From the NCBI GenBank assembly GCA_965228895.1, contig OZ245842.1:3456001-3520000 (forward strand): a DNA stretch of 64,000 nucleotides. Direction: 5' to 3'. This stretch comes from Alphaproteobacteria bacterium. Lineage in GTDB: Bacteria > Pseudomonadota > Alphaproteobacteria > SP197. The position numbers were made by a program, and so were the translations under genes. A model generated the notes under the pieces. That model searched no databases, had not been told where the DNA came from, and was given only the letters and a program-made list of their open reading frames with translations. Positions 1-64,000 of the stretch are shown here, one piece after another; the stretch's first letter is position 1, and the number at the start of each line of letters is the position of its first letter.

Positions 1-388
1 CCGTGGTCGCGCGGTGACAGCCGCCAGAGACCGGCGTATCCATCGCGACAGCACCCTTCGCCGCGACAAGGGCGCCCAAGCGTTTCACCTCCGCATCATC
101 GGTCGTCGACATCTCCATCCATATTTTGCCGTCAGACAGGCCATCGAGGATGCCGTCTTGTTGTTCCATAACTTCTGCAGAGACGTCTGGGGATGGCAGG
201 CAAGTGATAACGACGACGCTTGCTTCGGCCAGCGCCCGTCCGGTGTCGGCCCAGGTGGCCCCTGCCGCGAGCAAAGGGGCGGCAGCAGCCGCATCGATGT
301 CGCGCACGGTTACCGCAAACCCCGCACGCAACAGGCTGCCGGCCAGTTTCGCGCCGACATTGCCGAGACCGACAAATCCAATTCTCAT
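1..388 (-). CDS. NAD(P)-dependent oxidoreductase, 3-hydroxyisobutyrate dehydrogenase family (runs off the window edge)
   Basis: Not in the ORF track; manual translation gives MRIGFVGLGNVGAKLAGSLL..VITCLPSP..WMEMSTTD..DTPVSGG (Rossmann GxGxxG and family motifs); GGAG RBS upstream. Confidence 0.85.
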   Translation of the reverse strand, partial: MRIGFVGLGNVGAKLAGSLLRAGFAVTVRDIDAAAAAPLLAAGATWADTGRALAEASVVVITCLPSPDVSAEVMEQQDGILDGLSDGKIWMEMSTTDDAEVKRLGALVAAKGAVAMDTPVSGGCHRATT

Positions 389-421
389 GTTGCTGTTACT
401 CCTCGCAAAAAACCAATCGGC

Positions 422-1972
422 TCACGTCCGCGCGTAGTTCTTTGTCGCGTCGGACCGCACATATTGTTTGGAGGCATCGAAAAACGGCTGATAGTCCCAG
501 TGGGTGCCGTTTCGATGCATGGCAGGCAGAATGATCTTCTTGCATTGCAGCCGACGCTGAATCTCCGGCTGAATGCCGTCGGTGTCGAACGTCGTCACAA
601 TGATGTCGTGGAGTTCTTTCTCAATGTCCTCGTGTTCCGGCTGGCCGGCGAGATTCCGCCATTCTCCCGGATCGGCGACCACGTCGAACAACTGCGGGTT
701 TGCGTCCTGAATATAGGTGTATTTGAAACGGCCCCGACGGATCATGAAACAGGCGCGAAACGGCCCTTCGCCATGGTATTCGGAAATCGCCATACGGTTT
801 GCGCCGTCGTCTGTTCCATCAACCAGCGCCAGCAGGCTCTCGCCTTCCATGGGAAGCCGCATGTCTTCGCCGATCCCTGCACAATCAAGCATGGTAGGCG
901 CAAGATCGATCAGGGATACCGGTGTGTCGAGGCGCTTGCCGGCCGGTATGCCTGGTCCCGACAGAATGAGCGGGATGCGCGACGACCATTCATAGAAACT
1001 GCGTTTCTGGATCATGCCTTTTTCGCCAAGCATGTCACCGTGGTCACCGGAAAATATGATCACCGTGTCGTCGGATAGACCCTGTTCGTCCAAGACATCA
1101 AGCAGCTTGCCGACTTTGCAATCGACATAACTCAACAACGCGTAATAGCCGTGGCGCATCCGGGCGATACTCTCGGCACTAACCACGTCGCGGATGGTGT
1201 CCAGGCCATGCCATTTGTTCAGCGCGCGATCCATGGCGGAATAGGTCTCCGCCATGTTGTCGGGAAACGCCGGCACGTCGATCGGCGCGCCTTCATACAG
1301 ATCCCAGAACTCCTTGGGCGCGATGAAGGGTGGATGCGGGCTGGTGAATGACGTCACCAGGCAGAACGGCTCGTCGTGTTCGGCCCGCAGAAACTCCAAG
1401 CTGCGGAACGCGTTTTCTTCGTCGAACTGAAGCTCGAGCACCCAACCTGGCCCAACCCCGTCGCCTTGGTACTGACTGGGAAAATCGAACGCCATGCCTT
1501 CGGCATTCGCCCGCGGTTCCTCGTACGTCCAGTCATAGGTTGACGGATAGACATCCGTCGTCAGACGTCTTCTGAAGCCGTGTAACTGATCTGCCCCAAT
1601 GAAATGCATCTTGCCGCTGAGAACCGTCTCGTAGCCAGCGTTTGTGAGGTAGTGGGCGAAGGTCGGCACAAGGGAAGGAAACGAGTCACCGTTGTCGTAA
1701 CACCCGATCAGCGACGCACTTCTTCCGGTCATAAAGGAGGATCGGGCGGGCACGCAGCATGGGCAAGGCGTGTACGCGGCATCAAAGCGTACGCCGCGCT
1801 CCACGAGCCGATTGAGATGAGGTGTCTGGACCACGTTGTGCCCATAAGCGCCGAGCAGAAATGGTGTGATCTGATCGGCCAGAATCACCAGAAAATTCGG
1901 TGTGGTTGGCGTTCCCTTCATCATGGCATTCGCGCTCCGACCAGCATGGCTTTCTATCGTTTCGTTCGGCAT
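422..1972 (-). CDS. Choline-sulfatase-like Cys-type sulfatase (true start may be about 1924)
   Basis: CVPAR formylglycine motif, GKMH, GDHG, and BetC-like C-terminal WDYQPFFDASKQYVR. Confidence 0.85.
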   Translation of the reverse strand: MPNETIESHAGRSANAMMKGTPTTPNFLVILADQITPFLLGAYGHNVVQTPHLNRLVERGVRFDAAYTPCPCCVPARSSFMTGRSASLIGCYDNGDSFPSLVPTFAHYLTNAGYETVLSGKMHFIGADQLHGFRRRLTTDVYPSTYDWTYEEPRANAEGMAFDFPSQYQGDGVGPGWVLELQFDEENAFRSLEFLRAEHDEPFCLVTSFTSPHPPFIAPKEFWDLYEGAPIDVPAFPDNMAETYSAMDRALNKWHGLDTIRDVVSAESIARMRHGYYALLSYVDCKVGKLLDVLDEQGLSDDTVIIFSGDHGDMLGEKGMIQKRSFYEWSSRIPLILSGPGIPAGKRLDTPVSLIDLAPTMLDCAGIGEDMRLPMEGESLLALVDGTDDGANRMAISEYHGEGPFRACFMIRRGRFKYTYIQDANPQLFDVVADPGEWRNLAGQPEHEDIEKELHDIIVTTFDTDGIQPEIQRRLQCKKIILPAMHRNGTHWDYQPFFDASKQYVRSDATKNYART

Positions 1973-2124
1973 CTAAAGCTTTGCCCTAAAGACCAAATTC
2001 CGGATGCCGAACACGACTCGACCATCCGGAAGACGGAGTGTGTGGCCATGCTTGGCAAAAACAAAATGAATGATTATAGGTCTAAGGCATCGATTTGTTT
2101 GTCCATAATTCGGGACCTAATCCC

Positions 2125-3054
2125 ATGCGTTATCACGTACCGGCCCTACCCGCCCTGCACGCCTTTGAAGCGGCAGCGCGACATGAAAGTTTTGCCGCAG
2201 CAGCGAACGAATTGAACGTGACTCAGGCGGCGGTCAGCCATCGCGTCCGGCTGCTCGAAAACGAACTGGGATGCAAACTCTTCGAACGCAGGCCGCGCAA
2301 ATTGGTCCTCACCGAGATGGGCAAGGCGTACTTGCCACCTGTACGCAAAGCTTTCGACGGCCTCTCGATTTCCACCGCGGGGCTGTTCGGTCCAACAAGG
2401 ACGCGGGCGCGATCGCTCAAGATACGCGCACCCATATCCTTTGCGACGCTCTGGTTGGCGCCACGCCTCGATGGTTTCAGCAAACTCTATCCGGACATTG
2501 ATCTGCGGCTCAATTCATCGATCTGGGCAGAAAAAATGCCGGGCGACGACATGGATATCGAGATCCGGTTTGGCCACGGTCTGTGGGACGGCTATAACGC
2601 CGAGCGCATTAGCAGTGAAATTGGCGTGCCGGTTTGCAGCCCCGAGACCAGGAAAGCAGTCGGTCACATCCGCAAGGTAAGCGACCTGACAAGCGTCGAA
2701 CCGATCTACACGTTGAGTCTCGAGGATTTGTGGCAACGCATGTTCCGCTTGGCCGCGTTGTCGGACGACGCCATGCCCGCCGGGGTCGTTGTTGATTCCA
2801 CCATGGCCGCTCTTGAGCTTGCAGCAGCCAGCCGGCGTTTTGCCATCGCTCCGACAAATCTCCTTGCGCCCTACTTGGAGTCCAGGCGCCTCGTCGTCGC
2901 CCTCGATACCGCCGTCCCGATCGAGCCGGCCAACCACCTCTTGACGCCCACCACCTCGCAGGCACCCAAACCTGAAGTTCTCCTCTTTCGCGAATGGCTC
3001 TTGAAACAGGCCGCACAACAGGCATCGGAGTGGGAGCGATACACGTTCTCCTGA
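2125..3054 (+). CDS. LysR-family regulator (GcvA-like)
   Basis: AFEAAARHESFAAAANELNVTQAAVSHRVRLLE helix-turn-helix; divergent from the sulfatase. Confidence 0.92.
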   Translation: MRYHVPALPALHAFEAAARHESFAAAANELNVTQAAVSHRVRLLENELGCKLFERRPRKLVLTEMGKAYLPPVRKAFDGLSISTAGLFGPTRTRARSLKIRAPISFATLWLAPRLDGFSKLYPDIDLRLNSSIWAEKMPGDDMDIEIRFGHGLWDGYNAERISSEIGVPVCSPETRKAVGHIRKVSDLTSVEPIYTLSLEDLWQRMFRLAALSDDAMPAGVVVDSTMAALELAAASRRFAIAPTNLLAPYLESRRLVVALDTAVPIEPANHLLTPTTSQAPKPEVLLFREWLLKQAAQQASEWERYTFS

Positions 3055-3066
3055 TCCGCGACGGTG

Positions 3067-4269
3067 TTACATGGCGATAGCGCGTAGTGCTCGCGGATAG
3101 TCAGCCAGCGTTTCGCAGCCTGTCTCGGTGACGAGAACACTCTCGCTCAGGCTGACGCCGTAGCGGCCGGGAACGCGCATGGCGATCGGCAGGTGGAAGG
3201 TCATGCCAGGCTGGAATACCTCCTCCACGCCCTCGGCGATGAAGCCGATGGTTTCGGCCCAGGTCGGCGGATAGCCGATGCCGATGGTGTAGCCATAGGC
3301 ACCCAGGAAAAAGCCGAGATCGTCGATTTCCTTGTGCGCCGCTTTGGCCGCCATGGCGACGTCATGGAACTGGCGTCCTGGCTTGATCTCATCCAGCAGC
3401 GTCTGGACACAGGTCTGCACCGCCGCCTCGACACCGCGCATCTCGACATCCGGCTCACCCAACACCGCGCAACGCATCAAGGGCGAGGTATAGCGTTTGA
3501 AACACCCGCCATACTCCATGAAGACCGCGTCGCCCGCGGCAATGGGGTAGCGCCGGTGGGTCTGGTGCCCGCCGCCGGTGCGCTGGCCCGTGGTGACGAT
3601 CGGCTGGATCGAGACGAAGTCGCTGCCCGCCGCCAGCATCGCGTCGAACCCGGCACGGCACACGTCGTTGTCCGTCGCGCCCGGCCGGATAACGGCCATG
3701 GAGGCATCGACCCCCGCCATGGTGATCTGGGCGGCACGTCGATGACAGGCGATTTCCTCGTCCGACTTGATCATACGCAACCGCGCGACCAGGTCGGTCG
3801 TGTCAACCAGATCCGCCTTGCCAAGACGCTCGACCAGCGCGCCGTGAACGTCAAGCCGCAATCCCTGCCGCGCCGGCTGCAACCCGATCCTGCCACGATC
3901 GAGGCCACGGGCTTTCAAAAGCGCCGCCAGATGACCACCCGAACCCCCGGACTCGTACCAGCCGAAAAAGACGCGGTCGTCGATCCATGTCGTGTTAACG
4001 GCCGATGGCGACTCCACGTTCATCGCATGCAGGATCGGATCGCCGTCGCGCGGCACGATCAGACAGGCATAGATGTCGCTGGCGAACGTGTCGTAACCGG
4101 CGACGTAGTTGAGATCGCAGGTGTGAGTCAGGAGAAGCAGATCAAGATCGGCCTCCGCCATACGCGCGCGCACGGCCTGCAGCCGCGTCTGGTAGCTCGC
4201 AACCGGAAAGGCTAGTTCACTGCCGGCGCTAGCCTCGGCCAGCCTGCCAGCATAGACCGATGTCTCCAT
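3067..4269 (-). CDS. M24 Xaa-Pro peptidase/creatinase family protein (DoeA/EutD-like hydrolase)
   Basis: Creatinase N-domain, RMIKSDEEI, GYTIGIGYPPTWAE, PGMTFH, SESVLVTETGCE. Confidence 0.8.
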   Translation of the reverse strand: METSVYAGRLAEASAGSELAFPVASYQTRLQAVRARMAEADLDLLLLTHTCDLNYVAGYDTFASDIYACLIVPRDGDPILHAMNVESPSAVNTTWIDDRVFFGWYESGGSGGHLAALLKARGLDRGRIGLQPARQGLRLDVHGALVERLGKADLVDTTDLVARLRMIKSDEEIACHRRAAQITMAGVDASMAVIRPGATDNDVCRAGFDAMLAAGSDFVSIQPIVTTGQRTGGGHQTHRRYPIAAGDAVFMEYGGCFKRYTSPLMRCAVLGEPDVEMRGVEAAVQTCVQTLLDEIKPGRQFHDVAMAAKAAHKEIDDLGFFLGAYGYTIGIGYPPTWAETIGFIAEGVEEVFQPGMTFHLPIAMRVPGRYGVSLSESVLVTETGCETLADYPRALRAIAM

Positions 4270-4292
4270 GGTATATGTCCTTGGCGCGCCGC

Positions 4293-6590
4293 TCAGCGCG
4301 CGGCGTTGTCGTGGAACAGATAGACCGGGCTGGTCCAGGCTTGGAATCCATCTTCGGTGGTGACACGAATCCACAAGGGGTTGTCGCCATCGTTGTGCAG
4401 CGGCACGGTGACGGACTCCGTTATCGGCTCAGGATCAAGCACCGGCGCCAGACGAAACAGGTGGACCGCGAGGTCCAGACCGCCCGCGTCGATGATGTGA
4501 TCGTCACGGCCGACCGTTGCCAAGTCGACGTCGGCCGTCACGAAATTTGTCTCGAGCGCCACGCGTGCGCCCTCACCTTCATCGAGCCAGACGTCGAAAG
4601 CGCCGAAGTTGCCGGCGGTTACCGAGTCCCAGGAAAGCGTCTTGTCGTCGTCCTGGCGCAGCGGACGGTCAGGGTTCCAGGCGTTGATCTCCCGCGTCGC
4701 CGTGATCGCACAATTCTCGAAACGTGCGCGCCCGGTCCACCGCGCCTTGGCGCCCCGCCCCTTCACCTGCGCGCCGCGCCACAACACGCGAAGCCGGTTG
4801 CTGGACGCGGCTTCGGCCGGATTACGGATGGTCGCGATCGTCTCCATGCCGTTCAAGACGTCGATACGTACAATCGGCGCGCGCGCCTGAACCGTGAACC
4901 GCAGCGTCACCGCATCGTCCGTGGTCGCGGCGATGTCACCCATCATGAGGGTCGAGACGGGATCGCTATCGCAGACCTCGACCTTGGGGTCGGACGCGAA
5001 GAAGGCGAACGGCTGGCTGCCCTCCACCGCCAGATCGATGTGCAAACGGTCGCCGGTCGTCGCGTAGTGACGGCGTCGCTTCAAACAATCGAACCAGGCA
5101 TCGCGCGTCAGCTCCGGCATCAGGAAACAGGTCAGGCCGCCATAGGCGCCGAACTCCGAAGCGCCGGGATAGCTGGCACCGGGTCGCCCCTTGTGCCCGT
5201 CGCTGTTGGCGACGACGCCGACCCGATGGCCAAGCTTGAAGCAGTCTTCCATCAGCCACTCGAACGTGCCCCATGCCGAGTGGATCTCCATCGCGGTTTC
5301 CAGCCGGCTGTCGTGGGCATAGGCGACATCGGCCGGCCGGCCGCCGATATGGGCGTAGACCAGACAGTCCTCGTCCTGAAGCGCCGCGAACAGATCACGC
5401 GCCGTCGTCGCGTCGCTCGCGATGTCGCGGCGGTCGCTGATCAGGGCGTGGGACGAACGCCGGATCGCGCGGCCCTCGTTGCGGAAATAAACATTACGGT
5501 CACCGCCGACGCCCGTGTTGCCCGACCACTCGTAGCCGGGCAGCGTCAGAAACCGCCCGTCGCGATGAAACTCCGCGGTCAGCTCGTTGATATGATCCCA
5601 GAACGCGCCGTTGATCTGGAAATCGTTCGCCTGATGGCTTGTCGCATCAAGAAAGGCGAGATCGCGGGCGAAGGTGAAGTATTCGCGCGCCGTGTTGATG
5701 CCGACGGATTCGCCGCTCTGCCCGTGCATGTCGCCCCAATAACCGGCGACATTGCCGTCCCGGATAACCAGCGGGTTGGTGACAGCCAGCAGCTCGCCGT
5801 CGGGCGTGCGCATCTCGATGGCCAACGTGCCTTCCTCGGCGCACGACAAACCGTCGATCACCAACGCGCGCCGGCCCTTCTCGAACCGCACCGTCTGCGG
5901 CAGACCGTCAATCGGATGAACGCTGGCGAGAACCAGTGCCGCATCCACCTGATCGGATGGATTGCCGAAACTGTCTTCGGCCTTCAGGCTCAAACGAAAT
6001 GTCTCGCCCGGCCGGCGCATGGTCGGCAGGACCGCTTTCCATACCGCCGGCGGGCCCGGCACGATGGCGATGGTCGGACTTTGCGTGACCGGGATGAAAT
6101 GGCCGGTGGCGCAGACATCGGCCAGCACCTTAAAGGCAAACTCGGACTCGCAGAACGACTGCAATCGGAAGCCCGGCGAGCCGCCGGACCGGTCGCCGAT
6201 GACGACCTCGACACGATCGCCTTCGCGCAGATAACCCTTCGAGACGGTCACGGTCAGCGCCTGGTACCACGGCCGTTGATGGCCATTCGCGTTGAACGAG
6301 AGGTTGAGCGGCACACCGTTGGAGCTGGTCGCGGTTACGTAGTTCAGGCCAGCGGGGTCGGTCATCTGCAGCGCACCACCATCGGCCGTGAAGCGGAAAA
6401 CGATACGGATTGATCCCGTGTCGTCCAGGCCGTAGCGCCCGGTGACATAGGTCAGCCGAAACGTCTGGAAGCTGCGCGCCTCGAACGCACCCTTCGGCTC
6501 CAGATCGGCGTAACCGAACAGGACCGGGTCCTCCGCCGGCCTGGCATCGGAAAAAACCTCACCCAGAAGTTCCGGTGATGGTTGCGACAT
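4293..6590 (-). CDS. DUF3604-like PHP-fold metallo-hydrolase
   Basis: YWGDMHGQS, GYEWS, EIHSAWG, NSDGHKGRPG, YATTG and AWTSP motifs. Confidence 0.75.
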   Translation of the reverse strand: MSQPSPELLGEVFSDARPAEDPVLFGYADLEPKGAFEARSFQTFRLTYVTGRYGLDDTGSIRIVFRFTADGGALQMTDPAGLNYVTATSSNGVPLNLSFNANGHQRPWYQALTVTVSKGYLREGDRVEVVIGDRSGGSPGFRLQSFCESEFAFKVLADVCATGHFIPVTQSPTIAIVPGPPAVWKAVLPTMRRPGETFRLSLKAEDSFGNPSDQVDAALVLASVHPIDGLPQTVRFEKGRRALVIDGLSCAEEGTLAIEMRTPDGELLAVTNPLVIRDGNVAGYWGDMHGQSGESVGINTAREYFTFARDLAFLDATSHQANDFQINGAFWDHINELTAEFHRDGRFLTLPGYEWSGNTGVGGDRNVYFRNEGRAIRRSSHALISDRRDIASDATTARDLFAALQDEDCLVYAHIGGRPADVAYAHDSRLETAMEIHSAWGTFEWLMEDCFKLGHRVGVVANSDGHKGRPGASYPGASEFGAYGGLTCFLMPELTRDAWFDCLKRRRHYATTGDRLHIDLAVEGSQPFAFFASDPKVEVCDSDPVSTLMMGDIAATTDDAVTLRFTVQARAPIVRIDVLNGMETIATIRNPAEAASSNRLRVLWRGAQVKGRGAKARWTGRARFENCAITATREINAWNPDRPLRQDDDKTLSWDSVTAGNFGAFDVWLDEGEGARVALETNFVTADVDLATVGRDDHIIDAGGLDLAVHLFRLAPVLDPEPITESVTVPLHNDGDNPLWIRVTTEDGFQAWTSPVYLFHDNAAR

Positions 6591-6762
6591 AGCGTCCAGC
6601 CCATGCTACCGCGACATGATCGCCGCTATGGTTCAGACGTTACTCGAAGCACAGGACCGGACCAATCGCGAAACGCACCCCAGCGCATGGCCGTGGACTT
6701 GGCCCGCCGACCGTCTTGCTGCACTCTGCTCATTGATGCGTCAAATTGGATGCCGACCAACC

Positions 6763-7131
6763 ATGCTCCACCACATCTCCATGCCCGTCTCGGACCTTCG
6801 CGCCGCACGCGAACTCTATGACGCCATGCTCGGCGCGCTCGGCTATCGCTGTGTGGGTGAAGCCGACGGTTTCGTCGGCTATGGCATCAATGATGGTGAA
6901 GATAAGCTGGCTCTGAAACACTGCTCGACCGCCGCGGCCGCCGGTGAGGGGTTTCACGTGGCGCTCGGCGCCCCATCACGCGACGCCGTCGACCACTTCC
7001 ATCGTGCCGCCCTTGAAGCCGGCGCCACCGACAACGGCGCACCGGGCCTTCGAACCCGCTACGGCCCGACCTACTACGCGGCCTTTGTCATTGATCCCGA
7101 TGGTCACCGGCTTGAGGCCGTCCACAAGTAA
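6763..7131 (+). CDS. VOC/glyoxalase family protein
   Basis: MLHHISMPVSDL..HVAL..GATDNGAPGLR..YYAAFVIDPDGHRLEAV. Confidence 0.9.
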   Translation: MLHHISMPVSDLRAARELYDAMLGALGYRCVGEADGFVGYGINDGEDKLALKHCSTAAAAGEGFHVALGAPSRDAVDHFHRAALEAGATDNGAPGLRTRYGPTYYAAFVIDPDGHRLEAVHK

Positions 7132-7173
7132 GCCGCGCCGTCACGCAACGCCCATACGCCAACGGAGAACGCC

Positions 7174-7635
7174 ATGAGCGAAACGATTACCGGCGGCTGC
7201 CTGTGCGGCGCCGTGCGTTACAAATCAAGCGAGCCGCCCAACGAGGTCTACGCGTGCCACTGCCGCTACTGCCAGCGCTACACCGGCAGTGCATTCTGGG
7301 CCGGCGCAAAGTTCCCTGAAGGGTCGCTGTGCTTCACCGAGGGCACGCCGCATACCCACAAAGCAACGCCGCTCCTTGAACGCTACTTCTGCGCGGAATG
7401 CGGTAGCTCGATCGGCCTGCGCTACATCAAAGCGCCCTGGCCGGATTACGAACCTGGCATGGAAGTGGGGATTGGCAGCTTGGACGATCCGACGGCCTTC
7501 GAACCCGCCTATCACTTCTGCGTCGAGAGCAAACTCGCATGGCCGCATTTCGACGAGGCGATCCCGCTTTTGCGCGGTGACGAGGATGAAGGTCTTGCGG
7601 CCGCGTTCGACGACGTTTCTAAAGGTGACGACTAG
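7174..7635 (+). CDS. GFA (CENP-V) family Zn protein
   Basis: GGCLCGAVRY, CHCRYCQR, FCAECGS. Confidence 0.92.
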   Translation: MSETITGGCLCGAVRYKSSEPPNEVYACHCRYCQRYTGSAFWAGAKFPEGSLCFTEGTPHTHKATPLLERYFCAECGSSIGLRYIKAPWPDYEPGMEVGIGSLDDPTAFEPAYHFCVESKLAWPHFDEAIPLLRGDEDEGLAAAFDDVSKGDD

Positions 7636-7641
7636 CCCAGC

Positions 7642-7974
7642 CTAAACCTTCGTCCAGATCGCCAGTTGGTTGCCGGAGGGATCGTGGAAGTGGATGCGTC
7701 GGCCGCCGGGGAAGTCGTGGCGCTCGGCAATTTCGCCGCCGACATTCATGACGGCCCTTTCGGCGGCGGCCAGATCGTCGGCATAGAGAATCACCAATGC
7801 GCCGCCACGGGGCGGGCGTTCGCTCACCTTGCGGAAGCCGCCTTCAAGGCCGGCGTTGGAAAAGGCCATGTACGCATCGCCCCATTCCTCGAACGTCCAA
7901 CCGAAGGCCGCGCCGTAAAACGCCTTCGTCGCGGCAAAATCGATTGCCGGCAACTCCACGTAACTGATATTCAT
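7642..7974 (-). CDS. VOC/glyoxalase family protein (start uncertain)
   Basis: ISYVELPA..FYGAAFGWTF..FPGGRRIHFHDPSGNQLAIW. Confidence 0.88.
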   Translation of the reverse strand: MNISYVELPAIDFAATKAFYGAAFGWTFEEWGDAYMAFSNAGLEGGFRKVSERPPRGGALVILYADDLAAAERAVMNVGGEIAERHDFPGGRRIHFHDPSGNQLAIWTKV

Positions 7975-8069
7975 ACCCATCCCCGTGTTCATATTATGTT
8001 CTCTACCATCGCGAAACACGCAATGCAAGGAAATCGCTGAAAAATCAGGCCAAATTCAGACGGCGCGGC

Positions 8070-8567
8070 TTACCAGCCGACGGTGCCCGGGCCACCCTTG
8101 AAGGGGCCGACGATGGCGGGTGTGATCCAGCCGCCGTAGAAGTCGCCTTCCTGGGCGCTCACCTTGTCGTGGCCAACCCAGCAGGCATCGACACGCGACG
8201 CATAGAACGCCAGGTAGCCGGCGATCGCCTTGAATGGTGCGGTCGGGTCGGGATAGCTCCAGGCGGCGTGGTCAGCGCGGCGGTCGCCCAGGGCTAGCGT
8301 CCAATAGGTCGCGACACCCTTGAACTCGCAGAACGAATGCATCGACGCTTCGGCCAAGAGGTCCAGCCGAACATCCTGCGGCGGGATGTAGTAGACCGGC
8401 GGGTGGCTTGTCTCCAACACGCGGTAGCCGCCGCGGCCATCGGCGACCGTCTCGCCCGCGAAGATGACACGCAGCTCCGTGTCGACCTTTTCAAGGCGCG
8501 GCGGTCGCGGATAGTCCCAGACCGATTCCTGACCTGGACCGGGTGCGATGGATCTGGGGCGACGCAT
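8070..8567 (-). CDS. DUF427 (NTP_transf_9) family protein
   Basis: ESVWDYPRPPRLE, RVLETSHPPVYYIP, CEFKG, AWSYPDP, FYGGWIT. Confidence 0.88.
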   Translation of the reverse strand: MRRPRSIAPGPGQESVWDYPRPPRLEKVDTELRVIFAGETVADGRGGYRVLETSHPPVYYIPPQDVRLDLLAEASMHSFCEFKGVATYWTLALGDRRADHAAWSYPDPTAPFKAIAGYLAFYASRVDACWVGHDKVSAQEGDFYGGWITPAIVGPFKGGPGTVGW

Positions 8568-8631
8568 GGCGGAAGTCCTCCCTTTGCCGACGTCCAATGC
8601 CTGGCCTGCGCCGACTGGCCGGGCCGAGCGG

Positions 8632-9201
8632 TCAGCCGCCGCTCAAGTCAAGACGATCAAGCTGCGTCTCGATCGCGCGCGTCATGCGCTCCGAACTCGG
8701 CGAGGTCGGGCTTGAGAACCACTCGACCAGGCGGCCGTCGCCATCGATCAGGTATTTGTGGAAGTTCCACATGGGCTTTGCCATCGGACCCAGTTCACGC
8801 GCCGCCCAAGCGTAGAACGGGTGCGCGGTGTCGCCTTTGACGTGCTCTTTGGTCGTCATCGGAAAGTCGATACTGAAATTGACCTCGCAGAACTCTTTGA
8901 TCTCGGTTTCGGTCCCGGGCTCTTGCCCGCCGAAATCGTTCGACGGCACGCCGAGCACGACCAGGCCCTGATCGCGGTAGCGGTCCCACACGGCCTGCAG
9001 GTCGTCATACTGGCGGGTGAAGCCGCAGCGCGACGCGGTGTTGACCACCAGAACCACCTTGCCCTGATACTGGGAAAGCGGCAGCAGGTCGCCTTCGATC
9101 GCGGTGAAGGAAAAGTCATGCGCCGATTGACTGCCGTCACCGGCGGCAGACGACGCGCCGCCGATCAGCGCGGCAAGGACCATCAGGCTTCGGACTAGCA
9201 T
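8632..9201 (-). CDS. Glutathione peroxidase family protein with signal peptide
   Basis: VNTASRCGFTRQY, GVPSNDFGGQEP, WNFHKYL; hydrophobic N-terminus. Confidence 0.92.
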   Translation of the reverse strand: MLVRSLMVLAALIGGASSAAGDGSQSAHDFSFTAIEGDLLPLSQYQGKVVLVVNTASRCGFTRQYDDLQAVWDRYRDQGLVVLGVPSNDFGGQEPGTETEIKEFCEVNFSIDFPMTTKEHVKGDTAHPFYAWAARELGPMAKPMWNFHKYLIDGDGRLVEWFSSPTSPSSERMTRAIETQLDRLDLSGG

Positions 9202-9274
9202 GGCGTAGTCACCATTCGATCTGTGTCTTGGCTTGGTACGTATCACCACCCAAACCGGACCAGCGGTGATCGCC

Positions 9275-10045
9275 ATGCCCGAAATTCAGATCGATCGGCC
9301 TGCCCTGACCACCTTTGGCACCGATCTCAACGCGGCCGTTTTCGGCGCCGCCGGCGGTATCGGCCATGCGTTGACCAAAGCGATAGCGGGTGCTCCAACC
9401 GTCAACAGGGTCTATCGCCTGGCGCGCCGCGCGCCGGCGATAGCGGCAGACAACGGCACATGGCTGCCACTGGCTCTGGAGGACGAAGCTTCGATCATCG
9501 ACGCCGCTGCGGCGCTGAAAGCTGAGGCCAGCCCGCTCAACCTGATCATCGTCGCCACCGGCATCCTGCATGACGGCGACAAGCTAAATCCCGAAAAATC
9601 ATGGCGCGCCCTCGACGGTGAGGCCATGGCGCGGGCCTTCCAGATCAACACCATCGGACCCGCGCTGATCGCCAAACACACGCTGTCCTTGCTGGCGAAC
9701 GATCGGAAGGTGGCTTTCGCCGTCTTGTCGGCGCGCGTCGGCAGCATAGCCGACAACCGTCTCGGCGGCTGGCACAGCTACCGCGCGTCGAAGGCGGCGC
9801 TGAACATGATTATCAAGACCTTGTCGATCGAACTCGCGCATCGCAATCCGAACGCCCTTTGCGTCGGCCTGCATCCGGGCACTGTCGATACGCGCCTATC
9901 CCAGCCTTTCCAGGGCGGCGTTCCGGCGGGCGCCCTCGTCTCGCCCGCCATCGCGGCGCATCACCTTCTCACCGTTCTGGACGGCCTTGGTCCCAGGGAT
10001 TCCGGCAGGGTCTTCGCCTGGGACGGCGCCACGATCGCGCCCTAG
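9275..10045 (+). CDS. SDR oxidoreductase, C-factor (CsgA)-like
   Basis: [41 protein letters not shown]. Confidence 0.9.
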
Positions 10046-10743
10046 CTGCCGTCCGAGCGGCCGAGCCAGCGGTAGACAATGCCGCCCAACGCCCCACCGA
10101 CCAGCGGCGCGACCCAGAACAGCCAGAGCTGCGCCAGCGCCCAATCGCCGACAAACAGAGCCTGTCCGGTTGAACGTGCCGGGTTGACCGACGTGTTGGT
10201 CACGGGGATCGAGATCAGATGGATCAGCGTCAGCGCCAGTCCGATCGCCAACGGTGCAAACCCGGCGGGCGCACGTTTGTCCGTGACGCCCATGATGATG
10301 AGCACGAAGAAGAAGGTCAGCACGATCTCGGCCGCCAGGGCCGCCGTGATCGTGTAGCCGCCTGGCGAGTTTTCACCGAAGCCGTTGGCGGCGAAACCGG
10401 TTTCCAGACCGAACTCAGCGTTGCCGCTGGCGATGATGTAGAGCACCGCCGCCGCCGCGATCGCACCGATCACCTGGGCGATCCAGTAAGGAATGATCTG
10501 GCCGGCGCCGAAGCGGCCACCGGCCCACAACCCCAGCGTCACCGCCGGATTGAAGTGGCCACCGGAAATATGACCGACCGCATAGGCCATGGTCAGAACG
10601 GTCAGGCCAAAGGCAAGCGAAACGCCCAACAGGCCGATGCCGACCTCCGGGAAGGCCGCGGCCAGCACCGCCGAACCGCATCCCCCAAAGACAAGCCAGA
10701 ATGTTCCCAGAAACTCGGCACCAAGCCGCTGCGCCATCGCCAT
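10042..10743 (-). CDS. aqpZ: Aquaporin Z
   Basis: [21 protein letters not shown] and two NPA motifs ([14 protein letters not shown]). Confidence 0.95.
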
Positions 10744-11086
10744 CGCATGTCCCCCGATCTGCGTGCATGAAGGTCGCAACTTAGGTCCCGCAAACACTGG
10801 TTCCAACTAAGGAACAGGGTCAATTTGTCAGCCATTTTCGCAATATCGGGGGTCGAAAAACGCTTTAACCACCGCAGGTTATGCCATCACAGCAACGACC
10901 TCACCCTCAAGATGCATGGCCACATCGCCCGGCAACGAAAGGCGGCTGGCCAAGGCGCCGCAGACCGGGTTGCGCCATGCCGATCGTATCCGCTGCCGGA
11001 CGTCAACGCAGCGCGCTTCTGCCTAGCGGAATCGGTGGTGGATGTGGTTTGGTGTGTGCCCCTTCCCTGTTGTTGACAACGACACC

Positions 11087-11923
11087 ATGACAAGCTTCGA
11101 CGACCTCGCGACGATCAGCTATCTCGATCATGACAACGCCCGTTTTCGTGTCGCCCAGGCGGGCAGTGGCCCCGACATCGTCTGGGTGCCCGGCGGCGAT
11201 TCGCCGGCCCACTATTGGGCCGAGCAGTTCGCTTGGTTCCACAAGGACTTCCGCTGCACGTCCTTTGATCCGCGCGGTGTCGGTGAGACCGACGGCGGCG
11301 AGCCGCCATGGTCGATGGAGCAGTTCGCCGCCGACTGCGCCGCCATCATCGAGTCCTATTGCGAACCGCCGGTGATCCTGTCGGGCCTTTCCATGGGCGC
11401 GCTGATCACCCAGCAGGTCGCCGTCGATTTCCCGCATCTCGTCCGTCTCGCCATTCCCATGGGCACGGCCGCGCGCATCACCGGCTATACCCGCGACTGG
11501 ATGCAGGCCGAGATCGACGCACGCCGCAACGGACTTTCGATGACGCCGGAGTTTGCCGCCTGCCACTACGCCGCCTTTGCCTATCCAGCCCAGGCGCTCA
11601 GCGACGACGCTCTGTGGGAGAAGGTGAAAGCCGCCTATACGCCGCGCTTCGCCGACCGCGATCCCGAGATGCTGATTGCCCAATGGCAACCGTGCCTGGA
11701 TTTCGACTGCACCGAGAGTCTGAAGACCTGTCCGGTGCCGATCCACGCCATCGCCTTCGCCCAGGACGTGCAGACGCCACCCGCCATGGTCAAGCGTGTC
11801 GCCGAGCTTGCCCGGTACGGCCACTATCATCAGCTCGAAGGGCTGGGTCACGTGTCGCTCTACCGCCAAGCCGGCGACGAGGTGAACGCCTACCTGGAAA
11901 AGCTGATCCGCGAAAACGCCTGA
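11087..11923 (+). CDS. Alpha/beta hydrolase
   Basis: FDPRGVG, GLSMG nucleophile elbow, C-terminal GLGH. Confidence 0.88.
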   Translation: MTSFDDLATISYLDHDNARFRVAQAGSGPDIVWVPGGDSPAHYWAEQFAWFHKDFRCTSFDPRGVGETDGGEPPWSMEQFAADCAAIIESYCEPPVILSGLSMGALITQQVAVDFPHLVRLAIPMGTAARITGYTRDWMQAEIDARRNGLSMTPEFAACHYAAFAYPAQALSDDALWEKVKAAYTPRFADRDPEMLIAQWQPCLDFDCTESLKTCPVPIHAIAFAQDVQTPPAMVKRVAELARYGHYHQLEGLGHVSLYRQAGDEVNAYLEKLIRENA

Positions 11924-11934
11924 AGGTGATCACC

Positions 11935-12804
11935 ATGATGATGCCCTGCATCCCGCCCGATCCCAACCCACGACCGCCGCGTTTTGCCATGCCGGCGGGC
12001 GCCACCGACAGCCATTCCCACGTCATCGATCCACCGTCGCGCCATCCTTACGTCGCCGAGCGGTTCTTCGATCCGCCGCCGGCCCCGCTCGAGGCATACA
12101 AGGCATTGCACAAGGTGCTCGGCATCGAACGGGCGGTACTCGTGACGCTCTCGGTCTACGGCACCAACAACACGGTCGCGCTCGAGGCGGTCGCCGGTTA
12201 CGGCAACGACCGCGCGCGCGGCATTGCCGTGGTCGACGAAACGGTGAGCGACGACGAACTCGCCAGGCTCGATGCCGGCGGGTTCCGCGGCGCGCGGTTC
12301 AACATCGTGATGGGCGGCGGCGTCGGTCTCCACGCCGTCGAAATGCTGGCGCCGCGGCTGCGCGAGCTCGGCTGGCATATCCAACTGTTCCTTGATGTCC
12401 ACAAGGATCTGGAAGATATCGAGCCGGTGATCCGCACCTGTGGTATGCCCGTCGTTGTCGATCACATGGGTTTCATGCAGACCACAGAGGGGCTCGACAA
12501 CCCGGGATTCCAACGGTTCTTGGACCTCGTCCGCGACGGCATCTGCTGGGCCAAGCTCTCCGGCAATTACCGGATCTCCAACGAGCCGCCGCACTACCGC
12601 GACGCTATTCCGTTTGCCCGCGCGTTGATCGAGGCGGCACCGGAGCACATGGTCTGGGGCACAGACTGGCCTCACGTGACGCTCGCCGACAACATGCCCA
12701 ACGATGGCGACCTGCTCGATGCGTTAGACGATTACGCACCGGAGCCGGAGCTCAAACAGGCGATCCTGGTCGACAACCCCGCGCGGCTTTATGGCTTTGC
12801 CTGA
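11935..12804 (+). CDS. Amidohydrolase_2 family lactonase (LigI/2-pyrone-4,6-dicarboxylate hydrolase-like)
   Basis: DSHSHV, SVYGTNN, RGARFN, VVDHMG, WGTDWPH, ILVDNPARLYGF. Confidence 0.85.
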   Translation: MMMPCIPPDPNPRPPRFAMPAGATDSHSHVIDPPSRHPYVAERFFDPPPAPLEAYKALHKVLGIERAVLVTLSVYGTNNTVALEAVAGYGNDRARGIAVVDETVSDDELARLDAGGFRGARFNIVMGGGVGLHAVEMLAPRLRELGWHIQLFLDVHKDLEDIEPVIRTCGMPVVVDHMGFMQTTEGLDNPGFQRFLDLVRDGICWAKLSGNYRISNEPPHYRDAIPFARALIEAAPEHMVWGTDWPHVTLADNMPNDGDLLDALDDYAPEPELKQAILVDNPARLYGFA

Positions 12805-12816
12805 CCTGCCGTTCGT

Positions 12817-13632
12817 CTATCTGAAGAATCCATCGACGTCGGCAAAGTCCGGGGTGTCATCCAGAAACTCGAACGTGCCGCGCTCCGTCATCTCGCGCGC
12901 AGCGTCGATCAACGAGCCATAAGCAAGCAGCGCCAGGCTGGACCCCAAACTGATTCGTTTGACGCCCGCCTCGAAAATCCGATCGAGCGACGCACCCGCG
13001 CCCATGGCTTCAACGGTGACATTCACCGGCCTCGTAAGCGCGCCACACAGCGTGCGGATTTGAACGATGTCATTGACACCGGGCGCGTAGAGCACATCGG
13101 CACCGCACGTTTCGAAATCCATTAAACGCCGGATGACCTTGTCGAGGTCGGTTGCGCCCCACAGAAAACTCTCGCAGCGCGCGGTTAGAACAAAGTCGCC
13201 ATCAAGCGATCGACAGGCCTCACATGCCGCTGCGATCCGTTCGACGGCGAGCCCGTGGTCGAAGATCGGCGTCATCGGATCACCGGTATGGTCTTCGATC
13301 GAGCAGCCGGCAAGACCGATCCCGGCCGCCGTGACGACCGTCTCGTAGACGGCTTGGGGGCTGTCGCCGAATCCCTTCTCCAGGTCCGCCGAGACCGGCA
13401 GCGGCGAGGCGCTGACAATGGTGCGGCAATGGTCCAGCACCGCATCGCGCGGCACCGCGCCATCGGGTAGGCCGAGGGCATGAGCCATACCCGTGCTGGT
13501 CGTCGCCAACGCCTTGAAACCCATAGCGGCCAACAGCCGCGCGGAGCCGATATCCCACGGATTGGGCATAACGAAGTGGCCCGGCGTCTCGTGAAGCGCA
13601 CGGAATCGCGCGCCTATTTTGCTCACAACCAT
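12817..13632 (-). CDS. Isocitrate lyase/PEP mutase family protein
   Basis: PNPWDIGSAR, PVSADLEKGFG, GCSIED, GADVLYAPG, GVKRISLG. Confidence 0.9.
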   Translation of the reverse strand: MVVSKIGARFRALHETPGHFVMPNPWDIGSARLLAAMGFKALATTSTGMAHALGLPDGAVPRDAVLDHCRTIVSASPLPVSADLEKGFGDSPQAVYETVVTAAGIGLAGCSIEDHTGDPMTPIFDHGLAVERIAAACEACRSLDGDFVLTARCESFLWGATDLDKVIRRLMDFETCGADVLYAPGVNDIVQIRTLCGALTRPVNVTVEAMGAGASLDRIFEAGVKRISLGSSLALLAYGSLIDAAREMTERGTFEFLDDTPDFADVDGFFR

Positions 13633-13735
13633 CACCCGTGGCTCGCCATTCGAACATACCGTCTACCAGAGGAGTCCTGACACCATAGTGTCAGGAGAAA
13701 ATTCGCGAGCGACACCGCGCTACCACCACATTCTC

Positions 13736-13905
13736 TTTGACTTTGCCGGTGCGCCATCCCATGTAGATCTTAAGGGACGCCTCTGGAGTGCTAGACCTAT
13801 GTCGCCTCGCAGAGACGACCCATTACCGTTCTCCAAAGATTTCGGTAAGCCTAGACCCGCAGAGCGCTGTGCTCGGCGGGCGTTTTCTATTGATTGGAAC
13901 GATCT
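13736..13905 (+). promoter_or_regulatory. Putative cspA promoter and long 5' UTR
   Basis: TTGACT at 13737-13742 followed by about 140 nt of non-coding leader; long leaders are typical of cspA-family genes. Confidence 0.4.
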
Positions 13906-14115
13906 ATGACTACAGGAACCGTCAAGTGGTTCAACTCCGTTAAGGGCTATGGTTTCATTGAGCCGGAAGATGGCTCGAAGGACGCCTTCGTCCACATTTC
14001 CGCTGTGGAGCGCGCCGGCCTCGACGGCCTGGCCGAAGGCCAGAAGGTCAGCTACGAGCTGCAGAACAACCAGAACGGCAAGACCTCGGCAGAGAACCTG
14101 TCGCTTGTCGACTGA
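13906..14115 (+). CDS. cspA: Cold-shock protein
   Basis: [25 protein letters not shown] (RNP1/RNP2 motifs), 69 aa. Confidence 0.95.
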
Positions 14116-14135
14116 CGTCTCGGCACGCCGAGAAT

Positions 14136-14175
14136 GGATCGGAGAGGCCGGCCAAGAGCGGGCCTCTCTTGATCC
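14136..14175 (+). terminator. GC-rich hairpin after cspA (terminator or mRNA stabiliser)
   Basis: GGATC-GAGAGGCC ... GGCCTCTC-GATCC inverted repeat; no long U tract. Confidence 0.5.
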
Positions 14176-14180
14176 CACCC

Positions 14181-15347
14181 ATGCAAAGCCATGACCACGG
14201 GTGCGGCGCATCCCCCAGGAACGACGCTGCGCCTGCTCCTCGTGCGGTGCGGCCCGGTGCGACATTGACACCGGCAACGGCGACCGCTAGAGACGATCCG
14301 GCGTGGCGCGACCTGAAACGTCAGGTCTCTCAGTTCCAAAGACCCGTTCTTTTCTCAAGCTTGGCGCAAGGCATTGTCACGATCGGCGGTTACCTCGCCG
14401 TCTGCGCGGCCATGTATGCGACCGCCGGCATCTCGCTGTGGATATCGCTGGCGTTGGTGCCGCTTGCCGCCGGCTTGCTCGTGCGGACCTTTATCATCCA
14501 GCACGACTGCGGCCACGGCGCTTTCTTCCGGTCACGCTGGATGAACCACGCGCTGGGTATCTTCTGCAGTCTGATGACGTTGACACCTTATGCGTCCTGG
14601 CGCCGCCAGCATGCGGGCCATCACGGCATCTGGAACAATCTCGATCGGCGGGATACGGGCGCTGATATCTATTCGTCCTGCCTGACCGTCGATGAGTTTC
14701 AGGAACTCAGCCCGTGGCGACAGCGCTGGTATCGCATCAGCCGCCACCCCATCGTCGCCAACATCATCGTCCCACCATTCGTTTTCCTGGTCCTCTACCG
14801 CTTTCCGTTCGACCTTCCCTTGAAGTGGCGGCGCGAACGTGTCGGCGTCTACCTGACCAATCTTGCGTTGGTTGCCCTAATTGTCGGCATCGGATGGGCG
14901 GTCGGATTCGACCGGCTTGCCGAGATCCAGCTGCCGATCATCGTGCTTGCCTCGATCATCGGCGTCTGGCTGTTTTCCGTGCAGCACCGATCCGAACGCA
15001 CGCTTTGGGCGCGCCAGACGGACTGGACCTTCAAGGCGGCATCACTTCGCGGCTCGAACTACCTGCGCCTGACGCCCATCCTGCAATGGTTCACCGGCAA
15101 TATCGGCCTGCACCATGTTCACCATCTAAGCCCCAGGATTCCCAATTATCGTTTGCAGCAATGCCATGAAGCCGTCGTCGATTTTCGCGACGTCCCGGTC
15201 ATGACCCTGGGCGCGGCCCTCAAGTCGATGTTCTACGTCCTGTGGGATGAGAAGCTTCAGCGCATGGTGACATTCCGCATGGTCCGGCACCGCACGCCCG
15301 ATGACACGTCACCATCCGACACCACCAACGACAATCCGAAAGACTGA
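14181..15347 (+). CDS. Membrane fatty acid desaturase (Bacillus Des-like; start uncertain)
   Basis: Three His boxes (HDCGH, HAGHH, HHVHH) and IPNYRL. Confidence 0.92.
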   Translation: MQSHDHGCGASPRNDAAPAPRAVRPGATLTPATATARDDPAWRDLKRQVSQFQRPVLFSSLAQGIVTIGGYLAVCAAMYATAGISLWISLALVPLAAGLLVRTFIIQHDCGHGAFFRSRWMNHALGIFCSLMTLTPYASWRRQHAGHHGIWNNLDRRDTGADIYSSCLTVDEFQELSPWRQRWYRISRHPIVANIIVPPFVFLVLYRFPFDLPLKWRRERVGVYLTNLALVALIVGIGWAVGFDRLAEIQLPIIVLASIIGVWLFSVQHRSERTLWARQTDWTFKAASLRGSNYLRLTPILQWFTGNIGLHHVHHLSPRIPNYRLQQCHEAVVDFRDVPVMTLGAALKSMFYVLWDEKLQRMVTFRMVRHRTPDDTSPSDTTNDNPKD

Positions 15348-15406
15348 CGCCACCGTGCGGTCACTCCCGGTTGCCGCTGTGTAAGGGCCCCTCTAGGCTC
15401 GGCGGT

Positions 15407-16768
15407 ATGTCATCAAGAAACTCGAACGCGCCTTTGGCAGACGCCGCGCGGCGTGCCACGCGTTACCTTGACACCCTCGACGGACGCCCTGTCTTTCCGG
15501 ACGCCGACAATATCGCCCGCCTGGAATCAGCGCTTGACCAAGCCATGCCTGACAGGTCGACCGAACCGGCCGATGTCCTGGCCTTCATCGACGAGGTCGG
15601 CTCACCCGCCACCGTCGCCAGCGCGGGCGGCCGCTACTTCGGCTTTGTCACCGGCGGCGCGCTCCCCGCCAGTCTTGCCGCCAACTGGCTGGCCGGCGCG
15701 TGGGACCAGAACAGTTTCGGGCCCGTCAGTTCGCCCGCGATCGCTCTGTTCGAGGAAGCGGCACTGCGCTGGCTCAAAGACTGCCTGGGTCTGCCCGGCG
15801 ACGCGGAAGGCGCGCTGGTCACCGGCGCCACCATGGCGAACTTCACCTGTCTGGCGGCGGCGCGGCACGCTGTGTTGCAACAGGCCGGTTGGGATGTCGA
15901 AGCGAGCGGCCTGTTCGGTGCGCCGGAGATCACCGTCGTCGTCGGCGACGAGGTTCATGCGTCGCTCTTGAAGGTGCTGGCCATGCTCGGCCTGGGCCGC
16001 GAGCGCGTCGTCCGCGTCCCCGCCGACGATCAGGGTCGGATGCAGGCCACGGCGCTGCCGGCCATCGACGGACCGACCATCGTCTGTCTGCAGGCCGGCA
16101 ATGTGAACTCCGGCGCTTTCGATCCGGCCGATGACGTGATTCCCTTGGCGAAGGCAGGGGGCGCCTGGGTCCATGTCGACGGCGCCTTCGGCCTGTGGGC
16201 CAAGGCATCACCGAAACTCGCGTCGCTCGCGGCCGGCATCGAAGGCGCGGACTCCTGGGCGACCGACTGCCACAAGTGGCTCAACGTGCCCTACGATAAC
16301 GGAGCCGCCATCGTACGCTCGCCCGAAGCGTTGCGCGCGGCGATGTCGATCAGCGGCGCCTATCTCATGCAGGGCGAACGCCGCAGCGCCTTGGATGTCA
16401 CGCCGGACAGCTCGCGCCGCGCCCGCGCGATCGATGTGTGGGCTGCACTCAAGTCGCTTGGCCGGTCAGGCCTGGCGGAACTGATTGAACGCAACTGCGC
16501 GCAGGCATCGTGGCTTGCGGACGAACTGCGCGATGCCGGTATCGAAGTCCTGAACGATGTCGTGCTGAACCAGGTCGTCGCCGCGTTCGGCAGCGACGAC
16601 CTGACCGAGCGCACCATCGAGATTCTGCAAAGGGCCGGCACGATCTGGTGCGGCGGCACGGTTTGGCAAGGCCGCCGCGCCATGCGGATCAGCATCAGTT
16701 CCTGGGCGACCACCCAGGCGGACATGGCGGCGGCGCGCGACGCAATCCTGGCCGCGCGCCCGTCTTGA
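15407..16768 (+). CDS. Group II PLP-dependent decarboxylase
   Basis: YFGFVTGG, WVHVDGAFG, DSWATDCHKWLNVPYD (PLP lysine). Confidence 0.9.
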   Translation: MSSRNSNAPLADAARRATRYLDTLDGRPVFPDADNIARLESALDQAMPDRSTEPADVLAFIDEVGSPATVASAGGRYFGFVTGGALPASLAANWLAGAWDQNSFGPVSSPAIALFEEAALRWLKDCLGLPGDAEGALVTGATMANFTCLAAARHAVLQQAGWDVEASGLFGAPEITVVVGDEVHASLLKVLAMLGLGRERVVRVPADDQGRMQATALPAIDGPTIVCLQAGNVNSGAFDPADDVIPLAKAGGAWVHVDGAFGLWAKASPKLASLAAGIEGADSWATDCHKWLNVPYDNGAAIVRSPEALRAAMSISGAYLMQGERRSALDVTPDSSRRARAIDVWAALKSLGRSGLAELIERNCAQASWLADELRDAGIEVLNDVVLNQVVAAFGSDDLTERTIEILQRAGTIWCGGTVWQGRRAMRISISSWATTQADMAAARDAILAARPS

Positions 16769-16772
16769 TCAC

Positions 16773-17681
16773 TCAGTACGATTCTTCGACGTAAAGATTG
16801 TCGGGCAGCACCTTGCGCTCGTAATCGGGATTCGACACGCGATCGGGCAAGGTGACCGGGTCATGCGGCACCTCGGTATACGGTATCTGGCGCAGCAGAT
16901 GGTTGATGCAGTTCAGCCGCGCCCTCTTCTTGTCGTCGCCCTCGACGATGAACCATGGCGCTTCCGGGATGTTCGTCTTCTCGAACATCTCCTCTTTGCC
17001 CTTGGTGTACTGCTCCCAGCGCACACGCGATTGCAGATCCATCGGGCTCAGCTTCCACTGTTTCAGCGGATCGTGGATACGCATCAGGAACCGTAACTGC
17101 TGTTCCTGATCGGTAATCGAAAACCAGTATTTGATGAGCTTGACGCCAGAGCGCGCGAGCATGCGCTCGAACTCCGGCACGTCGTGGAAGAACTCGTCGA
17201 CCTCGTCGTCTGTCGCAAAGCCCATGACCCGCTCGACACCGGCACGGTTGTACCAGGAGCGGTCGAACAGCACGAGCTCGCCGGCGGCCGGCAAATGCGG
17301 GACATAGCGTTGGAAGTACCACTGGCTCTTCTCGCGCTCGTTCGGCGCGGGCAGCGCAACGACGCGACAGACACGCGGATTGAGCCGCTGGGTGATACGC
17401 TTGATGACACCGCCCTTGCCGGCGGCATCGCGGCCTTCGAAGATCACCATCAGCTTGTAGCCGGTCGCAACGACCCAATCCTGCATTTTCACCAGTTCGG
17501 CCTGCAGGCGAAGCAACTCGTGGAAGTAGGTCCGGCGATCCAGTGTCGACTTATGCTTGAGGTCGGTGATCTGCTGGAGTTCGCGGGCAACACGCAGATC
17601 GTCGATCTCCATTTCAAGTTCTTCGTCGAAGCTGTCCTGCAACTCCGCCTCGACCCATGACTGATCTTTGGTTTTGTTCAT
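16773..17681 (-). CDS. ppk2: Polyphosphate kinase 2
   Basis: FEGRDAAGKGG (Walker A), FDRSWYNR, KQWKLSPMD. Confidence 0.95.
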   Translation of the reverse strand: MNKTKDQSWVEAELQDSFDEELEMEIDDLRVARELQQITDLKHKSTLDRRTYFHELLRLQAELVKMQDWVVATGYKLMVIFEGRDAAGKGGVIKRITQRLNPRVCRVVALPAPNEREKSQWYFQRYVPHLPAAGELVLFDRSWYNRAGVERVMGFATDDEVDEFFHDVPEFERMLARSGVKLIKYWFSITDQEQQLRFLMRIHDPLKQWKLSPMDLQSRVRWEQYTKGKEEMFEKTNIPEAPWFIVEGDDKKRARLNCINHLLRQIPYTEVPHDPVTLPDRVSNPDYERKVLPDNLYVEESY

Positions 17682-18137
17682 ACCCTCACTCGTCTTGTTA
17701 CGTCGTTCAATCCGCGACAACCCACAAAGCTCTTCGTCACGCCCTGGCCCAAACCTATGACAGACTTACGACCATCAAGTGACCGTCGGCAGCTACATTA
17801 GCCGTCTGGGCCGTCTTGTGTCAGGCCACACGAAACCCGCGATCGTAGGTGTTCAAGAAACATCGCGAGCAATTCGCACTAAGAAGCCAGAAAAACGAGC
17901 TTCGTTCACGTGCTGTGCTCCATCACCGCGGCGTCGAGCTGCCCATTCGCGCTATTGTCGGCCACTCGGCGCCTCACATTATGAGCAGCTTCCGACATCA
18001 TGCCAACATGGTCGTGGCACACATGGCCGAAGCGATGACAACGCTAGCCGTACGAGCGGCCGCTGTGCAAAATCACCGGGCTGGGCGGTGCGATCGTCGT
18101 TCCACATACCCGCCCGAACCAAGATGGAGAGATCGTG

Positions 18138-18740
18138 ATGGAGACGATGATGGTACCGGCCGGGCATGGCCGCGCGTTTAAGCTATCCGAGGGCCAACGA
18201 GTACGCCTGACGACGCCGAAAGGTCAGCAGTCCGCTGACTTCTTCGCCTTCCGTGACGGCGACATGACCGACTGGCTGTCGCCGCTTCACACCTGGATGC
18301 CGACACGCGCGCTGCATCCCCGCGTCGGCGACACCTTCTTGAGCCGGCTGAGGGAACCCATGCTCGACTTTATCGAGGACGGCGCCGAGGGCGTCCATGA
18401 TCTACTGATCGCGCCGTGCGATCCCATTCGTTATGCGCAGTTCGGCGACAAGGACCACCGGAGCTGCATCGGTAACCTCATGGAGGCGATGCAAGAGCTT
18501 GGGCACGACGTCCCGATCCCGCCCCCGGCGGTCAACTTCTTCACCACGACGACGGTCACCGAGGGTTTCATGTTCGAGACGCCGGCGGCACCGGTCGCCA
18601 AACCGGGCGCCTATGTCGTACTGGAGGCACGCATGAACCTGATATGCGCCGTTTCCTCTTGCCCATACGACCTCACCGGGCCCGGCTGGAACATCAATTC
18701 GCCCGACGGCCCGACGGAGATCCTGATCGAACTGCATTGA
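18138..18740 (+). CDS. DUF1989 / urea-carboxylase-associated family protein
   Basis: GQQSADFFAF, HDLLIAPCD, HRSCIGNL, VNFF, SSCP. Confidence 0.82.
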   Translation: METMMVPAGHGRAFKLSEGQRVRLTTPKGQQSADFFAFRDGDMTDWLSPLHTWMPTRALHPRVGDTFLSRLREPMLDFIEDGAEGVHDLLIAPCDPIRYAQFGDKDHRSCIGNLMEAMQELGHDVPIPPPAVNFFTTTTVTEGFMFETPAAPVAKPGAYVVLEARMNLICAVSSCPYDLTGPGWNINSPDGPTEILIELH

Positions 18741-18804
18741 GGATCGGTGGCCGCGATCGCACCCATCGTTCGACGCCGGGTACGGCCGCTCCTACACTCT
18801 CGCC

Positions 18805-19833
18805 ATGCGGTCCGATCTTGGTTGCCTGGACACCCTGCCCCGCGTGCGCCTGGGTCACGCGCCGACGCCGGTCGACGTCATGGCAAACCTGGCATCAGCG
18901 TTCGAGGACCTGACGCTCTACGTCAAGCGCGATGACTGCACCGGCCTCGCCTTCGGCGGCAACAAGGTCCGCCAGCTTGAGTTCTATATGGGCGAGGCTC
19001 AGGCGCAGCGCGCCGACACGATTTTGATCACCGGCGCGCGCCAATCGAACTTCGTCCGGCTTGCCGCAGCGGCGGCACGCGCGCTCGGCATGGACTGCCA
19101 CATCCAGTTGGAAGAACGGGTGGTGCGCGACGATCCGCTCTATCGCGAGTCCGGTAACGTCCTGATCGACCGCCTGCTCGGCGCGACACTCCATGCCTAT
19201 CCCGAAGGCGAAGACGAAGCCGGCGCCGACAGAAGCCTCGAGACGCTAGCGGCCGACCTCGCGGATAAAGGACGCAGCCCCTATGTCATCCACCTGGCGC
19301 CCGGGCACAAACCGCTTGGCGCGCTGGGTTACGTTGTCGCCGCGCGCGAGCTCGTCAACCAACTCGGTGATGGCGGCCAGACTCTCGACACCGTCGTCGT
19401 CGCGTCTGGTAGCGGCAACACCCACGCGGGCCTTTTGTTCGGCCTAAGCGCGTTGGGTTCGCCCGTCGCCGTCCACGGCATCTGCGTACGCCGTGCAGCC
19501 GGTGAACAACACACGCGGATCGCCACGCGGTGTGCTGAGATCGCGGACCTCTTGGGCATGCGTTCGCCGGTGGCCGAAGCCGATATCCAACTCGACGACC
19601 GTTTCCTGGCGCCGGGTTACGGTAAACTCAATGACGCCACGACGGCGGCCATCGAACAAGCCGCGCGTGCGGAGGCGTTAATGCTGGACCCCGTCTACAC
19701 CGGCAAGGCCATGGCGGGTTTCCTGCACCTGGCGTCACAAACGGCGGCTGGCCATTCCCTGCTGTTCTGGCATACCGGCGGCGCGCCGGCCCTGTTTGCC
19801 TATGGCAACGATCTGGTCGAAGATCAGGAATGA
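18805..19833 (+). CDS. D-cysteine desulfhydrase/ACC deaminase family PLP enzyme
   Basis: YVKRDDCTGLAFGGNKVR, QSNF, SGSGNTHAG, LDPVYTGKA, FWHTGG. Confidence 0.9.
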   Translation: MRSDLGCLDTLPRVRLGHAPTPVDVMANLASAFEDLTLYVKRDDCTGLAFGGNKVRQLEFYMGEAQAQRADTILITGARQSNFVRLAAAAARALGMDCHIQLEERVVRDDPLYRESGNVLIDRLLGATLHAYPEGEDEAGADRSLETLAADLADKGRSPYVIHLAPGHKPLGALGYVVAARELVNQLGDGGQTLDTVVVASGSGNTHAGLLFGLSALGSPVAVHGICVRRAAGEQHTRIATRCAEIADLLGMRSPVAEADIQLDDRFLAPGYGKLNDATTAAIEQAARAEALMLDPVYTGKAMAGFLHLASQTAAGHSLLFWHTGGAPALFAYGNDLVEDQE

Positions 19834-19843
19834 CGCTGCCTCG

Positions 19844-21430
19844 TCATCTGCGCGCATTCTCCGAGGCACCGGCGATATGCCCCGCCGATACGCGGTCGGC
19901 CGCCATTTGCTTCAGCGTCTCGCGATCGACTTTGCCGGTCGGCGTCAGCGGCATCTCGTCGATGACGACAACAACCTCCGGCGCCTTGTAGCCGACCTCT
20001 TTTCGCGCGGCCTCGATGATCTCCTGCGCCGGCGGCCTATCGGCACCATCACGCAAGGTGACGTAGACCCAGACATTCTCGCCATGGGCGGCGTCACGCA
20101 CGCCGACGACACCGGCCAGATCGACGGCCGGATGGGTCAACACCGCCATCTCGACCTCCAAGGGCGAGATGTTGGAGCTGTCGTGGACGATGATCTGTTT
20201 CTTGCGGCCGCGGAACCAGAAATAGCCGTCCTCGTCGACCGTCATGATGTCGCCGGTGTCGAACCACCCGTCCTTTTCAGCTTCCGCTGTGGCGTCGGGG
20301 TTATCCCAGTAGCCGGTCATGATCGCCGGGCCCTTCAGCCACAATCGGCCGTCGGTCCCGGTCGGCACCTCCCGTCCGTCGTCGTCACGGATCGACGCCC
20401 TATAGCCGGGGTTGAGCACGCCGACCGAGCCTTCCTTAATGGTGCCAGACGGCGGGTTCAGAAAACCCGTTCCGATTTCGGTCATGCCGAATATCTCGTC
20501 GATCGGCAGGCCGGCCACCCGAACGACCTCGTCCTCCAAATCCGATGGAATGGTATCGCCACCCGACAGCAGCAGACGCAAGGAGGCAAAATCCTCCGGC
20601 TTCGCGCCGTGATCGCGGATCAGCGCGGCCAACGCGGCCGGCAGCACGAACAACGTCGTCGGCCTGAACTCGCGCAGGACCGGCAGGAACTCATCGGGGT
20701 CAAAGCTGCGCGCGATGGCCAACTGGCCACCGACAGACAGGATACCCAGCGCGACCTTCAGCGAGCCCATGTGGGAGATCGAGGAGCCGGCCATCAAGAC
20801 ATCGTCCGCGCTCAACTCCATCGCGCGCGCCATGCTGGCGACGACACAACCATAGGTCCTGAAGCTGTGCGTCACACCTTTCGGTTTGCCGGTGCTGCCG
20901 GAGGTGAACAGGATGAACGCCGGCGCGTCGGGATCGGGATGCGGCAGGTCCCGCTTCGGCGGCACCTCGGCAAGCAGCTTTTCGACAGCCAGACTGCCAT
21001 CGATGGTACCGGCCGCTACGACAACACCGCAACGCAGCTTCGCCGCTTCGCTGCTCGCGGCAATATCAGCGTCGCGCTCGACATGGGCGACCAGCATCGA
21101 TGCGCCACCGACGGACATCGCATGGTCCATTTCCGACGGCGTGTAGCGATAGTTGAGCGGCATCGCCACCAGCCCCGCCTTGAAGCAGGCGATGTAGTGG
21201 ATGATCAGCACGGTCCTGTTCGGCAGCAGCGAGGCCACACGATCGCCCGGCTCCAGACCGCGCGCCAGATAGATAAGCGCCAGGCGCGTGCTCGCCTCGT
21301 TCAGCTCACGCCACGTCCAGCGCAGCCGCAACGAGACAAGCGCCAGCGCGTCCGGCTTGGCCGCCAGACCGCGCTCCAACAAACGTGGCAAGTCGACAGG
21401 CCCGTCAAGCTCCGGCCCCTCTAACACCAT
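19844..21430 (-). CDS. AMP-dependent acyl-CoA synthetase/ligase
   Basis: FTSGSTGKPKG, FGMTE, WFDTGD, GRKK, PLTPTGKVDR. Confidence 0.92.
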   Translation of the reverse strand: MVLEGPELDGPVDLPRLLERGLAAKPDALALVSLRLRWTWRELNEASTRLALIYLARGLEPGDRVASLLPNRTVLIIHYIACFKAGLVAMPLNYRYTPSEMDHAMSVGGASMLVAHVERDADIAASSEAAKLRCGVVVAAGTIDGSLAVEKLLAEVPPKRDLPHPDPDAPAFILFTSGSTGKPKGVTHSFRTYGCVVASMARAMELSADDVLMAGSSISHMGSLKVALGILSVGGQLAIARSFDPDEFLPVLREFRPTTLFVLPAALAALIRDHGAKPEDFASLRLLLSGGDTIPSDLEDEVVRVAGLPIDEIFGMTEIGTGFLNPPSGTIKEGSVGVLNPGYRASIRDDDGREVPTGTDGRLWLKGPAIMTGYWDNPDATAEAEKDGWFDTGDIMTVDEDGYFWFRGRKKQIIVHDSSNISPLEVEMAVLTHPAVDLAGVVGVRDAAHGENVWVYVTLRDGADRPPAQEIIEAARKEVGYKAPEVVVVIDEMPLTPTGKVDRETLKQMAADRVSAGHIAGASENARR

Positions 21431-21565
21431 CGCCCCCACAGCAGATTCAACCCCCGGTGTAACGGCCGGACGGTATCACGTTCAGGGTGTTACAGCGACT
21501 TCGGTCGGGCGGTCATTCGGTCTAAGCTGCCGCCCTCATCAGCACACCAAGCAGGGGGCAATGAC

Positions 21566-22252
21566 ATGGTGCCGGCCATTCGCGAGATCGTCGATCTCAG
21601 CCACGAGATGTATTCCAACATGCCGAACATCGGCGGTCAGGTGAGCTTCTTCACGACCGAAGACCACGCCTATCTCTCCGAGATCACCGGCGGCAAGATG
21701 TCGATGGAAGCGCGCATGATCCTGATGCCCGAGCATTGCGGCACCCACCTGGACGTGCCGCTGCATTCCGACCCCAATGGTCCGGGCGTCGACAAGGTGC
21801 CGCTTGAACAGCTCATTCTGCCCGGCCACCTGCTGGACCTGACCCACAAGAAGAATGGCGAGGCCATTACCATCGCCGATTTCGAGGCGGCCGAGAAAGC
21901 CTCGGGCCAGGAGCTCGGCCCCGGCAAGGCAACGGTGTGCTGGACCGGCGCCGACAAGGACTGGGGCAAGCCGGGCTTCGCCATGAACCGGCCCTATGTG
22001 CCGACCGAGGTCGCCGACTGGCTGGTCGGCCGCGGTATCACCATCTTCTGCACCGACCTGATCGGCATGGACGACCCCAGCGAATGGTGGTGGCCGACCC
22101 ACGCGGCATGGCTGACCAAGGGCGTGTGCATGGTCCAACAGCTCTGCAATCTCGACAAGCTCGCCGGCAAGGACTTCCTGTTCGTCTGCCTGCCGCTCAA
22201 CATGCGCGACGGTACCGGCTGTCCGGTGCGCGCGGCAGCGCTGGTGTTCTAG
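21566..22252 (+). CDS. Cyclase (kynurenine formamidase-like) metal hydrolase
   Basis: EHCGTHLDVPLH (HxGTHxD) and GTGCPVRAAA. Confidence 0.88.
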   Translation: MVPAIREIVDLSHEMYSNMPNIGGQVSFFTTEDHAYLSEITGGKMSMEARMILMPEHCGTHLDVPLHSDPNGPGVDKVPLEQLILPGHLLDLTHKKNGEAITIADFEAAEKASGQELGPGKATVCWTGADKDWGKPGFAMNRPYVPTEVADWLVGRGITIFCTDLIGMDDPSEWWWPTHAAWLTKGVCMVQQLCNLDKLAGKDFLFVCLPLNMRDGTGCPVRAAALVF

Positions 22253-22260
22253 ACGCGGCA

Positions 22261-23595
22261 ATGGCGCAATCGTCGGGACCAAGCATCGGCGTCTTTTCAG
22301 CGCTTTCCATCGGCATCGGCGGCATGGTCGGCGGCGGCATCTTCGCCGTCACCGGGCTGACCATCCAGCTCACCCAGGGTGCTGCGCCGATTGCCTTTGT
22401 TGTCGCCGGTATCGTCGCGCTGCTGACCAGCTACTCCTATCTGAAGCTGACACTGACCTTTCCCAGCAAAGGCGGCACGGTCGAGTTCCTGAACCGGGGT
22501 TTCGGTGCCGGCGTGTTCACCGGCAGCCTCAACATCCTTCTTTCGTTCAGCTATGTCGTGCTGCTCGCCGTCTATGCCTTCGCGTTCGGCGGCTACCTCG
22601 CGAGTTTCTTTCCGGCCAGCGAGTACATCTTCTGGAACCATCTCTTTTCATCGTCGCTGATCGTGCTGCTCGCCGCCATCAACACCTTTGGCGTCGGCTT
22701 GGTCATCCGTTCCGAGAACGTCTTCAACCTGAGCAAGATGGCGCTGCTTGCGGTCTTCATTGTCGCCGGTCTGGCAACGCCCTTCGAGTGGGAGCGATTC
22801 ACGCCGTCGAACTACGTGCCGCCGTTCGAGATCATCGCCGGCGCCATGATCATCTTTCTGAACTACGAGGGTTTTGAGCTGATCGCCAATGCCGGCCCCG
22901 ACATCAAGAACCCGAAGAAGACGCTGCCGATCGCCTATCTGGGCGGCGTGTCGATCGCCATCGTCCTTTATGTGCTGATCACGATCGTCGTCCTGGGCCA
23001 CATGAGCTTCGCCGAGGTCGCCGCGCATTCCGACTATTCGCTCTCTGTTGCGGCGCAGGCCTTCATGGGGTCCACCGGCTACATCCTTGTCACGGTAGCG
23101 GCTTTGCTGGCGACCTCCTCGGCGATCAACGCGACGTTCTACGGTGCCGGACGCCTGACCTATGTGATCGCCAAGTCCGGCGAGCTGCCGTCGGAGCTGG
23201 AGCGCAGCATTCGCGGCCAGCCGCTGGAAGGCATGCTGATCTTCGCTTTGCTGGCGCTCTACCTCGTGAACTTCCTGCCGCTCAGCGCTATCGCGACCAT
23301 GGGCAGCGCTGGATTCCTGATCATCTTCCTGGCCGTCAACCTGGCCAACGTGCGCCTGGCGCGGCGTACCGAGAGCCGGGCCTGGATTTCCGCCGCAGGC
23401 GTCCTGGCCTGCGCGGTCGCCCTTGCCGCCTTGTGCTGGCAGGTGTGGAAAGCACCGCAGACACGCGATCACCTGTGGATCCTGGTCGGCATGATCGTGG
23501 TGTCCCTGACCTTGGAGATCGCCTATCGCAGCGCGACCAAACGGCAGATCCATCTGGGCAGAAAGCCGGACGCCCCGGACAAACCCGGGGGCTAA
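22261..23595 (+). CDS. APC-family amino acid permease
   Basis: IGIGGMVGGGIFA, YEGFELIAN, many TM segments; ATG at 22261. Confidence 0.9.
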   Translation: MAQSSGPSIGVFSALSIGIGGMVGGGIFAVTGLTIQLTQGAAPIAFVVAGIVALLTSYSYLKLTLTFPSKGGTVEFLNRGFGAGVFTGSLNILLSFSYVVLLAVYAFAFGGYLASFFPASEYIFWNHLFSSSLIVLLAAINTFGVGLVIRSENVFNLSKMALLAVFIVAGLATPFEWERFTPSNYVPPFEIIAGAMIIFLNYEGFELIANAGPDIKNPKKTLPIAYLGGVSIAIVLYVLITIVVLGHMSFAEVAAHSDYSLSVAAQAFMGSTGYILVTVAALLATSSAINATFYGAGRLTYVIAKSGELPSELERSIRGQPLEGMLIFALLALYLVNFLPLSAIATMGSAGFLIIFLAVNLANVRLARRTESRAWISAAGVLACAVALAALCWQVWKAPQTRDHLWILVGMIVVSLTLEIAYRSATKRQIHLGRKPDAPDKPGG

Positions 23596-23622
23596 GCCGG
23601 AAACTGCACCTTGCGCGGCGGC

Positions 23623-24549
23623 CTAGCGGCGGACAACCAGCAGACCGGCGCCGACAATCAAAACCACGCCGACGACCGTCTGCAGATCCGGCACCTCGGA
23701 AAACAGGACAAAGCCGAACGCGGTCATGAAGATCAGGTAGTTGTAATCAAACGTGGCGATGATGAAGGGCGGCGCAGACTGATAGGCAGCGGAGACGACG
23801 AGGCTGTTGCCGACCATCAACGCCGCCACGATGGCAACAAAAACCCATTCCAGCGGACCCAAGACCTGCCAGGGTCCCAAAAGAAACGGCAGAGCGTCGA
23901 CATGCGCCAGACCTGGCGGCCACATGACCAAGACAGCACTGACGACCGCACCCATCCCAACCAGGGCGACGTTGACCGATACGGCGAGCGTAGCCGGCGG
24001 CGTCGCGCGGCACTTGGTTCGCGTCACCAACGCTTGCAGCGCATAAAACAGCCCGCCAAGAACCGGCAACAAGGTGAACCAGGTGAACGCTTCCGTGCCC
24101 GGCTTCAGAATCAGCAGGACGCCGGCAAAGCCGATCGCGATGGCGACCCAGCCACGCCGGCGAACCGGTTCGCCGATAAGCAGCGCCGACAACGCTGCAA
24201 CGAACAGCGGTGACGTGTAGAGACCGGCCGCCAAGGTCGCCAGCGGAATGAACGGCAAGGCCGCATAGGTGACGATAAACATCAAGACGAACAGGAACGA
24301 ACGCACAAGCGGCCAAATCGTCAGCGCCCTCGACCAGGTTTTCCCGCCCTCGCCCCAGACAAACGCAATCGCCAGCAAGACGGGGATCGCCAACACCGAG
24401 CGCAGCACGAAGTACTGCCAGATCGATCCGTTTTCGCTGGCGTATTTGAAGACGACGTCCGTCGACGACGTAAAGAGCGTCGACAACAGGACCAAGACGA
24501 TGCCAAGCGCAACGCGGTCGTGACGGACACTGTGCTTAACGGTAGCCAT
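23623..24549 (-). CDS. DMT/EamA transporter
   Basis: About 10 TM segments; LIGEPVRRRGW..GFAGVLLILKPG, FSEVPD. Confidence 0.9.
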   Translation of the reverse strand: MATVKHSVRHDRVALGIVLVLLSTLFTSSTDVVFKYASENGSIWQYFVLRSVLAIPVLLAIAFVWGEGGKTWSRALTIWPLVRSFLFVLMFIVTYAALPFIPLATLAAGLYTSPLFVAALSALLIGEPVRRRGWVAIAIGFAGVLLILKPGTEAFTWFTLLPVLGGLFYALQALVTRTKCRATPPATLAVSVNVALVGMGAVVSAVLVMWPPGLAHVDALPFLLGPWQVLGPLEWVFVAIVAALMVGNSLVVSAAYQSAPPFIIATFDYNYLIFMTAFGFVLFSEVPDLQTVVGVVLIVGAGLLVVRR

Positions 24550-24645
24550 GAGAGGTCCTTGGATCGATGCGCCACCATCGTAGCGACGAACATATTATTC
24601 AATAAGACATTGCCTTAGCACCTAACTGCTGTACAAATTCGAACA

Positions 24646-25545
24646 ATGGCGCGCGCACCGATCAGCGGTATCGAAGTCTTTCTGGCCATTGTCCGGGAGG
24701 GGTCGTTGCGCGCAGCGGCCCGCGCGCTTGGCGTCGGCGCACCTGCCGTCAGCCATCAGCTCAAGGCGCTCGAGCGCAAGATCGGTGTTGACCTCTTGGT
24801 GCGCACCACCCGCTCGATCGAGTTGACGGAAGCCGGACGCACCTTGCTTGCCGGGACCGCGCCCGCCTTCAAGGAAATCAACGATGCGATCGAAGGCACC
24901 CGCGCCGTTGGCAAAGCCGCGACCGGCACGCTGCGGCTGACCCTGCAACGAAGCGCCTATAAGATTGCCGTTGCTCCGGTGCTTGCCGAATTTCAGGCGC
25001 GCTACCCGGATGTCTGTCTTGACCTCTCGATCAACGAAGGTCTTGTCGACATCGTCAAAGAAGGGTTTCACGCGGGCTTCCGTATGGGCGACCGGTTGAC
25101 CACGGACATGGTCGCCGTTCGTTTGACCGAACCTCTTAAGCCTTGCTGGTACGCCGCCCCCGCCTATCTCGACGTTTTCGGACGGCCCCAGCATCCGCGC
25201 GATCTCTTGAATCACAAGTGCATCCGCTACAAATCCGTCACGGCAAAACGCATCTGGGACTGGCAGTTCGTCGAAGACGGCCAACCAAAAACCGTCGACC
25301 CGCCGACAAGGCTGGTCGTCGACAGCATGCCGTTCGTCACCCAGGCCGCACTTGACGGGCATGGCATCGGCTGGTCGCTGAAGGCGGTGATCCAGGAGGA
25401 ACTTGACGCAGGCTTGCTGGAAACGGTGCTCGATCCCTTTGTCACCGATATGCCGGCGCTATACCTCTATTATCCCGAGCAGAACAGGCGCCTTGAGATG
25501 CTGCGCCTGTTCATCGACGTCTTGGTTGCACGTCGGGACGGCTAG
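24646..25545 (+). CDS. LysR-family regulator
   Basis: GSLRAAARALGVGAPAVSHQLKALE..RTTRSIELTEAG; divergent from the DMT gene. Confidence 0.92.
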   Translation: MARAPISGIEVFLAIVREGSLRAAARALGVGAPAVSHQLKALERKIGVDLLVRTTRSIELTEAGRTLLAGTAPAFKEINDAIEGTRAVGKAATGTLRLTLQRSAYKIAVAPVLAEFQARYPDVCLDLSINEGLVDIVKEGFHAGFRMGDRLTTDMVAVRLTEPLKPCWYAAPAYLDVFGRPQHPRDLLNHKCIRYKSVTAKRIWDWQFVEDGQPKTVDPPTRLVVDSMPFVTQAALDGHGIGWSLKAVIQEELDAGLLETVLDPFVTDMPALYLYYPEQNRRLEMLRLFIDVLVARRDG

Positions 25546-25561
25546 AGCTGCGTCACGCGCG

Positions 25562-25954
25562 CTATACGCCGCATTTATCCTTGATCAGTTTCAGTACCGC
25601 GCGTTGGACGTGGGAATCCTCCCCGTCGCCCAGCGTCCCGGCTTCGTAGCGCTCGCGCATGTCTTCCAGGACCTCGTTCAGGTCACCGTAGCCGCCCTCG
25701 TCGCTGCCATAGGAGCCTGAGAAGTAGCGGGCGACACAAATCGAGTTGCTGTCTTCACGCTTGGTGTTGTGGAAGTACTGGATCATCTCGTAGATCGCAC
25801 TCTCGACGAGCTGCGCCTGTTCGGCCTCCGACATCTTGGCAAAGTCACCATAGGTCGTCAGGAACAGGGCCGATGCCGGCGGCGGCGCGGCGATCCCGAT
25901 GACGGCTGCCGCAACGCCAGCACACGCCATCATTCTCAGTCTTCGAAGGGTCAT
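25562..25954 (-). CDS. Hypothetical secreted protein (start uncertain)
   Basis: Basic then hydrophobic signal ending in ASA; two Cys in the mature part; no family recognised. Confidence 0.65.
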   Translation of the reverse strand: MTLRRLRMMACAGVAAAVIGIAAPPPASALFLTTYGDFAKMSEAEQAQLVESAIYEMIQYFHNTKREDSNSICVARYFSGSYGSDEGGYGDLNEVLEDMRERYEAGTLGDGEDSHVQRAVLKLIKDKCGV

Positions 25955-26045
25955 GTCAGTCGTCACCGGCCTTTGACAAAAAGAGCAGTCTTGCAAGGCT
26001 GAGAATATGGGGCCGGCGGGACCGTACGCCAATGATACGAAGGGC

Positions 26046-27179
26046 TTAGTGCTCATCCTCATAATGGCGTTTCAGCAATTCCGCGCCAAAATCGCCGGAC
26101 CGGCTGCGCCACACCTGATGGATGTGGTTGCCGCCGCTCTGCACGTTGTCGAACTCGAAGACAAAGTCCGACCCCTGGATGCGGTAGTAGTTCGGCTCAC
26201 CGGGTTTGATGCTGCCAATCCAGGCAAAGCTCAGATCGTCGAGTTCGGTCTCATCCAGATAGGTGTCGGCGATTTGCGGCCGGTAGGCCGAGACCACCAC
26301 ATGAACCAGATTCTGAAGGATCTGGCGCTGTTGATCGTCCATGTCTTTGGCGCTGAGGCCTTCAGGCTCAAGCAGCGCCTGCTATGCATCCCACTGATCG
26401 GGCGCCTTCAGGATGTTGCTGGACATGATATCCCAAGGGATATCGTCGGGCAGGCCCAGACCAAACGGCTTGATCGACTCGTTGAAGGCGGGATCGAAGG
26501 CGACCATCGCCTTTTGTCGCTGCTCGTCGCTCAGCGCGTTGACCAGGGCCCAGCCGAGATCTTCTTCCTCGCGCAGCACGCGCAGGCCCGACAGCATGCC
26601 GTGACGAACCGTCGCGGGGTCGGCGCCCAGAATTGTCGGCGTGACGGCGACCTCGCCATCGACGACCGTCACGTTCAACGACAGGTGATGGCCCTCGACG
26701 CGCCAGGCCCATGGCGCATCCAAGCTGGGTTCGCCGAACAGAACGGTATGATAGTTCTCCATCCCGCGCGGAAAGCCTGTGTTCGCGACAGGGGCCAGCT
26801 GGTTCTCGAGCTGCATGATGTTGAGCACCTTGTAGTAGCCCTCGGCACTCAAGGCGGCCCACAGAAGCTCCTGAGTCAAGGCGCGCTGGTTGGCGTGCAT
26901 CAGTTCAAAGGCAAGGCCGTGACGGAACGTCGGCCAGTACGACCAGTCCTCCTTCAGCGCGCCGTCGAACGGTTTTGGCAGCTCCTCTTCCATCGAACAA
27001 CCGACCAGTGCTTCCGAAAACGTCGTATCGCCGCGCGTCGTTTCGAGAAGCTCCTGCGCGGTCGTCGTCATGGTCTCGGTCACGCTGGCGATGTCGTCGT
27101 CGTGCGCCCAAACGCTCGACGCAAACAGCAGCGCCGCCATCAAGGCAGCCAGCCGAATCATGATCATCCCCGTCCCCAT
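26046..27179 (-). pseudogene. DUF3500-like secreted protein interrupted by an in-frame TAG at 26382-26384
   Basis: ORFs 26382-27179 and 26046-26342 are in the same frame (..DQWDA*QALLEPEGLSAKDMDD..); motifs WRVEGHHLSLN, YYRIQG, EFDN, NHIH. Confidence 0.8.
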
Positions 27180-27237
27180 TCACGGCACACGCTCGCCGTC
27201 CACCCTATCACCCCGGTCGCACGCGACGGGTTAACGA

Positions 27238-28125
27238 TCAGGTGGTTGACGCTGTCTGCTCGCCCGCGAACAAAGGACGATGGGACCGGATCAGCGATGT
27301 CAGCCAATCGACCACACGCCGCACGGGCTTTGCATGCCGATCGTCGTCATGAACGACAAGCCATTGGTCGTGGCTGAGTTCCGGAATGATCTCGGAAACA
27401 CGCCCCAGCGCCGGTTCAGCGTCACCAATGAAACACGGCAGCACGCAGCGCCCGGCGCCGGCATTGGCCGCGGCAAGCAGACAATCGACGCTTGAGCACT
27501 GAATCTTGGCCGGGCCCTCCATGCGTTGTTCCAGCCAAAGCGCTGACGGCGGTGGCGGACCTGACGGCGCCAAGGTTATCCAGCCGGCGCCGTCATCGGC
27601 GACGAACGCATCCTGTGATACCGCCTGATAGGCAGCGAAGGCCACCCGTGCCAGACGTCGCGCCGCCAGACCTTCGGCTTCCGGACGCCGGTTGCGCAGG
27701 CCGATTTGCGCTTCACGCCGATGCAGATCCACTGCCCCGCCGGCGGCCATCAACATCATGGTTGGAGTGTCCTTCTGTGAGGAGAAGTCAGCAAGGTACC
27801 GGGCGATGAACAGGCTGGTCCACGGGCCCGCAGCGACTCTCACTGTTGGTGCGCCTTGAAACCCGGCACGCCATCGCTCGATCGCGTGGGCCCCCTGCTC
27901 GACCGTCGCAGTCAACTCCAGCAACGTCAGACCGTCGTCGGTCAGGTCGTATCCATCCCGGTGCCGCGTAAACAACCGGACTCCCAGGGTCTGCTCCAGC
28001 GCGGCCATGCGCCGCCCGAGTGTCGGCGCGCTGACGCCGGATGCCGACGTGGCGGCCGCCAGGCCACCGGACCGGGCAATCGCGACGAACAAGCGCAGAT
28101 CGTCCCAATTCATCGTTTCACTCAT
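27238..28125 (-). CDS. LysR-family regulator
   Basis: MNWDDLRLFVAIARSGGL..PTLGRRM..GYDLT; divergent from the aldo/keto reductase. Confidence 0.9.
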   Translation of the reverse strand: MSETMNWDDLRLFVAIARSGGLAAATSASGVSAPTLGRRMAALEQTLGVRLFTRHRDGYDLTDDGLTLLELTATVEQGAHAIERWRAGFQGAPTVRVAAGPWTSLFIARYLADFSSQKDTPTMMLMAAGGAVDLHRREAQIGLRNRRPEAEGLAARRLARVAFAAYQAVSQDAFVADDGAGWITLAPSGPPPPSALWLEQRMEGPAKIQCSSVDCLLAAANAGAGRCVLPCFIGDAEPALGRVSEIIPELSHDQWLVVHDDDRHAKPVRRVVDWLTSLIRSHRPLFAGEQTASTT

Positions 28126-28209
28126 GAAACGCGCCTTTCGATACAACTTGTTTAGATGCTGTCAAACTCTCTGCATTATCCGCCTGATGGGCAAGAGGAC
28201 GTTTCACCA

Positions 28210-29226
28210 ATGAACTCCGAAACCGAGCAATCAAGGCGCCTGTTTGGCGAAGGACCAACTCTCGGTGCCATGGGAATGGGCACCTGGGCGATCGGCGGCC
28301 CCTTTTTCAGTGGCGAAGGCTGCCATTACCCAACCGGTGCGCCGCTCGGATATGGCGATGTCGATGACACCCAGTCGACTCGTGCCATCCATGCCGCGAT
28401 TGATGCAGGGATCACGCTGTTCGACACGTCCGATGCCTATGGCACCGGTCACGGAGAACAGGTGCTTGGCGCTGCGCTTGCCGCCAAGCGTAGCGACGTG
28501 CTGATCGCGACAAAGTTCGGCAACACCTATGACGAGACGACAAAGGAACTAACCGGCACCGACGTCAGTCCGGCCTACATACGGCGCGCGTGCGAAGCGT
28601 CGTTGCGGCGTCTCGGCACCGATCAGATCGATCTCTACCAGCTTCATCTCGGCGACCTACCGCCCGATGACGCGGCCGGTGTCGCCAAGACGCTGGAAGC
28701 CTTGTGTCAGGACGGCCTGATTCGCGCCTATGGATGGAGCACTGACGACCCCGATCGCACGCGGGTCTTCGCCGGCAGACCGCATGCCGCTGCCGCTCAG
28801 TTCGACATGAATGTCTTCGAGGATGCGCAGGCCATGGTGGAGGCCTGCCGCGCGTGTGATTTCGTCGCCCTGACGCGTGTGCCACTCGCCATGGGTTTCT
28901 TAAGCGGCAAGTTCACCGCAGGCAGTACGCTGCCTGCCAACGACATCCGCAGCAAGCCGCCCACATGGCTGCGCTATTTCGACGAAGGCGGGCGCGCGTC
29001 TGCTGCCTGGATCACGAAGCTCGCCGCCATCAAGGAGATCCTGACCACCGGCGGCAGGACGCCGGCCCAAGGGGCGCTCGCCTGGATCTGGGGACGCGAT
29101 CAGCAGATCGTGCCGATCCCCGGCGCGCGCACCGAAGCGCAGGTAAGGGAGAACGCTGGCGCCATCGCATTCGGCCCTCTGACGCAAGCGCAAATGGCGG
29201 AGATCGACACCATCCTGGAGCGCTGA
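28210..29226 (+). CDS. Aldo/keto reductase
   Basis: GMGTWAIGG, FDTSDAYG, IATKFG, SLRRLGTDQIDLYQLH, PIPGAR. Confidence 0.93.
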   Translation: MNSETEQSRRLFGEGPTLGAMGMGTWAIGGPFFSGEGCHYPTGAPLGYGDVDDTQSTRAIHAAIDAGITLFDTSDAYGTGHGEQVLGAALAAKRSDVLIATKFGNTYDETTKELTGTDVSPAYIRRACEASLRRLGTDQIDLYQLHLGDLPPDDAAGVAKTLEALCQDGLIRAYGWSTDDPDRTRVFAGRPHAAAAQFDMNVFEDAQAMVEACRACDFVALTRVPLAMGFLSGKFTAGSTLPANDIRSKPPTWLRYFDEGGRASAAWITKLAAIKEILTTGGRTPAQGALAWIWGRDQQIVPIPGARTEAQVRENAGAIAFGPLTQAQMAEIDTILER

Positions 29227-29328
29227 CCGGACACCAAAACGGACATTTGGCGTGAGCCCAAGGGCATACTACAACGGCACACCACCTTCCTTCCTGCCGT
29301 TCGGCCTTTCCCCAAGGGATGCCCGTCG

Positions 29329-30756
29329 ATGTCCGTTCAAGAACTCTGCTATCTCTCCGCGACCGAAGCGCTGAAACGGTTCCGGGACCGCAGCTTGTCG
29401 CCGGTCGAGCTGCTGCAGGCACTCATCGATCGCGCCGAGGCAACGGAACCGACAGTCAACGCGCTCTCCCACCGCCATTTCGAGGAGGCCCTGGCGAAAG
29501 CGCAGAAGGCCGAAGCCCGATACATGACGCGCAGCGGCGGCTTTCGCCACCTGGAGGGCCTGCCCCTTGCGGTCAAGGAAGACACGGCGATCAAGGGCAA
29601 GCCGCAGACCCTTGGCTCATTGATTTTCAAGGACCGGATCGCCGACCACACTGTGCCGTCGATCGAACGCCTGCTCGGCGCCGGCGCTATCGTTCATGCA
29701 CAAACGACCTGCCCTGAGTTCGTCTGGCCGTGGACCTGTACATCCAGGCTGCACGGCACAACACGCAACCCCTGGAATCCCGAGATCACGTCCGGCGCAT
29801 CGTCCGGCGGGTCGGCGGCCGCGCTGGCGGCGGGCACGACGACCATTGCGACAGGCACCGACAGCGCGGGTTCGATACGCATGCCGGCGTCGATGTGCGG
29901 TGTCGTCGGGTACAAACCACCCTACGGCCGCAACCCGCAGAGCTGGGACCTGAACCTCGACATGTTTATGCATCTGGGTCCGATGACGCGCACCGTCGCC
30001 GACGCGGCCTTGATGCAGAACGTCATGTCCGGCCACCACAAACTCGACCAAGCGAGTGTCAGGGGCCGCGTCACCCTGCCGATGGACCCGGGATCGATTG
30101 CTGGGGCAAAGATCGCCTATTCATTAACCCTGGGCGTCCACGAAGTCGCCGACGATGTCGCGGCGAACACCCTGGCGCTGGTCGACCGGCTGCGCGGTCT
30201 GGGAGCGGAGGTCGAGGAGGTCGCCACCGACTGGGCGCCGGAGGTCTTCGCCAAAGCGGGCAGTTGGGGCGGTCTGATCTACGCCGACGACTTCATGGAC
30301 GCCGTCGAGCGCTATCCGCATCTGGTGTGCGACTACACACGCGCCTTCGCCGAGATGAACGCCGGCGTCACCCCGCGCATGTTCCATGAATGTATGAAGG
30401 CGATCGGCCGCGCGTGGCTGGACTTCGGACCTCTACTGGATGCCTATGACGTCTTCATCTGTCCGACGGTTGCTTCAACAGCAATTCCCGCCGACGGCTC
30501 CGACCTCGAACCCTGCGTTTCGGTCAATGGCCAGCACTTCGAACCGCATGATGTCGTCATGACGTTCTACTTCGATGCGTTCGGACGCTGCCCAACCCTC
30601 GCCGTTCCGTCCGGCTTTGCCACTGACGGCGTGCCCACCGGCGTCCAGCTCGTCGCGCGCACCTATGGCGATGCCAGGGTCTTCCGCGTCGCGCACGCGC
30701 TGGAGCAACAGACGCCCCTTTACCACGACAAGGCGACACAACCGACGCTATCCTGA
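29329..30756 (+). CDS. Amidase signature family enzyme
   Basis: GLPLAVKED, GASSGGSAAA, GTDSAGSIRMPAS (Lys-Ser-Ser triad). Confidence 0.93.
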   Translation: MSVQELCYLSATEALKRFRDRSLSPVELLQALIDRAEATEPTVNALSHRHFEEALAKAQKAEARYMTRSGGFRHLEGLPLAVKEDTAIKGKPQTLGSLIFKDRIADHTVPSIERLLGAGAIVHAQTTCPEFVWPWTCTSRLHGTTRNPWNPEITSGASSGGSAAALAAGTTTIATGTDSAGSIRMPASMCGVVGYKPPYGRNPQSWDLNLDMFMHLGPMTRTVADAALMQNVMSGHHKLDQASVRGRVTLPMDPGSIAGAKIAYSLTLGVHEVADDVAANTLALVDRLRGLGAEVEEVATDWAPEVFAKAGSWGGLIYADDFMDAVERYPHLVCDYTRAFAEMNAGVTPRMFHECMKAIGRAWLDFGPLLDAYDVFICPTVASTAIPADGSDLEPCVSVNGQHFEPHDVVMTFYFDAFGRCPTLAVPSGFATDGVPTGVQLVARTYGDARVFRVAHALEQQTPLYHDKATQPTLS

Positions 30757-30807
30757 TGGACGCTATGGCATTTCTCATTGTCACGCGCCTGAACTAGTCT
30801 GCGCGCC

Positions 30808-32454
30808 ATGGCCAAACACGAAGCTTACGATTACGTCATTGTTGGCGCGGGTTCGGCGGGCTGCACGCTCGCCAACCGCCTTTCCGAGGACTCGTCCGCG
30901 CGCGTCCTCTTGATCGAGGCAGGCGGCTGGGACCGCGATCCCCTGATTCATGTCCCGCTCGGCTGGGGCCAGATCCTGCAGAAACGCCTGCACGACTGGA
31001 TGTATTTCTCCGAGCCCGAAGACAATGTCGCCGGGCGCCGTGTCGAATGCGCGCGCGGCAAGGTGGTCGGCGGTTCGTCCTCGACCAACGCCATGGCCTA
31101 TGTGCGTGGCCATCCCGGCAATTACGACGGTTGGGCGGATTCGGGCCTCGACCAATGGTCCTATGGCCACGCGCTGCCCTACTTCAAAAAACAGGAAACC
31201 TGGGAAGGCGGCGAGAACACCTGGCGTGGCGGCAACGGACCGCTCGGCGTCCAAACCTGCAAATATCAGGACCCGCTGGTTGAGGCGTTTGCCGCCGCCG
31301 GCGCCGATGCCGGCTACGCCTGGACCGACGACTACAACGGCGCGCAACAGGAAGGGTTCGGCCGCCTGCAGATGACAATCAAGGACGGGCGCCGGTGCAG
31401 CGGCGCGACCGGTTATCTGCGACCCGCACTGAGGCGTCCGAACCTGACGGTCGAGGTCGAGACGTTGACCACGAAGGTGTTGTTCGACGGCCCGCGCGCG
31501 ACGGGTATCGAGGTCCGACGCAACGGCTCGCCCTATGTCATCCACGCCGAGCGCGAGGTGATCATCGCGGCCGGCGTCATCAACGCGCCGCAGCTTCTAA
31601 TGCTGTCGGGAATCGGCGACCCCGATCACCTGGCGCGCCACGGCATTGCCACGCGCGCCAACCTCAAAGGCGTCGGGCAGAACCTGCAGGACCACGTGTC
31701 GGTCATGATCATGTACCGGCGCAAGGAACCGCCCAGCCCGTTCATGCGCGCGATGCGGTACGACCGCGCCGCCCTCAACATGGCGCGCGCCTATCTGACC
31801 GGTACGGGCTACGCCGCCGATGTGCCGGGCGGCATCACCGCGTTCCTGAAGTCCGACGCAAGCGAGCCGGTGCCCGACATCCAGATGCTGTTCACCGCCG
31901 CGCCGCTACCGGCCTGGCCCTACCTCAAACCGTTCAAGCAGCCGTTCAACGACGGCTTCGTGTTTCGCGCCGTCTCGCTGCAGCCGGAAAGCCGGGGCAG
32001 CGTCACGCTGGCAAGCGACGATCCGACGGCGCTGGCGCTGATCAACTCCAACTTCCTGGGCACCGAGAAGGACTGGCGCACCGCGCGCACCAGCCTGGAC
32101 ATCGCGCGCAACCTTGCCGCGACGCCCGCCATGCAGCCCTTCATCGCGGCCGAGGCGCTTCCCGGCGCCGCCAAGACGTCGGCCGAAGACCTCGACAACC
32201 ACATCCGCAACACCGCGATCACCGTGCACCATCCGCTGGGCACGTGCCGCATGGGTGTCGACGGCGATCCCGGCGCCGTCGTCGACCAGGAGCTCAGAGT
32301 CTTCGGCACCGAAGGATTGCGGGTGGTCGATGCCTCGGTCATGCCGCGCCTGACCAGCGGCAACATCAACGCCGCCGTCGTCATGATCGCCGAGCGCGCC
32401 GCCGATCTGATCCGCGGGCGCACGCCGTTGGCGCCAGAGCGCCCGGCAGCATGA
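30808..32454 (+). CDS. GMC oxidoreductase (choline dehydrogenase family)
   Basis: [48 protein letters not shown]. Confidence 0.93.
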
Positions 32455-33269
32455 CCATGAGTCCCCAAGGGCAGACCCAAAACGTCGATTTCGACGCGAC
32501 CTATGCCCGAACCCGCGCGCCGGTCATGCGCGCTATCGAAGAACGGGTATGCGGCTGCGACTACGGTGGCAGCAGTTGGACGACCCGGGACGAAGCCGAC
32601 GCCATGGTCAAGGCACTCAGCTTGGCACCCGGCATGCGCCTGCTCGATATCGGCGCCGGCGTGGGCTGGCCGGGCATCTATATCAGCGACACCTCGGGTT
32701 GTGACACCACCCTGGTCGACATGGCCGGGGTCGGTCTGCGCATCGCCACCGAGCGAATCGCGGCGGATGGCCTGACGGAGAGATGCCGCGCGGTTCTCTG
32801 CGATTGCACAGCCATGCCTTTCGCGCCTGCTCGATTCGACGCCGTCTGGCACAGCGATGTCCTATGCTGCCTACCGGACAAAGCCGCGGTGCTAAAGGAT
32901 TGCTGTCGGGTCATCCGGCCCGGCGGCCACATGGTCTTCGCTGTGGTCTCGGTGACACCCGGCCTCGGCACAGCCGATCATGCGCGCGCCGTTGCCAGCG
33001 GCACGCAGTTCATCGAGACCCCGGCCGGTTATCACGACATGCTGCGCGACGCAGGCTGGACATTAGAGGAAGATCTGGACCAGACCGACGCCTACATCGC
33101 CACATGCCGCCGCCAAATCGAAGCCGACACGGACAACCAGGACGACCTTGAGGCTCTCTTGGGCGACAAAGCCTACGACGAGCGCGTCACGAAGTGGCGC
33201 GGCTATCTCGACGCGCTGACCGACGGCCTTTTATGCCGTCACCGCTACACGGCCAGGCCGGCGACCTGA
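32451..33269 (+). CDS. Class I SAM-dependent methyltransferase
   Basis: [21 protein letters not shown]; ATGA overlap with the GMC stop. Confidence 0.88.
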
Positions 33270-33285
33270 CGTCCCTGGAGCCTAA

Positions 33286-34008
33286 TCAGGTTTTTGCTTC
33301 GCCGCGCAGCCGCGATGTGCCGTCGGCGAACTTTCTTCCGATTTCCTGCACAATGCTCGACTCCAGCGCCTCGGCAATCTCACCGCTCCGGCTGACAAAA
33401 CGCCGAAGGTTGTTCGACTCGATAGCGAAAAGACGTGAATCCTCGGTCAAGGTTACGGTGCCGAGCGCCGGCTCGCCGGTCAGGCACACGAACTCGCCAA
33501 CGAACGATCCGGGGCCGAATTGCGAGACAGCGTCGCCGTCGAGCTCTGCCTTCGCCGCGCCCTCGGAGAGATAATAGAGATGACTGACCGGTTCGCCCTG
33601 CGTGGTCAAGACCGTGCCGGCAGGCGCGTTCCGCCACTGACCGAGATCCAGGAGCTTGCGTGCAAGAAACTTGGGCAACCGAATGTGTTTTGCTGCCAAC
33701 AGCGCCTCTTCCTCTTCGTTGAACCTGGCGCGCTGCATGGCGATGTAGAGCCGGGTCAAACCCCAAACACTGATGGCGATCCAAATTGCTTGAATGACCG
33801 CCGACGCCAGATGGAACTGATCGACCAAGCTGACCAAGACGAGACAGGCGCCGATCCCGTTGGCCGCCGGGTAAAGGAAACCGCGCCCGATGATCAGGCC
33901 TAGCTGGAGCGCGGCATAGGCGAGGACGTAGAGAACAACGCCGAGAAGCCCGATCGCATCGTACACCGTGATGTTCTGAAAGAACGCGTCCGCAACACCC
34001 TCATACAT
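33286..34008 (-). CDS. Membrane protein with C-terminal cyclic-nucleotide-binding (Popeye-like) domain
   Basis: Three N-terminal TM helices; LTTQGEPVSHLYYL..GPGSFVGE cNMP beta-barrel pattern. Confidence 0.78.
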   Translation of the reverse strand: MYEGVADAFFQNITVYDAIGLLGVVLYVLAYAALQLGLIIGRGFLYPAANGIGACLVLVSLVDQFHLASAVIQAIWIAISVWGLTRLYIAMQRARFNEEEEALLAAKHIRLPKFLARKLLDLGQWRNAPAGTVLTTQGEPVSHLYYLSEGAAKAELDGDAVSQFGPGSFVGEFVCLTGEPALGTVTLTEDSRLFAIESNNLRRFVSRSGEIAEALESSIVQEIGRKFADGTSRLRGEAKT

Positions 34009-34010
34009 GA

Positions 34011-35060
<1,050 letters not shown>

Positions 35061-35079
35061 GCGTCGTCGCGGGCACGTT

Positions 35080-35721
35080 CTAGTAGAGACCGTCGCGCTC
35101 GTCGGCTTCCAATTCCGCATCGACCTCCTCGGCCGTCTCGTTGAGCTTGCAATGGGCGGCCAGCGCCGCACCCAGGCTCGGCATGCCCGATTTGTCGGGC
35201 CAGCCTTTGGGATCCCACAAACTGGAGCGCACCATACACTTGGCGCAGTGGAACAAGGCGCGCTCGACATGTACGACCATGGCGAACTCCGGCACCTTGC
35301 CCCGCTCGGCCATTGATCGGCGCAGCGCTTCATCGCGCACGATCTGTGCCGTGCCACCGACACGCAGTGTGTCCTTACGGCCGGGCACGATGAAGATGAT
35401 CGATACCTTCGGGTTCTCCAAAACGTTCAGGAACGTATCCATGCGCGCGTTACCGGGCCGGTCGGGGATGGCAAGCGTCTTGGCATCCAGCACTTTCACG
35501 AAACCAGCGGGATCGCCCTTGGGCGAGACATCGACATCGCGCTCGCCCCCGCCCGAGCCGATGACGAAGAATGGCGACTTCTCGATAAAGCCGATACAGA
35601 ACTCATCCAGGTGATCGATCACCTTGGTCACCGCCGCCGGATAGATATCGCCAACGATGGCGCGCAGTTCGGCAGCATTCGTCACCACATCGGCAAAGCG
35701 GCCATTCGACATCTCGTTCAT
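35080..35721 (-). CDS. Pyridoxamine 5'-phosphate oxidase-like FMN-binding protein (MSMEG_1061 type)
   Basis: DVSPKGDPAGFV, IPDRPGN, HCAKCMVRSSLW. Confidence 0.88.
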   Translation of the reverse strand: MNEMSNGRFADVVTNAAELRAIVGDIYPAAVTKVIDHLDEFCIGFIEKSPFFVIGSGGGERDVDVSPKGDPAGFVKVLDAKTLAIPDRPGNARMDTFLNVLENPKVSIIFIVPGRKDTLRVGGTAQIVRDEALRRSMAERGKVPEFAMVVHVERALFHCAKCMVRSSLWDPKGWPDKSGMPSLGAALAAHCKLNETAEEVDAELEADERDGLY

Positions 35722-35749
35722 TGCACCTCTCCTTCTTGATGATCGGGGG

Positions 35750-36124
35750 CTACGACGAATCGCCGGCGTCGACGCCGAAGCACAGGAGGTTGCCGTCGGG
35801 GTCCTTTATCTCGAACTCGCGCATGCCATAGACCGTCACCTCTGGCGCGCGGGTCACGGTCGCGCCGGCCGCGCTGACGGCCTCATGCAGCGCATCGACA
35901 TCGTCGACGTGGATGTAGGCATCCCAGCCGCCCGGCGACGGCGGCGGTCCGCCATCCCACGCATTGACGAAAACCGTCGCGCGGTCGCGCGCGAAGATGC
36001 CGAAGCGCGGGGGCTCGCCGCCCTCCTCCACGATCTGGAAACCCAGCACGTCAGTGAAGAACGCGCGGCTCCTATCATAGTCCGTCGAGCGCAGGACGGG
36101 CGTCGAACTCTGAAACGTCACCAT
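35750..36124 (-). CDS. VOC/bleomycin-resistance family protein
   Basis: PVLRSTD..FFTDVLGF..YGMREFEIKDPDGNLLCFG. Confidence 0.88.
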   Translation of the reverse strand: MVTFQSSTPVLRSTDYDRSRAFFTDVLGFQIVEEGGEPPRFGIFARDRATVFVNAWDGGPPPSPGGWDAYIHVDDVDALHEAVSAAGATVTRAPEVTVYGMREFEIKDPDGNLLCFGVDAGDSS

Positions 36125-36148
36125 CAAACTCTCCCTTCGACGTGATTG

Positions 36149-37135
36149 TCAGCCCCACAGTTCAGGCGGTGCGGGATGCATGGTATTATCGTCGAACCGG
36201 ATGCCCGGTTCGCGGTCTTCCTTCATCAGCAACGGCCCATCCAGGTCGACGACAGCCGCACCCTGGGCAACCAGCATGGCTGGCGCCATGGCCAGTGATG
36301 TCGCAACCATGCAACCAACCATAATGGACATGCCCGCGTCCTGGGCCGCGCGGCGCAAGTCGAGCGCGCCGGTCAGACCGCCGGTCTTGTCGAGCTTGAT
36401 GTTCACCATGCCGTACCGATCCGTCAGCTCCGCGACCGTGTCGGCCCCATGGCAGGACTCGTCCGCGCACAACACGATGGGACAATCCAAACCGACTAGC
36501 CCGCCATCGTCGCCGGCCGGCAACGGCTGCTCGATCATCTCGACGCCCAATGCCTTCAGCTCATCACCAATCGCTATCAGCAGATCGATCGACCACGCCT
36601 CGTTGGCATCGACCACCAGGCGGCTATCCGGGGCACCCTGGCGCACGGCCTGAAGCCTCGCCAGCACATCCTCGCCGTCCAGCTTGACCTTCAGCAGCGG
36701 CCGGTGGGCCGCTTCGGCCGCCGCCTGCCCCATCGCCTCGGGCGTGTCGATGCTCAGCGTGTAGGCGGTGGTCAGCGCGCCGGGCTGCGCAAGACCGGCG
36801 CGTTGCCACACCGGCTGGCCGGTCATCTTGGCTTCCAGATCCCACAGCGCGCAGTCCAGCGCATTCAGGGCGGCGCCCGGCGGCAACATGGATTGAACCG
36901 CTGTGCGCGACGCTCCGGATTCTATCTCACCGCGCACCTGTTCCAGATCGGCCAGACTCGACTCGATGGTCTGGTCGTAGCGGGCATAGGGCACGGCCTC
37001 GCCCCAACCGCGTGCGCCGTCCTCCGTGATCTCGACAACAATGACCTTGGCTTCCGTCTTCGCGCCGCGGGAAATCCGAAAGACCTGGGCGAGCGGCCAT
37101 GACTCCGCCCGCGCCTCGACCTTGCGCACGGTCAC
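36149..37135 (-). CDS. dgcA: N-acetyl-D-glutamate racemase / L-Ala-D/L-Glu epimerase (enolase superfamily)
   Basis: FRISRG, KVKL, VDANEAW, IEQP, CADES, NIKLDKTGG, DLDGPL; GTG start overlaps the dgcN stop. Confidence 0.82.
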   Translation of the reverse strand: MTVRKVEARAESWPLAQVFRISRGAKTEAKVIVVEITEDGARGWGEAVPYARYDQTIESSLADLEQVRGEIESGASRTAVQSMLPPGAALNALDCALWDLEAKMTGQPVWQRAGLAQPGALTTAYTLSIDTPEAMGQAAAEAAHRPLLKVKLDGEDVLARLQAVRQGAPDSRLVVDANEAWSIDLLIAIGDELKALGVEMIEQPLPAGDDGGLVGLDCPIVLCADESCHGADTVAELTDRYGMVNIKLDKTGGLTGALDLRRAAQDAGMSIMVGCMVATSLAMAPAMLVAQGAAVVDLDGPLLMKEDREPGIRFDDNTMHPAPPELWG

Positions 37136-38139
37136 ATCTTCTGCAGTTCGTCGACAATCGACCCGACGCCGGTGCGCAACGGATCGACGCACGGCATGCC
37201 CAACCGCTTGCCGGTTGCCTCCATGTAGGCCATCGCCTCGTCCTGCTTCATGTCGAAGCTGTTGATGGCGATGCCGATGACCTTGGCTGCCGGATTGGTC
37301 AGGTGCGCGGCGCGCTCGTTGGCTTCGATGCACTCCTCAAGCGACGGCAGCGCGCGGCCGGGAATGCCGCGCATGTGTTCGCGCACGGGCTCGTGACACA
37401 TGACCAGCGCGTCGGGCTGCGCGCCATGTAGCAGGCCCAAGCTGACACCCGCGAACGACGGATGGAACAGAGAGCCTTGACCTTCGACGACGTCCCAATG
37501 GTCAGGCTTGTTCTCCGGCGTCAGCCACTCGGTGGCGCCGGCGATGAAGTCGGCAACCACCGCATCGATCGCCACGCCCTCACCGACGATGAAGATGCCG
37601 GATTGGCCGGTCGCCCGGAATGTCGCGTTCATGTTGCGCGCCAGCATTTCTTTTTCCAGCGCCAGCGAGGTGAACATTTTGCCCAGCGAACAATCGGTGC
37701 CGACGGTCAAGACGCGTTTGCCTTCGCGTTTGTAGCCTTTGCCGACCTTGAACTCCTGGGCCGGCTGACGCACGTCGAACAAATGCCGCCCGTTCGCCCG
37801 AGCCGCCTCGGCGATCTTCGGGATATCCGCCATGCGGCTGTGCATGCCCGCCATGACGTCAAGCCCGGCTTCCAGGGCCTCGACAATCGTACCGGTCCAG
37901 CCATCGGGAATGAAACCGCCGGCATTGGCGACACCCAGCACCATGGTCTTGCACCCGGCCTCGATCGCCTCGCGCGGTGTCATGTCGGGGATGTCCAAGT
38001 CCTGGTTGCAGCCTTCCAGACGCAACTGCGCGACAGCCTTTTCCGGACGCCAGATCTTGACGCCGGTACATCCTTTGATCGAGAGCAGATCCTGTGCGTC
38101 GCCCAAAAAAAGTAGATAGGGCGCTTCCGCCTTTAGCAT
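37132..38139 (-). CDS. dgcN: DUF1611 / D-glutamate N-acetyltransferase
   Basis: PYLLFLGDA, GTDCSLGKM, FRATGQSG, VEGQGSLFHP, LLHGAQPD. Confidence 0.85.
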   Translation of the reverse strand: MLKAEAPYLLFLGDAQDLLSIKGCTGVKIWRPEKAVAQLRLEGCNQDLDIPDMTPREAIEAGCKTMVLGVANAGGFIPDGWTGTIVEALEAGLDVMAGMHSRMADIPKIAEAARANGRHLFDVRQPAQEFKVGKGYKREGKRVLTVGTDCSLGKMFTSLALEKEMLARNMNATFRATGQSGIFIVGEGVAIDAVVADFIAGATEWLTPENKPDHWDVVEGQGSLFHPSFAGVSLGLLHGAQPDALVMCHEPVREHMRGIPGRALPSLEECIEANERAAHLTNPAAKVIGIAINSFDMKQDEAMAYMEATGKRLGMPCVDPLRTGVGSIVDELQKM

Positions 38140-38444
38140 ATGTGTCGTCCCCTCTTCATACGATGCCAGCTCGCCTGGTCATCTTTGTTTGCAGCGCAGC
38201 ATAAACAAATTGTGGCGCAATGCCACGCTGTCAGCCGGAGCGATGTCATGCCATTTGTCGGCCCGGCAGGCAAATTTGACCGCACCCAATCGGAACTGCA
38301 TAGTTTTGGCCGGGTACGCAGTCGAGCGCGTAACAATCTGTCCGCCATGGTTTTTGGAGACAGGTAGATCGAATCACGGACCAACAAAGACCCGACGGGT
38401 TTGGCGGGTCGCCAACGTTCGAGATAACTGGGAGGAGGAGTGTT

Positions 38445-39407
38445 ATGAGGTTCAAATGCCTGACGATGTTGGGGGCTGCGGCGGTACTCGCAGCAGGCAC
38501 CCTGGCGACACCGGCAAAGGCGCAGCAGGATCTTCTGATCGGCGGCGGTTCGGTGACCGGCGTCTACTATCAGGTGGCGCTGCAGGTCTGTAACCTGATC
38601 AACAAGCACAGCGACGGAAACTATAACTGTGTCGGCCGTCCCGCGCTGGGTTCGGTGTTCAACATCAATGCCGTCAACCGCGGCCTGCTTGACTTCGGCG
38701 TCGCGCAATCCGACCGGAACTGGCAAGCCGCCAACGGCGCGGCCGATTGGGACGGCGCCCCGGTTGAGGCGCTAAGGAGCGTTTTTTCGGTGCATCCCGA
38801 AACCGTGCTGCTGGTGACGCGCGATGACGCCGGCATCAACTCGGTCGATGACCTGGTGGGCCATCCGGTCAACATCGGCAATCCCGGTTCCGGCCAGCGC
38901 GGCAATGCCGAAGACGTGCTGCGTATCTATGGCATCGACATGAACAACGACATCGACGCGCAAGGCCTGCAGCAGAGCGAAGCCTCGCGCGCGTTGATCG
39001 ATAAGAAGATCGACGCGTTCTTCTATACCGTCGGCAATCCCGCCGCGGCCATCGAAGAGCCGGCGAACTCGACCGATATCGAGGTCGTGTCGATCAATTC
39101 CGATGCGATTCGTGAGTTCATCGCTGACAAGCCCTACTACGTTATGGCTACGCTTCCGGCCGGCACCTACAAGGGCATGGACGAGCCGGCAGAGACCTAT
39201 GCGGTCAAGGCCACCGTCGTTGCCAGCGATATGCTGGGTGAAGACGTCGTCTACGAAGTCGTCAAGATCGTCTTTGAGAACCTGGACGAGCTGAAGGCGT
39301 CGCACGCCGCCTTCGCCAACCTGACGCCGGAAGAGATGTTGCAGGGCCTTTCCGCGCCCATGCATCCCGGTGCCGTAAAGTACTATACGGAACAAGGCTG
39401 GATGTAA
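38445..39407 (+). CDS. TAXI-family TRAP solute-binding protein
   Basis: Signal peptide; GGGSVTGVYY, GSVFNI, AQSD, GNPGSGQR, PMHPGAVKYY. Confidence 0.92.
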   Translation: MRFKCLTMLGAAAVLAAGTLATPAKAQQDLLIGGGSVTGVYYQVALQVCNLINKHSDGNYNCVGRPALGSVFNINAVNRGLLDFGVAQSDRNWQAANGAADWDGAPVEALRSVFSVHPETVLLVTRDDAGINSVDDLVGHPVNIGNPGSGQRGNAEDVLRIYGIDMNNDIDAQGLQQSEASRALIDKKIDAFFYTVGNPAAAIEEPANSTDIEVVSINSDAIREFIADKPYYVMATLPAGTYKGMDEPAETYAVKATVVASDMLGEDVVYEVVKIVFENLDELKASHAAFANLTPEEMLQGLSAPMHPGAVKYYTEQGWM

Positions 39408-39429
39408 GTCCAAGCTGATTGTTACCGGT

Positions 39430-39470
39430 CGTGCGGGGGCGGCACACGTGCCGTCCCCCACGCCTTTCTC
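39430..39470 (+). terminator. Hairpin after the TAXI gene
   Basis: GGGGGCGGCAC..GTGCCGTCCCC stem followed by CTTTCTC. Confidence 0.55.
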
Positions 39471-39517
39471 GACAAGAATAACGCGACAACGCGACGACGT
39501 TAGCTGGGGGAACGTGG

Positions 39518-41959
39518 ATGGCGGAGAACAAGGGTGACGCCGCGGCGAGCGCAGCGTCGGGACATCAGGCCGCCGAAGACATTGTCACCGAGGTAGAGAG
39601 CGGCCCGCGCCATCCAGACAGCCGGTTCTGGCGTGTCGTCATCGTCGTTCTGTGCCTGTCCTGGTCCGGTTTCCAGCTTTACATCGCCGACAACCCGTTT
39701 GATTCCTGGCAGGCGCGTTCGATTCATCTGGCGTTCGCGCTGACGCTCGCCTTCCTCGCCTACCCGGCCTTCAAGCAGAACTCGCCGTCACGCCTGTTCC
39801 GCGCGCTCGGTCACGGCATCCCGTCACGGGGCAAGGAACGCCACGGTTTCGTGCTGCTCTATGATCTGCTGTTCGGCGCGATCCTGATCGCCTTTGGCAT
39901 CTGGACGCTGGACGGCTTGTCGTTGCTGGACGGCGACCTCGAGATGATGGGTGGATCGGCCTATGCCTTCGTGCCGCTGCTGGGCGCCATTGTCGCGCTG
40001 GTCGAAGGCGCGCGCCGTGTCATCGCCATCCTCAACCGATTCGTACCGATCGTGCCGAAGGGCATGGCTGACCGGATAATCTGCGGCCACGACGAGACCG
40101 TCTCAAACCGCAACGTCATTCCGGTCTACGACATCATCCTGGCGGTGCTCGCGGCGCTGTCGGCGCTCTTTATCGTCTTCGATTATCAGGGCCTGATCAT
40201 GCGCCAGGGCCTGCCCCTGCAGTTCGACGTGTGGGTCGGCGTTACCTGCGTTGTCCTGCTGCTGGAGGCCGCGCGCCGCGCGCTGGGTCCCGCGCTCGCC
40301 GTGCTCGCGATCATCTTCCTGGTCTACCTCTTCGTCGGCCCCTACATGCCGGAGATCATCCGCCATCGCGGCCTGCCGCTCGACTTCGCGGTCAACGATA
40401 TCTACTTGTCGACCTCCGGCATCTTCGGCGTGCCGTTGGGCGTGTCGACCAGCATCATCTTCCTGTTCGTGCTGTTCGGCGCGCTCTTGGAGCGCGCGGG
40501 CGCCGGCCAGTTCTTTATCGATGTGGCGTTCGCCGCCTTCGGCCGCTTCCGTGGCGGTGCCGCCAAGGCTGCTATCGTTGCTTCGGGCATGACCGGCCTT
40601 TACTCCGGCTCCTCGGTCGCCAACACGGTGACCACCGGCACCTTCACCATTCCGCTGATGAAGAAAGTCGGCCTGCCGCCGCACAAGGCCGGCGCGGTCG
40701 AGGTTGCGGCCTCGACCAACGGCCAGTTGATGCCGCCGGTCATGGGTGCCGCCGCCTTCATCATGGCCGAGATCATCGGCATTCCCTATCTGGACGTCGT
40801 GCGCGCCGCCATTATCCCGGCGGTCGTTTCCTACCTCGCACTCTTCTATGTTGTGCACCTCGAAGCCTTGAAGCTCGATATCCGCGCCCTCTCAAAGGAC
40901 GATCTGCCGAAGTTCCTGAAGACCTTCCTGCGCGGCATGCATTACCTGATCCCGATCGCCGTGCTCTTTTTCTTCCTGCTCTATCTGCGCCGCTCACCCA
41001 TCCTCTCCGCGCTCTACGCGATTGAGGCGATGGTCGTGATCATGCTGATCCAGCGCCCGATCATCGCGTCGATCGCCGTTGGTATCGCGCGCAAGCACGG
41101 CGAAGCCATCGACGCGGGTGCACTCTACAAACAGGCGTTTATCGAGGGTTTGGTCGATATCTGGGAAGGCTTGATTGCCGGCGCCCGCAACATGATCTCG
41201 ATTGCCATCGCGACCGCCGCCGCCGGCATCATCGTCGGCGTCGTGCAATCGACCGGCCTGGTCGGACGTTTCGTCGGCCTGATCGAGGTCATCAGTTTCG
41301 GCAACATCTACCTGGTGCTCGTCCTGACCGCGATCATCTGCATGATCCTGGGCATGGGCCTGCCGACAACGGCGAACTACATCTTGATGGCGTCCTTGAC
41401 GGCGCCGGTCATCGTCACCTTGGGCGGCGAAGCCGGCTGGCTCTTCCCGCTCATCGCGGTCCACCTCTTCGTCTTTTACTTCGGCATCCTGGCGGACGAC
41501 ACGCCACCGGTGGGTCTTGCCGCCTATGCGGCGGCGGCCATAGCACGCACCGACCCGATAAAAACGGGTATCCAGGGTTTTACCTATGATATGCGGACGG
41601 CGATCCTGCCGTTCGTCTTCATCTTCAACACCGAACTCTTGATGATCGCGGGGCTGGATGCCCAAGGCGAGGTCATCTGGATCAACGACGTCCTGAAGCT
41701 CGCCTTTGTCTTCATCGCCGCGCTCGTGGCCATGTTCTCGTTCGCCGCCGGCGTGCAAGGCTGGTTCGCCAAGAAACTCAACGTCTTCGGCCGGCTCTTC
41801 ATGTTTGCGATGTGCGTTGTGCTCTTCCTGCCGCGCCTCATCGCCGATCCGATCGGCGTGCCGCACGAAATTATCCAGATCGTGGTCATGCTGATCTTCG
41901 CCGCCTTCTATGCCTGGCAGAAGATGAGCATGCGACGCGCCCAGACGGGAGAAGCCTGA
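39518..41959 (+). CDS. TRAP transporter fused 4TM/12TM permease
   Basis: GIFGVPLGVS, SGSSVANTVTTG, AASTNGQLMPPVMGAAAF, LGMGLPTTANY, DDTPPVG. Confidence 0.93.
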   Translation: MAENKGDAAASAASGHQAAEDIVTEVESGPRHPDSRFWRVVIVVLCLSWSGFQLYIADNPFDSWQARSIHLAFALTLAFLAYPAFKQNSPSRLFRALGHGIPSRGKERHGFVLLYDLLFGAILIAFGIWTLDGLSLLDGDLEMMGGSAYAFVPLLGAIVALVEGARRVIAILNRFVPIVPKGMADRIICGHDETVSNRNVIPVYDIILAVLAALSALFIVFDYQGLIMRQGLPLQFDVWVGVTCVVLLLEAARRALGPALAVLAIIFLVYLFVGPYMPEIIRHRGLPLDFAVNDIYLSTSGIFGVPLGVSTSIIFLFVLFGALLERAGAGQFFIDVAFAAFGRFRGGAAKAAIVASGMTGLYSGSSVANTVTTGTFTIPLMKKVGLPPHKAGAVEVAASTNGQLMPPVMGAAAFIMAEIIGIPYLDVVRAAIIPAVVSYLALFYVVHLEALKLDIRALSKDDLPKFLKTFLRGMHYLIPIAVLFFFLLYLRRSPILSALYAIEAMVVIMLIQRPIIASIAVGIARKHGEAIDAGALYKQAFIEGLVDIWEGLIAGARNMISIAIATAAAGIIVGVVQSTGLVGRFVGLIEVISFGNIYLVLVLTAIICMILGMGLPTTANYILMASLTAPVIVTLGGEAGWLFPLIAVHLFVFYFGILADDTPPVGLAAYAAAAIARTDPIKTGIQGFTYDMRTAILPFVFIFNTELLMIAGLDAQGEVIWINDVLKLAFVFIAALVAMFSFAAGVQGWFAKKLNVFGRLFMFAMCVVLFLPRLIADPIGVPHEIIQIVVMLIFAAFYAWQKMSMRRAQTGEA

Positions 41960-42387
41960 TGTTCAAGAAAATTCTTGTCGCCGTCGACATGGCCGATACG
42001 ACGAGCCCGCACCTGGCGTTGGAAGCGGCACTGGACATGGCGCGCAAATTCGACGGGCGCATCCATTTGATCACCGTCGTGCCGGGTTTCGGCGAATCCG
42101 TCGTCGGCCAATACTTTGCTGCGGACGCCGAAAAGAAGGCAGTCGAGGAGACCCATCAGCAACTTCACGCCTTTGCCGAAGAACACATCGATGAGGCCTT
42201 GCGCGACACCTGCGTCGTCGGCAACGGCAGCATCTATCAAGAGATCCTGGACGCCGCCGACCGGCTGGAGGTCGACCTGATTGTCATCGGCAGCCATCGC
42301 CCGGCCATGAAGGACTACCTGGTCGGCCCCAACGCCGCCCGCGTCGTGCGCCACGCCGAGACCAACGTGCTGGTGGTGCGGTACTAG
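41959..42387 (+). CDS. Universal stress protein (TeaD/UspF-like)
   Basis: MFKKILVAVD..DLIVIGSH..YLVGPNAARVVRHA; start overlaps the permease stop. Confidence 0.92.
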   Translation: MFKKILVAVDMADTTSPHLALEAALDMARKFDGRIHLITVVPGFGESVVGQYFAADAEKKAVEETHQQLHAFAEEHIDEALRDTCVVGNGSIYQEILDAADRLEVDLIVIGSHRPAMKDYLVGPNAARVVRHAETNVLVVRY

Positions 42388-42474
42388 GGCGCCTCCTCAA
42401 CCTCCACCGCGCCCCGGCCACCGAGCCGTGGCCCATGAACATCGAAGACGTCACAACAGGCTCGGCCCGTGTGC

Positions 42475-42500
42475 CTGGATCCCGGGTCAAGCCCGGGATT
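42475..42500. repeat. REP-like palindrome of alphaproteobacterial type
   Basis: CTGGATCCCGGG-TCAAG-CCCGGGAT hairpin between convergent genes. Confidence 0.55.
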
Positions 42501-42531
42501 CCCTATTGAATGTGAGGCGTCAGGCCGACCG

Positions 42532-42822
42532 TCAGCCGCCGCCGGCGCGCATCATGTGCTTGGCAAGTTCTGCCTGGAATTCGGCGGCTTCATCTTCCGA
42601 ACAGCCGGAGCACACGCACTCCACATGGGTCATGGGCAGATTGAGCGAGCCGAGCTTGCGATCGCCTTCATAAGCCAGCGAGATGACAAATTGCTTGTCG
42701 CCGTCGCGCACGGTGATTTCGTCGCCCTTGACCTCGAAATCGCGGTGCCCGAGCGCCGAGATCATCTCCCGAAGACATTCGTCCAACGTGCCTTGAATAT
42801 CGTGGGTCTGCGTGAACGCCAT
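42532..42822 (-). CDS. Hypothetical protein
   Basis: 96-aa ORF with strong GAGGAG RBS, host-like codons and C-terminal RAGGG. Confidence 0.75.
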   Translation of the reverse strand: MAFTQTHDIQGTLDECLREMISALGHRDFEVKGDEITVRDGDKQFVISLAYEGDRKLGSLNLPMTHVECVCSGCSEDEAAEFQAELAKHMMRAGGG

Positions 42823-43059
42823 CCTTGCTCCTCCTCAATCAACGTCTTGTTGGCCCCGCTCGAGCGAGCATGCTTGAGCCTAGAGCCCCAAGCGCAGCAC
42901 GCCAACTCGTTTTCGGCTGAGCCGACGAGCCGCCGGGAAGAAGACGGCACGACACAGCGTACAGCCACCCCCTTTACACGCATGGTAGACAGTTTCATAC
43001 ACCTATGGTTGCTGTTATGATCTGTAGATTCGGATCTTCATCGATGAAAGATCAGCGCA

Positions 43060-44028
43060 TTGGCAAGACAGATCTATTTTCGAAAGGTCTCCGACCTACC
43101 TGTCGTCGGAGATGACCTCTTCCTCGTCGCATGCTCGGTTTCCAATGCTGGCACCGGCCTGTTTCTCTTTGCGGCGTTGTCGGCGGATGAGCAGGCGATG
43201 GAGCAAATCAATGGCTACGGCGACGGGATTTCATACACGTGGATGAGCGAACGACGACGCACCGTGCTGGTCAAACTCCGCGAAGGCGAAGGCAGTGCTA
43301 TTGAACTTCCAGATCTTTGCCTCAAGCGGCCTCTCGTAGATGAGCTTGCTGACGGACGGATTCTTGTTGCTTCGTCGTATTCTGAATGGCGAAGTCCATG
43401 CGACTTTGACAGGAATGGTTGCATCATCGATCCGGTATCGCACGGTCACTTCGACGTATTTCTCGGTGATGGCATCAGCTCGCTTTTCGTGGATTCGCAA
43501 GATCGTATTTGGGTTTCATACACTGACGTAGGTGTTTTCACTGGACATGCTTGGACACAACCTGGTGCGAAACCACTCGGTAGATCAGGCCTGAACTGTT
43601 TCGCGGTCGATGGTGAGATTCTGTGGCAGTTTCCCGGTCATAAGAAGTTCGGTGGAATCTCAGACTGCTATGCACTGAACGTCCACGGACAGACGGTGGC
43701 ACTTTACTACTACAGTCAGTTTCCGCTTTGCCGGATCACGAAAAACTTCCGGATGCGCTTTTGGGACACCGGACTATCCGGGTGCGGAAATGTAGCCATC
43801 AGTGATTCCCGTGTTCTGTTTTCCGGTCAGTATCACGACGCGGAAGCAGAGGGGTATCTCGCGAAACTGGGATTCGGCAAACTCAAGAAACTCCAGAAGG
43901 TCGAGTTTGTTGTTCCAAGCACGACAATAACGTCATCGACGCAGCTCCTGGGCCGAGGTGCAGAGATGCACTACTTCGATAAGACCGGTTGGTACAAGAC
44001 GTCGCTTCTTGACGACGATTACACCTAA
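43060..44028 (+). CDS. Hypothetical protein, beta-propeller-like, lower GC (start uncertain)
   Basis: 322-aa ORF with LGDGI..IWVSY.D.G and ISDCYALN; visibly more AT-rich codons than neighbours. Confidence 0.65.
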   Translation: MARQIYFRKVSDLPVVGDDLFLVACSVSNAGTGLFLFAALSADEQAMEQINGYGDGISYTWMSERRRTVLVKLREGEGSAIELPDLCLKRPLVDELADGRILVASSYSEWRSPCDFDRNGCIIDPVSHGHFDVFLGDGISSLFVDSQDRIWVSYTDVGVFTGHAWTQPGAKPLGRSGLNCFAVDGEILWQFPGHKKFGGISDCYALNVHGQTVALYYYSQFPLCRITKNFRMRFWDTGLSGCGNVAISDSRVLFSGQYHDAEAEGYLAKLGFGKLKKLQKVEFVVPSTTITSSTQLLGRGAEMHYFDKTGWYKTSLLDDDYT

Positions 44029-44088
44029 GTCACTCTGTCAACCTGACGTGTGTCGAAATGACCGGCGATCGGGAGCAGGACGGCGCCG

Positions 44089-44826
44089 TCACACCCGGAT
44101 ATCCAGCGCCTCGGCCATCGGTTGTTTGCCGTCTTCGGGCCGGCCGCGCAGGTGGCCGGAAAGCCGGTGCTCGACGGTCTTGAAGATCCACAGGATGGCG
44201 TAGGTGATCACCAGGTACATGATGCCGGCGGTGATGTAGATCTCGTAGACGTCGAAGGTGCGCGCGACGATGACGCGGGCGACGCCGGTCAGGTCCATCA
44301 GCGTGATGATCGAGACCAGCGAGGTCGACTGGAACAGGAAAACGACCTCGTTGGAATAGGCGGGCAGCGCCAGGCGCAACGCCTTGGGCAGGATGATGCG
44401 TTTGTAAAGCAGCCAGCCTGACATGCCGCATGCCTTGGCCGCCTCGATCTCGCCATGGGGCACCGCGCGGATCGCGCCGCGGAAGATCTCCGCCGTATAG
44501 GCGGCCGTGTTCAAGGTCAGCGTCAGGAGCGCGCAGAAATAGGCTTCGCGGAACAGTGTCCACAAACCGAGGTCCTGGAAGAACGGACGGAACTGGCCGC
44601 TGCCGTAATAGATCAGGAAGATCTGCACCAAAAGCGGCGTGCCGCGGAAGAAGAAGATGTAGCCATAGACCGGCGCCGACAGAAGCGGGTTGTTGGAGAC
44701 CCGCAGCATGGCCAGCGGTATGGCGGCAACCAGCCCGATGACGAGCGCGATCGCGGTGATCTGGATGGTCAGCCCAAGCCCGCCGACAAGGGCGGGGATG
44801 CTGTCGATGATGACCTGAAAATCCAT
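44089..44826 (-). CDS. Polar amino acid ABC permease (HisM-type)
   Basis: FFRGTPLLVQ, AAYTAEIFRG, EAA loop. Confidence 0.92.
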   Translation of the reverse strand: MDFQVIIDSIPALVGGLGLTIQITAIALVIGLVAAIPLAMLRVSNNPLLSAPVYGYIFFFRGTPLLVQIFLIYYGSGQFRPFFQDLGLWTLFREAYFCALLTLTLNTAAYTAEIFRGAIRAVPHGEIEAAKACGMSGWLLYKRIILPKALRLALPAYSNEVVFLFQSTSLVSIITLMDLTGVARVIVARTFDVYEIYITAGIMYLVITYAILWIFKTVEHRLSGHLRGRPEDGKQPMAEALDIRV

Positions 44827-44830
44827 GACC

Positions 44831-45529
44831 TCAGGCCCGCCTGACGCCGCGGTTGGCCCAGGCCTCGATACGCTGCTGGCCGGCCATCGAGATGATGGTG
44901 ATGCCCAGATACATCAGCGAGGCCGTGAAATAGAACGAGAACGGCAGCTTGGTCGCGCCGACGGCGATGAACGTCATGCGCATGAGTTCGTCGAGCTGGA
45001 TGACCGAGACCAGCGCCGTCGCCTTGATCAGCACCATCCACACATTGCCCAGCCCCGGCAGCGCGAAACGCCAGATCTGCGGCAGCAGGATGCGACGGAA
45101 GGTCAGCATCGTGCTCATGCCCATGGCGTGGGCGGCTTCGGCTTGGCCCTTGTCGATCGCCTGGAATGCGCCGCGGAACACCTCGGTCGCGAAGGCGCCA
45201 TAGATGAACCCCAGCGTCAGGACGCCGGCAACGAACGGGTTGAAGTCGATCAGGATGTCGTAGCCCAACCTGTCGGCCAGATTCTGCACCAGGGTCGGCG
45301 TGCCGTAGAAGATGACCAGCAGCAGGATAAGCTCGGGAATACCCCGGATAACGGTGGTGTAGGTCGACGCGACGAGGTTCGCCACCTTGTTCTTGGCCAA
45401 TTTGCCCCAGGCGCCCAACAGGCCCAGCACGATGGCAAGACCCAGCGCGCAGACGCCGATCAGCAGGGTCACCTGAAGACCCTGCCACAGCATCCAGCCG
45501 TAACCCTGGAGATCAAACAGTCCGAACAA
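44831..45529 (-). CDS. Polar amino acid ABC permease (HisQ-type)
   Basis: IRGIPEL, GAFATEVFRG, GQAEAA, KATALVS. Confidence 0.92.
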   Translation of the reverse strand: MFGLFDLQGYGWMLWQGLQVTLLIGVCALGLAIVLGLLGAWGKLAKNKVANLVASTYTTVIRGIPELILLLVIFYGTPTLVQNLADRLGYDILIDFNPFVAGVLTLGFIYGAFATEVFRGAFQAIDKGQAEAAHAMGMSTMLTFRRILLPQIWRFALPGLGNVWMVLIKATALVSVIQLDELMRMTFIAVGATKLPFSFYFTASLMYLGITIISMAGQQRIEAWANRGVRRA

Positions 45530-45575
45530 ACGAAACCCCGGCGGTGGGTTGGTCGATGATCAGGGCCAGAAGGCA

Positions 45576-45622
45576 GCGTCCCTTCACGTGTCCTCAAAAT
45601 CGAAGACGGCGTGAAGGGACGC
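45576..45622 (-). terminator. Stem-loop after the ABC solute-binding gene
   Basis: Perfect 13-bp inverted repeat GCGTCCCTTCACG..CGTGAAGGGACGC. Confidence 0.6.
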
Positions 45623-45651
45623 GCGCCCCTAGCCGGCTAAAACGCTATGGC

Positions 45652-46446
45652 CTACTCGGAGCCATAGACGTTGAAGTCGAAGTACTTGTCCTGGATCGCT
45701 TGGTACGTGCCGTCGGCACGAATCTGCGCGATCGCGGCATTGAAGCCATCGACCAGATCCTGCTCGCCCTTGCGGATGGCGATACCGGCGCCATCGCCAT
45801 GCCAGCGCGGATCGTCATAGTCCGGGCCGACAAACTCAAAGCCGGCGCCCTCGTCCGTCACCAGGAAACCTTCCTTCAGCGCGACGGAGTCAGCCATCAC
45901 CAGATCGACACGGCCGTTGGCCAGATCCAGGTTGGCTTCGTCCTGCGTGGCGTAGACCACGACCTCGACATCCGGGAAGTTATCGCGGATGAAGTTCTCG
46001 TGGATGGTCGCGCGCTGGACGCCGACCTTCATGCCGGAGATCGCCTCGTTCGCCGCCGTGTAATCCTCGGGGATTACCAGTTCGATGTTCTTGTCTTTGA
46101 TGAACTTGGCAGGCGTCGAATAGTACTTGTTGGTGAAGTCGACGACCTCGGCACGCTCGGCCGTGATCGACATGGACGCGATAATGGCGTCGTACTTCTG
46201 GGCCAGCAGACCGGGGATGATGCCGTCCCAATCTTGCACGACAAACTCGCACTCATACCCCGCGGCATCGCACAGCGCGACGGCGATATCGATGTCAAAG
46301 CCGACCAGATTGCCGTCCGAGTCGATGGAATTGAACGGCGGGTAGGCGCCTTCCGTGCCGATACGCACGACATCCTGCGCCTGCGCGGCGTTTGCGGCAA
46401 AACCGACCGCAACGGCGACAACCGCCGCTTTAATGAGAGATCTCAT
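45652..46446 (-). CDS. ABC solute-binding protein (HisJ/ArgT family)
   Basis: Signal peptide; GTEGAYPPF, GFDIDI, QDWDGIIP, SMSITAER. Confidence 0.93.
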   Translation of the reverse strand: MRSLIKAAVVAVAVGFAANAAQAQDVVRIGTEGAYPPFNSIDSDGNLVGFDIDIAVALCDAAGYECEFVVQDWDGIIPGLLAQKYDAIIASMSITAERAEVVDFTNKYYSTPAKFIKDKNIELVIPEDYTAANEAISGMKVGVQRATIHENFIRDNFPDVEVVVYATQDEANLDLANGRVDLVMADSVALKEGFLVTDEGAGFEFVGPDYDDPRWHGDGAGIAIRKGEQDLVDGFNAAIAQIRADGTYQAIQDKYFDFNVYGSE

Positions 46447-46507
46447 GGATATCCTCCTTTTTCCTCTCAAACCTCATGCTTAAACAAATGCCCCCTCATA
46501 ACCGGCC

Positions 46508-47284
46508 CTATGGATGTTCCAGATTGCTCGCCAGGAACTGCCGGAAGCGTTCTGATTTCTGGCCTTCGAAAAGCTCCTTGGGCGGGCCGTGTTCTTCGAC
46601 GCGGCCCTCGTGCAGAAAGATCACCTCCGACGATACCTCGCGCGCGAAACCCATTTCGTGGGTGACGACGATCATGGTGCGCCCTTCTTCCGCCAGTTGA
46701 CGGATGACGCGCATCACCTCGCCGACCAGCTCCGGGTCAAGCGCCGATGTCGGCTCGTCGAACAGCAGGACGTCGGGGTCGACGGCGAGCGCGCGCGCGA
46801 TCGCCGCGCGCTGCTGCTGGCCGCCGGAAAGATGGGCGGGGTAATAGTCCAGCTTGTCGGCCAGGCCGACCTTGTCCAGGATCGCCCTGGCCTGTTCCTC
46901 GGCTTCATGTTTCGGCCGCTTCAGGACATGCACCGGCGCTTCCATGACGTTCTGCAGGACGGTCATGTGGGACCACAGATTGAACTGCTGAAACACCATG
47001 CCGAGCTTCGAGCGAATGCGGTCGACCTGGCGCGAATCCTCAGGCACCGGGGCGCCGCGCCGGTTGGTTGTCATGCGGATCAGCTCACCCGCGACATAGA
47101 CCTCGCCGGCATTCGGCACCTCAAGCAGGTTGATGCAGCGCAGGAACGTGCTCTTGCCGGAGCCGCTCGAGCCGATCATCGCAATGACATCGCCCTCGTG
47201 CGCCGTCATCGACACACCCTTAAGGACTTCCAAAGCGCCGAAACTCTTATGCAGGTCGTTGACGACGATTGCCGCCTCGGCCAT
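46508..47284 (-). CDS. ABC ATP-binding protein (HisP-type)
   Basis: GSSGSGKST, LSGGQQQR, LFDEPTSALDPE, VTHEMGF. Confidence 0.95.
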   Translation of the reverse strand: MAEAAIVVNDLHKSFGALEVLKGVSMTAHEGDVIAMIGSSGSGKSTFLRCINLLEVPNAGEVYVAGELIRMTTNRRGAPVPEDSRQVDRIRSKLGMVFQQFNLWSHMTVLQNVMEAPVHVLKRPKHEAEEQARAILDKVGLADKLDYYPAHLSGGQQQRAAIARALAVDPDVLLFDEPTSALDPELVGEVMRVIRQLAEEGRTMIVVTHEMGFAREVSSEVIFLHEGRVEEHGPPKELFEGQKSERFRQFLASNLEHP

Positions 47285-47508
47285 GCGTTCCTCCCGAACT
47301 TGCTTTTTTTGACCATTGGAATTGGTCATGTCTTGTTGTTGCCAGCAGTCAAACCACGAATGGGCGGGCATGGCAAGCACCATGGATTGTTCTGTCCAAG
47401 AGACTTACAAGCCTTCTAAATACAGTTAGCGGCAGCGCTTGGGTCCTTTAGGCTGGGCCGGTCAATCCGTGCTGACACACGTGTCTCGCGCAACCTGGAG
47501 TCTTCTGG

Positions 47509-48939
47509 ATGGCCGGCCGCAACGTCTTGATCTTGATGTCCGACGAACACCTGCGCGAAGCCGCCGGGTGTTACGGCGGCCAGGTCCACACGCCCAACTT
47601 GGACAAGCTGGCGGCAAAGGGGACACGCTTTACGCAGGCCGTCACGCCGTCGCCGATTTGCGTGCCGGCCCGCGCATCGCTCGCCACCGGTCGTTACGTG
47701 CACGACATCGGTTTCTGGTCGAACGCCCAGCCCTATGACGGCAGCGTCAAGGGTTGGGGCCATCGCCTGATCGATGAAGGCCATCGCGTGGTGTCGATCG
47801 GTAAACTGCACTACCGCAGCGCCGATGACGACAACGGCTTCGACGAAGAGATCATCCCGCTGCATGTGAGAAACGGCATCGGCTGGGTGCGCGGTCTTCT
47901 GGGCCGCGACGGCTCGGCATGGAACAACGCCGACCACTTCGCCGAGGAGATCGGACCGGGCCTGTGCGACTATAACCGCTACGACATGCGCGTCGGCGAA
48001 GAGACCTGCCGCTGGCTGACCGACGAGGCGCCCAAGACCGGCGACAAACCATGGGTGCTCTATGCTTCGTTCGTCACGCCGCACTATCCGCTGATCGTGC
48101 CCCAGGAATTCTACGACCTCTATCCGCTCGATCGGCTGGAGCCGCCGCGCCTCAACGCGCCGGACGAACAATCGACGCATCCTGTCGTTCAAGCCATGCG
48201 CGGATTCATGAACTACGACGACTTCTTCGACGACCACACACGCTTGGTCGCCAAGGCGAGTTATCTGGGCCTCTGTTCCTTTCTCGACGATCAGATCGGC
48301 AAGGTGTTGGCCGCGCTCGAAGCGACCGGCCAAGCAGACAACACGCTCATCCTTTATTCCAGCGATCACGGCGAACTCGCGGGCAACCACGGGCTCTGGA
48401 CGAAATGCGTGATGTATGAAGAGTCCGCAGCCATCCCCATGCTCGCCGCCGGTCCCGGCATTCCCGAAGGCCAGGTGCGCGACGATCCGGTCTCGCTGAT
48501 TGATATCCATCAGACCGTGCTGGAGACGGCCGGGCTCGGGCTGTCCGATGACGACAGCGACCTGCCCGGACGCTCGTTGATCGGCATCGCCAACGGCGAA
48601 CGTCATGGCCGCACGCTGCTCAGCGAATACCACGACGGTGGTTCGATCACCGGCATGTTCATGATCCGCATGGGCCGCTGGAAGTACACGGCCTATCCAG
48701 GTTACCCACCGGAACTGTTTGATCTGGAAGCCGATCCCGTTGAGGCCAACGACCTCGGCCAGAGTTCCGAGCACCAGGCCATACGCGCCCAGTGCGACAA
48801 GGCGCTCAGATCCGTCGTCGACCCCGACGAGGCCAACCGGCGCGCGTTCGCCGACCAGGCAGCGCGCATCGCAGAACTGGGTGGGCGCGAGGGCATCATG
48901 GCGACCGAGGACTTCGACCAGTCGCCGGTGCCCCTGTGA
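47509..48939 (+). CDS. Cys-type sulfatase (choline-sulfatase-like)
   Basis: SDEH, PICVPAR, GKLH, SDHGE. Confidence 0.9.
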   Translation: MAGRNVLILMSDEHLREAAGCYGGQVHTPNLDKLAAKGTRFTQAVTPSPICVPARASLATGRYVHDIGFWSNAQPYDGSVKGWGHRLIDEGHRVVSIGKLHYRSADDDNGFDEEIIPLHVRNGIGWVRGLLGRDGSAWNNADHFAEEIGPGLCDYNRYDMRVGEETCRWLTDEAPKTGDKPWVLYASFVTPHYPLIVPQEFYDLYPLDRLEPPRLNAPDEQSTHPVVQAMRGFMNYDDFFDDHTRLVAKASYLGLCSFLDDQIGKVLAALEATGQADNTLILYSSDHGELAGNHGLWTKCVMYEESAAIPMLAAGPGIPEGQVRDDPVSLIDIHQTVLETAGLGLSDDDSDLPGRSLIGIANGERHGRTLLSEYHDGGSITGMFMIRMGRWKYTAYPGYPPELFDLEADPVEANDLGQSSEHQAIRAQCDKALRSVVDPDEANRRAFADQAARIAELGGREGIMATEDFDQSPVPL

Positions 48940-49706
48940 TCGCGACGCTCAAACCGATCGCGCTGTCATGCGTCCTTGCCCTTTTCCTTATCGTCCGGGC
49001 CCTCGCTGACGAACCGATCGTCTGGGCGACCGACGGCCAATTCGCACCATTCAGCACGACCGACGAAACCGGCGCGGCCAGCGGCCTCGACCGTGATGTC
49101 GCGGATGCAATCTGCGACGCGCTCGACCGTCCATGCGCGTTTCTTGTCGTCCCCTGGGCCGACCTCTACCCGGGCCTGAACGACGGCCGCTTCGACCTGC
49201 TCTATTCCGGCATGTCGCCATGGACCGTCAGGGCGGCAGGCGCCACGCCAAGCGCCGCCTATTTTTCGACAGCCGGGCGTTTCGTCACGGTTGATGGCCG
49301 TCTCGACGAGGTCGACATCATGGCGCCCGACATCGTCATCGGCGTCTTGGCCGGCACACCGCATGCGCGCTACCTGGAGGCCACGATCGGCAGCGCCGAA
49401 CGCCTCAGGCGTTACGCCGATGAAGAAGAAATGTACTTCGGCCTTTTGGCCGGCGCCACCGATGTGGTGTTCGGCGACGGCCTGTTGCTTTACCACGATG
49501 TCGTCCAGCCGATCCGTGATCTTGCCATCAACTTCGTGCCGCCGGATGTGGACGACGAAGACTATTTCGACGGTGGCTTGGTCTTCGCCTTGCGCCCCGG
49601 CGACGCCCTTACCGCCGACATCGCACACGCGCTCCAGACGCTACGCGACGACGGCAGGCTCGACGCCATCATCGAACAGCATTTGCCGGGCTACACGATT
49701 CCCTGA
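48936..49706 (+). CDS. Family 3 solute-binding protein (divergent)
   Basis: GTG overlaps the sulfatase stop; signal peptide, FAPFS, GLDRDV, WADLYPGLNDGRFD. Confidence 0.8.
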   Translation: MIATLKPIALSCVLALFLIVRALADEPIVWATDGQFAPFSTTDETGAASGLDRDVADAICDALDRPCAFLVVPWADLYPGLNDGRFDLLYSGMSPWTVRAAGATPSAAYFSTAGRFVTVDGRLDEVDIMAPDIVIGVLAGTPHARYLEATIGSAERLRRYADEEEMYFGLLAGATDVVFGDGLLLYHDVVQPIRDLAINFVPPDVDDEDYFDGGLVFALRPGDALTADIAHALQTLRDDGRLDAIIEQHLPGYTIP

Positions 49707-49986
49707 CGTGATCGTTGAGCGTACCCACCAAACACACGCTTGATGCGGCGACGCGCATCACTTATACAGGCGCCATGATAACGCGCACTCATTAAGAACA
49801 GTCGGCCACACGGCCGACTTGGCCTGACCGAACGGTCAGCCGCTGCTGCGCGTCTGCATTCAGACTTCCCGACATTCTTGATCGACCAAGGGCGCGCATC
49901 CCCGAAACCGGGGCACCGTGCGCGCACTTCAGATCCGACCTCGCGTTCAATGCCCCCGCAGACCACCAAACGGATTGGCCGGGATC

Positions 49987-51375
49987 ATGAACGTCATCGC
50001 GCACTTGTTTGGGCTGAGACCCCGATCGCTTTCGCCGTGGCGGCGCGAAATCGGCGCGACGATTCCGCTCGCCATCCCGCTTGCCCTGACCGAGCTGGCT
50101 TACATATCGATCATGACGACCGACGTCATCATGATGGGTTGGCTGGGTTCCGACATGCTTGCCGCCGGTTCGCTGGCGATGCGCCTGAACTTCTTCTTCG
50201 TGATGATCCCGTTCGGCGTGTTGGGCGCCGTCGCGCCGATCATAGCGCAGCATCTGGGCGCCCGGCGCTTTCGCATGGTTCGGCGCGCCGCGCGCCAGGG
50301 CCTGTGGCTCGCGGTTATCACGTCCCTGCCCTGCCTTGTCGTCAGTTGGAACGCCGAGGCGATCCTGGTCCTGTTGGGCCAAGATCCGGCGCTGGCCAAG
50401 GCCGGACAGTCCTACCTGCGCTACATGATCATCGGCTTGATTCCCGCCATGTGGATGTACGTCCTTGCTGAGTTCTTGGCCGCGCATGCCAGACCGCGCC
50501 CCGCGCTGGTCGTGACGGTCATCGCGATCGGCCTTAACGCACTGGCCAACTATGTGCTGATGTTCGGCGCGTTCGGCTTTCCGGCACTCGGGCTGGATGG
50601 CGCGGGCATCTCGACCGCGGTGGTCGATATCTTCATGTTCGCCGCCCTTCTCTTCTACGTGCTTCAGGACCGGCGCCTGCGCCGCTACCGCATTCTGGGC
50701 CGGTTATGGCGCGCCGATGTCGAGCAGATGATCGAGATCGTGCGCATCGGTTTTCCGATCGCGCTCACCAACCTGTCCGAAGACGGCATGTATCTGGTCA
50801 TGACCTTGCTGATGGGTCTGCTCGGTACAGCAGCCCTGGCGGCACATACGGTCGCCGGTCAATCGTGCGCGATCTTCTTCATGGTATCCGGCGGCCTGAC
50901 TCTGGCGGCAACCGTGCGCGTCGGGCGCGCCGCGGGCGCCGGTCATCACGTCGATGCGCGGCGCGCCGGCTGGACCGCCATCGGTCTGGCGACGTGTTTC
51001 GCTGTCGTCCCCGCCATGCTGTTCTGGTTCCATGGTGACCTGGTGATCGGCATCTTCCTCGATGCATCGCTGCCGGAGAACGCGGAGGCCATCGCGCTGG
51101 CCATACCGCTGCTGGCCATCGCCGCGGTGTTCCAGCTGGCCGACGGCATGCAGGTGACCGCGATGGGCGCGCTGCGCGGCCTGAAAGACACGCGCGGTCC
51201 GATGATGGTTACGCTGATCGTCTATTGGGTCTTGGCGGTGCCGCTATCCGTCCTGCTGGTCCTTGTCTTCGATCAGGGCAGTCAGGCGATCTGGATATGC
51301 CTGGCGGTCGCGTTTTGCCTTGTCGCGGCGCTGTTGGTGCGCCGCTTTCACCGACAAACCAGACAAGCCCAATGA
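49987..51375 (+). CDS. MATE family efflux transporter (NorM-like)
   Basis: TTDVIMMGWLG, GLDGAGIST, FQLADGMQ..GALRGLKDT. Confidence 0.92.
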   Translation: MNVIAHLFGLRPRSLSPWRREIGATIPLAIPLALTELAYISIMTTDVIMMGWLGSDMLAAGSLAMRLNFFFVMIPFGVLGAVAPIIAQHLGARRFRMVRRAARQGLWLAVITSLPCLVVSWNAEAILVLLGQDPALAKAGQSYLRYMIIGLIPAMWMYVLAEFLAAHARPRPALVVTVIAIGLNALANYVLMFGAFGFPALGLDGAGISTAVVDIFMFAALLFYVLQDRRLRRYRILGRLWRADVEQMIEIVRIGFPIALTNLSEDGMYLVMTLLMGLLGTAALAAHTVAGQSCAIFFMVSGGLTLAATVRVGRAAGAGHHVDARRAGWTAIGLATCFAVVPAMLFWFHGDLVIGIFLDASLPENAEAIALAIPLLAIAAVFQLADGMQVTAMGALRGLKDTRGPMMVTLIVYWVLAVPLSVLLVLVFDQGSQAIWICLAVAFCLVAALLVRRFHRQTRQAQ

Positions 51376-51380
51376 GCTGG

Positions 51381-52523
51381 TCAATCCAGCAACAGGTTCT
51401 CGCGCTGATCGGCCAGCGGCTCCGCACCGGCGACCTGGCAGACACACTGCCCCTCGACAACGTAGTGGCTGTCGACGAGTTCATAGACCAGACCGTCGGT
51501 CGGGCTCGTCACCGGATGACGCGCCGCCGACGCCTTGTCCGCCATCGGATCGACGATCTCGGCAACAACGTCGCCTGTGCGCACGTGGGCGCCCAGGTCG
51601 GTCTTGAAGCTGACCACGCCCGTCGCCGGCGCCATGATGAAACCGACGCCTGCCAGCGGCGTGGGGTCGCATTGGGGCTCCGGCAGAGGACCGGGATCGC
51701 CGGCGACGACCGAGCGTCGCTGAAGAAACCGCATCAGGTTGGCCGCATCGCCGGCGGCGGTCGCATCGTCGACATCGGTGAAGCCGCGCAGTTCGATTGT
51801 CGCGGATAAACAGCCAAGCGGGATCGGCCGGTCAGGATGGTGCGCGGCAAGTTGCCGCCAGAGATTGGCGACCGCATGATCGAAGGCGACACCGCTGCCG
51901 GTTTCCTCTTCCAGCAATGTCGCCTCGCTACCCAGATCGGCGTGCAGGTCGGCGGCATCGGGCCATGACGCGGCGTTGAGAAAGAGATGCATCAGCGCGT
52001 TCGACGCGCAATGCAGATCGAGCACGATGTCGGCATCGATGGCGAGACCGAGCAGCGCCTTCTTCAGCATCGGCGACGGCTGCGCGGCAGGTGTTGCGGC
52101 GACCGCGTCAATCGCCGCACGACGGATCGCTGCGACGTTGCGCACGGGGTCGTCGCCAAGCTCGGCCGTGACCGAGGCCTCGACGGCATCGGCGACATCG
52201 GGGAAACCACGGTTGAAGTTGACGCCGGAATCCATGTCGTACCGGCCGAGATGGCGGCGCTGCACCCGTTGAGCCAGGCCAATCGGGTTGGCGACCGGCA
52301 CCACGGTCACCTCGCCTTTGATCTCGCCCCTGGCATCCGCGTCTTCAAGCAGCGCCAGCATGTGGTGGGCGACCAACAAGGCCGGAATCTCGCCGGCATG
52401 GATCGCCGCCTGGATAAAGACCTTGGGCCGGACGCCGGTGTCGCCGAAACGGTGCACGGTCAAAACTTGATCGGACCCGAGCGACGGAACCGGCAGCGGC
52501 AGGCGTTCAACGACATGACTCAT
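51381..52523 (-). CDS. M14 succinylglutamate desuccinylase/aspartoacylase family, paralogue 1
   Basis: IHAGE, ANPIG, NFNR, LDLHC, IELRG, C-terminal biotinyl-like hairpin. Confidence 0.9.
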   Translation of the reverse strand: MSHVVERLPLPVPSLGSDQVLTVHRFGDTGVRPKVFIQAAIHAGEIPALLVAHHMLALLEDADARGEIKGEVTVVPVANPIGLAQRVQRRHLGRYDMDSGVNFNRGFPDVADAVEASVTAELGDDPVRNVAAIRRAAIDAVAATPAAQPSPMLKKALLGLAIDADIVLDLHCASNALMHLFLNAASWPDAADLHADLGSEATLLEEETGSGVAFDHAVANLWRQLAAHHPDRPIPLGCLSATIELRGFTDVDDATAAGDAANLMRFLQRRSVVAGDPGPLPEPQCDPTPLAGVGFIMAPATGVVSFKTDLGAHVRTGDVVAEIVDPMADKASAARHPVTSPTDGLVYELVDSHYVVEGQCVCQVAGAEPLADQRENLLLD

Positions 52524-52610
52524 CGCAGGGAAACCCGGGTTCGGTCAGCCGGCATAACGATCTCTATCGTTGTGAGATAGTCTTGCCGGCAAAGGGGAGC
52601 GCAAGATGGC

Positions 52611-52651
52611 ACAAGACCGCTTCGGAATCAGCCATTCCGAAACGGTCTTGT
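52611..52651 (-). terminator. Long hairpin downstream of the BTLCP gene
   Basis: 18-bp stem ACAAGACCGTTTCGGAAT / ATTCCGAAGCGGTCTTGT with one G-U pair on the minus strand. Confidence 0.65.
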
Positions 52652-52725
52652 TGACCCCAGGACGCTAAGCTGCGCGTGTCTGTGGGAAGGGGTTGGACCT
52701 CACGAGCGCCGGTGGCGCGCGCCAG

Positions 52726-53472
52726 CTAGAACAAGCTGATCAGGAAGTCCTCGATCTCGTCGGTCTCGCCATCGCCGGACGCAGGCGCGGTCTGGATGGG
52801 ATCCGGCTCAGGGTGCGCGGCCGGCATGTAGATCCAATGATCGACCTGGTTCAGCGCATAGATCGGACGATAGTCCTCATCCATGTCGACCTCGACCTCG
52901 GTGCTCAGGTTATCAAGCACGAGGGTCTGGCCATTCTGCTGCACTTCCAGAACCGCGTGATGGATGCCCCGGCTTTCGTCCAGCAGCACGACCAGGCGCA
53001 TGTCCTGTTCGGCGAAACCCAGCAGGCGCAGTGCGGCGTACTTGGCGATCGCATAGTCCTCGCAATCGCCCGACCCCGCGGCAAACGACAGCGGCGACTG
53101 CCAGACATCCTCGACACCGAAGATGGCGTCGTCGGTGGTATAGGGCAGACGGTTGAAATGATCGTTGACGGCTTCAAGCTGCTGGTCACGCGGCTTGTCG
53201 GCGACCGTGCCGAGAAAGGCGACGAACGCCGAAACCGACGAACGGTCGCACGAACCGTCCTGGCGACAGGCCTCGATGGTGGCCTCGTCCCGGTCGATCA
53301 GCGTGGTCAGTTGGCTCCAGGCTGGAATCTTCAGCGCGTCGCCGACGCTGACGTCGACGAGCTCGCCATTGTCGTTGGCAAAGGCGTTACCCGTCAGTGC
53401 GAGTAGCGCAATTCCCGTCCCCAAAATCTTTCGAAGAAACCGGCCCCGTGTCCCAGATCGATACAGTTTCAT
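52726..53472 (-). CDS. Periplasmic transglutaminase-like cysteine peptidase (BTLCP/C93, LapG-like)
   Basis: Signal peptide (..GNAFA); AVNDHFN, DD..FGVEDVWQSP, GDCEDYAIAKY, HAVL, VLDNL (Cys-His-Asp triad). Confidence 0.9.
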   Translation of the reverse strand: MKLYRSGTRGRFLRKILGTGIALLALTGNAFANDNGELVDVSVGDALKIPAWSQLTTLIDRDEATIEACRQDGSCDRSSVSAFVAFLGTVADKPRDQQLEAVNDHFNRLPYTTDDAIFGVEDVWQSPLSFAAGSGDCEDYAIAKYAALRLLGFAEQDMRLVVLLDESRGIHHAVLEVQQNGQTLVLDNLSTEVEVDMDEDYRPIYALNQVDHWIYMPAAHPEPDPIQTAPASGDGETDEIEDFLISLF

Positions 53473-53510
53473 CTCCGCGGTCACCAAGTAGTTAGTAACA
53501 CTTTGGGAGT

Positions 53511-53552
53511 AGTGTATCGATACCTCTAACGAGTTATGTGACTGCTATCACA
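53511..53552 (-). promoter_or_regulatory. CRP-type box with -10 element upstream of the BTLCP gene
   Basis: Perfect TGTGA-N6-TCACA at 53537-53552; TACACT on the minus strand at 53516-53511. Confidence 0.6.
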
Positions 53553-53594
53553 AAGAGATAGTTATACGTCTTTAGTGTGGGGTAGAGATGTCTC

Positions 53595-54989
53595 CTAAAC
53601 CTTGCGCCACCACGCGACCGAACCCGATCTTTTCGCCCGTTCCTCGTCATAACGCAGGTAAGGCACCAGCCTGCCGAGCCAGGCCAACGCGCCGTGCTCG
53701 TTCATCCAGTTGGCATAGGCGACGTATTCGGGATAGTTGGAGAGATGGTTCTCCTCGGTCCGCGCGCGCCAATAGTAGATCAGGTTGACGCCGACCAGCA
53801 TGGCGCACAGCTTGCCGGCAAGAACGATGTCGTCGGCCGGGATAAACGGCACCGAGATCATCCACCACGTGATGTTCTTGGCGACATAGGCGGGGTGTTT
53901 GGTCAGCCGGTAGACGCCGGACGTCGCGAGCCCGCGATAAGTCAGGTTCGAAAACCGGAATCCCAGCGACACCGACGCCAGGGTGTAGATCGTGATGAAG
54001 CCGATGATGACCGCCGCCCATGCGACGTAGAGCGCCGGCACCGATTGCAGCCAATGGCCCCAATAGAAACCGTTGTTGTACTGGAGGTACTGGTCGAAGA
54101 CGACAAAGACGAAGGGTTTGTAGCAGACCAGGCACACCAGCCAGCCGATCAATGTCGGCTCCGCCGAGCGGATCTCCGAATTGGTCAGCTTCAGCGTCAT
54201 GATGTAGCCGCAGGTCGCGAACACCAGGTCGATGCCGTAGAGCAGCGAGAACAGGAAGTCGTAGATGGCCCCCGCTGACTCGTTCACGGTTCCCGTGAAA
54301 GTGAAGATGCCGCCATAGTCGAAGCCGATCAGGTTCTCGACCTCCAGTGCCAGGTAGCAGAACATCAGCGGCAGGAAGAACAGCTTGATCAGCCAGACAC
54401 GGACCAACTCCTTGACGTACTGCATGTTGTACGTGAAGCGCCGGTCGTTGGTCATGTAGCGCAACAGGAGGCGGCCCAGGTGATAGTAACCGTCCTCCGG
54501 CTCCTCCATCAGGCGGTCAACATACCAGAAATAGACGAAGGTCAGCGCCAGGATGACCGGCAGGAAAAGGAGCGCAGCGTCGAAGAACCGGCTGTAGAAA
54601 CCGTCGTACTCGGGAAACGTCGAATAGCCGATCGAGCCAAATCCAAGGATGGCCAACAGCGCCAGGAACTTGATGGCGACCCGGCCGATATTCGCACGAG
54701 CGTCGACACGCGCGGTCCGATGGCGGCGAAAGACGAACACGTCGATGCCGACAACCGTCATGATGCCGCAGACAATCGCGATCAGGCAGATCACCGTAAT
54801 GTTGTCGATCGGCATGCCGGTCAGCTGCCGCAGCCAGATGGTCAGCGCGGCCACGGCCTCCATGTTGAGGGCCAGCAAGACCAACGCGCCGACAAACACC
54901 ACAAGGCCGCACACATTCGTGGTGAAGTCGATCTCGCTTTTTGGACATTGCGAAACCGGGACGGCAGCCTGGGAAACGGTTGTTTTCAT
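53595..54989 (-). CDS. ICMT (isoprenylcysteine carboxyl methyltransferase)-like integral membrane protein
   Basis: Many TM helices; RFSNLTYRGLATSGVYRLTKHPAY..YYWRARTEENHL..Y..Y (ICMT/PEMT C-terminal signature). Confidence 0.82.
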   Translation of the reverse strand: MKTTVSQAAVPVSQCPKSEIDFTTNVCGLVVFVGALVLLALNMEAVAALTIWLRQLTGMPIDNITVICLIAIVCGIMTVVGIDVFVFRRHRTARVDARANIGRVAIKFLALLAILGFGSIGYSTFPEYDGFYSRFFDAALLFLPVILALTFVYFWYVDRLMEEPEDGYYHLGRLLLRYMTNDRRFTYNMQYVKELVRVWLIKLFFLPLMFCYLALEVENLIGFDYGGIFTFTGTVNESAGAIYDFLFSLLYGIDLVFATCGYIMTLKLTNSEIRSAEPTLIGWLVCLVCYKPFVFVVFDQYLQYNNGFYWGHWLQSVPALYVAWAAVIIGFITIYTLASVSLGFRFSNLTYRGLATSGVYRLTKHPAYVAKNITWWMISVPFIPADDIVLAGKLCAMLVGVNLIYYWRARTEENHLSNYPEYVAYANWMNEHGALAWLGRLVPYLRYDEERAKRSGSVAWWRKV

Positions 54990-55058
54990 ACAGATTGTCG
55001 CGCTTCGGTCATGGCAATCACCAGCTTGGCCGTGCCAGACCGCCTGGTGACGGGCGTT

Positions 55059-55102
55059 ATTCTATAGGCGGCAGTGTTCCTTAAACTGTGACCCGCATCA
55101 AC
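55059..55102 (-). promoter_or_regulatory. Imperfect CRP/FNR box with -10 element upstream of the ICMT-like gene
   Basis: TGTGA-N6-TCAAC at 55087-55102; TAGAAT on the minus strand at 55064-55059. Confidence 0.45.
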
Positions 55103-55288
55103 AAAGGGCCGGGCCGGCCATTCCCTTTGTTTCAGGCCAAAAACCCGCACCTCTTGAGCAGAATGTGCGTGGGTTGGCTCGTCGAACACCAAGAATCGCC
55201 AGTCTTTTTGATCGCCTTGTGCAAGCCTGATGCCGATGGTGGCTAACCGGCAAAGCGCGCACAGGAACACCCTAGGCCTCGAATCGAC

Positions 55289-55323
55289 GGTGGCCCATGC
55301 GAAACGCGCTCGCATGGGCCACC
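55289..55323 (-). terminator. Hairpin downstream of the GGSN-repeat gene
   Basis: Perfect 14-bp stem GGTGGCCCATGCGA..TCGCATGGGCCACC. Confidence 0.65.
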
Positions 55324-55372
55324 AGTTCGTTGAAGCATGACCTGAAATCAGGTCGCGACTGAGATCAAGGGA

Positions 55373-56248
55373 TTACTCCTGGCGGCCTTCGCGATCGCCG
55401 CCATTTTCACCCCTGTCTTTTCTGCCACCCCAGGTGTCGCCTTCACCCCAGTCGCTATCGCCCCAGTCACTATCGCCCCAGTCGCTATCGCCCCAGTCGC
55501 TATCGCCCCAGTCGCTACCGCCCCAGCCACCGTCGCCGCCGTAACCGCTGGAACCGTGACCGCCGTTGGACGAACCACCGTTCGAACCGCCGTTGGAACC
55601 ACCGTTCGAACCGCCGTTGGAACCACCGTTCGAACCACCGTTCGAGCCGCCGTTCGAGCCGCCGTTCGAACCACCGTTCGAGCCGCCGTTCGAACCACCG
55701 TTGGAACCACCGTTCGAACCGCCGTTGGAACCACCGTTCGAACCACCGTTCGAACCGCCGTTGGAACCACCGTTCGAACCGCCGTTGGAACCACCGTTCG
55801 AACCGCCGTTGGAACCACCGTTCGAACCACCGTTCGAACCGCCGTTGGAACCACCGTTGGAACCACCGCTCGAGCCGTTACCGCCGCCCGAGCCGGAATC
55901 ACGCTCTGGGCCAGGACGCGGTCCTTCACTGATCGGATCGCCAACTGGATCAGGTGCAACCGGACCGGCCGCAGGCGCGATCTCCTGGAGCTGCAAGCTC
56001 AGCTCTTCCAGGTAAGCGATGCACTCGCCAGTATCGACCGCAGCCGAAAGCTGGTCCGGAGTCATTGTCGAGCAGAATGAGAAGGCCTGAGGCGACACCA
56101 TCAACCGCCCATCATCGGCGGCCCGGCCCGTCTCTACGTTGGCCGCCACGGCGACGGCCACGAACCCCGCGCCAATCACCGCGGCACGTGTCCAGGCATA
56201 GCAGGCCAGCCTCTGTTGTTTGGCTTTTTTCAAGGTACCATCCTCCAT
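55373..56248 (-). CDS. Secreted Gly/Ser/Asn-rich repeat protein (likely true start TTG at 56233)
   Basis: Signal-like N-terminus, 2-Cys domain, EIAPAAGP, Pro-rich linker, (GGSN)24, WGDSD repeats, charged tail; variation between repeat units is synonymous in this frame. Confidence 0.8.
   Translation of the reverse strand: MEDGTLKKAKQQRLACYAWTRAAVIGAGFVAVAVAANVETGRAADDGRLMVSPQAFSFCSTMTPDQLSAAVDTGECIAYLEELSLQLQEIAPAAGPVAPDPVGDPISEGPRPGPERDSGSGGGNGSSGGSNGGSNGGSNGGSNGGSNGGSNGGSNGGSNGGSNGGSNGGSNGGSNGGSNGGSNGGSNGGSNGGSNGGSNGGSNGGSNGGSNGGSNGGSNGGSNGGSSNGGHGSSGYGGDGGWGGSDWGDSDWGDSDWGDSDWGDSDWGEGDTWGGRKDRGENGGDREGRQE
55436..55525 (-). repeat. 15-bp coding tandem repeat (WGGSD-WGDSD x4-WGEGD)
   Basis: gtcgctatcgcccca units on the plus strand. 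Confidence 0.92.
55580..55867 (-). repeat. 12-bp coding tandem repeat, 24 copies (GGSN)
   Basis: GGY GGY TCS AAC units, differing only at third codon positions. Confidence 0.95.
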
Positions 56249-56542
56249 TAAGGAACGTTTTTAACGAGGATGGATACTAATCGACATTCAGTCAGTATTT
56301 CGAAATATAATGTATAATGACGGCGAACCTATCGTAATGCTTCCGTGGCCAACAAAGCACATTACATCTTTAGTAATAATACCAAGAGAATTACTTACCT
56401 ACAACGCACCAGCCAATCTCTCGAAGGAGTTGCTACCTTCGCGAAATCGACCTCTCGAACGATGCAAACTCGACTCTAAAGAGAGGCTTGTAGCTCTTTC
56501 GATAGAGCCTATTGGTAAGATAGATGACCGTTCGATCGTGTC

Positions 56543-57649
56543 TTAACAGGTCTCGTACGGTGTATCCGACGCAATCGCACAGATGTACTGGCCGGCCCGG
56601 GCGAATCGGTGGCTGCGCCGGGCATAGAGCAGCCCCGGCCGGGGCGCTTTGACGGCGGTGCGTTGCCGTGTCTGGGGATCGACCACATGGCAGAACGCCT
56701 CATCGGCCATGACGTGATCACCCAAACTGCGATGGTAAACGACGATGCCGCCGGCTGGCGCCATAAGCCTTTTCAGCCCCCGGATTGCGCGCGGCTCGGT
56801 CAGTGCCTCGGGCAAGGGCCCGGGATCGCCGGCGATCACGGCGCGTCTTTGCAGGAAACGATAGAGGTTGTCGGCGTCCGGGCGGGTCAGATGGTCGTCG
56901 ACGTCGCGCTGACCACGCAGTTCAACGACTGCCGCCATGGCGCCGGGCGGCACCGGCACATCCGGGAAACGCTCGGCAAGTGTTTTCCAGACCAGCGCAT
57001 GGGCAGACTTGAACGTCATCATGGCGTTCCCGCGGTCGACCAGAACCACTTGGGCGTGCATCTGACGGGTCAGGTCCTCGGCCTGCGGCCAGTTGACGTC
57101 GGTCACGAAGAGGTGAAGCAGCGCTTCCCAGGCCGAGTGCAGATCAAGGACGATGTCGGCATCGTAGGAGAGCTTGAGCAGTTCGCGCTTCAAGACCTCA
57201 GGCTCACGCGCCACGACCGTCGCATCGAGCGCCTCGCCCATCGCCTGGCGGACCAGCGCGACATTGGCCTGGCTGTCATCGCCGAGTTTGCCGTTCAGGC
57301 GCGCGGCGACAGCATCGGTCAGATTGGGAAATCCACGGTTGTAGTTGCGCCCGGTCGCCAGATCATAGCGGCCCTGGCTTTCCATCATGATCTGCTGGGC
57401 CAGACCGATCGGGTTGGCGAACGGCACAACAACGATTTCGCCGGTGATACGCCCGTCGGCTTCGGCCGCCTCCAGGCGGCCCAACAGATGCTCCAGGACA
57501 ACGATGCCCGGCAATTCGGCGGCGTGCAGGGCGGCGTGAAGGTAGGCTTTGGGACGGGCGCCACGAGTGCCAAAACGATGCACCGTCAGCACACGCTCGG
57601 TACCGAGCGACGGGCACCCAAGGCCCAGGGTCTCAACGTGATGCGCCAT
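56543..57649 (-). CDS. M14 succinylglutamate desuccinylase/aspartoacylase family, paralogue 2
   Basis: LHAAE, ANPIG, NYNR, LDLHS, VELRG. Confidence 0.9.
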   Translation of the reverse strand: MAHHVETLGLGCPSLGTERVLTVHRFGTRGARPKAYLHAALHAAELPGIVVLEHLLGRLEAAEADGRITGEIVVVPFANPIGLAQQIMMESQGRYDLATGRNYNRGFPNLTDAVAARLNGKLGDDSQANVALVRQAMGEALDATVVAREPEVLKRELLKLSYDADIVLDLHSAWEALLHLFVTDVNWPQAEDLTRQMHAQVVLVDRGNAMMTFKSAHALVWKTLAERFPDVPVPPGAMAAVVELRGQRDVDDHLTRPDADNLYRFLQRRAVIAGDPGPLPEALTEPRAIRGLKRLMAPAGGIVVYHRSLGDHVMADEAFCHVVDPQTRQRTAVKAPRPGLLYARRSHRFARAGQYICAIASDTPYETC

Positions 57650-57654
57650 CACGC

Positions 57655-58794
57655 TTAGTAATCGATATGCGGCAAATCAGGCTCCGGAAGCGGCTCTGGC
57701 CCGGCGATTGACGCAAAACTCTGCCCTGGGCGCACCAGCATTGAAAGATTGCGGCCAAAGAACACGCCGTCCGTGCGGCTTCTTACCGGCGTGCGCGCCT
57801 TGTCGAAGTCGGCTTCAGACGGATCAACGACCCAGGCCACGACGTCGCCTTTCTTGATGCGCGCACCAAGCCCGACAGCATATGACAGCACGCCGGCGCA
57901 AGGCGCGACCGCATGATCGACGCCTTCCAGGGGGGTCGGTTCGCCGACCGGTTCCGGTGGCGGGCCGGGATCACCGGCGATCACATCGTGGCGCTGCAGA
58001 AACCGCCACAGACCGCGCGCATCTGTCTCCGCCAACGTTTCGTCGACATCCGGCTGGCCACGCAGTTCCAACGTGGTCGAAAAGGGTGGCGGCGGAACCA
58101 TCCGTTCCGGCAACAACGCGCGTAGCCGGTGCCAGAAGATGGTCGACGCGGCATCGAAGCTCGTGCCTTCGTCGGTGCGGAAGAGCAGGACGACCTTGCA
58201 GCCCAATTCGGCCGGCAGATCCGCATGGGTGTCCCGGTAATCAGCCGGGAGGTAGAGGTACTGCACCGCCTGGCCGTGACAATGCAGGTCAAAGATGTAG
58301 TCGGCGTCGACGCTAAGTGTCAGCAACGCCTTGCGCAACACGTTGGCCTCGCCCTCGGCGCGCCAGTCGTCCAGGGCCGCAAGGGCGGCGTCGCGGATCA
58401 AACGGCGGTTTTCCTCCGCATCATCGCCCAGGACATTACCAACCCGTCCGGCGATTCGGTCTGTCAGATCGGGATACCAGCGATTGAAGTTGCCGTCGCC
58501 GTCCAGATCGTAGCGGCCGAGATGATAGCCATAGATCTGCGAGGCCAGGCCGACCGGGTTGGCATAGGGCAGCACGACGATCTCGCCGTTAACCTCTCCC
58601 CTGGCGTCGGCGTCCTTGAGCCAGCCCAGCATGCGGTTGAGCACCAGCGTGCCAGGCAGTTCGTCGGCGTGGAGCGCGGCGTGCATATAGACCTTCGGAC
58701 GCGCGCCGGGACTGCCGAATCGGTGCACGGTCAACGCCCGTTTTGTGCCGGGACCCGGCGACATCAAAGGAATCGTCTCAATCGAATGGGGCAT
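57655..58794 (-). CDS. M14 succinylglutamate desuccinylase/aspartoacylase family, paralogue 3
   Basis: LHADE, ANPVG, NFNR, FDLHC, LELRG. Confidence 0.9.
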   Translation of the reverse strand: MPHSIETIPLMSPGPGTKRALTVHRFGSPGARPKVYMHAALHADELPGTLVLNRMLGWLKDADARGEVNGEIVVLPYANPVGLASQIYGYHLGRYDLDGDGNFNRWYPDLTDRIAGRVGNVLGDDAEENRRLIRDAALAALDDWRAEGEANVLRKALLTLSVDADYIFDLHCHGQAVQYLYLPADYRDTHADLPAELGCKVVLLFRTDEGTSFDAASTIFWHRLRALLPERMVPPPPFSTTLELRGQPDVDETLAETDARGLWRFLQRHDVIAGDPGPPPEPVGEPTPLEGVDHAVAPCAGVLSYAVGLGARIKKGDVVAWVVDPSEADFDKARTPVRSRTDGVFFGRNLSMLVRPGQSFASIAGPEPLPEPDLPHIDY

Positions 58795-59016
58795 GAATCT
58801 GGGGCTCGGGTCTGGCCGGAAGCCCCTCTTGTCGGAGACCGTGGAGATCAAGTCAAGCCGCGCCAGGCGGCGGATTCCAAGGACGCCCGCCACAAACCTC
58901 CCCCAAACGGATTACCACTTTTAGGGCATACCCATGCTCTACCCCCTTGTCGTTTACCAATTATACGTTGGATAGGGGTAAAATAGCCGCACAACAAAAG
59001 TAAACGGAGCGGCACC

Positions 59017-59565
59017 ATGGTTCCGAGTCCGAGAAAACGACACACCCGATTGCTACTCACGCTGCCGTTACTATTGGCAGGCATGATGTTTTCTGGCCCA
59101 GCCAAAAGCGAGATCTATGGCACGTCTGGCGACTGGATCGTCAATGTTAACGATCATGGCAGTTGTGTTTTGAGCCGTTATGTCGGCGAGCAGTTTTACG
59201 CCATCGGCGCGGAATGGGATCCGACCGCCAAGCAGTTCTATTGGACGGTGCTGTTCTATTCGCCGGAGTTGGGTGGCTTGCCGCCCGGCGGTGAATATCC
59301 GGTCGACCTCAAGGTCGAGGACGCGCCATGGCAGCAGGGCAGCACGGCCGAAATCATCAGCAGCCAGAACGTTTCCTATGTCCGGGTCGAGATCCACGAC
59401 TACGACTTCGGCACCGCCTTCCGTCAGGGCTCGGTCTTTACGGTCGGTGCCGCGCGCAAGGACTATCACCTGCCGCTCGATGGTTCGGCGGACGCCCAAG
59501 ACGTCTATGTCGGCTGTTTCCTGAACAGCTTCGTTCAGCCCGCCGCCCAGAACCCCTTCGAATAA
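59017..59565 (+). CDS. Hypothetical secreted protein
   Basis: Signal peptide; beta-rich mature part with Cys near each end (GDWIV..GSC..; LDGSADA..GC). Confidence 0.72.
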   Translation: MVPSPRKRHTRLLLTLPLLLAGMMFSGPAKSEIYGTSGDWIVNVNDHGSCVLSRYVGEQFYAIGAEWDPTAKQFYWTVLFYSPELGGLPPGGEYPVDLKVEDAPWQQGSTAEIISSQNVSYVRVEIHDYDFGTAFRQGSVFTVGAARKDYHLPLDGSADAQDVYVGCFLNSFVQPAAQNPFE

Positions 59566-59654
59566 GTTCTCTCACTTAGGCCGTTCCCGGCGCAGCTTGC
59601 GCACAGGGCCTTGCTGCGGGAGAGGCATCCTGATCCAATGCCTCTCCCATCAGC

Positions 59655-60497
59655 ATGGCAGGGGTCGGCATGTTCGCCAAGACACTGGACGGTTTGCGCA
59701 GCGCGGGCGCCGAAAAGGTGCTGTGCGACGGTAAGGTGCGCTCCACACGATTTCTGACGGCGACCGACGGCATGGGCTTTGCCATGTCGGATGTCCGGCT
59801 TGATGCGGGTCTGGAGCAAGACCTCTGGTACAAGAACCATTGGGAAGCCAACTACGTCGTCGCCGGAACGGGCCACGTCGAAGAAAGCGGCAGCGGTCAG
59901 ACATGGCCGCTTGAGGCCGGCATCATCTATACGGTCGGGCCCAAAGACAGGCACCGTGTCGTCGCCGAGAGCGACGTGCACATCATCAGCATCTTCGATC
60001 CGCCGATCACCGGCAACGAAGCCCACGATGCCGACGGATCCTATGCGCCAAGCGGTCCGGTGCCGCCGGGGCGCGGCACCATGTTCGTCAAGACGCTCAC
60101 CGACCTGCGCGCGGCCGGCAAGGAGATGGTCGTCGCCGGCGGTTCGGCGCGCACCGTGCGCGTGCTGCTGCAAGAGGACGGTTTGGGATTCACGTTGTCA
60201 GACGTCAACCTGAAGGCCGGCAACCGCAACACGCTTTGGTACAAGAACCACTGGGAAGCCAACTACATCCTGGCAGGCAGGGGCGAGGTCAGCGACCTCA
60301 CCACCGGCGAACGTTGGCCGATGGCGCCGGGCATGATGTACTGCGTCGGTCCCGACGACCGGCACAGCATGTTTGCCGAAACCGACCTTCACCTGATCAG
60401 CATCTTCTGTCCGGCGCTGAAAGGTGACGAGATACACGACGCCGACGGCGCACTCGCGCCATCCGGCCCGCTACCGCCGGGTCCGGCCACCGCCTAA
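59655..60497 (+). CDS. Tandem two-domain ectoine synthase (EctC)-like cupin protein
   Basis: Two copies of WYKNHWEANY..Y.VGP.DRH..IF.P...G.E.HD.DG. Confidence 0.85.
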   Translation: MAGVGMFAKTLDGLRSAGAEKVLCDGKVRSTRFLTATDGMGFAMSDVRLDAGLEQDLWYKNHWEANYVVAGTGHVEESGSGQTWPLEAGIIYTVGPKDRHRVVAESDVHIISIFDPPITGNEAHDADGSYAPSGPVPPGRGTMFVKTLTDLRAAGKEMVVAGGSARTVRVLLQEDGLGFTLSDVNLKAGNRNTLWYKNHWEANYILAGRGEVSDLTTGERWPMAPGMMYCVGPDDRHSMFAETDLHLISIFCPALKGDEIHDADGALAPSGPLPPGPATA

Positions 60498-60525
60498 CAG
60501 AACCAACTTCGACGGGGAGACATCG

Positions 60526-61356
60526 ATGCTGATACGCACCATGGATGATATGGAGAAGGCCGGCCGGATCGTTTCGATCTCCCACGGCCGCGCGACCGCC
60601 GTCCGGCCGCTGACCAAATCCGACGGCATGGGTTTCAGCGTCTCCGAAGCACGCGGGCGCGCCGGCAGCGGCAGCGACCTCTGGTACAAAAATCACTGGG
60701 AAGCCAACTACGTGCGCTCCGGCCATGGCTGGGTCCAGGATCTGACCAGCGGCCAGAAGTGGGATTTGGAACCGGGCATGATGTATATCGTCGGCCCGAA
60801 AGACAGACACCACATTCAAAGCAGCGATGAAGAGGCGCTGCGCATCATCAGCACCTTCAATCCGCCGATCGAGGGTGACGAGACCCACGACGACGACGGC
60901 GCCTATCCGCCGACCGGCCCGATCCCCGACGGGCCGGGTCGCATGCTGGTCAGAAGCCGCGCCGATGTCGAGGCCCAGGGCCTCGCCTTCTCGCGCGCCG
61001 GCGGCGCCAGCCAGATCGCGCGCTTCGTCACCGCCAGCGACAACCTCGGCTTCGCAATCAGCGAGGTCCGCTTCAAAGAGGGGCGCGAGGTCGACCTTTG
61101 GTACAAGAATCACTGGGAAGCCAACCTGGTGCTCGACGGCACGATCGAACTGACCCACAAGACGAACGGCGAGGTCCATCAGCTCGGCCCGGGCGGGCTC
61201 TACTGCGTCGGACCGGACGATCCCCATCACATCAAGACGTTGACCGATGTGCGCCTGATCAGCGTCTTCAACCCGCCGCTCGAGGGCCACGAGACTCATG
61301 ACGAAGATGGGGCCTACCCGCCGACCGGACCGCTGCCGCCGGGTCCCGCGGCGTAG
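60526..61356 (+). CDS. Second tandem two-domain EctC-like cupin protein
   Basis: GGGGAG RBS; two copies of WYKNHWEAN..Y.VGP.D.H..FNPP.EG.ETHD.DGAY. Confidence 0.85.
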   Translation: MLIRTMDDMEKAGRIVSISHGRATAVRPLTKSDGMGFSVSEARGRAGSGSDLWYKNHWEANYVRSGHGWVQDLTSGQKWDLEPGMMYIVGPKDRHHIQSSDEEALRIISTFNPPIEGDETHDDDGAYPPTGPIPDGPGRMLVRSRADVEAQGLAFSRAGGASQIARFVTASDNLGFAISEVRFKEGREVDLWYKNHWEANLVLDGTIELTHKTNGEVHQLGPGGLYCVGPDDPHHIKTLTDVRLISVFNPPLEGHETHDEDGAYPPTGPLPPGPAA

Positions 61357-61361
61357 CCCGT

Positions 61362-62372
61362 TTAGTCGTAGCGCAAGTCGGCCGCCTTGCCCCGGAACAT
61401 CGTATAGGCCAGCACGGTGTAGCCGGCGATCATGGGCAGCACGACGAGCGCGCCGATCAGGATGATGAAGAGGCTCTCCGGCGCGCTCGCCGCCGCGTAG
61501 ATCGTCATGCGGTCGGGCACGACATAGGGATAGAACGAGTAGGCAAGCCCAGCGAACGCCAGCGCGAACAGAAACGTCGTCGCGACGAACGGGATCCAGC
61601 TCCACCTGTCTTCGGCATCCGGCAGGTGGCGCAGTGATATCCAGATCACGCCCAGCAGCACGACCGAAACGATCGGCAGCGGCGCCAGGATGAAGATCTC
61701 CGGCACGGCGAACCACTTGTCGAAAATACGCGGACTGACCAGAGGACTTGCCAGCGAGACAGCCGCGATGCCGGCCAGCACGCCCCACTGACCGCGCGTC
61801 GCCCAGCGTATCGCTTTCATCTGCAACGCGCCTTCGGTCTTGATCATCAGCCATGTGGCGCCGATGAAGGCGAAGCCTCCTGTAAGGCACAGCGCCGTCA
61901 GGACCGCGAAGGCCACGTTCGGCCAAGTCCATTCAAGGCCCATGATGTAGAGCCCCAGCATGAAACCCTGGCTTAGCGCCGTCACCAGCGAGCCGGCAAA
62001 GAACACCGCGTTCCACCAGGGTTTGTGACCGCCCGGCGCCTTGGCGCGAAACTCGAAGGCAACGCCGCGCAGGATCAAGCCGAGCAGCATGAGAGCGACC
62101 GGCATGTAAAAGGCGGTCAGGATGACCCCGTGCGCGCCGGGAAAGGCGACCAGCAGCAACCCGACGGCAAGCACGAGCCATGTTTCGTTGGCATCCCAGA
62201 ACGGACCGATCGAGGCGATCATGCGGTCTTTTTCGTCAGGCTCGGCAAAGGGGAACAGGATGCCGACACCCAGGTCGAACCCGTCGAGCACGACATAGAT
62301 CAGGATCGACACACCCATCAGCGAGGCGAAGACGATGGGAAGCCAGATCGTCGGGTCACCGAAGAGCGTCAT
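61362..62372 (-). CDS. cydB: Cytochrome bd ubiquinol oxidase subunit II
   Basis: YVVLDGFDLGVG, PFWDANETWLV, LRGVAFEFR; ATGA overlap with cydA. Confidence 0.93.
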   Translation of the reverse strand: MTLFGDPTIWLPIVFASLMGVSILIYVVLDGFDLGVGILFPFAEPDEKDRMIASIGPFWDANETWLVLAVGLLLVAFPGAHGVILTAFYMPVALMLLGLILRGVAFEFRAKAPGGHKPWWNAVFFAGSLVTALSQGFMLGLYIMGLEWTWPNVAFAVLTALCLTGGFAFIGATWLMIKTEGALQMKAIRWATRGQWGVLAGIAAVSLASPLVSPRIFDKWFAVPEIFILAPLPIVSVVLLGVIWISLRHLPDAEDRWSWIPFVATTFLFALAFAGLAYSFYPYVVPDRMTIYAAASAPESLFIILIGALVVLPMIAGYTVLAYTMFRGKAADLRYD

Positions 62373-63775
62373 GGCCGCACCTCCCCGGGCGTGATCATGG
62401 TGACGGGCGCGACGCCCGAACGCGGTTGTTCTGGCTCGGCGACGGCGCCGGGTGCTGCCGCCTTGCGCGCCAGATAGAAGAGCACGCCGACATAGGCGGT
62501 GATCAGCACCGCGTACGTGATGAGATAGAGGGTCAGGCTGGTGCCGACCATGGCCGCCGGCACATCGCCGACCGCCTGTGCTGTTTTCAGGACGCCGGTC
62601 ACCAGCCAGGGCTGGCGGCCGATCTCGGTGGTGTACCAGCCGGCCAGCGTCGCGAGCCAGCCGGAGAAGGTCATGGCGACCAGCACGCCCAGCATCCAGC
62701 GGCCGACAAGACCGTCGACGCCGGCCCTGCGCCGGTACAGCACCCAGGCCGCCGTCCACGACACGAGCAGCATCAAGACCCCGACGCCGACCATGATGCG
62801 GAACGACCAGAAGACGGGCGCGACCGGCGGATGCAAGACCTCGCCATCGTCGGTCACGAACTCGTTGAGCCCCGGCACCACGCCGTCCCATTCATGGGTC
62901 AAAATCAGCGACGCGCCGCTCGGGATCGCAACCTCATAGAGATTGCTGCGCGTTGCCTCGTCGGGCCAGGCGAACAGCACCAGCGGCACGTGGGAACCGG
63001 TTTCCCAGTTGGCCTCCATGGCGGCGATCTTGGCCGGTTGGTGTTCCAGGGTGTTCAGGCCGTGCATGTCGCCGGCAAAGATCTGAATCGGAATCAACAC
63101 CGCGCCCATGGTGACGCCGGTCTTAAGCGCGGCGATTGCGCCGCTGGAGCGGTCGCCAAACAGCAGGCGGAAGGCCGACAGGCCGGCGATCAGGAAAGAG
63201 ACGGTCAAGCCACTCGCCAGCAGCATGTGGCTCAGGCGATACGGCATCGACGGGTTGAAGACGACCGCCACCCAGTCGGTCGCATGCGCGACGCCATCGC
63301 GCATCTCGAACCCGGTTGGCGTGTGCATCCAGGAGTTCAACACCAGGATCCAGAAGGCGCTCAGCGCCGTGCCGACGGCGACCAACACGGTCGCCAGCGT
63401 ATGCAGCCAGCCGGGCACGCGCGAGAAGCCAAACAGCATGATGCCCAGAAAGACGGCTTCCAAAAAGAAAGCGGTCAGCACCTCATAAGCCAGCAGCGGT
63501 CCGGCGATGTTGCCGACTGTCTCCATGAATCCCGGCCAGTTGGTACCGAACTGGAAGCTCATGGTGATGCCGGAAACCACGCCCATGGCGAACGACAGCG
63601 CGAATACCTTCACCCAGAAACGGTAGGCGTCCATCCATTTCATGTCGCCGGTGGTGTTGAAGCGCAGCTTGAAGAACAGCAGCACCCAGGCCAGCGCGAT
63701 GGTGATGGTCGGGAACAGGATATGAAACGAAATGTTCGCGCCAAACTGAATGCGCGACAGCATCAAGGCGTCCAT
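62369..63775 (-). CDS. cydA: Cytochrome bd oxidase subunit I (short Q-loop, CioA-like)
   Basis: SFHILFP, FQFGTNW, NSWMHTP, QPAKIAAME, EIGRQPW. Confidence 0.95.
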   Translation of the reverse strand: MDALMLSRIQFGANISFHILFPTITIALAWVLLFFKLRFNTTGDMKWMDAYRFWVKVFALSFAMGVVSGITMSFQFGTNWPGFMETVGNIAGPLLAYEVLTAFFLEAVFLGIMLFGFSRVPGWLHTLATVLVAVGTALSAFWILVLNSWMHTPTGFEMRDGVAHATDWVAVVFNPSMPYRLSHMLLASGLTVSFLIAGLSAFRLLFGDRSSGAIAALKTGVTMGAVLIPIQIFAGDMHGLNTLEHQPAKIAAMEANWETGSHVPLVLFAWPDEATRSNLYEVAIPSGASLILTHEWDGVVPGLNEFVTDDGEVLHPPVAPVFWSFRIMVGVGVLMLLVSWTAAWVLYRRRAGVDGLVGRWMLGVLVAMTFSGWLATLAGWYTTEIGRQPWLVTGVLKTAQAVGDVPAAMVGTSLTLYLITYAVLITAYVGVLFYLARKAAAPGAVAEPEQPRSGVAPVTMITPGEVRP

Positions 63776-63777
63776 GG

Positions 63778-64000
63778 TCAGCTCTCTTCCTTCGGTCGTT
63801 GACCAGAGCTTCCCTTACGTTTGCCGCCACGTTTCTTGCGTGCGGTCATTGGCACGACCTTTTCGGTCGTTTCAACAAATCTCAAGACCTTGCTGCCCAG
63901 CGCCAGCAACTGAATCAGGCGCTCGGTCTCGAGCCGGTCCATGTCATCATACCAATTGCTCAACAGCTCGATAAGCTGGCTCAGCTCGGCGATACGGTTG
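63778..64000 (-). CDS. GbsR/MarR-type regulator, C-terminal part (5' end outside the window)
   Basis: ..LSNWYDDMDRLETERLIQLLALGSKV directly upstream of cydA, a known genomic context for GbsR-type regulators. Confidence 0.65.
   Translation of the reverse strand, partial: NRIAELSQLIELLSNWYDDMDRLETERLIQLLALGSKVLRFVETTEKVVPMTARKKRGGKRKGSSGQRPKEES

Follow-up and report, generated by a model that had tools for sequence, protein, structure and literature searches.

The locus and its signals

The window (the whole stretch of DNA analyzed, 64,000 nucleotides of the genome of a marine alphaproteobacterium) contains three adjacent genes, coding for a Gly-rich repeat protein, an ICMT-like membrane protein and a BTLCP protease. 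The source genome is a single, closed contig of 5.53 Mb, 98.7% complete. The features of the locus are:

52611-52651, minus strand: hairpin with an 18-bp stem, after the BTLCP gene
52726-53472, minus strand: BTLCP gene, third of the trio
53537-53552: perfect TGTGA-N6-TCACA box, 65 nt ahead of the BTLCP start
53595-54989, minus strand: ICMT-like gene, second of the trio
55087-55102: CRP/FNR-type box with two mismatches, ahead of the ICMT-like gene
55289-55323, minus strand: hairpin with a 14-bp stem and no U tract, after the repeat gene
55373-56233, minus strand: repeat-protein gene, first of the three co-oriented genes
55376-55890, minus strand: Gly/Ser/Asn low-complexity tail
55964-55975, minus strand: P-A-A-G, candidate BTLCP site, at the end of the head
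55964-56119, minus strand: head domain (alignments A1 and A3)
56120-56233, minus strand: predicted Sec signal peptide, assigned by eye from sequence and hydropathy

The three genes are real. As originally predicted, they are co-oriented on the minus strand and flanked by M14/AstE-AspA genes, at 51381-52523 on one side and at 56543-57652 and 57655-58830 on the other; these are the only three M14/AstE-AspA paralogues of the genome, with 43–47% mutual identity. The further suggestion, that the trio sits inside a contiguous M14 array, goes beyond this neighborhood: an array lacking the trio was not found in any genome examined. Intergenic DNA, described as AT-rich, is so in two out of four stretches (GC 0.42, 0.57, 0.43 and 0.61; genome 0.62), and GC3 is native-like for the ICMT-like (0.85) and BTLCP (0.78) genes. 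One RNA run yields a single contig of 177 nt within the ICMT-like gene; this does not count as evidence that the gene is expressed.

Co-occurrence of the trio in other genomes, proposed as a check, is found: synteny is kept in both congeneric genomes (2 out of 2), and the three homologues of a distant relative probably share one contig, as P0251 (45% identity), P0011 (57%) and P0127 (54%) are singletons, each from an ENA contig measuring exactly 15,395 nt. The term "self-contained cassette" is nevertheless too strong: unlinked paralogues are present in the genome (two of the repeat protein, one of the BTLCP, one of the ICMT-like protein), and each gene apparently has its own upstream regulatory element.

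Both hairpins, predicted to be strong, prove to be so by folding z-scores (-6.1 for 55289-55323, -4.6 for 52611-52651; 0 out of 200 shuffles equally good) and by stems kept in both congeners, with a changed loop at 55289-55323. The latter is probably a transcript end or stabilizer. Neither is a dispersed repeat; Rfam gives sub-threshold matches only, within the repeat gene. Sigma-70 and terminator scans of the region remain at chance level, and no CtrA box is found among the matches listed for it.

The predicted CRP-type boxes are also found, one perfect and one with two mismatches, both invariant in the congeners. The box at 53537-53552 is one of just two perfect sites in the 5.53 Mb genome; around the one at 55087-55102 the spacer has diverged. 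The paralogous BTLCP gene is preceded by a copy of the TGTGA-N6-TCACA box with one mismatch, and CRP-type HTH genes are present in the genome. By sequence, the locus features both marks of a putative CRP/CgrA-type regulon: the upstream box is conserved, and the genome encodes regulators of the CRP type.

The repeat protein and the protease

The repeat protein (286 aa) starts from TTG at 56233, preceded by GGAGGA; an ATG at 56248 was rejected as the start, being ACG in both congeners. It matches no Pfam family and consists, in order, of a signal peptide, a two-Cys head, P-A-A-G, a Pro-rich linker, about 24 GGSN units and six WG-x-x-D-type units. The signal peptide has a basic n-region with a conserved Cys, a hydrophobic core and a G-R-A cleavage site (A-x-A-type in homologues), and the protein is predicted to be Sec-exported. 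In the head, C-x16-C, a probable disulfide, is followed by an amphipathic helix and P-A-A-G; compared to the congener G002, 29 of its codon changes are synonymous and 12 non-synonymous, and it evolves under purifying selection. The 199 residues past the motif Pro include 81 G, 38 S, 27 N and 16 D, with one Lys and one Gln; the number of repeats varies in a contig of another strain.

P-x-x-G is found in 15 out of 16 head sequences and exact PAAG in 8; the background frequency of PAAG is 7e-5 per residue. Adjoining residues vary, but the motif itself is conserved. The other 8 heads feature PEAG, PAEG, PAVG, PASG, PGVG or PAAD. [T/A/P]AAG after the targeting helix is present in the window protein and in 8 out of 16 heads, including the distant P0251, and in neither congener orthologue; both are PEAG, with Glu at the P1 position, and no compensating change is seen beside their BTLCP triad. 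The DP turn that precedes the motif in the LapG consensus is lacking in each of the 15 A3 rows.

The head was found at none of the 46 other BTLCP loci. Similar PAAG proteins adjoin the ICMT-like gene in family f84, with BTLCPs on other contigs. At 19–20% identity, the f84 heads escaped the f1 profile, and they are therefore only possible homologues. A genome-collection scan with the head alone gave a congener contig (L029) and L030, dropped as a chance match inside an NRPS-like ORF. Of 13 representative matches 6 were kept: P0254, P0257 and P0261 were dropped as unrelated repeats, while P0255, P0256, P0259 and P0262, long multi-stretch matches, were left out. A word-indexed protein search with the head had no matches, an atlas search gave leads below 0.9 only, and the class search with A3 gave weak matches in G160, G313 and G337, where no head-like ORF was seen. 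No linked pore gene or outer-membrane pore was identified for the repeat protein.

The BTLCP (Peptidase_C93, 248 aa; PF06035 70.7 bits, cut-off 27) features a signal peptide, the triad C137-H172-D187 and the calcium motif D136/E138, as defined in PMC13090378; these five residues are invariant in 92 homologue rows. It scores 81.3 bits against the 320 of the LapG equivalog and falls into its own clade (support 94, quick tree). BTLCPs are found in 129 out of 401 sampled alphaproteobacterial genomes; a sequence search gives just two solved relatives, and neither is labelled as a complex with a substrate.

A complex model of head and BTLCP scores 0.66, the best control 0.01; the mark is reached by 116 out of 157 solved pairs and by 2 out of 215 mismatched ones. 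At least 93% of contacts are shared between runs, and partner pLDDT is at least 70. The interface includes protease residues 136–138 and 170–173 and, on the partner, the helix and IAPAAGP: in the model, the amphipathic helix and PAAG dock on the catalytic cleft, as has also been described for models of LapG/DvhG (PMC13090378, section 8). The cleavage register is inferred, because the catalytic Cys, in the interface list, is outside the 25 best pairs.

LapD is absent from the source genome, by a search positive in 47 out of 201 phylum genomes. A DvhD-like (dCache/HD-GYP) receptor, present at 21 of the 46 other alphaproteobacterial BTLCP loci, is also absent: with a profile built from 18 alphaproteobacterial partners, PAS stretches were the only matches. 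The idea of the repeat protein as the cognate partner of the BTLCP is thus supported by the conserved motif, trio synteny, a complex model passing its controls and the lack of LapD and of an RTX protein with a LapG site.

The ICMT-fold membrane protein

The C-terminal part of the ICMT-like protein (464 aa, about 10 TM) shows an ICMT/PEMT fold, in which HPxY and RxxxEE are invariant (57 out of 57); the protein also has a five-helix N-terminal extension of about 230 residues. The two motifs presumably bind SAM. The proposed ICMT-like identity is upheld by the fold, while profile matches lie below cut-off (Pfam 20.1 vs 24 bits, NCBIfam 20.7 vs 160); DUF1295 scores 21 bits, cut-off 20.4. The AF2 model (pLDDT 87.9) best matches Ma-ICMT (4a2n; Z 10.9, rmsd 3.6, 169 aligned), which indicates membership of the ICMT-fold superfamily with moderate support, the match being a helical one. 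Foldseek gives nothing at E <= 0.001, with a eukaryotic ICMT ranked first; an atlas search gives ICMT/DUF1295 clusters, a PDB sequence search with alignment A2 no match. The N-terminal half alone (pLDDT 93.7) has no match at Z >= 8. From the positive-inside pattern, the SAM loop and tail are predicted to be cytoplasmic.

A BTLCP lies near the ICMT-like gene at 2 out of 102 loci, both from the congeners, and at none of 12 fresh ones: there is no general tie between BTLCPs and the ICMT-fold protein. Members of the ICMT-like family tend instead to have exported proteins with Ser/Gly tracts, and GT-C transferases, as neighbors. After de-duplication, 7 G/S tracts are found in 207 kb near ICMT-like genes and 4 in 425 kb far from them (p 0.035, weakening to 0.07 at 60% clustering; 3 of the 7 near tracts come from a single locus). 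Counts are 7 out of 70 near contig ends versus 0 out of 66 far. BTLCP control loci have 1 tract in 627 kb; of the fresh ICMT-like loci, 4 out of 12 have one, and 84 of the 102 have none within 2 kb. At least four families (f1, f84, f93, f246) show the pairing. A PMT_2-like GT-C adjoins the gene at 14 of the 102 loci; no PMT_2, PMT or neighbor-type GT-C is present in the source genome.

Proposed mechanism, alternatives and known systems

The trio is best read as a new variation on the Lap/Dvh protease-substrate scheme. A receptor-free, CRP-regulated BTLCP would cleave a small repeat protein exported by Sec, and methylation at the membrane would be a step of its own, linked to the Ser-rich tail; this reading has, in our view, an even chance of being right. 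Both repeat protein and BTLCP would be exported by Sec, as their signal peptides suggest. The periplasmic, Ca-dependent protease would bind the head, closed by its disulfide, at the amphipathic helix, as modeled, and may cut in P-A-A-G, like LapG and DvhG; the Gly/Ser/Asn tail would thereby be parted from the small head. In Lap/Dvh substrates, the Ca-dependent cut falls between the two alanines. The protease would have no c-di-GMP receptor gate, its amount being probably set by a putative CRP-family regulator through the upstream box. The ICMT-fold protein would act in parallel to the cut, not downstream of it, and may, with cytoplasmic SAM, methylate a membrane-bound acceptor, the likeliest being a polyprenyl-linked sugar or lipid for decorating Ser-rich exported proteins, as the family association suggests. 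The end product would be a mucin-like polymer, periplasmic or at the surface, whose retention the cut may control. Against cleavage at the head stands the Glu of the congeners at P1, where LapA, cut after Ala108 (PMC3032545, in part), has Ala.

Alternatively, though this is unlikely, the head may be a pseudo-substrate, binding the cleft to hold or inhibit the BTLCP in place of LapD/DvhD, the true target being another envelope protein. The complex model shows binding, not cutting, half of the heads deviate from PAAG, the genome has no known receptor, and HvyA affects capsulation via an unknown target (PMC4241560, in part). However, the other half of the heads, P0251 included, retain the exact cleavable consensus, and three long Gly-rich paralogues exceed the needs of an inhibitor.

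Somewhat less likely still, the trio may be a co-regulated neighborhood of cell-surface genes, unrelated as enzyme and substrate, with PxxG as a linker motif. Separate promoters and hairpins, unlinked paralogues and ICMT-like and BTLCP genes unlinked outside this lineage fit such a view; retention of the trio at 45–57% identity, a complex model far above its controls and a motif conserved amid varying residues do not.

It is quite improbable that the BTLCP is a transpeptidase or transglutaminase, building a coat or cyst-like layer by cross-linking repeat proteins after a PxxG cut or via a head Gln. Transamidation has been proposed as a BTLCP chemistry (PMC4241560, in part), the cyst regulator CgrA of R. 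centenum binds the same box sequence (PMC4681086, in part), and Glu is tolerated at P1 in the head alignment; yet the BTLCPs characterized in the cited literature are hydrolases (PMC13090378 and PMC3032545, in part), and the tail contains just one Lys and one Gln.

The original prediction also raised a possible coupling of cleavage to methylation: the cut would expose a C-terminus, carboxyl-methylated by the ICMT-like protein as by Rce1 and ICMT. The genes are adjacent, with CRP-type boxes common to both, and the ICMT fold and SAM motifs are intact. Such coupling is not supported and is very improbable, because the SAM site is predicted to face the cytoplasm, while the cut would be periplasmic; besides, the lack of a CaaX end, noted earlier, holds for 5 out of 5 repeat proteins checked, and a BTLCP is near the ICMT-like gene in only 2 out of 114 loci. 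Finally, a canonical T1SS/RTX adhesin encoded elsewhere is hardly credible as the substrate: the genome has T1SS-type ABC transporters and three RTX ORFs (one of 2,963 aa), but none of the latter carries an N-terminal [T/A/P]AAG or DP..AAG, no transporter reaches the LssB/LapB cut-off (501 < 693 bits), and LapD is missing.

The locus provides a first concrete candidate substrate, named, short and with a predicted cut site, for LapD-free BTLCPs: the target of such enzymes, HvyA included, was unknown in 2014 (PMC4241560, in part), and a literature search found no later naming. If true, the range of LapG-type substrates would widen beyond giant adhesins and take in small Sec proteins, which a published screen left out by design, since it demanded more than 1000 aa and RTX motifs (10.1101/198937, in part). 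The predicted site suits existing SUMO-GFP reporter assays, and the family association is a first clue to the role of a widespread, uncharacterized ICMT-fold membrane protein. More broadly, and rather doubtfully, receptor-free alphaproteobacterial BTLCPs might process an unrecognized class of small Sec-exported Cys-hook/PxxG mucin-like proteins, the 10-TM ICMT-fold family being dedicated to methylation of Ser/Gly-tract surface proteins across Proteobacteria; jointly they would serve cyclic-nucleotide/CRP-controlled coat building and shedding without T1SS, LapD or c-di-GMP.

Lap systems (LapG-LapD-LapA/MapA; FrhA/CraA in Vibrio, BrtA in Bordetella) share a BTLCP with Cys-His-Asp and a Ca motif, and substrates with a small N-terminal domain, a helix, [T/A/P]AAG and a Gly-rich unstructured segment (10.1101/198937, in part; PMC13090378, in part). 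Unlike them, the trio genome has no LapD, and its 286-aa protein has a Sec signal, no RTX motifs or T1SS signal, no DP and a motif relaxed to P-x-x-G. Dvh (DvhG-DvhD-DvhA, Desulfovibrio) and the alphaproteobacterial BTLCPs linked to dCache-PAS-HD-GYP are likewise LapD-independent, and in Dvh a folded N-terminal domain helps substrate docking (PMC13090378); the trio differs by the lack of an HD-GYP receptor, a soluble instead of membrane-anchored protease and a separate clade.

CdrA of Pseudomonas aeruginosa (about 220 kDa) is reportedly exported by Sec, and has a C-terminal hook and a dedicated pore, whereas the trio protein is small, with an N-terminal Cys loop and no linked pore gene. CdrA/CdrB is similar in that a LapG substrate, here one of two-partner secretion, carries a cysteine hook beside TAAG (PMC13405001, in part). 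HvyA (Caulobacter) and SMc00998 (Sinorhizobium) are, like the trio protease, Sec-exported alphaproteobacterial BTLCPs controlled by expression, not by LapD (PMC4241560, in part); their promoters are CtrA/MucR-controlled and their targets unknown, while the trio has a CRP-type box and an adjoining candidate substrate.

Ma-ICMT and eukaryotic ICMT share the C-terminal fold and SAM motifs; the trio protein differs from ICMT/PEMT-fold enzymes by its long N-terminal extension, its scores below family cut-offs and the lack of a CaaX substrate. In B. cenocepacia, the ICMT-like gene BCAM0694 lies beside a GTS-repeat protein, on which it was guessed to act (PMC10224339, in part): a pairing noted once there, while the Ser/Gly-tract pairing described here recurs in at least four families.

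Organization of the locus

The locus is composed of three genes:

window 56233 (TTG)-55373, minus strand: repeat protein, 286 aa
window 54989-53595, minus strand: ICMT-like membrane protein, 464 aa
window 53472-52726, minus strand: BTLCP (Peptidase_C93), 248 aa

They are flanked by three M14/AstE-AspA paralogues, in agreement with the original observation of three co-oriented genes amid M14 genes. The genome (G000) is a single contig of 5.53 Mb, with a completeness of 98.7%; an assembly error cannot account for the order of the genes, since a contig from another strain spans window 51400-55714, with 35 differences and one extra 15-nt unit in the tail of the repeat protein. The two strong hairpins and the CRP-type boxes originally noted in the locus were also found: the hairpins fold far better than shuffled sequences, and the two congeners retain the boxes as well as the hairpin stems. 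AT-rich intergenic DNA, also noted originally, is present in two of the four spacers and absent from the other two. The perfect box preceding the BTLCP gene is one of two in the genome. Boxes and hairpins suggest that the trio is made of three genes under separate control, and not of one transcript; control by CRP is presumed.

The other perfect box, in L203:4906-12322 (G000:C1 about 1351900-1359300), lies ahead of a multi-repeat ORF resembling a precursor; YcaO-like, TfuA-like and CRP genes come next, and a cyclase/ATPase/TPR gene is divergent (labels recognised from sequence): a candidate cyclic-nucleotide-controlled thioamide RiPP cluster. One-mismatch boxes at G000:C1:5279896, 5294010 and 5295209 precede genes labelled by eye as Tad-pilus-like, which suggests a surface-structure regulon. 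At window 59655-61356, two tandem genes each encode two cupin halves with a repeated WYKNHWE motif, which we take to be ectoine-synthase-like, with adjoining genes presumably cydAB-like.

The repeat protein head and its modelled complex with the protease

The repeat protein features a Sec-type signal peptide, likely directing Sec export, a head of ~50 residues, and a tail mostly of Gly, Ser, Asn and Asp. The head contains a C-x16-C pair, presumably forming a disulfide, an amphipathic helix and P-A-A-G. It defines a small family, of which six copies belong to the three congeneric genomes and six further members are environmental proteins. Among 16 heads the motif is PAAG in 8, PEAG in 2, PAEG in 2, and PAVG, PASG, PGVG and PAAD in one each. 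The LapG/DvhG consensus, as described in the available text of PMC13090378 and PMC3032545, consists of a targeting helix, DP and [T/A/P]AAG, cut between the alanines; the heads, in contrast, have helix and motif without DP, and the congeners' Glu occupies P1.

A Cys in the signal-peptide n-region (window 56201-56203) is aligned in 10 of the 11 heads of the own-family type (f1) with an N-terminus, and lies nearby in the eleventh; this single conserved cytoplasm-side nucleophile is missing from the proteins of another family, f84. The latter, adjoining the f84 ICMT-like gene, feature C-x9-C, a helix and PxxG: they are look-alikes of the heads in layout, though not necessarily homologues. In L137:4899-10036 (f84), three Gly/Ser-rich exported proteins surround the ICMT-like gene, and a ctrA-like gene (label by eye) adjoins.

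A complex of BTLCP residues 33-225 and head residues 37-97 was modelled, with a purpose-made alignment for each. It scores 0.66, versus 0.01 for the best control, with at least 93% of contacts agreeing between runs and a partner pLDDT of at least 70. Of 157 solved pairs, 116 attain the score mark, as do 2 of 215 mismatched ones; these counts are only rough with purpose-made alignments. In the model the head helix packs against the protease sheet, and protease residues 136-138 and 170-173 belong to the interface in which IAPAAGP is found. Only two solved relatives were found by sequence; because one of them is presumably the LapG-LapD complex, the model may partly echo a solved complex. The prediction supports binding of the head by the BTLCP; the same arrangement is reported for LapG and DvhG models in the available text of PMC13090378.

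The claim that the repeat protein is the cognate BTLCP substrate is favoured by the modelled binding, the motif and the lack of a canonical substrate, while cleavage itself is presumed. The BTLCP would cleave the repeat protein and the ICMT-like protein would methylate in parallel, a reading given even chances; the acceptor that is methylated, and what becomes of the tail, are likewise presumed. That the head binds as a pseudo-substrate is rather unlikely.

Conservation of the trio and the ICMT-like protein

The trio is conserved in both congeners, whose contigs end inside the repeat gene; the ICMT-like gene was not found in the other 58 relatives searched. The closest homologues outside the genus include P0251 (repeat protein, 45%), P0011 (57%) and P0127 (54%). 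Each is a singleton known from just one ENA contig, and for all three the length of that contig is exactly 15,395 nt, so that their co-location is strongly implied. Outside this lineage the trio falls apart: of 102 loci with the ICMT-like gene, 2 have a BTLCP nearby, both from congeners, as do none of 12 fresh loci, and neither head nor ICMT-like gene was found at 46 other BTLCP loci. Co-occurrence in other genomes, originally set as a test, is confined to the lineage; the trio is a real module restricted to it. Genomes with the ICMT-like gene have a BTLCP anywhere in 9 of 18 cases, versus 129 of 401 overall.

Unlinked paralogues are present within G000: two of the repeat protein, one ICMT-like and one BTLCP. 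The BTLCP paralogue (L016, G000:C1:4262080-4262906; 63% identical, its promoter copied along with 76% identity) sits in a metal-resistance/IS region that has neither of the remaining trio genes. That the trio is a loose co-regulated cluster is unlikely, and a cross-linking role for the BTLCP is improbable.

By a G/S tract rule fixed only after the first examples had been seen, 22 tracts fall within 2 kb of an ICMT-like gene (319 kb scanned) versus 6 at greater distance (628 kb); a near tract exists in 18 of the 102 loci and is missing from 84. With the own-genus cluster, near-duplicates and contig ends removed, 7 tracts are near versus 4 far (p 0.035); at 60% clustering, 5 versus 3 (p 0.07). 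Among contig ends, 7 of 70 near the gene bear a tract versus 0 of 66 more distant ones; the 76 control BTLCP loci gave 1 tract in 627 kb. At fresh loci, a tract protein is directly upstream in 4 of 12 (three in family f246, one in f93), with none elsewhere; no tract appears at the six other-family loci belonging to f146, in which the ICMT-like gene is almost always present (15 of 17). The most frequent neighbour, a PMT_2-like GT-C, adjoins in 14 of 102 loci (7 of 68 clusters); PEP-CTERM, TPS and collagen-like proteins are found too. One such pairing is in print, for B. cenocepacia (available text of PMC10224339).

In the AF2 model of the ICMT-like protein, which is confident (pLDDT 87.9), the C-terminal half best matches Ma-ICMT (Z 10.9, rmsd 3.6, 169 aligned), with sterol/steroid reductases ranking below; HPxY and RxxxEE are conserved without exception (57 of 57 rows). 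The protein is no CaaX ICMT. Basic residues put its C-tail and the loop bearing the motifs on the cytoplasmic side, where the SAM site of ICMT also lies. A product cut in the periplasm would accordingly be on the opposite side of the membrane, and the coupling of cleavage to methylation, as first proposed, is very improbable. A lipid-linked sugar, methylated and destined for Ser-rich proteins, would be compatible with fold and topology, but this step is a weak one because PMT_2, PMT and neighbour-type GT-C are not detectable in G000. The neighbourhoods point away from coupled methylation and offer a family-level lead on the ICMT-fold protein.

Relation to known BTLCP systems

The BTLCP scores above the BTLCP family cut-off, retaining triad and Ca motif, and below the LapG equivalog cut-off; in a quick, unfinished tree it falls in its own clade (support 94). 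No LapD domain is found in G000, by a search with matches in 47 of 201 phylum genomes, extending to the whole genome the absence earlier noted for the window. A 630-740-aa partner adjoins the BTLCP at 21 of 46 other alphaproteobacterial loci: the 10 scanned of these 21 are all PAS/HD-GYP, with a dCache match in 3. No such partner-type protein is found in G000. An RTX adhesin was reported missing from the window; the whole genome has three RTX ORFs, none with an N-terminal cleavage site: a canonical adhesin encoded elsewhere is accordingly hardly tenable as the substrate, and G000 lacks both known control routes.

At L204-L243, BTLCP-adjacent PAS/HD-GYP membrane proteins are mostly divergent, and some have dCache; the layout is DvhD-like, although the loci are not from Desulfovibrio. 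At L197:6781-8544 (G115), the BTLCP is divergent from a probable lipoprotein with a Gly/Ser tail end, without PAAG site. A T1SS-type ABC transporter match with one TGA, possibly a broken gene, lies at G000:C1:4226125-4227849.

Neither a small Sec-exported BTLCP substrate nor this trio was found in the literature searched, which covers few subscription journals. The trio offers a directly testable candidate substrate for a receptor-free alphaproteobacterial BTLCP. As judged from genes and model, it resembles the Lap and Dvh systems in protease chemistry and substrate layout, but is not a member of either; according to the available text of the respective sources, it shares with CdrA a cysteine loop beside the site (PMC13405001), and its BTLCP shares with HvyA of Caulobacter the absence of a receptor (PMC4241560).
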